Shown here in pieces: positions 1-20,000 of a stretch of DNA of 20,000 nucleotides. The stretch comes from an uncultured virus (IMG/VR IMGVR_UViG_3300032829_000007). Lineage: Duplodnaviria > Heunggongvirae > Uroviricota > Caudoviricetes. The translations under genes were made by a program, and so were the position numbers. The notes under the pieces are model-generated. The model searched no databases, had not been told where the DNA came from, and was given only the letters and a program-made list of their open reading frames with translations. The stretch is taken from the IMG/VR virus record IMGVR_UViG_3300032829_000007; one strand, written 5' to 3'. Positions within the stretch are counted from its first letter, which is position 1. Every line of letters begins with the position of its first letter.

Positions 1-361
1 GTTTAAAACATTCCCAAGAATATTTATTTCCTTTTTTAAATTCTTTTCCATCATCAATATTTAAACTAATAAAAGGATAATATGTATTATCTGGTAAAAT
101 AGTTAATATTAAATTTTCTTTGGCATTTTCTTCTTCATCATCCCAAACTAACATCTTTCTTGGTAATGGCTTAGGAAGATCATCAAGTTTAACTTCTTCA
201 AAATTATCAGGTAAATTACTTGAACAAATTATGTTAGGAAAATAATAATCTCCAACACAATCTCCTATTAAATCTTCATTTACATATCCAATACTTTCAA
301 AATATTTTAATATTTCTTTTCCATGTTCTTTTGAAAGACATTTTATTGCTATTTTTTTCAT
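1..361 (-). CDS. hypothetical phage protein, runs off the left edge of the window
   Basis: Not in the ORF track. ATG at 361, open frame MKKIAIKCLSKEHGKEILKYFESIG...PRKMLVWDDEEE... continuing to the window edge. Confidence 0.75.
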   Translation of the reverse strand, partial: MKKIAIKCLSKEHGKEILKYFESIGYVNEDLIGDCVGDYYFPNIICSSNLPDNFEEVKLDDLPKPLPRKMLVWDDEEENAKENLILTILPDNTYYPFISLNIDDGKEFKKGNKYSWECFK

Positions 362-394
362 AATATATGATTTTTATTTATTATCTTTTTAATT

Positions 395-670
395 TTATCT
401 ATATAATTTATAAGCTAAATATTCAAAAAAATATTTTATATAATTTATTATTTTTTTTCTTTTATTAAATTCATTTTTATATGGTGAAAAAAATAAAAAA
501 AGTATAATCATTGTTATAGTGTTTATTATTGGACAAAAATTAATTATTAAATCTAAAATTACTGGTTTATTATTACTAAATATTCCAATTGAAGAATAAA
601 TCTTTTTTATAAAATCATATATAAACCATATACTTAATATATATGCAATAATACTTATTATTATTATTAA
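395..670 (-). CDS. putative membrane protein with no ATG start (non-canonical start or pseudogene)
   Basis: Open frame LIIIISIIAYILSIWFIYDF...FCPIINTITMIILFLFFSP...KLYR* with two hydrophobic segments. It fills the gap between two - strand genes. Confidence 0.5.
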   Translation of the reverse strand, partial: LIIIISIIAYILSIWFIYDFIKKIYSSIGIFSNNKPVILDLIINFCPIINTITMIILFLFFSPYKNEFNKRKKIINYIKYFFEYLAYKLYR

Positions 671-671
671 A

Positions 672-1013
672 TTAAATTTTTTTATTTATTATTAATTTTT
701 CAAATGTTAATACAGTAAATTTCCTAACACTACATGCAACAATTTTTGATTTCCATCCACAATCCATAACAATACACGCAGGAACAGATGTTGCATTTAT
801 ATTCCCAATTTCTTTTCTATTCATATATAAATCAATATATGCTAAATTTCCTTTATATGATTCTATTTCACAATTTACTGTATCTTTATCACCATTATTA
901 TATACAATAGCAAGTTTCCACTTATACACATAATCAGGTGAATATTTTATACATGAATTAAATAATACTATTAATATAAAAATAATATTTATTATTAATA
1001 TTTTTGCTTTCAT
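672..1013 (-). CDS. putative lipoprotein
   Basis: MKAK, then a hydrophobic stretch and a lipobox-like LFNSC. Has its own promoter at 1039-1066. Confidence 0.65.
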   Translation of the reverse strand: MKAKILIINIIFILIVLFNSCIKYSPDYVYKWKLAIVYNNGDKDTVNCEIESYKGNLAYIDLYMNRKEIGNINATSVPACIVMDCGWKSKIVACSVRKFTVLTFEKLIINKKI

Positions 1014-1038
1014 AATTTTTAAAATTTGTTTTTTATAT

Positions 1039-1066
1039 AATACGTAATATAATAAAATTTGTTATA
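1039..1066 (-). promoter_or_regulatory. ECF-type promoter (TATAAC-N16-CGTATT)
   Basis: Reverse-strand match to the repeated motif, 25 nt upstream of ATG 1013. Confidence 0.75.
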
Positions 1067-1321
1067 TTATTTTATATTTTTCTTTATTTGAATTTTTTTA
1101 TTTATTAACATAATATGCCATTGTTCAGCAGAAAATTCCATAAATTTAAACGCTAAATCTCTTAATTCTTTATTTTTTTGTATTTTATATACCTCTGCTA
1201 TAAATCTTGAATGTAAATCTATATAGCCTTCCTCTATCTTATCCACTTCTTCTATAGTTTCAGCTTCTTTAATCTGATCCCTTAATACTCCAATTAAATC
1301 CCCTATTGTTTCTACTGTCAT
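1067..1321 (-). CDS. hypothetical protein
   Basis: 84-aa ORF with an ATTATG start context and a helical, acidic N-terminus. Confidence 0.7.
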   Translation of the reverse strand: MTVETIGDLIGVLRDQIKEAETIEEVDKIEEGYIDLHSRFIAEVYKIQKNKELRDLAFKFMEFSAEQWHIMLINKKIQIKKNIK

Positions 1322-1520
1322 AATAATATTTATAAATTTTTATAATTTTAAGTTTTTTAAATTCTAAAAAATTTCCAAAAAAATTTTTGGCATATTAAAG
1401 TTTTTGTTTAATTGATATTTTTTATGTAATTTATTTATAATATTTTATAAAAATTTATAAAATTAAAATTTATAAATTTAAAATTTTCTAAAAAAAATAA
1501 TTACTAAATATTTTCTCTAT

Positions 1521-1590
1521 GTAGTCCCGCCCCCTATATAGCCTACCCCTCCCCCCGTACCTACCACTCAGGGATACGGTTCTCTGTGTT
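1521..1590. other. C-rich (G-rich on -) island at the strand switch
   Basis: C runs at 1526-28, 1530-34, 1546-49 and 1551-56 in otherwise extremely AT-rich DNA. Function unknown. Confidence 0.6.
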
Positions 1591-1716
1591 CTGTATATCA
1601 AAGGTTTACAGAGCTTCAATATTAAACAAGTGTTTAAATTTTATGTTATTATTATGTTTCATATTAATAAAACAATGCACCTCCTTTTTAAGGATTAAAA
1701 ACTTTTTACAATATAT

Positions 1717-1744
1717 AATACGCAAAGATAGAATAAAGGTTTCA
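1717..1744 (-). promoter_or_regulatory. ECF-type promoter (TGAAAC-N16-CGTATT), leftward
   Basis: Exact spacing match on the - strand, divergent from the promoter at 1806. Confidence 0.75.
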
Positions 1745-1805
1745 AAAAAACAAAAAATTTTTATAAAATATTTTATAATAGTATTAATTTTTTTTATCAT
1801 ATATT

Positions 1806-1833
1806 TGTAACAAAAAATTTATTATTGCGTATA
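1806..1833 (+). promoter_or_regulatory. ECF-type promoter (TGTAAC-N16-CGTATA)
   Basis: Motif upstream of ORF 1858 and of the gene run that contains the sigma factor. Confidence 0.85.
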
Positions 1834-1857
1834 CGAATATAACAAACAACAAATATT

Positions 1858-2067
1858 ATGATTATGGAAAATTTCTACACAAAATCAGAAATAGCCAGAA
1901 TGATAATAAATCAATATCCTTTAACAGAGAAGGAAAATAATAATTTAATAGATACATTAGTTAAGGATATTGTAAGTTATGATGAAACTTCGTTTAAAGA
2001 TGAAATAGTAAAGGCAGGTATTAACTGCGAAAATTTTGGTTATAATAGATATTTTATAAAGTTATAA
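1858..2067 (+). CDS. hypothetical protein
   Basis: ORF directly after a promoter, ATTATG start. Confidence 0.7.
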   Translation: MIMENFYTKSEIARMIINQYPLTEKENNNLIDTLVKDIVSYDETSFKDEIVKAGINCENFGYNRYFIKL

Positions 2068-2093
2068 TTTTTTAACTTAAAACAAATAATATT

Positions 2094-2300
2094 ATGGAAA
2101 CAACAAATATTATAAATATTAATAAACCATGTTCCAATAAACTGGAAACTATGGTTAAAAAAAATTATCAAAAAACTTTATTGTTTGGAGAATATAAATG
2201 CATAAATAGCTATCCTGTTAAAAGTTTAAAAGATTCTAAATTTTTGGGTAAGATTAATTTTATTTCTTCAATAATGGACATTATTGTTATTAATCAATAA
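2094..2300 (+). CDS. hypothetical protein
   Basis: ORF in a tightly packed run, ATTATG start. Confidence 0.65.
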   Translation: METTNIININKPCSNKLETMVKKNYQKTLLFGEYKCINSYPVKSLKDSKFLGKINFISSIMDIIVINQ

Positions 2301-2312
2301 ATAGTATATTTT

Positions 2313-2444
2313 ATGAAAGATTTAATAAATAATGTTTCCTTATCTGATGCAAAAAAATTAATTAAATGGTGGAATGCTAACACAGAATTTTATCATTTTT
2401 TAGATAAGGAAGGAAAAAGATTTAAAGTATTAAGACAATTATAA
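2313..2444 (+). CDS. small hypothetical protein (43 aa)
   Basis: MKDLINNVSLSDAKKLIKWW...RQL*. Fills the gap; below the ORF-track cutoff. Confidence 0.6.
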   Translation: MKDLINNVSLSDAKKLIKWWNANTEFYHFLDKEGKRFKVLRQL

Positions 2445-2469
2445 AAATTTTAAACTAACAATATATCTT

Positions 2470-2763
2470 ATGAAAAAATCGCATAAAAATTCAGAATTTT
2501 TAAATGAAGTAATAGAAAACTATCCTAACATAGAAATTATTGATTATAATAGTGATAGTGTTTTAGGATATAATAAGAAAACAAATAAAGTATATTATAT
2601 TTACAAAGTAAATGAAGATATGAGTTTTTGTTTTCATTTATTTTGTGAAATTGGACAATGTTATCAACCTTGGTTTAAATATGCTTTAAAACAAAATGGT
2701 TATAAAGTAGAAACCAGAGATACCAAAGAAGATTATTTTGAAGTATTATTACCAATAGAATAA
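2470..2763 (+). CDS. hypothetical protein
   Basis: 97-aa ORF in the operon. Confidence 0.7.
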   Translation: MKKSHKNSEFLNEVIENYPNIEIIDYNSDSVLGYNKKTNKVYYIYKVNEDMSFCFHLFCEIGQCYQPWFKYALKQNGYKVETRDTKEDYFEVLLPIE

Positions 2764-2791
2764 AATTTTTATTAACTAATAAACAAATATT

Positions 2792-3343
2792 ATGAACAAT
2801 GTATTATTTTTAAATTTCAATGAAATTTACAATAAGTATTACAATGATGTTTTTAATCTCATTAAGTTTAAGATTAACAATAAAGTTGAGGTTGCTGAGG
2901 AATTAACCAATGATGTTTTTCTCCGGGTTTCCAAACATTTAAATGATTTTGACTCTAGTAAGAGCAAATTAACAACATGGATTTTTACAATAGCTAATAA
3001 TATTGTTATTGATTATTATAGAAATAATTCAATACAAATAAAAGCGGTTAGTAGTGATCTTATAAAAGGTTTGGACATTGTTAATAATAATCATAACGAT
3101 AATGTTATGAGTGTTATTAATAGTGAAGAAATTAAGAAAAATGTTAATATTGCTATTAACAGGCTTAGTGGAGTTTATAAAATTATTGCTAAACAATATT
3201 TTTTAAACGAATTAAGCTATGAGGAAATTTCTGAACAGAATGAAATTCCTTTAGGCAGTATTAAAGCCTATATTCATCGAATAAGAGAAATATTAAAAGA
3301 AAATTTAACCAGTATCAATATACATATATTGGTAGAAAATTAA
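2792..3343 (+). CDS. RNA polymerase sigma-70 family ECF sigma factor (SigW/RpoE-like)
   Basis: Region 2 motifs VAEELTNDVFLRV and KLTTWIFTIANNIVIDYYR. Region 4 HTH LSYEEISEQNEIPLGSIKAYIHRIREILK. 183 aa is typical ECF size. Confidence 0.93.
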   Translation: MNNVLFLNFNEIYNKYYNDVFNLIKFKINNKVEVAEELTNDVFLRVSKHLNDFDSSKSKLTTWIFTIANNIVIDYYRNNSIQIKAVSSDLIKGLDIVNNNHNDNVMSVINSEEIKKNVNIAINRLSGVYKIIAKQYFLNELSYEEISEQNEIPLGSIKAYIHRIREILKENLTSINIHILVEN

Positions 3344-3385
3344 AACAGTATAACATTATTATTAACTTAAATAAAATTTATTATT

Positions 3386-3877
3386 ATGAAAACTCTGAAA
3401 AGGGAAATTTACCATTTTAATGGTAAGGATTATGAAAATTTTGATTATGTTGAATTAACATTTTTAATTCAAAGAGTATCAATTCAAAATTTTATTAACA
3501 TTGTTAAAAATCAAATTAATGCATGGATTGATAAAATAGATTCAAATTTTATTGAAGATTTTCACCCCACTAATGTTGACAATAATATGAAAAAAATTAT
3601 TGTCAAAGCTTCTGCATTTGCAATGTATGAAATTGTTAAAAAACTCGGAAAACAAGATTATTCTGAAGTTTTAAATAATTGGTATATTCGAAACCATGAA
3701 TTAAGAGCTTATGATTATTTTTCTGTTAAAAATAGATATAAAAAATCTTTATTTAATGGAAAAATAAAATATCATTATGATTATAAAGGTACTGTGATTT
3801 TTAAAAAGATTAAAGACAAAATCATTATAAGTATTCCAGTTTCTTCATTTCGTAGTCCTTTAATTAGTTTAGATTAA
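3386..3877 (+). CDS. hypothetical protein
   Basis: 163-aa soluble-looking ORF after the sigma gene. No TM segment or anti-sigma HxxxCxxC motif. Confidence 0.75.
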   Translation: MKTLKREIYHFNGKDYENFDYVELTFLIQRVSIQNFINIVKNQINAWIDKIDSNFIEDFHPTNVDNNMKKIIVKASAFAMYEIVKKLGKQDYSEVLNNWYIRNHELRAYDYFSVKNRYKKSLFNGKIKYHYDYKGTVIFKKIKDKIIISIPVSSFRSPLISLD

Positions 3878-3901
3878 TAAAAATAATATCTATTATAATT
3901 T

Positions 3902-3934
3902 AAAGGTTATAGAGTTTTTCTGTAACCTTTTTTT
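3902..3934 (+). terminator. intrinsic terminator overlapping the -35 of the next promoter
   Basis: AAAGGTTATAGA-loop-TCTGTAACCTTT followed by a T-run. Confidence 0.75.
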
Positions 3935-3948
3935 ATTTATTACGTATA
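3921..3948 (+). promoter_or_regulatory. ECF-type promoter (TGTAAC-N16-CGTATA)
   Basis: Consensus match upstream of ATG 3978. Confidence 0.85.
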
Positions 3949-3977
3949 CGAAAGTAATAAAGCAAATAATCATTATT

Positions 3978-4103
3978 ATGAATACAATCGAAGTAATAAA
4001 AAATTATTTTAAAATTACAATAGACAATAAAGTAATTTATACAAAGAGTTTAGATAGTGTAAATTATTTTCAGGATAAATATAATTTGATTTTAATTGAT
4101 TAA
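3978..4103 (+). CDS. small hypothetical protein (41 aa)
   Basis: MNTIEVIKNYFKITIDNKVIYTK..., first ORF after the promoter. Confidence 0.6.
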   Translation: MNTIEVIKNYFKITIDNKVIYTKSLDSVNYFQDKYNLILID

Positions 4104-4112
4104 ATCATTATT

Positions 4113-4538
4113 ATGAATGAATTTGCAGCATATAAGGAATTTTTTGAAATTTACGATAGTTTATTAAAATTCTATTGTAAAATTTTAAATAATATCACTG
4201 GTGGAAATCCAAATATTGAAACCTATGATTTTGCTGTTAATGAAATTTGTTCAAATATTGATGAACATAACGGGAAAACTCTAGGCAGAACAAATATAAA
4301 TCAAAATAGAATATATTTTTCTCCTTCTCTCTTTAATTTATGGTTATTCGAAAAAACTTTTAAATCTGCCTATAAAAATGAAAGTGATATTTTATTAAAT
4401 GGTAATGATGTTTTACTATATGTTGCTTGTCATGAATATGTACATTGTGTATATAAAATGAGAAATCATACATTAGGCTTTAGAAATATAACAGTACAAT
4501 TATTTAATGCTGTAAAATTATATATTCCAATAATATAA
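4113..4538 (+). CDS. SprT/YgjP-like zinc metallopeptidase domain protein
   Basis: LLYVACHEYVHCVYKMRNHTLGF = HExxH plus a downstream HxxxF, with an upstream LGRT motif. Confidence 0.7.
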   Translation: MNEFAAYKEFFEIYDSLLKFYCKILNNITGGNPNIETYDFAVNEICSNIDEHNGKTLGRTNINQNRIYFSPSLFNLWLFEKTFKSAYKNESDILLNGNDVLLYVACHEYVHCVYKMRNHTLGFRNITVQLFNAVKLYIPII

Positions 4539-4551
4539 AAAATTTTTAGTT

Positions 4552-4923
4552 ATGCCAACCAATAATAACATTAAACAAATAATAAGGTTAGAACATCCTA
4601 AAGATGGAATAGGAATATTTACTAATAGAGTAAAATTTAATTTATATAGTACTAAATTAGGTAATAAAATTTTAAAGAGACATATTGATTTAATGGAAGA
4701 TGCTAATGTAATTAATGGTTTTACATTTAATCATTATTGTGCCTATAAATCTATTATTGATTTAAATAAATTTATAAAGCCTAGTGAATTAAAACATTTA
4801 ATTAATAGAGATATTGTTATTTTACTTCTCGAAGTTAAAGATTTTATCGAAGGTGAAAACCAAATATTATACTTAAAAGAGGACATTGTTACAAGTAAAG
4901 ATATTACAGAATTATTCAAATAA
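4552..4923 (+). CDS. hypothetical phage protein
   Basis: 123-aa ORF followed by a terminator. Confidence 0.75.
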   Translation: MPTNNNIKQIIRLEHPKDGIGIFTNRVKFNLYSTKLGNKILKRHIDLMEDANVINGFTFNHYCAYKSIIDLNKFIKPSELKHLINRDIVILLLEVKDFIEGENQILYLKEDIVTSKDITELFK

Positions 4924-4947
4924 AAAATATCTTTCCCTTAGTTAATT

Positions 4948-4983
4948 AATCCTTATGAGATTTATATTTCATAAGGATTTTTT
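4948..4983 (+). terminator. intrinsic terminator
   Basis: AATCCTTATGAGAT-TTAT-ATTTCATAAGGATT followed by a T-run. Confidence 0.8.
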
Positions 4984-5010
4984 ATTTTTAATAAAATTTA
5001 TTAATAATAT

Positions 5011-5038
5011 TGAAACCTTTATTTAAATTTTTCGTATT
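5011..5038 (+). promoter_or_regulatory. ECF-type promoter (TGAAAC-N16-CGTATT)
   Basis: Motif match with no ORF downstream. Confidence 0.75.
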
Positions 5039-5044
5039 ATATGT

Positions 5045-5127
5045 AGCTTTTTTGATTTGAATAATTAATTAACTTTAACTTTAATTGTCTTATCCTTATT
5101 AGTTGTGAAAACTCATAAGGATTTTTT
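5045..5127 (+). ncRNA. candidate small RNA (~80 nt)
   Basis: Bounded by promoter 5011-5038 and terminator 5092-5127, with no ORF. The start position is estimated. Confidence 0.45.
5092..5127 (+). terminator. intrinsic terminator
   Basis: ATCCTTATTAGTT-loop-AACTCATAAGGAT followed by a T-run. Confidence 0.75.
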
Positions 5128-5810
5128 ATTATAAATTTCCTATAGTAAATTTTTTGCTATATAAAATTATTATATTTTCTTTTTAAAATTCCTTAAACTC
5201 AATAAACATAAATTCTTATTTTTAATATTATTAACTAAAAATTAAGTTTTACTTTCAATCTATAACTAAAATATATCATTTTACTTTTTCACTTTTAAAA
5301 ATCCCCTACAGAAATTTTTTTTGAACTTTCAATTTGAAAATTAATAAAATTTATGTTTTATAACATATACTAAGGTGATAAATATAATACAATGATAATG
5401 AATACATTATAAAATATTTTTAAAAAACAATGATATTTGTCATTGTTTATGATTATAATTTTTTATAAATTTGAATTTTGTAAATTGGCGAAATGGCTGA
5501 TTATTATAGATGGTGGGACAACATTTTTAATAAAAACCCTTATTTTTTCTATATGTCCAAAAAAGGCCAAAATTTTCACCAAATAGGATAACAAATTTTC
5601 TAAAAATTTATTGTGATTATAAAAACATATCAATTTTGAATGTACAAAAAATATTGAAAATTTTTAAACCTTCTAAAAAGCCCGTCATTTCAGTACATTT
5701 AAAGGCAAAGTAAAATATTTTACAAAGTGATTTAAATAACAAAGTACTTTGAAATACAAAGTTATTAAATATCAGTATAATAAAAAATTTTAATATATAA
5801 TGACAATATT

Positions 5811-5838
5811 TGTAACCTTTAATAAAATTCTACGTATA
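5811..5838 (+). promoter_or_regulatory. ECF-type promoter (TGTAAC-N16-CGTATA)
   Basis: Consensus match upstream of ATG 5874. Confidence 0.85.
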
Positions 5839-5873
5839 TTAAGGTATAAAACAAACAACAAAATACAAAAATT

Positions 5874-5990
5874 ATGTTAACAGTAGAAATGATAAAATTC
5901 TCTTTAATGAGAATACATCCTGAATTATCTATTGATGAAATTGAAAAACTTGCAATAGATGAATTAAAAGATATTTACGAAGAAAATTAA
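5874..5990 (+). CDS. small acidic hypothetical protein (38 aa)
   Basis: MLTVEMIKFSLMRIHPELSIDEIEKLAIDELKDIYEEN*, directly after a promoter. Confidence 0.65.
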   Translation: MLTVEMIKFSLMRIHPELSIDEIEKLAIDELKDIYEEN

Positions 5991-6002
5991 CCTTTAACAA
6001 TT

Positions 6003-6233
6003 ATGAATAAAATAAAAACAGTTCTTTTGGAGGCCCATTATGAAAAAAATAATTATTCTGAATTATTTTTTGAATTACGAAAAAAAGCACATGAAAATTT
6101 AATAGAACATAAAGCAAAAACTGGTTCTTATCAAAAAAATTCTTATGATTTTCCAAATTTTATTAAAGCTTTAGATTGTCCCTCAACCTATAATTTACTT
6201 ATGAAAAACAAAAAATATTTAGAAATTATATAA
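6003..6233 (+). CDS. hypothetical protein
   Basis: 76-aa ORF, ATTATG start. Confidence 0.7.
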   Translation: MNKIKTVLLEAHYEKNNYSELFFELRKKAHENLIEHKAKTGSYQKNSYDFPNFIKALDCPSTYNLLMKNKKYLEII

Positions 6234-6256
6234 CCTTATTTAATTATTTTCGTATA
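6229..6256 (+). promoter_or_regulatory. ECF-type promoter (TATAAC-N16-CGTATA)
   Basis: One-mismatch -35 with exact spacing, upstream of ATG 6283. Confidence 0.75.
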
Positions 6257-6282
6257 CGATGATATAACAAATAACTTTTATT

Positions 6283-6774
6283 ATGAACATTTCTGATATT
6301 ACCCTAGAAAATTTAAATAAGCTATATTCTTTTACTTTAACTGATGACAATATTAATATGGTTTCAAAGGAAAATGCAACCTTATTGAATATTGGTTTTG
6401 AGAGAAATGATAAAGATTTTGTTAATTATATTGGTAAGACTATTAAGGCAACGAAAAAAGAGATAACTTTAGATTATATTATTGAAAAGATTAATAAAGA
6501 TAATGTTTATATTAATTTTTGTAATGATTTTAAGAAGTTACTTCCTGACGAATATAAAAACAGTATTAACATTTATCCTACTTCATACGGTATAGGAATT
6601 TTTGTTTTATTTAATTATAAAAATAGTACTGAAAGCATAAAATCAAATATTGAATCAATATTAAATAAATATGATATTGAGTATAAAAATGAATATTCTG
6701 ATGCGATGTATGTTTTCAGGTATAAAATAAGTAAATCAAAGGAGAATATTGAAAAAATAAAAAATATAATATAA
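6283..6774 (+). CDS. hypothetical phage protein
   Basis: 163-aa ORF after a promoter. Confidence 0.8.
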   Translation: MNISDITLENLNKLYSFTLTDDNINMVSKENATLLNIGFERNDKDFVNYIGKTIKATKKEITLDYIIEKINKDNVYINFCNDFKKLLPDEYKNSINIYPTSYGIGIFVLFNYKNSTESIKSNIESILNKYDIEYKNEYSDAMYVFRYKISKSKENIEKIKNII

Positions 6775-6794
6775 TAACTAAATATTTTTCAATT

Positions 6795-7100
6795 ATGGCA
6801 GAAATAACAATTAAGGAACAAATTAACAATTATGTTCAGGAAATACAACAGGCTTCAGATAATGAATGGAAAGCTTTAAATTATGATCCTAATAATAAAC
6901 CTTCATTTAGTTATACATTTGGTCCAAAGTATGCTAAAATTTTATATGTTTATTCTGGTCAAACTTCAGTACATTGTTTTGTTGATTATGAAGGTAATAT
7001 TTATAAAGTTGCTACTTGGAGGACACCTGCTAAGGGTATAAGAGGACATATTTTGAATCCTATTAAGCCTTTATTAAGTATTGATTTTTACAGACGATAA
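6795..7100 (+). CDS. conserved phage protein of unknown function
   Basis: GPKYAKI...SVHCFVD...GNIYKVATWRTPAKGIRG resembles a widespread small phage protein family (recognised by eye). Confidence 0.75.
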   Translation: MAEITIKEQINNYVQEIQQASDNEWKALNYDPNNKPSFSYTFGPKYAKILYVYSGQTSVHCFVDYEGNIYKVATWRTPAKGIRGHILNPIKPLLSIDFYRR

Positions 7101-7149
7101 AAATATAATTTTTTTCACTTAGGGAGAGTTTTTTAATTGTTATTATTTT

Positions 7150-7194
7150 AAAGGTTATAGATATTTTTTATTAAATATTCTGTAACCTTTTTTT
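7150..7194 (+). terminator. intrinsic terminator overlapping the -35 of the next promoter
   Basis: AAAGGTTATAGA...TCTGTAACCTTT followed by a T-run. Same arms as 3902-3934. Confidence 0.75.
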
Positions 7195-7208
7195 AATTTA
7201 TACGTATA
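7181..7208 (+). promoter_or_regulatory. ECF-type promoter (TGTAAC-N16-CGTATA)
   Basis: Consensus match upstream of ATG 7274. Confidence 0.85.
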
Positions 7209-7273
7209 CGAAGTAAATACAAAAAACAAACAACAAAAAGGCATTCTCTAGGTATTAACTTAAACAAACAAAC

Positions 7274-8422
7274 ATGAAAGCTTTAACAAATCTTATCGGT
7301 TCTCAAAGGAGTTTAACTTCTTTAGTAAAGGAATATAAGTATAAGAATTCCTTTATATCTAACTGGGATTATTTACCTGCTATTTTAACGAATATATTCA
7401 GTGTAATATTTTCGTTAAGTATAGTTATTGAATTGAGGAAGTGTATTGATAATATTTTTGTATTATCGATATTATCTATTTTCGTTATATTTTTTCTCAT
7501 CATGAATGAAATTATTAAGGTAAAAGAAATTCGTAAAGTTTACAGAGGTTTTAAAAATTCTATTATTTCCTTTGTTGTTACCTTTTTAATTTCTATTACA
7601 CTTGCCTCTATTGGTATGTATTTTTTCACCAATAAAAGCATGGATGTTAAGGACAATAGTAATATTAATTTATCTATTGCCATTAACGAAATTAAGTTAA
7701 AATTTGAGGATAAAATCAATAATGTTAACAATAATGTTTTTGAAAATTCAGAAACTTATAATTCTCTTAATAAGGAATTATATTACTGGAAACATGTTAG
7801 CGCAGCAACTTTAATTGAACGCAATGACATTCGTTTAAGAATTGATAAATTGCAGAATGATATTCAAAAAGAAAGGATTAATTTTAATAACAATAAAGAT
7901 TCTCAGGTTAAAAAGCTTATTGAACTGCAAAACAATGAAATTTCCGTTACTGAATCGAAGTATAATAAGGTAATGAATACTACCAAGAAAAATGATTTTA
8001 TTACTTATATCTTTTTATCTTTAATTTTTGTTACTGAATTTGCCACCATTGTATTAAATAAGCATATTGTTGAAAAACAAATATCTTTAGATGAATTTGT
8101 TAATGGTGATCTCGCTAAAATGTATACTGTAAGCAGTAATATATTAACTACTTTGTACATGACTTCTCGTAATAACGAAACTAATATTGAAAAAGCTAAG
8201 TATAGTTATTCGAATAAGGACAATGTACTATCTTGGGAGGATATTACCCGTTTATATAATATACTTATTGACTTAGGTATATTAGACAATGGAGTAATAA
8301 AGGAAATTGAATTGCCAAATGGTAATGTAAAGAAATTATTATACAATAAATTTCTTGTAAGTGAATCTGAAGCACATCAAATTTTTGATAACTATTTTGA
8401 AAAATATTTTAAGATTGCTTAA
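7274..8422 (+). CDS. membrane protein with coiled-coil region
   Basis: Three N-terminal hydrophobic segments, a long coiled-coil-like stretch, a fourth TM (FITYIFLSLIFVTEFATIVL) and a soluble C-terminal domain. Confidence 0.8.
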   Translation: MKALTNLIGSQRSLTSLVKEYKYKNSFISNWDYLPAILTNIFSVIFSLSIVIELRKCIDNIFVLSILSIFVIFFLIMNEIIKVKEIRKVYRGFKNSIISFVVTFLISITLASIGMYFFTNKSMDVKDNSNINLSIAINEIKLKFEDKINNVNNNVFENSETYNSLNKELYYWKHVSAATLIERNDIRLRIDKLQNDIQKERINFNNNKDSQVKKLIELQNNEISVTESKYNKVMNTTKKNDFITYIFLSLIFVTEFATIVLNKHIVEKQISLDEFVNGDLAKMYTVSSNILTTLYMTSRNNETNIEKAKYSYSNKDNVLSWEDITRLYNILIDLGILDNGVIKEIELPNGNVKKLLYNKFLVSESEAHQIFDNYFEKYFKIA

Positions 8423-8482
8423 AGAATAGCTTTAATTAAATTATCGTAAAAGGTTTATTTTTAATAACTAATATATAACATT

Positions 8483-8698
8483 ATGACAAATTTTAAAATT
8501 GGCGACAAAATTAATAACATTAAGTCGAGTTCAGTATGTACGACCTATCCTCTTTCTGATTTTGAAAACTATAAAAATCAAAAGAGAAATAATGAAATAA
8601 CTAAAGGCATTGTTATTGATATTACACCAGAATATGCACTCTTAAAAACTATATTGGTTGAATATAATAACGAAGTAATTGCAGTACGTGTTTATTAA
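8483..8698 (+). CDS. hypothetical protein (SH3/KOW-like start)
   Basis: FKIGDKI...GIVIDI pattern. Confidence 0.65.
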   Translation: MTNFKIGDKINNIKSSSVCTTYPLSDFENYKNQKRNNEITKGIVIDITPEYALLKTILVEYNNEVIAVRVY

Positions 8699-8718
8699 TA
8701 ATTTTAAATTTTAATATT

Positions 8719-8997
8719 ATGAAAACTTTAATAAATGTACAAACAGGCAAATTAAATGAGTTTGACAGATTTTTTCAAAATGTTGATTTTATAGAACTCT
8801 ATGGAAAAGAAGGTAATGAAATTTTTCAAATAATTGAAAACGAAATTTCAAGTGATATTGAGGACATTAAAGACTCGCCTGAATTTTGGATTTCTGAATT
8901 TATTGATCCTTTCGATAATAAGCATTATATTATTGCTGCCGATGGTGAAGCAACTTCTTCGGGTAAATATGTTATCGCTGAAATAGTAGAAGAATAA
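8719..8997 (+). CDS. acidic hypothetical protein
   Basis: 92 aa, D/E-rich. Confidence 0.75.
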   Translation: MKTLINVQTGKLNEFDRFFQNVDFIELYGKEGNEIFQIIENEISSDIEDIKDSPEFWISEFIDPFDNKHYIIAADGEATSSGKYVIAEIVEE

Positions 8998-9011
8998 ATA
9001 AAAATTTAATT

Positions 9012-9209
9012 ATGATAACAATAACACATAAAAATAGTAAAGAATCCTTTAATAAATTTCCGGTATATTATAAGCATTATTCAATATATGGTTATATTAC
9101 ATTAGGTATTGATGAAGTTAATGAATTTTCTGTAATATTTAATCATGTTAATGATAATGAAATTATTTTTGAAGATATAAGTGACGAATTTATTATTAAT
9201 ATTAAATAA
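9012..9209 (+). CDS. hypothetical protein
   Basis: Packed ORF, ATTATG start. Confidence 0.65.
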   Translation: MITITHKNSKESFNKFPVYYKHYSIYGYITLGIDEVNEFSVIFNHVNDNEIIFEDISDEFIINIK

Positions 9210-9217
9210 ATATCATT

Positions 9218-9463
9218 ATGAAAAATACTGAAAATAAAACTTTTGATCTTATTTTCAATGATGAAAATAATAGTAATAACAAAGGTTTTTCTGAATCATT
9301 AGAGTATTGTAGAAATTATATTAAGCATAATGCTGGTACTAATTTCTCTTACTTTGAAGATTATAAAAATGGTACGGTTTCAATATACTGTAATGAAACA
9401 GATAAAACAATTGAAATATATTCATGTGAAGATGGTTCTCTTTTAGAAAGTAAGTTAGAATAA
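9218..9463 (+). CDS. hypothetical phage protein
   Basis: 81-aa ORF, ATTATG start. Confidence 0.75.
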   Translation: MKNTENKTFDLIFNDENNSNNKGFSESLEYCRNYIKHNAGTNFSYFEDYKNGTVSIYCNETDKTIEIYSCEDGSLLESKLE

Positions 9464-9495
9464 CTTAAATTTTTAATTGTTTATTGACAATATAT

Positions 9496-9523
9496 TGTAA
9501 CCTTTATTTAATTTTTACGTATA
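9496..9523 (+). promoter_or_regulatory. ECF-type promoter (TGTAAC-N16-CGTATA)
   Basis: Consensus match upstream of ATG 9575. Confidence 0.85.
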
Positions 9524-9574
9524 CTTAATTGAATTTAACAACAAACATTATTTATTAACTAATAATTTTCAATT

Positions 9575-9679
9575 ATGAAACGTACATTTGATTTAACAAT
9601 TCAGAAAGCAGAAGCAATGGTTTTAATAACTATTGTAATTGTATCAGCAATATTACTTGTTATAAACGGTAATGTATAA
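9575..9679 (+). CDS. small single-TM peptide (34 aa)
   Basis: MKRTFDLTIQKAEAMVLITIVIVSAILLVINGNV*, with a TTTTCAATTATG start context. Confidence 0.6.
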   Translation: MKRTFDLTIQKAEAMVLITIVIVSAILLVINGNV

Positions 9680-9767
9680 TAAAAACTTTAAAGGTTTCAA
9701 GTCCTTATAAATTGTGAGAATTGGCATATTTAAATTAATAATATGCCAATAAACAAACTAAAGTAAA

Positions 9768-9992
9768 ATGAAAAAAAATAAACATACTCCTAAATGTATT
9801 GTTGAAATTTTATTTAAAGTAAGTATTTTACCTTTAATAAAACAAAAATATGAATCTAATGGAGTAAAAAATTTTTCAGTTCGTACTATTGCATGGTATA
9901 ATTTTACTGATTCTCTTTGTAAAAATGGTAATATATCTAAAAATCATTATAATATTTGGACATTACCTGATTTTTGTCAAAAAAGTAAATAA
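9768..9992 (+). CDS. hypothetical protein, paralog of 10016-10240
   Basis: Shares ILP.IK...ESNG.K.F..R..AW..FTDSLCK.G.IS...YN.W.LP..C.KS.K with the next ORF. Confidence 0.75.
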   Translation: MKKNKHTPKCIVEILFKVSILPLIKQKYESNGVKNFSVRTIAWYNFTDSLCKNGNISKNHYNIWTLPDFCQKSK

Positions 9993-10015
9993 TAAATTAA
10001 TAAAGTAAAAGCATT

Positions 10016-10240
10016 ATGAAAACATCATTTTTAACTAAAAAGGCTGTTGAAAATTCTTTTAAATCGGAAATTCTGCCAGCAATTAAAGAAAGGCACGAAT
10101 CTAATGGTATTAAGGATTTTCCTGCACGTTCTGAAGCATGGAATTTTTATACTGATTCTCTTTGTAAAGATGGTTTAATATCCACAAACCAATATAATAA
10201 TTGGGGTTTGCCTAAATATTGTGAAAAATCAAATAAGTAA
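10016..10240 (+). CDS. hypothetical protein, paralog of 9768-9992
   Basis: Tandem paralog; both proteins are 74 aa. Confidence 0.8.
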   Translation: MKTSFLTKKAVENSFKSEILPAIKERHESNGIKDFPARSEAWNFYTDSLCKDGLISTNQYNNWGLPKYCEKSNK

Positions 10241-10273
10241 CGTATTGTTTAACTTTAAATAAAATTTATTCTT

Positions 10274-10354
10274 ATGAAAACTAAAGCAGATTCAAAACAA
10301 AGAACATTAGCAATAAAAAAAGCCAGGCAAGCTAAATTAACAATGTACAAGTAA
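10274..10354 (+). CDS. small basic peptide (26 aa)
   Basis: MKTKADSKQRTLAIKKARQAKLTMYK*, with an MKT start like neighbouring genes. Confidence 0.45.
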   Translation: MKTKADSKQRTLAIKKARQAKLTMYK

Positions 10355-10471
10355 AATTCATCCGTATGAAAATAATACATCAAAAATTGCCTCTAATAAG
10401 AGGACAGCCCAAAGAATAAAGAATATAAATAATAATAATTAATAATAAAATATAAGATTGTAAATAAAATG

Positions 10472-10499
10472 AAAATCCGGTTAATAGACCGGATTTTTT
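10472..10499 (+). terminator. intrinsic terminator
   Basis: AAAATCCGGTT-AATA-GACCGGATTTT followed by T. Confidence 0.8.
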
Positions 10500-10510
10500 A
10501 TTTAAAATAA

Positions 10511-10538
10511 TGTAACCTTTTTTTATAATGTACGTATA
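10511..10538 (+). promoter_or_regulatory. ECF-type promoter (TGTAAC-N16-CGTATA)
   Basis: Consensus match upstream of ATG 10588. Confidence 0.85.
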
Positions 10539-10587
10539 CTATAATACAAACAACAAATAAAAAGTATTAATTTAAAACATTTCAATC

Positions 10588-10872
10588 ATGAGTCTTTCAA
10601 AAAAATTAATTGATGCTAAATTTACAGAACTATGTAAATTAACAAATGGAGAAAAAACTAATGATTCTAAATATTATTTAGCCTATGATTTTAATTCAAA
10701 TTATGGTGGTTATAGATTAAATAATATTAAAAAAGATGGTGGTACTCATTACGGTGCTTTCGGTAAAAATTCAACATGTAGTAGAATGTCAGCAAAAGAA
10801 TTTTATCAATATCTTTGTGGTTTAATAGAAGGTATTGAATTTGTTAAAACCGGAAAACATTCTTTATTATAA
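10588..10872 (+). CDS. hypothetical phage protein
   Basis: 94-aa ORF after a promoter. Confidence 0.8.
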   Translation: MSLSKKLIDAKFTELCKLTNGEKTNDSKYYLAYDFNSNYGGYRLNNIKKDGGTHYGAFGKNSTCSRMSAKEFYQYLCGLIEGIEFVKTGKHSLL

Positions 10873-10903
10873 AATAATAAATAAATTTTAAAACATTTCA
10901 ATT

Positions 10904-11068
10904 ATGAAAAAAGAAGATTTCAATAAATTAATTTTAAATTATAATGCATTTAAAGCTTCAGATGCATTGGCTTGGTTTAGAGAAAATCATAGTGAAGAAT
11001 TTAGAAATTCTTTAAAAGACCAATATCAATATTGTGTAGATAACGAATATCTTTGGAATAAAGAATAA
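10904..11068 (+). CDS. small hypothetical protein (54 aa)
   Basis: MKKEDFNKLILNYNAF...YLWNKE*. Its upstream TTTAAAACATTTCAAT context matches that of ORF 10588. Confidence 0.65.
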   Translation: MKKEDFNKLILNYNAFKASDALAWFRENHSEEFRNSLKDQYQYCVDNEYLWNKE

Positions 11069-11082
11069 AAAACATTCTAATT

Positions 11083-11409
11083 ATGAAAACGAAAGGTTTA
11101 TTAGTATTTGTATATAAAAATCCTTTAGGAGATTGCACTAATAAGGGTATTTCTCACGATAAAACTCAATTAATATTAATTGGCGAAGGTATACCGGAAA
11201 TTTTTGAAGGTGACGAAACCAATACAGTAAAACTAGTTAAGAGAAATCTTAATGGAAGAAGAACATCAAATATTTATTTGCATGTTGAGCCGATTAATTA
11301 TGAAGAAAATCATAAACCTTGGTTCATGGCTGGTGGAAATTTTATTTATGCTAGTGATTCAAGATTTCCATGTGATTATCCTATTTCTATACACGATAGA
11401 GTAGAATAA
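11083..11409 (+). CDS. conserved phage protein of unknown function
   Basis: GDCTNKGIS...MAGGNFIYASDSRF...PISIHDRVE motifs resemble a known phage hypothetical family (recognised by eye). Confidence 0.8.
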   Translation: MKTKGLLVFVYKNPLGDCTNKGISHDKTQLILIGEGIPEIFEGDETNTVKLVKRNLNGRRTSNIYLHVEPINYEENHKPWFMAGGNFIYASDSRFPCDYPISIHDRVE

Positions 11410-11424
11410 AAAATTTTAAAAATT

Positions 11425-11619
11425 ATGAGTAAGCATAATAATAATTTAAGTATATCTTTAAGTAAAAGATGTAAATGTGGAAGATATATAACATTAGGTG
11501 AAGAAAAGGCAGGTATTGGAGTTTTTGGTTATGTATGTCCAGATTGTACTAATAGACAATATTCCAAACCTTTAACAAGTGAAGAATATTATGAACAATT
11601 TAAACGTATGTTTAATTAA
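11425..11619 (+). CDS. putative zinc-ribbon protein
   Basis: CKCG...CPDC. Confidence 0.65.
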   Translation: MSKHNNNLSISLSKRCKCGRYITLGEEKAGIGVFGYVCPDCTNRQYSKPLTSEEYYEQFKRMFN

Positions 11620-11622
11620 ATT

Positions 11623-11650
11623 TGTAACATTTATATATATTTTTCGTATA
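11623..11650 (+). promoter_or_regulatory. ECF-type promoter (TGTAAC-N16-CGTATA)
   Basis: Consensus match upstream of ATG 11686. Confidence 0.85.
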
Positions 11651-11685
11651 ATAATGTACAAATAAATATTTTAAATAATACTATT

Positions 11686-11886
11686 ATGAAAAAAAATAAT
11701 TATACTGTTGTTTTTAAATTTGGTAAAAGTGTAAATGTAAATGCATTTAATCCATTAGATGCTTATATTATTGCTGCAAATTTAAAAATTAGTCAAGGTT
11801 TAACTACTGAAATTGATAATGTTATTGATAATGATTCAAAAAATAATTATCTAATTAATATTGATGTAAATTTAACTGATTTATAA
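11686..11886 (+). CDS. hypothetical protein
   Basis: ORF after a promoter. Confidence 0.7.
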   Translation: MKKNNYTVVFKFGKSVNVNAFNPLDAYIIAANLKISQGLTTEIDNVIDNDSKNNYLINIDVNLTDL

Positions 11887-11897
11887 AAAGTAATTTT

Positions 11898-12149
11898 ATG
11901 AAAACTTTTAATAGAACTTATTTACCGGAAACCATAATTTATAATGGTGAAATTTATCAAAGAAATACTACTATTTCAAATTTAAATATTCAAAATAGTA
12001 GTTTAAGTGATTATATTAAAACATTAAAGTCAACAGGTATTAAAGTAGTGTTGTGTAATGTTCTTTCTAAAAATTTGAAAGGTAAAACAGATTTATTTCA
12101 TAAACCATATCAACCAACACAATGGGTTTTTATTCATAAAAAACAATAA
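11898..12149 (+). CDS. hypothetical protein
   Basis: Packed ORF. Confidence 0.7.
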   Translation: MKTFNRTYLPETIIYNGEIYQRNTTISNLNIQNSSLSDYIKTLKSTGIKVVLCNVLSKNLKGKTDLFHKPYQPTQWVFIHKKQ

Positions 12150-12166
12150 TAAAAAATATTTCAATT

Positions 12167-12382
12167 ATGAGAACATATAAATATAAAGGATTATTCATAA
12201 GTAAAGAAGGTAATAAATATGAATTGGATGTAAATTGTAATGGATTTCTTCAAGCATTTTTCTTATTAACAGCAGATGCAATAAGAAGCGGAAAACATTA
12301 TCAATTAAATTCAATTTCAGATGAAAATGAACACATTGTATATATATCAGATATATTAAAATGTAACGAGTTATTTTCTTAA
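12167..12382 (+). CDS. hypothetical protein
   Basis: Packed ORF, TTCAATTATG start. Confidence 0.7.
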   Translation: MRTYKYKGLFISKEGNKYELDVNCNGFLQAFFLLTADAIRSGKHYQLNSISDENEHIVYISDILKCNELFS

Positions 12383-12411
12383 CATTGTACAAATTTTTAA
12401 TAAAATTTATT

Positions 12412-12855
12412 ATGAAAACTGAAATTGAAAACATTTTATTATCTATATTACCAAAGCAAGCATTTATAAACGTTAAAGAAATTAAAAGTTGTTTTGGTGA
12501 TGAAGAAATTATGATATTTTTTGCTGCAAAGGATTATGATATTAATAATGTTAGTGGACAAAAGCCTCAAGCAGTTTCTTTATTATTAGACATTAAAACT
12601 TTAAAATTAAGACCTCAGGTTTTTGGTGGTAATGGAGGGCAATATATTGAAAGAAAGCCAAATTTAAATTTACCAGAAGAAAAATATTTAGCAATGAAAG
12701 GTGTTAGAATACCTTTTAGAACTCCAAAACCAATAAAAGAAAAGGTATTAAATTGTATTAAAACATTTGCGGAAAATTGGGTTAAATTATTACGTGAAAA
12801 TAAGGATGTTTTAATGTATCAAGATATTGTTAATTATGATGAATTATTAAAATAA
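12412..12855 (+). CDS. hypothetical phage protein
   Basis: Start moved from TTG 12385 to ATG 12412 (ATTATG, MKTEIE...). Confidence 0.8.
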   Translation: MKTEIENILLSILPKQAFINVKEIKSCFGDEEIMIFFAAKDYDINNVSGQKPQAVSLLLDIKTLKLRPQVFGGNGGQYIERKPNLNLPEEKYLAMKGVRIPFRTPKPIKEKVLNCIKTFAENWVKLLRENKDVLMYQDIVNYDELLK

Positions 12856-12883
12856 TAATTTTTAATTTTAACATTGTACAATT

Positions 12884-13228
12884 ATGAATAAAATACATTT
12901 TACATTTTCTAATTTTGTCGAAACAAATATTAATTATTCAACAATAATTGAAAAAAGAAACATTTATATTTCAAGAGAAGATAATAAAACTTTTATTCAT
13001 ATTTCTAATTTAGATTTTTTCTATAGATCAACCGGAACACTTTTTAATTTTTATTCTTATGAAAATAAAGATATTGATAATTTAAATCATATTTATTTAC
13101 CGGAAATAAATAATTTATCATTAAATGAGATAATAACATTTATTAAAGAAATTCTTTTAAATTATAAAAAACGTTTATATAAATGGGATTATAAAAATAG
13201 ATGTAATATTTATAGATCAATAAATTAA
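12884..13228 (+). CDS. hypothetical protein
   Basis: 114-aa ORF. Confidence 0.65.
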   Translation: MNKIHFTFSNFVETNINYSTIIEKRNIYISREDNKTFIHISNLDFFYRSTGTLFNFYSYENKDIDNLNHIYLPEINNLSLNEIITFIKEILLNYKKRLYKWDYKNRCNIYRSIN

Positions 13229-13253
13229 TAATGTACAATTAAAATTAATTAAT

Positions 13254-13382
13254 ATGAGATATTTTAAATTTGATGATAATAGTATTGGTAAATTTCCTAT
13301 TGATTATAAATTTATACAATTTAAACCAATTGCAATTTATTTGTGTGATAACTTAGGCTTTGGATACTGGATTAATTTATAA
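13254..13382 (+). CDS. small hypothetical protein (42 aa)
   Basis: MRYFKFDDNSIGKFP...GFGYWINL*, fills the gap. Confidence 0.55.
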   Translation: MRYFKFDDNSIGKFPIDYKFIQFKPIAIYLCDNLGFGYWINL

Positions 13383-13387
13383 TTATT

Positions 13388-13780
13388 ATGAAAACAATAA
13401 ATTTTTATGATATTCCTGAACATATTCCAAGTTTAGAATTTGATGAAGATCATTTGGATATGAAGTTATTATTTTCAACAAATTGTTATATTTGGAGTAC
13501 TGAAACCGAATTGGAATATAACAAGGCAAAGGAAGAAATAAAGAAAATATCTTTTAAAGGTAATAAATGGGAAATTTATTGTAGTTATGATGTTTTTGGA
13601 TTTGATTATATTATTAGACAGCAAAAAGAATCTAATTATATTATTGTTACAATATCTTTTGAAACTGAAAATATAGAACGTTCAGAAATTGAAAATATTG
13701 ATAATGCACTCGAAGAAATTTATTCTAAATGTAGATATATACAAAATAAATATCATTATTTTGATTATAGTAATTTTTAA
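13388..13780 (+). CDS. hypothetical protein
   Basis: 130-aa acidic ORF. Confidence 0.75.
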   Translation: MKTINFYDIPEHIPSLEFDEDHLDMKLLFSTNCYIWSTETELEYNKAKEEIKKISFKGNKWEIYCSYDVFGFDYIIRQQKESNYIIVTISFETENIERSEIENIDNALEEIYSKCRYIQNKYHYFDYSNF

Positions 13781-13788
13781 AAAATACA

Positions 13789-14232
13789 ATGTTCAATATA
13801 AAATTAACAAAAAGGCAAAAAGAAATATTAAATATATTAAATGAAGAAAAAGCATTTAATATAACTTCTGGTTATATTCCCTTTGGAATAGATTATAAAA
13901 TTTTTGAAAATTTAACAATTAAAGGTATATTAAATAATAAAAATGATTTATTTTGGATAAGACAAGAGAATGAAAAAGAAACAGGCATTTATTATTGCTT
14001 TATTGTATATGGACAAAATATATTAATTGATAATAAAAATTATTATTTTATTATATGTAAAGCAAATAAAAAATATCCATTTAAATATATTGATAAAGGA
14101 TTATTAAAACTTGCTAAATCTTTAAATATTACTCGTTATAAAATGCATTTTGATGGTTATGAATTAGAATCATTTGAAAATACTAAATTTCCTAAGTTTG
14201 AATTTAATGGAACTGAATTTATAAAAAAATGA
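13789..14232 (+). CDS. hypothetical protein, possible N-terminal winged-helix
   Basis: KLTKRQKEILNIL...FENLTIKGIL pattern. Confidence 0.6.
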   Translation: MFNIKLTKRQKEILNILNEEKAFNITSGYIPFGIDYKIFENLTIKGILNNKNDLFWIRQENEKETGIYYCFIVYGQNILIDNKNYYFIICKANKKYPFKYIDKGLLKLAKSLNITRYKMHFDGYELESFENTKFPKFEFNGTEFIKK

Positions 14233-14278
14233 AAGATATTATTATTTTGATTGTACAAAATTTTAAAACTTTTCAATT

Positions 14279-14770
14279 ATGTATAATAAATTTATTGATA
14301 TTGAAATAAAAACTTTAGAAGATGTTCAATGTTTTTTAAATAATATTGAATTTATTAATGAGGGTGGCTGTGGAATTGCAATGTTAGCAATGTACAGATG
14401 GTTAAAGAAAAATAAACAACTTAATAAAAGTACTTGTTTTTATTATTTATATAGTTCATGGAGTGAAAATAGATATTTAAATAATAAAGAAGTATTAAAA
14501 ACAAAAAATGGTAAACCAGATTGTTGTACTCATGCAATGTTATATCATAATGATTTATTTATTGATAGTCTAGGAAATTATAATTTTTCTATTGTATCGA
14601 ACGATTATAATTGGTTACAAAAAATAACTGATGAAAAATTTATAATTGATTCAATTAATAATTATAATTATAATACTTGGAATTCTGATTTTGAAAGAAA
14701 AAAGAATATTAAAATTATAGAAAAGGGTTTAAATATTGATTTATCTGATATATGTTTAAAATATAACTAA
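14279..14770 (+). CDS. hypothetical protein, possible papain/transglutaminase-like fold
   Basis: INEGGCGIAM...HAMLY...FIDSLG gives a Cys-His-Asp order typical of such folds (inference). Confidence 0.55.
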   Translation: MYNKFIDIEIKTLEDVQCFLNNIEFINEGGCGIAMLAMYRWLKKNKQLNKSTCFYYLYSSWSENRYLNNKEVLKTKNGKPDCCTHAMLYHNDLFIDSLGNYNFSIVSNDYNWLQKITDEKFIIDSINNYNYNTWNSDFERKKNIKIIEKGLNIDLSDICLKYN

Positions 14771-14779
14771 TAATTTATT

Positions 14780-14956
14780 ATGAAAAATCTTAATTTTAAA
14801 AATGATAATGTACAAAATAATATTGATGTTGATTCAATGGCTAATCATATTTTAAAACAAATTGAGGCTGCAAATAAAGTTGGAATAAAAACCTTTACTT
14901 ATACATCAATGGAGGAAGTTTTTGATGTTAAATCAGAATTTTTGGATATAAAATAA
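14780..14956 (+). CDS. small hypothetical protein (58 aa)
   Basis: MKNLNFKNDNVQ...SEFLDIK*, ATTATG start. Confidence 0.6.
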   Translation: MKNLNFKNDNVQNNIDVDSMANHILKQIEAANKVGIKTFTYTSMEEVFDVKSEFLDIK

Positions 14957-14990
14957 TATTATTGATAATTTATTATTGATAATTTATTAT
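14957..14990. repeat. short tandem repeat TATTATTGATAATT x2.4
   Basis: Direct 14-nt duplication seen in the sequence. Confidence 0.6.
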
Positions 14991-15015
14991 AACATTATAT
15001 AAAATTTATCGTATA
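14988..15015 (+). promoter_or_regulatory. ECF-type promoter (TATAAC-N16-CGTATA)
   Basis: Motif upstream of ATG 15041. Confidence 0.75.
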
Positions 15016-15040
15016 ATATAGTATAAAAAACAAATAAAAA

Positions 15041-15244
15041 ATGATAAAAAAAATTATAATTAAAATCGGTGATAATGTTGAGTTATTCAATGGAACTTTT
15101 GGGGTTGTTTCAGATATTGATTATGGTACTTATAAAATAAAAATATCTGGTGAACATAAATATCCTATATGGTTTCATATTCTTAACATTCATTATCTTA
15201 ATGGAATTGATTGCGAAAATAATTATATTGCATTATCTTTGTAG
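15041..15244 (+). CDS. hypothetical protein (KOW/SH3-like)
   Basis: IKIGDNVELFNGTFGVVSDI pattern. Confidence 0.65.
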   Translation: MIKKIIIKIGDNVELFNGTFGVVSDIDYGTYKIKISGEHKYPIWFHILNIHYLNGIDCENNYIALSL

Positions 15245-15253
15245 TATTATTAA

Positions 15254-15281
15254 TGTAACTTTTAATAAATTTTATCGTATA
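15254..15281 (+). promoter_or_regulatory. ECF-type promoter driving ORF 15309 and the mini-array
   Basis: TGTAAC-N16-CGTATA. Confidence 0.85.
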
Positions 15282-15308
15282 ATATTATAACATTTAAATA
15301 AAATAATT

Positions 15309-15698
15309 ATGGAAAAGATATTAAAAATTAATGTACCTGAGGGTTATGTTATTGACAATGAAAAATCGACATTTGAAAATATTGTTTTTAAATCTATTGA
15401 AAACAATAATACTGAAATACTTAAAGAAATGTCAGATTTTTTATTTAGTATGATTAACGGTACAACAATAAAAATCACTGGAGAAAAAGAAATAACTCAT
15501 TATAATAGTAATAGTGAATGGATTATTCAACAGGATTATAAAAATGGTTATCTTTATATAAATTATTATAAAATTTGGAAAGTTTTTGAAGAAAAATATA
15601 AACTTAAATATAATGAGATCAGAGATTTCATTAGATGTTGGGTAGAAACTAATACCAATTGGAATGGACTTACACCTGTTAAAAAGACACTTATATGA
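15309..15698 (+). CDS. array-associated hypothetical protein (C-terminus encoded by repeat 1 and spacer 1)
   Basis: 129-aa ORF with its own promoter. VETNTNWNGLTP comes from the repeat, and the TGA stop lies in spacer 1. Confidence 0.8.
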   Translation: MEKILKINVPEGYVIDNEKSTFENIVFKSIENNNTEILKEMSDFLFSMINGTTIKITGEKEITHYNSNSEWIIQQDYKNGYLYINYYKIWKVFEEKYKLKYNEIRDFIRCWVETNTNWNGLTPVKKTLI

Positions 15699-15873
15699 AC
15701 AAGTTTGGTAGAAACTAATACCAATTGGAATGGACTTACACCATTCCTGAGATTCACTCATACCATTGGTATGGTAGAAACTAATACCAATTGGAATGAA
15801 CTTACACCTTGCCAGGGCAATGAATGGCATATTAACTGGTAGAAATCAATACTAATTGAAATTAACATATATA
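15641..15873 (+). CRISPR. CRISPR-like mini-array: 4 repeats (last degenerate), 3 spacers, no cas genes in the window
   Basis: Repeat GGTAGAAACTAATACCAATTGGAATGGACTTACACC (36 nt) at 15641-15676, 15707-15742, 15773-15808 (1 mismatch) and 15838-15873 (degenerate). Unique spacers are 30, 30 and 29 nt. The + orientation is inferred from the promoter and the degenerate trailer. Confidence 0.88.
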
Positions 15874-15912
15874 AAAAATACATAAATTTGTTTAATCTTT
15901 AAATTTTAATAT

Positions 15913-16104
15913 ATGAATGAAAATTATTATGAAATTAATTTAATGAGTAATAAGCTTTTTTTAAAAAGTTATTACTCAAAAGTATTGCCTAATGTAAATG
16001 ATAAAATTAGTTTATCAGAGAATGAGGTTTTTTTTGTTGAGGAAAGATTATTACCTTCTACTGATTCAAATAGAATTGTTTTATTTGGAATAATATTAAA
16101 ATAA
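15913..16104 (+). CDS. hypothetical protein
   Basis: 63-aa ORF immediately downstream of the array. Confidence 0.65.
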   Translation: MNENYYEINLMSNKLFLKSYYSKVLPNVNDKISLSENEVFFVEERLLPSTDSNRIVLFGIILK

Positions 16105-16108
16105 ATAA

Positions 16109-16762
16109 ATTTCTGATAAAATTTTAGATTTTATAGCTAATTTAATATTTTATAAAGATACATCAGAATTAAATAAATTAAGTTTACAATGTTTTTTTAG
16201 TGATTTATCAAAATTACCACAAATTAAAAAATTTGCATATGATAAATTAATAGAAATATGTAAAGAACAAAAGATTTATTTTTTTGAGGTATCTGACAAT
16301 ATTATAAATAAAAATGTAACAAATGAAAATGAAAAAGCTGCCGGAAAATATACATATTTAAAAGGAAAAACAGTTATTGAAATGAATGAATCAACAAATA
16401 AACTTATTGAATTATCAAAAAAATGTAATAGAAATGTTGAATTAGATGATTATTTTCCCAGAATTTTAATAAATGTTAATAATGATGAAGATAAATATAA
16501 TGTAATGACATTAGCTCATGAATTAGGGCATCATTTTATAAATGTTAATGGTGAAGATCAAAGTGAAAATTTAGCAGATAAATTTATATATGATATATTT
16601 TTAGTTTATTTACCCGATTTTTTTATTGCAATTGAACATATTATGTTAGGTATAAAATTAAAAATAAATTATGGATTAGATATTGATTATAAAAAAATGT
16701 ATAATAGTTATCTTAAATTTAGAGAAGAACATCCCGAAATGAAACTACCAATATTAAATTAA
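16109..16762 (+). CDS. ImmA/IrrE-family metallopeptidase (start uncertain)
   Basis: TLAHELGHH...SENLADKF motif. The frame stays open 91 codons upstream of ATG 16382, back to ATT 16109. Confidence 0.75.
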   Translation: MSDKILDFIANLIFYKDTSELNKLSLQCFFSDLSKLPQIKKFAYDKLIEICKEQKIYFFEVSDNIINKNVTNENEKAAGKYTYLKGKTVIEMNESTNKLIELSKKCNRNVELDDYFPRILINVNNDEDKYNVMTLAHELGHHFINVNGEDQSENLADKFIYDIFLVYLPDFFIAIEHIMLGIKLKINYGLDIDYKKMYNSYLKFREEHPEMKLPILN

Positions 16763-16801
16763 AAATATTTTTATTTATTCTATTTATAAAGAAATAATAA
16801 T

Positions 16802-16882
16802 ATGAAAAAAATGTTTTTAAATTTAATTTGGGATAAGGAAAAAAAGCCTACTGATCCTCCACCTGACAAAAATAATATTTAA
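16802..16882 (+). CDS. small proline-rich peptide (26 aa)
   Basis: MKKMFLNLIWDKEKKPTDPPPDKNNI*, just before a terminator. Confidence 0.4.
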   Translation: MKKMFLNLIWDKEKKPTDPPPDKNNI

Positions 16883-16910
16883 TAAAATTAAATATTTATT
16901 TAAAATTATT

Positions 16911-16944
16911 AAAATCTCTATATAAATATATATAGAGATTTTTT
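16911..16944 (+). terminator. intrinsic terminator
   Basis: AAAATCTCTATATA-AATA-TATATAGAGATTTT followed by T. Confidence 0.75.
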
Positions 16945-16955
16945 ATTTATTATAA

Positions 16956-16983
16956 TGTAACCTTTACAAGTTTTTTTCGTATT
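16956..16983 (+). promoter_or_regulatory. ECF-type promoter (TGTAAC-N16-CGTATT)
   Basis: Motif match with no ORF before the next terminator. Confidence 0.8.
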
Positions 16984-16989
16984 TTATAA

Positions 16990-17094
16990 TAGTATTTTTT
17001 CAAATCTTGCGAATATATTAATCGTTTAACCAGAACGAATATATTCCATCATTTAAACCTTGCTAAAATTAATTTTTAATAGCAAGGTTTTTTT
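16990..17094 (+). ncRNA. candidate structured small RNA (~105 nt)
   Basis: Promoter, internal hairpin 17011-17046 and terminator 17055-17094, with no ATG ORF. The start position is estimated. Confidence 0.55.
17055..17094 (+). terminator. intrinsic terminator
   Basis: AAACCTTGCTA...TAGCAAGGTTT followed by TTTT. Confidence 0.8.
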
Positions 17095-17121
17095 GTAACA
17101 TTATTTAATAATGTACGTATA
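17094..17121 (+). promoter_or_regulatory. ECF-type promoter (TGTAAC-N16-CGTATA)
   Basis: Consensus match. It overlaps the track's start at 17111, so the true start is probably 17141. Confidence 0.85.
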
Positions 17122-17140
17122 TAATATAAAAAAAGTTATT

Positions 17141-17314
17141 ATGCTATTAATAGAAAATTTTAAAGAATGTTCACCAGATAAACATAAAAGACGTGACAAT
17201 AAATTTGGTATTACATGGTGTGTAAAATGTGGCCAATTATTTACAAAACCTTGTAATAATGAATTACAAGAAAATGACAAAATTACTTATATTTATCATA
17301 ATAAAAACTTATAA
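17141..17314 (+). CDS. putative zinc-finger protein
   Basis: C...H...WCVKCG. Start moved to ATTATG 17141. Confidence 0.65.
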   Translation: MLLIENFKECSPDKHKRRDNKFGITWCVKCGQLFTKPCNNELQENDKITYIYHNKNL

Positions 17315-17316
17315 TT

Positions 17317-17736
17317 ATGGACTTATTTTATATTGATAGGCAATTTGGACAGCCAATATTTATCGAAGTTGAAAAGGGTATTGTTCAAAAAGTATATAAC
17401 GAAAGTGAAAAGTTTAATAATAAAATGAATGAAGTGTATAAAGGTAAAGAAATTAGTTTTTTAAAAACTGATTTTGAAGAAAGAATGAAACCTTCATATT
17501 ATAATGTACGACCATTATCATTAACTTCAATACAACAAAATATTAATGCTATTGAAAGTCATATTAGTAATATTAATAAATTATTATATCTTTATGAACT
17601 GCATAAAGAAGAAAGTGATAATGTTATATTACTTAAAAGTGAAAGAATTAAATTAACTAAAGAATTAAGCGAATATCAAAATAAATTAAAACTTGAAATT
17701 AAGAGAATAAAAACTGAACATAATTATAATTGTTAA
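17317..17736 (+). CDS. hypothetical protein with C-terminal coiled coil
   Basis: 139-aa ORF. Confidence 0.75.
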   Translation: MDLFYIDRQFGQPIFIEVEKGIVQKVYNESEKFNNKMNEVYKGKEISFLKTDFEERMKPSYYNVRPLSLTSIQQNINAIESHISNINKLLYLYELHKEESDNVILLKSERIKLTKELSEYQNKLKLEIKRIKTEHNYNC

Positions 17737-17772
17737 TAATAAATTTTAAAGATCATTAAAAATATTATAATT

Positions 17773-17800
17773 TGAAACATTTATTATAATTTTACGTATA
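17773..17800 (+). promoter_or_regulatory. ECF-type promoter (TGAAAC-N16-CGTATA)
   Basis: Consensus match. Drives ORF 17821 and the spacer-targeted gene 18113. Confidence 0.85.
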
Positions 17801-17820
17801 TAATATAAAAACTTATAATC

Positions 17821-18096
17821 ATGGGAAAAGTAACAAATATTGATATAAATGTTAGAGTAAATGAACAATTTATATCTAAATTAAGAAAATATATTCCAGA
17901 AAATGAAACAGAAAATGATCATCAATTTGATGCAACACATGGAATTGTAGATGGATTTGTATATCATATTGTTGAACGAGGCGATTATAATTTTCAATTA
18001 TCAAATGGAATATCTTATTTAAAAAATGATCTTGAAGTTACATGGATTAGAATGTATGAAATAGATTATTCTAATGTAAATTTTTCTACACATTAA
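17821..18096 (+). CDS. hypothetical protein
   Basis: ORF after a promoter. Confidence 0.75.
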   Translation: MGKVTNIDINVRVNEQFISKLRKYIPENETENDHQFDATHGIVDGFVYHIVERGDYNFQLSNGISYLKNDLEVTWIRMYEIDYSNVNFSTH

Positions 18097-18112
18097 TATA
18101 TAAAAAAGACAA

Positions 18113-18622
18113 ATGAAAACTCAAAAATCTATATTAGGTAAAACAACAGGTAGTTTAATAAATTATGTTATGGGTAATAATAAAACTTTACCTGAAGTAG
18201 GAAAAGGCGCAACAATTTTATCATGGTCAGATAGACATGCTTATGAAGTAATGTCTATTAGTGAAGATGGAAAAAGAGTTATTATACAAAAATATTTATC
18301 TGAGCGTATTGATACCAATGGTATGAGTGAATCTCAGGAATATAAATATGAAAAATTAAATGGTTTTGATGAAGTTATTGTTTGGCGAAATAATGCATGG
18401 AGAAAAGAAATAATAGAAATAGTTTTTACAAAAGAATATGGTGAATATGTTAAAAATAATTTAAATGATTTTTGGAAAACTGAAGATTATAAATTATTAT
18501 ATCCTAATAATGAAATACAATTGCAACATGTTATTAAAGGTAAAACAAAACTTATAAAAAAATATCCTAAAGTAAATATTATTTGGGGCATAAAAGACGA
18601 ATATTATGATTATTCATTTTAA
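18113..18622 (+). CDS. conserved phage protein of unknown function; contains the protospacer for spacer 2
   Basis: PEVGKGATILSWSDRHAYEV...DEYYDYSF motifs resemble a widespread phage hypothetical family (recognised by eye). Confidence 0.8.
   Translation: MKTQKSILGKTTGSLINYVMGNNKTLPEVGKGATILSWSDRHAYEVMSISEDGKRVIIQKYLSERIDTNGMSESQEYKYEKLNGFDEVIVWRNNAWRKEIIEIVFTKEYGEYVKNNLNDFWKTEDYKLLYPNNEIQLQHVIKGKTKLIKKYPKVNIIWGIKDEYYDYSF
18312..18341 (+). other. protospacer: exact reverse complement of spacer 2 (15743-15772)
   Basis: ATACCAATGGTATGAGTGAATCTCAGGAAT, 30/30. The match ends exactly at the spacer boundaries. Confidence 0.95.
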
Positions 18623-18631
18623 ATAATAATA

Positions 18632-18876
18632 ATGTTTATTAAATTACAAAGAGGCCAATTTAAAAAAGTTGAAAATATTTGGGATTTAAGTATAGTAAAC
18701 GGACAACATGGTGAAGGTATTTATGCTTTTAAATATGGTAATAAATCAATGATTAATTATTATACTAAAAATGACGAAACATTATATACATTTATAACAA
18801 TCCACAATATAAAGCATTTATGTTTAAACACAATGGATATGGTATTCCTTCAAGTAAAGGAAATTTTTATTTTTAA
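18632..18876 (+). pseudogene. probably frameshifted or internally deleted gene
   Basis: The annotated frame becomes implausible after ~18795 and overruns promoter 18886. An alternative frame reads YNNPQYKAFMFKHNGYGIPSSKGNFYF* and stops before the promoter. Confidence 0.45.
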
Positions 18877-18885
18877 TATATTTTA

Positions 18886-18913
18886 TGTAACTTTATATAA
18901 TATTTTACGTATA
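18886..18913 (+). promoter_or_regulatory. ECF-type promoter (TGTAAC-N16-CGTATA)
   Basis: Consensus match upstream of ATG 18942. Confidence 0.85.
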
Positions 18914-18941
18914 TTATAATACAAACAAAAAATTATAAATT

Positions 18942-19118
18942 ATGAAAAAGATTTTATTTTTAATAAAAAGATATAAAGCTTTAAAATGGTGGAATAGTAT
19001 TACTATTGTTGAAAAAGCTTATAATTTATCTCGAATGAAAGATTTAGGTTTTTTAGAAAATAAAAAAGTTGAAACATTAACAACGAAAGATATTATTCAA
19101 TGTTATGAAACAATATAA
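18942..19118 (+). CDS. small hypothetical protein (58 aa)
   Basis: MKKILFLIKRYKALKWWNSI...CYETI*, after a promoter. Confidence 0.65.
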   Translation: MKKILFLIKRYKALKWWNSITIVEKAYNLSRMKDLGFLENKKVETLTTKDIIQCYETI

Positions 19119-19136
19119 ATAATAAAATTAAACATT

Positions 19137-19343
19137 ATGTCAAAATACTCAAACACTTTTGAATTAGTAAAAAAACATTGGCCAATAGCAAATCTTGATG
19201 AATCTGATTTATTTTTTATGAAGATTGTTGATGTTTGTTCTTGTGCTAATTATGATGAAAATAATATTGAAAAATTATGTAGTTTAATATCTGATTTTTA
19301 TGATGATGGATATCAAAAAGGTATTTATTCAGTGTTAATTTAA
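19137..19343 (+). CDS. hypothetical protein
   Basis: Packed ORF. Confidence 0.7.
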   Translation: MSKYSNTFELVKKHWPIANLDESDLFFMKIVDVCSCANYDENNIEKLCSLISDFYDDGYQKGIYSVLI

Positions 19344-19365
19344 ATTTTTTATAAATTTTATTATT

Positions 19366-19677
19366 ATGAAAAATATTGATATTAATCTATTAGAATCGAG
19401 AATAACAGCAATTAAAGCCGCACAAATTGCAGAATATAATAATGAATGGCAATTAGCAAAAGAATATTGGGAAAAAGCACCAAAATATAGTAATATAGAT
19501 AAAGAATTTGATAATAGCCAAATTAATGCAATTAATATGATTATTAATGCAAGTATTAAAGGAAATGAATACCGAAGTAGAATAAAAGAATATACTGAAC
19601 AATGGGAAAAAAGAAATTTAACAAATAAAAAATATTTTAGAATTTGTACTGAAATTTATAATGAAATTTATAAGTAA
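19366..19677 (+). CDS. hypothetical protein with a TPR-like helix pair
   Basis: AQIAEYNNEWQLAKEYWEKA. Confidence 0.65.
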   Translation: MKNIDINLLESRITAIKAAQIAEYNNEWQLAKEYWEKAPKYSNIDKEFDNSQINAINMIINASIKGNEYRSRIKEYTEQWEKRNLTNKKYFRICTEIYNEIYK

Positions 19678-19700
19678 CAAAATTTAAAAATATTTGTATA
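19673..19700 (+). promoter_or_regulatory. degenerate ECF-type promoter (AGTAAC-N16-TGTATA)
   Basis: Two mismatches, but correct spacing and intergenic position. Confidence 0.5.
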
Positions 19701-19772
19701 ATAAAAAGTAAATAATAAAATACAAATAAAAATGAAAAAAACATTATAAAAGCAAAAGTACAGTTAATAAAT

Positions 19773-19961
19773 ATGATGTGTGAAGAAGCTCGTTATTTTT
19801 TAAATAATAAAAAAGTTAAAGGTGATTATTTAAAATGTGGATGGATTGATTTTGTTGATGATGATTTAATCCAATATGAAATAGTTGGAGCTTATGTTGG
19901 TTGCGGAAGAAATACCGACAGAACAAATGGAAAAATAGTTTTAGTTAAAAAGGGATTATAA
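19773..19961 (+). CDS. hypothetical protein
   Basis: 62-aa ORF. Confidence 0.6.
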   Translation: MMCEEARYFLNNKKVKGDYLKCGWIDFVDDDLIQYEIVGAYVGCGRNTDRTNGKIVLVKKGL

Positions 19962-20000
19962 TTGATGATTTTAAAATGGAAAAGAATAAATTGTATTTCA

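Follow-up and report, generated by a model that had tools for sequence, protein, structure and literature searches.

A CRISPR-like repeat-spacer array that begins inside a small protein-coding gene of an uncultivated phage

The DNA analysed here, referred to as the window, is a stretch of 20,000 nucleotides from an uncultured virus of the Caudoviricetes (IMG/VR record IMGVR_UViG_3300032829_000007). The source is an AT-rich uncultivated wetland phage with jumbo-sized relatives. Positions 15641-15873 contain three 36-nt repeats and a degenerate fourth, separated by unique spacers of 30, 30 and 29 nt. The features of the locus are as follows:

15271-15283, + strand: promoter-like motif TTTATCGTATAAT, ending in TATAAT
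15309-15698, + strand: small phage gene of 129 aa from an orphan superfamily, its last conserved 12 codons being repeat 1
15641-15676, + strand: repeat 1, within the ORF, encoding VETNTNWNGLTP
15677-15706, + strand: spacer 1, 30 nt, containing the gene's stop codon
15707-15742, + strand: repeat 2, same as repeat 1
15743-15772, + strand: spacer 2, 30 nt, perfect reverse complement of window 18312-18341
15773-15808, + strand: repeat 3, one mismatch
15809-15837, + strand: spacer 3, 29 nt
15838-15873, + strand: degenerate terminal repeat, 26/36 identical
18312-18341, − strand: protospacer of spacer 2, inside the orphan ORF 18113-18622 (+ strand)

The ORF at 15309-15698 runs through repeat 1, which is read as its conserved C-terminus, and ends at the TGA at 15696-15698 in spacer 1. 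The initial annotation had described both the mini-array and the in-frame position of its first repeat, and the coordinates bear this out; with up to three mismatches the repeat occurs three times in the window against 0.00 expected (200 shuffles). Both repeat 1 and the sequence 5′ of it are conserved coding sequence, and the array thus has no non-coding AT-rich leader. No match to the Rfam CRISPR-DR models was obtained up to E = 10 in 14800-16400, nor to any other Rfam family, and the repeat RNA has no significant fold (z −0.35 to −0.93). The promoter that had been proposed upstream of the ORF is only plausible. The small ORF before this one has an identical copy of the motif in front of it, at 15005-15017, but consensus promoter matches are near chance in DNA of 21% GC (26 against 19.7±4.3). 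An alternative genetic code, in which TGA would be read through to give a 22-aa protein repeat, was rejected: the 40 + strand window ORFs of at least 60 aa stop at TAA (37), TGA (2) and TAG (1), reading TGA as sense gains only 66 aa across the window ORFs, and the standard code applies.

The protein encoded by the small gene belongs to a superfamily of 921 representative clusters at E≤1e-3, and no Pfam, PHROG, PADLOC or PDB assignment could be made. For the window's phage, this protein is placed on a record of 77,130 bp. Its AlphaFold2 model has a pLDDT of 86.7, the conserved polar residues of the family are D43, E59, D76 and K78, and in the model the duplicated unit would begin within the last helix of the fold. 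Foldseek against the PDB gave nothing at E≤0.001 and a PDB profile search gave no match. The wide structure search with VIA had a best Z of 4.9, to helical bundles, with weak three-helix matches to DNA-binding folds, and a structure atlas search returned only unnamed viral clusters (TM about 0.4-0.5). All Pfam matches were sub-threshold (Ntox23 in 7/44, RVT_1 in 6/44 and ArgoMid in 5/44). Taken across Pfam, Foldseek, VIA and the PDB profile search, nothing pointed to a nuclease, an integrase or an RNA-binding protein by family or by fold, and a PD-(D/E)xK nuclease identity, considered as a candidate, was unsupported by the fold and family searches. GenBank phages contained neither a protein match to the small gene nor a DNA match to the window region or the array.

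The collected homologs comprised 44 loci, which reduced to 34 distinct states. In 26 of these the gene is followed by an array of two to six repeats in total, the copies being the gene's own last 36 nt with unique spacers of 29-31 nt between them, while the remaining eight have the gene without an array. The 51 unique spacers of the family are 29 nt (6), 30 nt (41) or 31 nt (4) long. Repeats are identical within a locus, and between loci the downstream copies co-vary with the gene; they track each paralog, even inside one genome and in tandem copies. Within a locus they match also at synonymous sites while the spacers are unrelated. At the protein level, 40 of 180 superfamily members read their own 12-mer again exactly 22 residues later, and very divergent members with different 12-mers each repeat their own sequence. 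The initial annotation had set it as a test that homologs should end in the first unit of an array whose repeat co-varies with the C-terminal peptide; the 26 array-bearing loci behave in this way. Gene and array are one conserved module, as had been proposed, with the fusion conserved and no cas genes in cis. Identical repeats of 23-55 nt and near-constant spacer length are what generic definitions of a CRISPR array call for, and both are seen here.

No cluster of neighbouring genes was shared by more than four of the 34 loci, and no conserved cis partner emerged. The exact window repeat was not found in the viral collection, which also lacked loci for the distant members P0104 and P0145, and a word search for longer or fused forms of the small protein found none.

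Repeat 1 shows the signature of a translated sequence. Its entropy at codon positions 1, 2 and 3 is 0.61, 0.45 and 1.03, compared with 0.92, 0.73 and 1.17 in the flanking coding sequence, a pattern by which it is judged to evolve as coding sequence under protein-level selection. An extra nucleotide constraint is apparent at its 3′ end, where the Thr codon is ACA in 29/29. The spacers carry a fainter trace of the reading frame: in-frame stops are depleted (17/52 against 26.9 expected, p about 0.003), there is weak codon periodicity (p = 0.011), and 10 of the 52 spacers, those of 29 or 31 nt, shift the frame. Arrays fully open in the gene frame were seen at L001, L025, L028, L029, L030, L031 and L043, and in some lineages long ORFs join three to five gene copies and repeat units (P0047 with 760 aa, P0065 and P0084).

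The distal repeats are degenerate, in the window and in family loci alike, and in L001 and L002 the last repeat leads into P-D-K-stop, the ancestral end of the gene. P0001, a protein 98% identical to that of the window, ends in GLTP-EHH-stop where the window protein ends in GLTP-VKKTLI-stop. The sequencing run X2, which has the P0001 gene variant, covered window 15714-16215 at 100% identity, and spacer 1 was covered by none of its contigs. In the three wetland DNA runs searched, contigs break at the repeats and array variants were not seen directly. Indirectly, spacer 1 appears to be missing or replaced in a near-identical variant that shares the distal spacers. By these three lines, of which the last is indirect, the decay and turnover of the array are polarised, with the new end adjoining the gene.

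Two spacers could be traced. Window spacer 2 equals the reverse strand of window 18312-18341 at 30/30 positions, and spacer 2 of L008 matches an adjoining NinB/Orf-like gene of the same phage at 27/30; the two targets are unrelated proteins. On these matches, the spacers evidently include captured DNA, and a transcript of the window array would be antisense to the mRNA of ORF 18113-18622. Self-derivation as a general rule was rejected, given own-genome matches for none of the eight spacers of the relative G001 and neither of the two of the complete relative G002. The viral collection contained no target for the cores of L019 spacer 1 and L002 spacer 2, and the full L008 spacer 2 was found there only in its own array. 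Neither did the window array have a target among GenBank phages. The gene targeted in the window has relatives at 40-54% identity, which are too far removed to carry the protospacer.

PADLOC identified no Cas-like protein among the 14 largest window ORFs, the largest being 382 aa, in agreement with the initial annotation. Models of Cas1 and Cas2 matched in none of five relatives, including one complete genome, and in the 365-kb genome of G002 none of the 158 ORFs of at least 230 aa matched a Cas1, Cas9 or Cas13 model. G002 does contain a canonical array of six 36-nt repeats with spacers of 30, 30, 29, 30 and 30 nt, which starts 221 nt downstream of a 482-aa TnpB/Cas12f-like ORF (3e-82 for Cas12u3 and 1e-78 for Cas12f). 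In the same register, the repeat of this array agrees with the 32 distinct repeats of the family at 17-25 of 36 positions (mean 21.2), the window repeat being among those at the maximum of 25, where about 9.5 are expected by chance. Neither the 99,753 random 36-mers nor the 20,000 shuffles yielded such values, and shifting the register lowers the match to 8-15.6. By this comparison the gene-embedded repeat and the canonical repeat of G002 are assigned to the same repeat family. In the gene register the canonical repeat reads L-stop-T-T-T-N-stop-K-V-L-T-T against V-E-T-N-T-N-W-N-G-L-T-P, and the coding repeat looks like the source of the free-standing one rather than its product. A further free-standing array was not found in 282 kb of family loci.

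The gene-embedded array of G002 lies about 14 kb from the TnpB/Cas12f-like gene, and no such gene is beside the arrays of the window or of G001. The G002 effector protein was absent from five other array-bearing records, all of them fragmentary or 66% complete. In G001, where three arrays are embedded in genes, the TnpB-like gene is a different one; nothing resembling the repeat lies next to it, and G001 lacks a canonical array. GenBank phages have only distant TnpBs of 31-33% identity. A crude search for a tracrRNA-like anti-repeat in 10 loci and in the surroundings of the G002 effector gave none above chance, with a duplex energy of −13.8 where the null was −14.4±2.6. A degenerate repeat pattern searched in 185,579 species genomes gave one single-copy chance match, and a joint repeat pattern gave three single matches in 401 Bacteroidota genomes against five for the control; neither search yielded a bacterial array with the repeat. 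A distant Cas gene had been offered as an alternative in the initial annotation, and it gains support from the G002 nuclease gene with its homologous canonical array.

We give a probability of about one half to the reading that the locus is a genuine CRISPR-class array of type V-like character, which is rooted in a coding gene and relies on an effector and an integrase provided in trans; the link to type V is drawn from G002. Its leader-proximal repeat is formed by the 36 nt that close the conserved coding region of the small gene, and the gene would be transcribed early, in one piece with the array. A repeat and the spacer after it would make a type V-style guide, and since the repeat is 5′ of its own spacer, the repeat inside the gene would serve the newest spacer. 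The user may be a TnpB/Cas12f-like effector of miniature size, whose gene would lie in another part of the phage genome or on a co-resident element, and it may target related phages or transcripts of the phage itself. Fresh spacers would enter at the junction of gene and repeat, where a staggered cut of the Cas1-Cas2 type would duplicate a 36-bp target. Such an insertion amounts to 66 nt, or 22 codons, by which the protein is lengthened or retailed and not destroyed, so that the site would tolerate arrays. Several observations speak against this reading. The window shows no effector, the G002 effector is missing from the five other records, G001 has neither a canonical array nor a repeat-like element at its TnpB-like gene, an anti-repeat was not found, the complete relative gave no match to Cas1, Cas2, Cas9 or Cas13, and neither genome search turned up a bacterial array with the repeat. 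With a perfect self-match, an effector that cuts DNA would be suicidal, the repetition of its own 12-mer by each divergent member is hard to reconcile with a single effector or integrase specificity, and the stop depletion and the fused gene-array ORFs may mean that translation matters.

That repetition, by which the site goes with the gene rather than with a set sequence, speaks for a new self-contained system of the kind proposed in the initial annotation, in which the small protein recognises the repeat encoding its own C-terminus. It would direct spacer insertion at the end of its gene or bind the repeat-spacer RNA as a minimal carrier of guides, independently of Cas or TnpB proteins. The gene is the only component present in every locus, its repeats co-vary paralog by paralog, no adaptation genes were found, and the confidently modelled fold has its four conserved polar residues and weak resemblance to DNA-binding folds. 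However, the gene stands without an array in 8/34 distinct loci, none of the searches tied the protein to a nuclease, an integrase or an RNA-binding family or fold, the repeat RNA lacks significant structure, and the homologous free-standing array beside the TnpB/Cas12f-like gene offers a conventional effector. We regard such a system as unlikely; the suggestion of the initial annotation that the protein binds, processes or acts on guides found no support, the protein having no family or fold and a part of the loci no array. A related reading, which we hold to be similarly doubtful, is that the 3′ end of this gene family is a Cas1-independent insertion site for 30-bp fragments with a 36-bp duplication, perhaps with the protein working in cis on the gene or transcript that encodes it. 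Arrays at gene ends would then be a birthplace of CRISPR arrays, and the free-standing array of G002 a copy of the coding repeat freed from coding constraint.

The arrays could also be by-products or decoys, if the gene end merely resembles the CRISPR repeat of a system in the infected cell and Cas1-Cas2 acting in trans mis-integrates spacers there. The arrays would then be neutral scars, or a sink that draws acquisition away from the host array, and would persist because in-frame 66-nt insertions are harmless. Off-target integration by Cas1-Cas2 is a known phenomenon and is reportedly the subject of work on 'neo-CRISPR'. The embedded repeat is 17-25/36 identical, in register, to a real CRISPR repeat; by the Cas1/Cas2 models in the relatives the phage has no adaptation genes; one spacer comes from the phage's own DNA, as if prespacers were drawn from the most abundant DNA of an infected cell; and the shortage of in-frame stops agrees with purifying selection on what the insertions lead to. 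Against this stand the very high prevalence (26/34 loci) across deep divergence and very different repeats, the lack of own-genome spacers in G001 (0/8) and in the complete G002 (0/2), the free-standing repeat that looks derived from the coding one, and the failure to find a host array with such a repeat in either genome collection, and we consider the explanation improbable. Far less probable is a function at the protein level, with translated units of 22 residues (12 conserved and 10 variable) forming a variable C-terminal extension and the CRISPR resemblance being secondary. The seven fully open arrays, the ORFs fusing three to five gene copies and repeat units, the stop depletion and the codon periodicity would fit it. 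Yet 10/52 spacers shift the frame and 17/52 have in-frame stops, one spacer reproduces the reverse strand of another gene exactly, and the duplicated unit would, on the model, begin within the last helix of the fold. The repeats, moreover, are identical at synonymous sites and the spacers between them unrelated, so that duplication and divergence cannot produce the arrays.

A phage gene that ends in the first repeat of an array, a fusion that recurs across a large gene family, points to a route to guide-RNA arrays not previously described. If the arrays are functional, a guide array can root in protein-coding sequence and spread with a gene family, with no linked cas genes, and software that looks for arrays by non-coding repeats or by cas genes close at hand would miss it. 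The loci raise the testable question of how spacers are acquired without adaptation genes, which is open for phage-borne and miniature type V systems. An embedded array together with a homologous free-standing array beside a TnpB-like nuclease is also a concrete system in which to study how nucleases of the TnpB type began to employ CRISPR arrays, and if the Cas1-independent birthplace reading were true, it would be a snapshot of TnpB acquiring an array en route to Cas12.

Among the known systems, the type II or VI-B affinity suggested by the initial annotation gained no support. Unlike type II, no anti-repeat was found in 10 loci and no Cas9 among the 158 large ORFs of G002, and unlike type VI-B, no Cas13 model matched in the window or in that complete relative. 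The virus-borne, Cas-less mini-arrays have repeats identical to those of host arrays and are located between genes (PMC11656645). The window array resembles them in being Cas-less, in a virus genome, with few spacers and CRISPR geometry, and in that both traceable family spacers match phage genes (27/30 and 30/30). It differs from what is described there in that its first repeat is a conserved coding end which co-varies with the gene across the superfamily, that no bacterial array with this repeat was found, and that the only perfect spacer match is to its own genome. In TIGR-Tas, units of 36 nt contain two repeats of 8-12 nt in alternation with two spacers of 9 nt, and a Tas protein with a Nop domain is needed (PMC12045711). 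The two share non-canonical guide arrays, mostly in phages, beside a small protein and with no adaptation genes, whereas the window locus has a single 36-nt repeat, 30-nt spacers and no Nop domain. In the MIMIVIRE system, R349 of mimivirus reportedly contains four 15-bp copies of the foreign sequence itself. Both cases thus have short repeated elements related to another genetic element inside a viral ORF, but R349 is without unique spacers or the 36/30 geometry.

TnpB guide RNAs overlap the 3′ end of a coding gene. Unlike in TnpB/Cas12f systems, the gene overlapped here is an unrelated orphan of 129 aa and not the nuclease; the effector is unlinked to the embedded array, being some 14 kb from it in G002 and not seen in the window, and no tracr-like anti-repeat above chance was found by the crude method used. 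The 36-nt repeats with spacers of about 30 nt are like those of the miniature Cas12f and type V-U systems. As in type V-U, the homologous-repeat array of G002 lies directly downstream of a TnpB/Cas12f-like ORF with no Cas1 or Cas2, and as in type V, the repeat-then-spacer orientation gives the repeat inside the gene a role.

The array in the window is of the CRISPR class, as shown by its geometry, its polarity, its identity pattern and its capture of spacers, and it begins with a repeat that is a conserved stretch of coding sequence. Both the array and its overlap with the gene were recovered as the initial annotation had described them. Three 36-nt repeats, the third with one mismatch, and a degenerate fourth are separated by spacers of 30, 30 and 29 nt; repeat 1 lies in frame within the orphan gene, where it is read as VETNTNWNGLTP, and the stop codon falls in spacer 1. 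At up to three mismatches the repeat occurred 3 times in the window against 0.00 expected. A recoded TGA, by which the array would be a protein repeat, was excluded, as TGA read as sense gained only 66 aa in total; the 40 plus-strand ORFs of at least 60 aa ended in TAA (37), TGA (2) and TAG (1). The window has a GC content of 21%. Its sigma-factor gene and dozens of small orphan ORFs, almost all on the plus strand, give it the look of a large phage's early or accessory region.

Features of the window
2792-3343: sigma-factor gene
9768-9992 and 10016-10240: neighbouring paralogs of 74 aa, each with a match to phrog_336 (function unknown)
14957-14984: exact 14-nt tandem duplication (TATTATTGATAATT x2), a short way upstream of the first occurrence of a shared promoter-like motif
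15309-15698: family gene
15641-15873: array
15441-15830 (minus strand): 129-aa antisense ORF covering the array together with the gene's 3′ part, unusual at this GC content
15944-15978: inverted repeat with 16-nt arms (88% complementary) and a 3-nt loop, about 70 nt past the array, within the small ORF 15913-16104

The antisense ORF is probably a by-product, since two antisense frames of the repeat are without stops; similar antisense ORFs of 53-91 aa occurred in 10 loci. The inverted repeat could be the terminator of the gene-array transcript; a terminator scan gave no call there.

The arrangement of gene and array recurs over a large phage gene superfamily. A word-indexed search found 44 homologs of the window protein at E<=0.01, and 921 clusters emerged at E<=1e-3 when 1.84 billion representatives were searched with a profile. 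In the alignment, conservation was highest in the peptide encoded by repeat 1, with W118 invariant and W111, E113, N115, G120 and L121 conserved at 90% or more, and similarity among homologs stopped directly past "GLTP". Comparison of 44 loci (12 from the viral collection, 31 metagenomic and the window) gave 34 distinct gene/array states, 4 of them ending at contig edges. The expectation that the 3′ ends of homologs would form the first unit of an array was borne out: each array-bearing locus exactly repeats the last 36 nt of its own gene, and 26 of the 34 states have at least two copies (2 in 12 states, 3 in 6, 4 in 6, 5 in 1 and 6 in 1). The gene stood alone in the other 8, one of these at a contig edge. 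Unique spacers (n = 51) were 30 nt long in 41 cases, 29 nt in 6 and 31 nt in 4. Two loci of only 30-35% identity (L043 and L044) shared this geometry, their repeats being quite different, and L044 carried three genes in 2.2 kb, every one having an array and a repeat variant of its own. A second copy of the protein's own 12-mer, the peptide encoded by the repeat, followed exactly 22 residues on in 40 of 180 superfamily proteins, and the 12-mers doubled in this manner were as unlike as LETHLKDESLTP and VERAFKHKVSTP. As very different repeats each form arrays, the array site seems to be set by position in the gene.

Several loci and proteins displayed further peculiarities. The superfamily proteins P0047 (760 aa), P0065 (588 aa) and P0084 (346 aa) contain 3-5 tandem copies of the family domain in one stop-free ORF, every copy being followed by 1-3 units of 12 conserved and 10 variable residues. 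In the six-repeat array of L003/L004/L017/L018, the fifth repeat has the two-base change characteristic of the paralogous L002/L016 array of the same genome, which suggests unit exchange between paralogous arrays. Directly 3′ of the gene or array in L006, L007 and L008 (duplicates L022, L023 and L026) lies a small putative HNH-type endonuclease gene, recognised by its sequence motifs, whose start codon in L008 overlaps the degenerate last repeat. A lone family repeat, slightly degenerate, was located at 207260-207295 of G001, a 218-kb relative, distant from every family gene.

Between lineages the repeat drifts as a protein-coding segment of which the downstream units are recent copies, judging from its coding-type entropy pattern and common synonymous alternatives. 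Entropy at codon positions 1/2/3 was 0.61/0.45/1.03 in the repeat (33 distinct gene ends), the same pattern as in flanking coding sequence (0.92/0.73/1.17), and synonymous variation was common (AAT 16 vs AAC 14; GGA/GGG/GGT; TTA/TTG/CTA). Where the penultimate codon encodes Thr, it was ACA in 29 of 29 cases, whereas another Thr codon of the repeat was ACT in 8, ACC in 5 and ACA in 4; this is a sign of added constraint at the nucleotide level. Duplication followed by divergence was ruled out, as repeats are identical at synonymous sites beside unrelated spacers.

Array growth is polarised and draws on captured DNA. The degenerate repeats were the distal ones, with 10 mismatches in the fourth copy of the window, 0/2/4 in L006 and 0/0/3/3 in L019, and the ancestral gene end (Pro-Asp-Lys-stop) comes after the last repeat in L001 and L002. 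The protein P0001 shares 98% identity with that of the window, yet ends in GLTP-EHH-stop, a tail unlike all window spacers in frame. Exactly this gene variant (3-nt deletion at 15506, G>A at 15514) is present in X2, a wetland DNA sequencing run with a near-identical phage, which was without difference over 15714-16215, including spacers 2 and 3; its contigs break at repeats and none covered spacer 1. Indirectly, the differing tail and the identical downstream stretch suggest that the proximal spacer differs and the distal ones are common to window and variant. Window spacer 2 is a 30/30 opposite-strand copy of 18312-18341, within the orphan ORF 18113-18622, and spacer 2 of L008 matches, likewise antisense, at 27/30 a NinB/Orf-like gene that lies directly 5′ of the family gene in that locus. 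As a rule, spacers do not come from their own genome: among those tested, none of 8 in G001 (66% complete) and neither of 2 in G002, a complete 365-kb relative phage, matched it. No external target of the spacers emerged in a few scans. The perfect self-match in the window could reflect antisense regulation or earlier capture of the phage's own DNA, or be a liability averted by a missing flanking motif.

In a relative, this repeat family is also represented by a canonical array next to a TnpB/Cas12f-like nuclease gene. When G002 (364,702 bp, 100% complete, with direct terminal repeats) was scanned without bias for interspaced repeats, two gene-embedded arrays and one further, free-standing array were found.

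TnpB/Cas12f-like features of the relatives
L055:17417-19451 (G002 217417-219451): 482-aa ORF and six-repeat array
G002, third array: 6 copies of the 36-nt repeat GTTGTAAAC...CTTACAAC, spacers 30, 30, 29, 30 and 30 nt, beginning 221 nt downstream of the 482-aa ORF
L093:14945-16180 (G001 214945-216183): 412-aa TnpB/Cas12f-family ORF with HTH_OrfB_IS605, OrfB_IS605 and TNB domains, no adjoining array

The 482-aa ORF is a member of the TnpB/IS605 OrfB family and matched the Cas12u3 (3e-82) and Cas12f (1e-78) models over the full length of the models; a tRNA-His gene lies about 50 nt past the array. Aligned without gaps in the same 36-nt register, the free-standing repeat matched all 32 distinct family repeats at a mean of 21.2/36 (range 17-25; 25/36 for the window repeat). 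Random 36-mers of G002 gave 9.5±2.1, the observed values were reached by 0 of 99,753 random 36-mers and 0 of 20,000 shuffles, and shifting the register lowered the mean to 8-15.6. Read in the codon register of the gene, the free-standing repeat gives L-stop-T-T-T-N-stop-K-V-L-T-T against the coding V-E-T-N-T-N-W-N-G-L-T-P. Both stops fall at the conserved Glu and Trp codons, one base apart in each. On the simplest reading, the free-standing repeat would descend from a coding repeat, freed of coding constraint. G002 is free of Cas1/Cas2, and its ORF and array, taken by themselves, are a candidate for a minimal type V locus carried by a phage.

The type V link is not general across the family-bearing records. 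The G002 effector-like protein was not found in five other records (fragments or 66% complete), and its relatives did not apparently coincide with family-bearing contigs except in G002. G001 carries three arrays embedded in genes, and its TnpB-like ORF is a different one (Cas12u4, 2e-69); the record has no free-standing array, and no repeat-like element lies beside that ORF. A pattern covering both repeat types gave 3 single matches against 5 control matches in 401 genomes of Bacteroidota, chosen only because the named TnpB relatives come from Bacteroidales.

A purely protein-level function is very improbable. The occurrence of 29- and 31-nt spacers points to a ruler acting on DNA, not codons. 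It is odd, all the same, that stops in the spacers are depleted in the gene frame (17/52 vs 26.9 expected, p about 0.003) and in one further frame (15 vs 24.8 expected), and that the spacers show weak codon periodicity (p=0.011). That the arrays are by-products or decoys is unlikely, and so is a self-contained system built around the small protein.

The small protein matched no family or solved fold, although its structure is predicted confidently (pLDDT 86.7). No conserved neighbour gene was found, the best co-occurring cluster being present in 4 of 34 loci. Cas1 and Cas2 models matched 0 of 5 relatives, G002 included, and were positive in 7/14 and 6/14 control genomes; a PADLOC scan of every G002 ORF of 230 aa or longer (158 in all) gave no match to Cas1, Cas9 or Cas13. 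No anti-repeat was found in 10 loci. The host locus with a matching repeat that the initial annotation had envisaged did not turn up among 185,579 species genomes, where a degenerate gene-type pattern gave one single-copy chance match, inside a membrane-protein gene.

Our preferred reading, to which we give a probability of about 0.5, is a package in which a type V-like guide array is co-transcribed with the gene, and an effector and Cas1-Cas2-type insertion are supplied in trans. Gene and array would form one transcript, and its units would act as type V-style guides with the repeat 5′ of its spacer, so that the newest spacer would be served by the in-gene repeat, leaving the degenerate last repeat dispensable. 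The effector would act in trans, and spacers would be inserted by a Cas1-Cas2-type reaction likewise provided.

Within the limited full-text literature compared, we came across no account of an array that takes the coding end of a gene as its first repeat. The sources included a review from 2024 on CRISPR carried by mobile elements (PMC11656645) and the TIGR-Tas paper (PMC12045711), and the comparisons also took in MIMIVIRE and off-target spacer integration.

Follow-up and report, generated by a model that had tools for sequence, protein, structure and literature searches.

Virus-borne mini-CRISPR arrays were reportedly described by Medvedeva et al. in 2019 (PMC6858448). Such arrays are short and Cas-less and figure in inter-virus conflicts; their spacers match viral genes, often those of relatives, and in the portion of that literature drawn on here the known examples have repeats identical to host CRISPR repeats and a non-coding leader (PMC11656645). 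Type VI-B (Cas13b) arrays gain spacers in trans via type II-C Cas1-Cas2, and the sections of the study used here describe spacers taken regardless of mRNA strand, self-targeting spacers, and an upstream motif, TTTANNNNN (Hoikkala et al. 2021, PMC8092290). RNA anti-CRISPRs, as the available part of the survey presents them, are solitary non-coding viral repeats with 90% or higher identity to known host repeats; that part reports none for type VI, and confident ORFs were masked in the survey, so that gene-embedded repeats would escape it (Camara-Wilpert et al. 2023, PMC10651486). TIGR-Tas systems are summarized in their source as phage-borne arrays of guide units with two short spacers per unit, in which Tas combines a Nop domain with a nuclease (PMC12045711).

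The locus considered here is a CRISPR-like array in a phage window, the window being the whole 20,000-nt stretch that was analysed. Direct repeats of 36 nt alternate with unique spacers of 29-30 nt, all on the + strand, and the first repeat lies within a gene. The array, its putative promoter and its target are laid out as follows.

15255..15281, + strand: promoter-like motif GTAAC-N16-CGTATA, set 27 nt ahead of the start of ORF 15309, putative promoter
15309..15698, + strand: ORF 15309, 129 aa; its conserved part closes with V-E-T-N-T-N-W-N-G-L-T-P, which repeat 1 encodes
15641..15676, + strand: repeat 1, 36 nt, inside ORF 15309-15698, encoding the conserved C-terminus
15677..15706, + strand: spacer 1, 30 nt, holding the tail of ORF 15309 and its TGA stop
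15707..15742, + strand: repeat 2, matching at 36/36
15743..15772, + strand: spacer 2, 30 nt, the exact reverse complement of 18312-18341
15773..15808, + strand: repeat 3, matching at 35/36
15809..15837, + strand: spacer 3, 29 nt
15838..15873, + strand: degenerate terminal repeat, matching at 26/36, with decay increasing toward the 3' end
17768..17812, + strand: another member of the promoter-like repeat family (78% against the reference copy), preceding ORF 17821-18096 and the target ORF, putative promoter
18113..18622, + strand: target ORF, 169 aa, a conserved phage protein with 59 relatives
18312..18341, + strand: protospacer, encoding D-T-N-G-M-S-E-S-Q-E, within the R65-E80 stretch of the target

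The promoter-like motif occurs 12 times on the + strand of the window and 0 times on the - strand, and other + genes there are preceded by the same repeat family. A sigma-70 and terminator scan gave 56 sites against 44.3 +/- 5.6 expected, and terminators 3' of arrays were found in 1/35 cases as against 2 on the control strand, neither scan being informative. Folding of the repeat RNA gave no structure signal (z -0.35 and -0.39), and 21 repeats yielded 0 consensus pairs. The earlier note on this DNA had overlooked that repeat 1 doubles as the 3' end of ORF 15309. Use of TGA as a sense codon was considered and rejected, as 41/44 + strand ORFs end in TAA and TGG serves for Trp; reading TGA as a residue gained little open frame, and recoding was rejected.

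The joining of gene and repeat extends across relatives. ORF 15309 has 44 close homologues and belongs to a family of 347 clusters at E<=1e-3, and the gene-repeat linkage spans hundreds of protein clusters. In one subfamily, 23/29 loci have an array whose first repeat is formed by the final 36 nt of the conserved core, the gene standing without an array in the other 6/29; in a second subfamily arrays start at the gene end in 16/17 loci, with spacers of 29-31 nt in both. Among 190 family proteins, 41 read on into a repeat of their own final 12 residues, placed at exactly +22 aa, as compared with 0 in shuffled controls, and the repeat pattern was seen only fused to the family gene (12/12 viral loci, one of them cut by a contig end, and one phage-like contig among 185,579 species genomes). 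The repeats diverge along with the protein's C-terminus, and the 36+30 layout is kept even in members whose repeats have diverged completely. Repeat entropy by codon position (0.54, 0.39, 0.82) indicates that the repeat varies like coding sequence; its last five nucleotides, ACACC, are invariant in 27/27, a synonymous site included. Of the first 50 unique spacers, 41 have a length of 30 nt, five of 29 nt and four of 31 nt, and a further 33, for a total of 83, measure 27-30 nt.

The arrays of close relatives are unlike on the side facing the gene. P0063 has a single spacer, which L005 has in the distal position; L063 carries one extra gene-proximal spacer relative to P0088, and in P0060, with a protein 98% identical, a different sequence follows repeat 1. 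These differences fit polarised spacer gain, though they might instead reflect loss. The locus displays generic CRISPR properties, namely repeats and spacers of fixed length, protospacers in mobile elements and differences at the leader (gene-proximal) end, but not a non-coding AT-rich leader, the sequence upstream of repeat 1 being a conserved ORF and repeat 1 itself coding. A literature search, supplements aside, turned up no account of a first repeat embedded in a gene, and among GenBank phages there was no relative of window positions 14000-20000, the best match with the array as query having E 0.2.

The earlier note held that spacer 2 targets, exactly and in antisense, a gene in the same genome, and the match itself was confirmed. 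Positions 15743-15772 (+) pair 30/30 with 18312-18341, and at up to 3 mismatches the window contains two matches to spacer 2, the spacer itself and the target, a count reached by 0/200 dinucleotide shuffles. The bordering bases are unpaired (15742 C vs 18342 A; 15773 G vs 18311 G), so the match ends at both repeat borders. The protospacer flanks named in that note, 5' G and 3' ATA, were found as given, and the geometry it proposed also holds: since the array follows a + promoter-like motif on the + strand, RNA transcribed from that motif would pair with the target mRNA. Within the target, the R65-E80 stretch accounts for 12 of the 26 invariant columns in a four-sequence alignment; the protospacer is kept at 27/30 in the homologue L002, the best of 480 windows in a gene 60% identical overall, and at only 18/30 in L001. 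The target protein has a predicted structure with AF2 pLDDT 89.6 and matched no family; the best hit of its fold search (Z 4.6, Tudor/SH3-like) does not stand out. A Cas2-like identity was rejected, as two Cas2 chains at E 0.29-0.31 are not significant and the fold search gives no backing.

That spacers derive from phage sequence, as had also been proposed, is likewise supported, since of 83 unique spacers six have a counterpart on the contig that carries them, four of these matches being perfect.

Window spacer 2: 30/30
L011 spacer 1: 30/30
L011 spacer 2: 27/30 to self, 28/30 to the relative L062
L096 spacer 3: 30/30
L104 spacer 2: 29/30
L104 spacer 4: 29/29

For the remaining 77, comparison with 1-1.3 Mb of sequence gave no counterpart. 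For the array in the window the self-target search covered the 20-kb window, the contig's other 57 kb lying outside it; spacers 1 and 3 had no target in the window or the compared loci, where only chance matches of 16-18 nt occurred, and their 22-nt cores had 0 matches in viral contigs. Searches of whole records gave 0 self-matches for the arrays of L012, L009, L091, L097, G001 and G003, a result that takes in the 13 spacers carried by a 218-kb record, 66% complete, and the 2 of the complete genome. Relative to the local ORF, four of the six self-matches are antisense and two sense; one sense call concerns an ambiguous 94-aa ORF, and one sense match derives from the array gene itself. Pooled spacers have a GC skew of -0.01 vs +0.19 on the coding strand. 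A protospacer-adjacent motif, AAT at +2 to +4, was present in the first 3/3 protospacers and the next 0/3, and was dropped.

Set beside the described systems, the locus shares features with each and departs from each. Viral mini-arrays are thought to take their repeat and leader from the host; in this locus a conserved phage gene stands in for the leader, its last 12 codons forming the repeat. The likeness lies in a short, Cas-less viral array whose spacers can suit relatives, as with the fit of window spacer 2 to a distant homologue and the better fit of L011 spacer 2 to L062 than to its own contig. Unlike the mini-arrays, the phage locus has as its first repeat the coding sequence of a conserved protein, with which it diverges; a search for host arrays with this repeat was negative, and perfect self-matches are present. 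RNA anti-CRISPRs resemble it in placing a viral CRISPR-type repeat behind a strong promoter, here a putative one, without cas genes, and the 6/29 loci with only the gene end amount to a solitary repeat; the phage repeat, however, lies inside an ORF, lacks any host counterpart found here and is usually accompanied by spacers. Like TIGR-Tas, the locus is a phage array of short guide-like units beside a compact protein, but each 66-nt unit holds a single 30-nt spacer and the 129-aa protein has no Pfam match; at E<=0.01 no Pfam family emerged, with a sub-threshold ArgoMid match only. TnpB and IscB guide RNAs overlap the 3' end of their own gene, each element having a single guide, a RuvC nuclease of ~400 aa and a transposon end. 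Since such a guide shares sequence with the coding end, protein and RNA element co-evolve. The phage locus likewise has an RNA-type element sharing sequence with the end of a coding region, but it is an expandable array with a tiny protein devoid of a nuclease signature.

The comparison with type VI-B is the most detailed. Both have 36-nt repeats, 30-nt spacers and no adaptation genes of their own; both, so far as the VI-B source was drawn on, have spacers of either strand sense and self-matches; and the end motifs and 3'-half core of the phage repeats resemble those of two VI-B repeats. A verified Cas13b-Csx27 locus, in G334, has the same 36/30 layout, and pairwise alignment of 28 phage repeats to two VI-B repeats gave z 3.5-4.7, as against 0.5-1.6 for two unrelated repeats, relative to shuffles. 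The resemblance to verified VI-B repeats is nevertheless weak and not significant: a profile of the 28 repeats gave only partial matches to them (4-8 bits, E 0.4 or worse), and on whole genomes it did not recover the arrays among the 150 candidates scored per genome. The phage records differ further in lacking cas13b and in having a gene as leader, and the upstream motif TTTANNNNN is absent from the phage protospacer flanks.

In light of the gene-embedded repeat and the self-derived spacers, the reading preferred here, given a probability of roughly 0.45, is that of a CRISPR-type array fused to a gene, which captures spacers from phage DNA, the carrier's own among it, and whose RNA would serve a guide-using effector in trans. 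The last 36 nt of the conserved core of ORF 15309 would act as the first, leader-proximal repeat, and new 30-nt spacers would be inserted directly behind it with duplication of repeat 1, so that the gene would take the leader's part. The captured DNA would come from phage genomes in the infected cell, the carrier and its close kin included, in either orientation; spacer 2 would then be one piece captured from gene 18113-18622, where that gene is most conserved, and no dedicated silencer. The array is most likely transcribed together with ORF 15309 from the + promoter, and its RNA would feed an effector supplied in trans, probably used mainly against related phages and less for tuning of the carrier's own gene. 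Spacer insertion, guide making and guide action might be provided either by host Cas proteins in trans or by an autonomous system built on the ~125-aa protein; since host arrays carrying the repeat were not found, the first candidate is put forward by precedent.

The search for such machinery gave little. Cas1 (PF01867) was found in 0/5 phage records, which include a complete genome of 364.7 kb, the control being positive in 7/14 genomes, and Cas13b likewise in 0/5; no ORF in the window is longer than 382 aa, and among the 66 ORFs of at least 340 aa in the complete genome G003 the sole hit was a TnpB-like protein encoded 14 kb from the arrays. Among 185,579 species genomes, from which the hosts may be absent, 0 host arrays had this repeat pattern; a degenerate form recovered one phage-like contig, and the MAG holding it has an unrelated repeat. 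The exact repeat 22-mer had 0 matches in genome, metagenome and viral collections. Several observations count against the gene-fused array: the phage records yielded no Cas1 and no Cas13b, and the complete genome, among its large ORFs, only the TnpB-like protein; host arrays with the repeat were sought and not seen, and the MAG has an unrelated repeat; no read or contig joins array and target; divergence of the repeat with the C-terminus is hard to square with a matching host repeat; a perfect antisense self-match would be harmful if a Cas13b-like effector were active; and 15 spacers of two large genomes have no self-match.

The linkage of gene and repeat implies a small protein working with its own gene-encoded repeat, a widespread means by which phages exploit or mislead host CRISPR adaptation, or both. 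The first of these, taken by itself, is a less likely possibility: an autonomous, Cas-independent phage module in which the ~125-aa protein is the dedicated partner of its own gene-embedded repeat, perhaps binding or processing the repeat RNA or marking the insertion site, and which captures 30-nt pieces of phage DNA and expresses them as guides or decoys. The repeat, being coding sequence for the protein, would co-evolve with it, and the 36+30 layout does survive complete repeat divergence. The family protein is the only gene common to 28/28 loci, a phage genome holding one to four gene-plus-array copies, often two or three and paralogous, and carriers range from 13 kb contigs to the complete 364.7-kb genome, some phages exceeding 200 kb. 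The lack of Cas1 and Cas13b in the phage records and of host arrays with the repeat also suits such a module, as does a protein without known family or fold: ORF 15309 (AF2 pLDDT 86) has no Pfam, PHROG, PADLOC or NCBIfam family, its best fold hit (Z 4.7, homeodomain-like helices) does not stand out, the family profile found nothing among PDB sequences at E<=0.1, and a protein atlas returned viral hypothetical proteins only. However, a 125-aa protein without a recognisable catalytic motif is unlikely to manage both integration and interference, and no neighbour beyond the family itself is conserved that could supply them (an HNH gene occurs in 4 loci); moreover, the array is missing from 6/29 loci and the repeat has no conserved RNA structure. 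Were the module autonomous, it would constitute a new class of adaptive array system in many phages.

Rather improbable is an anti-CRISPR decoy, in which the gene end mimics a host repeat or leader-repeat junction, acting as an adaptation sink or, as repeat RNA, sequestering a Cas effector, with the spacers as harmless by-products. The decoy would account for self-derived spacers of either orientation, for short arrays in which the terminal repeat decays, for invariant repeat ends around a free interior and for the missing effector, and solitary viral repeats are established inhibitors in the consulted part of the survey (PMC10651486); among protein inhibitors, AcrVIB1 is described in its source as a 13.6 kDa inhibitor of Cas13b (10.1101/2024.11.17.623997). 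Yet no host repeat was found that could serve as the model, the similarity to VI-B repeats is not significant, and mimicry leaves unexplained why the repeat should be the coding sequence of a conserved protein.

The earlier note favoured RNA-level silencing of the phage's own gene 18113-18622 by the spacer 2 guide through a Cas13b-type effector, which now seems improbable to a greater degree. Array and target both lie on the + strand with the guide complementary to the mRNA, four of the six self-matches are antisense, and the Cas13b part of the proposal stands as far as the 36/30 layout and the pairwise z values go; it does not extend to the phage records, in which cas13b was not found, or to the profile scores. 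Dedicated antisense silencing is disfavoured by the two sense matches, one from the array gene itself, and by the absence of pooled skew, and a fixed regulator by spacer turnover between near-identical relatives and by the two largest genomes, which have no self-match. Cas13b was found in only 2/401 sampled Bacteroidota genomes, whereas the phage family is very broad. Activation of Cas13 leads to collateral RNA cleavage, which should harm the phage. The perfect self-matches of the gene-fused array make tolerance of self-targeting directly testable, and the module, at ~0.6 kb, is small enough to rebuild and assay.

An artefact is very unlikely: a two-strain assembly chimera would suit a contig for which no read or contig was found to bridge array and target, but perfect self-matches occur on three other independent contigs, and a plain protein tandem repeat without a nucleic-acid role would suit the frame left open from the spacer 1 TGA to the terminal repeat and the deficit of in-frame stops relative to shuffles (18/50 spacers vs 26.3 +/- 3.5), but those 18/50 spacers do contain stops, 9/50 break the frame (29 or 31 nt), the ORF in the window ends in spacer 1, and unique spacers of fixed length separate identical repeats. 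The contig is a metagenome consensus; no RNA data set was among the public runs listed for the sequence, and in Logan unitigs of public runs no record spans both array and target. The same unitigs recovered spacers 2-3 unchanged in a second sample (a 502-nt record, 0 differences) and the protospacer unchanged in a third.

The window is phage-like DNA (18-25% GC), and nearly all of its ORFs lie on the + strand, almost all with a TAA stop. Its array consists of four 36-nt repeats separated by spacers of 30, 30 and 29 nt. The earlier note missed that repeat 1 lies within the coding sequence of the family gene and not 3' of it. The features concerned are:

15309-15698 (+), family gene, 129 aa
15641, start of repeat 1, inside the family gene
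15707, start of repeat 2
15743-15772, spacer 2
15773, start of repeat 3
15838, start of repeat 4, degenerate
18113-18622 (+), target ORF, 169 aa
18312-18341, protospacer, exact reverse complement of spacer 2

Translation of ORF 15309 across repeat 1 reads ...W-V-E-T-N-T-N-W-N-G-L-T-P, with a TGA stop in spacer 1. A library of 1.8 billion proteins yielded 44 close homologues of the product, and 347 clusters at E<=1e-3. All close homologues share the C-terminal motif, and several extend past it, across 10 variable residues, to a second copy identical to the first. The DNA of related loci explains this. Of 29 distinct loci drawn from IMG/VR and JGI metagenomes, 23 have the final 36 nt of the conserved core as the first repeat of an array (2-6 repeats, 29-31-nt spacers), and in six the gene ends without an array. 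A second, distant subfamily, with the motif ...EEHFK..G.TP, has gene-fused arrays in 16/17 loci by the same script criterion. By read-through, 41 of 190 family proteins repeat their final 12 residues at an offset of exactly +22 residues (shuffled controls, 0), some of them with repeats that have no recognisable sequence likeness to those of the window. The family gene alone is common to all 28 of 28 neighbourhoods. Large phages hold the gene and its array more than once: a 218-kb record has three copies, a complete 364.7-kb T4-like genome two and a 213-kb record four.

A degenerate pattern matching the repeats of the subfamily was scanned against 2.9 million viral contigs and 185,579 species genomes. 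The viral contigs yielded 12 loci, 11 being known fused loci and one cut by a contig end; the species genomes yielded one match, on a phage-like 7.5-kb contig of a Melioribacteraceae MAG. That contig (C108 of MAG G011; locus L077, the same as L066) bears a gene-fused array; in the MAG there are four Cas1 genes and an array whose 37-nt repeat is unrelated. The binning is at best a weak hint of the host.

The arrays behave like CRISPR arrays. In the first 50 spacers the length is 30 nt in 41, and terminal repeats are decayed. Relatives have distal spacers in common and differ at the gene-proximal end: the sole spacer of homologue P0063 is the last of three in locus L005, and L063 has one gene-proximal spacer more than P0088. 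A protein 98% identical to that of the window is followed by different sequence. Repeat entropy among phages follows the pattern of coding sequence, at 0.54, 0.39 and 0.82 for the three codon positions, and the Leu codon may be CTT, TTA or TTG. The final five bases, ACACC, are invariant in 27/27 repeats, including the third position of the Thr codon, a sign that the repeat-spacer junction is constrained at the nucleotide level in addition to protein-level selection. A plain protein repeat was rejected, since 18/50 spacers contain in-frame stops and 9/50 break the frame. In loci L006/L007, repeat 5 (5623-5658) of a six-repeat array carries the sequence variant found in the other two arrays of the same 218-kb phage, which suggests exchange between arrays. 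In L060 (4388-4748; same contig as L011), and also in L009 and L010, which belong to a group of related phages, a small HNH endonuclease gene starts in or just after the last, truncated repeat, as if inserted into the array end.

The exact match of spacer 2, antisense to ORF 18113-18622, had been claimed from the sequence and is borne out: the bases flanking it on either side are unpaired, and 0/200 shuffles gave a second match even when 3 mismatches were allowed. The protospacer flanks had also been quoted correctly. In unitigs, spacers 2-3 are unchanged in a second wetland sample and the protospacer in a third; no unitig from four wetland runs bridges the 2.5 kb between array and target. The protospacer encodes D-T-N-G-M-S-E-S-Q-E, in the part of the target protein where invariant residues are most concentrated. 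Of the protospacer bases, 27/30 are conserved in a homologue with 60% gene identity overall (the best of 480 windows), and only 18/30 in another. The centre of the repeat at 15707-15742 is a perfect palindrome, CCAATTGG; a close version of it in the region of the protospacer (ATACCAATGG against ATACCAATTGG) is probably due to chance.

The suggestion that spacers are acquired from phage sequence holds, in that 6/83 unique spacers match the carrier's own contig.

Spacers matching their carrier's own contig (L, related phage loci; s, spacer)
Window s2: 30/30; target ORF 18113-18622; antisense
L011 s1: 30/30; replication-organiser-like ORF, 5.2 kb away; antisense
L011 s2: 27/30 self, 28/30 in relative L062; DUF1367 gene; antisense
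L096 s3: 30/30; array gene itself; sense
L104 s2: 29/30; 94-aa ORF; sense, ORF call ambiguous
L104 s4: 29/29; 811-aa ORF, 87 kb away; antisense

Four are thus antisense to the local ORF and two sense, one of these on the ambiguous ORF. Pooled spacers have a GC skew of -0.01 and no strand skew (window coding strand, +0.19), and no flank motif common to all six protospacers survives. In L096 (array at 9841-10073), positions 9626-9655 are the piece of the array gene of which an exact sense copy forms the spacer about 350 nt downstream. No self match was obtained for any of the 13 spacers in the 218-kb record (66% complete) or for the two of the complete genome. Matches to self and kin in both orientations, without strand skew, indicate that spacer DNA is taken from phages, both the carrier and its kin, in one orientation or the other. 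The perfect self-match would then reflect the source of the spacer and not a regulatory purpose, and the dedicated silencing of the phage's own gene proposed earlier is, with sense as well as antisense matches, not upheld.

The anatomy, a gene-fused, growing, phage-DNA-capturing array, is firm; its mechanism we infer. Upstream of many + genes in the window stands GTAAC-N15-17-[CT]GTAT[AT], with 12 copies on the + strand and 0 on the - strand, which looks like a phage-specific promoter class. Its sites (+) are:

1807
3922
5812
7182
9497
10512
11624
15255
16957
17095
18887
19674

In the favoured reading, phage DNA from self and kin would be captured at the gene end, the array and the ORF would be transcribed together from the promoter-like motif on the + strand, and the array RNAs would work with an effector provided in trans, chiefly against related phages. 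The reading is modelled on viral mini-arrays as described in PMC11656645. It is proposed that an absent, RNA-directed or blocked effector accounts for tolerance of the self-match. Two other readings, an autonomous phage module and a decoy for host adaptation or Cas13b-like effectors, both stay in play because the array is tied to one small protein, repeat and protein diverge together, and no host counterpart occurs among the 185,579 species genomes (one phage-like contig only). The family protein is similar in size to AcrVIB1 (13.6 kDa), the only known Cas13b inhibitor (10.1101/2024.11.17.623997).

The proposed Cas13b compatibility stands in part: the array layout is VI-B-like, but VI-B membership is unproven. 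A pattern for arrays of 36-nt repeats and 30-nt spacers with Cas13b-type end motifs matched 3 of 401 sampled Bacteroidota genomes; Cas13b (NF038190) is present in exactly two of the three, and one locus was confirmed, with Cas13b and Csx27 beside the array. The similarity of 28 phage repeats to two VI-B repeats gave z 3.5-4.7 against shuffles, versus 0.5-1.6 for two unrelated repeats, and the phage and VI-B repeats have end motifs and a 3'-half core in common when read in the direction of the phage gene. A profile built from the phage repeats gave each VI-B repeat no more than 4-8 bits (E 0.4 or worse); with 150 candidates scored per genome, it failed to pick VI-B arrays out of genomes. Neither Cas1 nor Cas13b was found in five phage records each, and the window has no ORF longer than 382 aa. 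Among the 66 ORFs of at least 340 aa in the complete phage genome (G003) the only match was TnpB-like (217417-218865), 14 kb from the arrays. The family protein, confidently modelled (pLDDT 86), falls in no family of Pfam, PHROGs, PADLOC or NCBIfam, and a fold search returned nothing above Z 4.7.

Virus-borne CRISPR arrays with a gene-embedded first repeat are not previously described in the full-text literature searched, none of which reports an array that has the end of a conserved gene as its first repeat or contains the array-gene motif strings. In the main survey of solitary repeats in viruses, which masked confident ORFs, no such repeat is given for type VI (PMC10651486). There is a real chance that the gene-fused array is a new kind of system.

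Elsewhere in G003, a UvrD-type helicase (74729-77227; L035:14729-17224) is split by an intein that carries Hint and LAGLIDADG homing-endonuclease domains. Other features of the window are:

9684-9765 (+), type-P3 twister ribozyme, full length, scoring 59.1 bits (gathering score 39.9; E 7e-11), in a gap that separates small + ORFs, directly 5' of ORF 9768-9992
13789-14232 (+), 147-aa ORF, weak PADLOC match to HEC-02B, E 1.6e-4, 19.7 bits
16109-16762 (+), open frame of 217 codons, first ATG only at 16382, HEXXH motif, metalloprotease PHROG_87 (E 6e-6), weak M78 Pfam match
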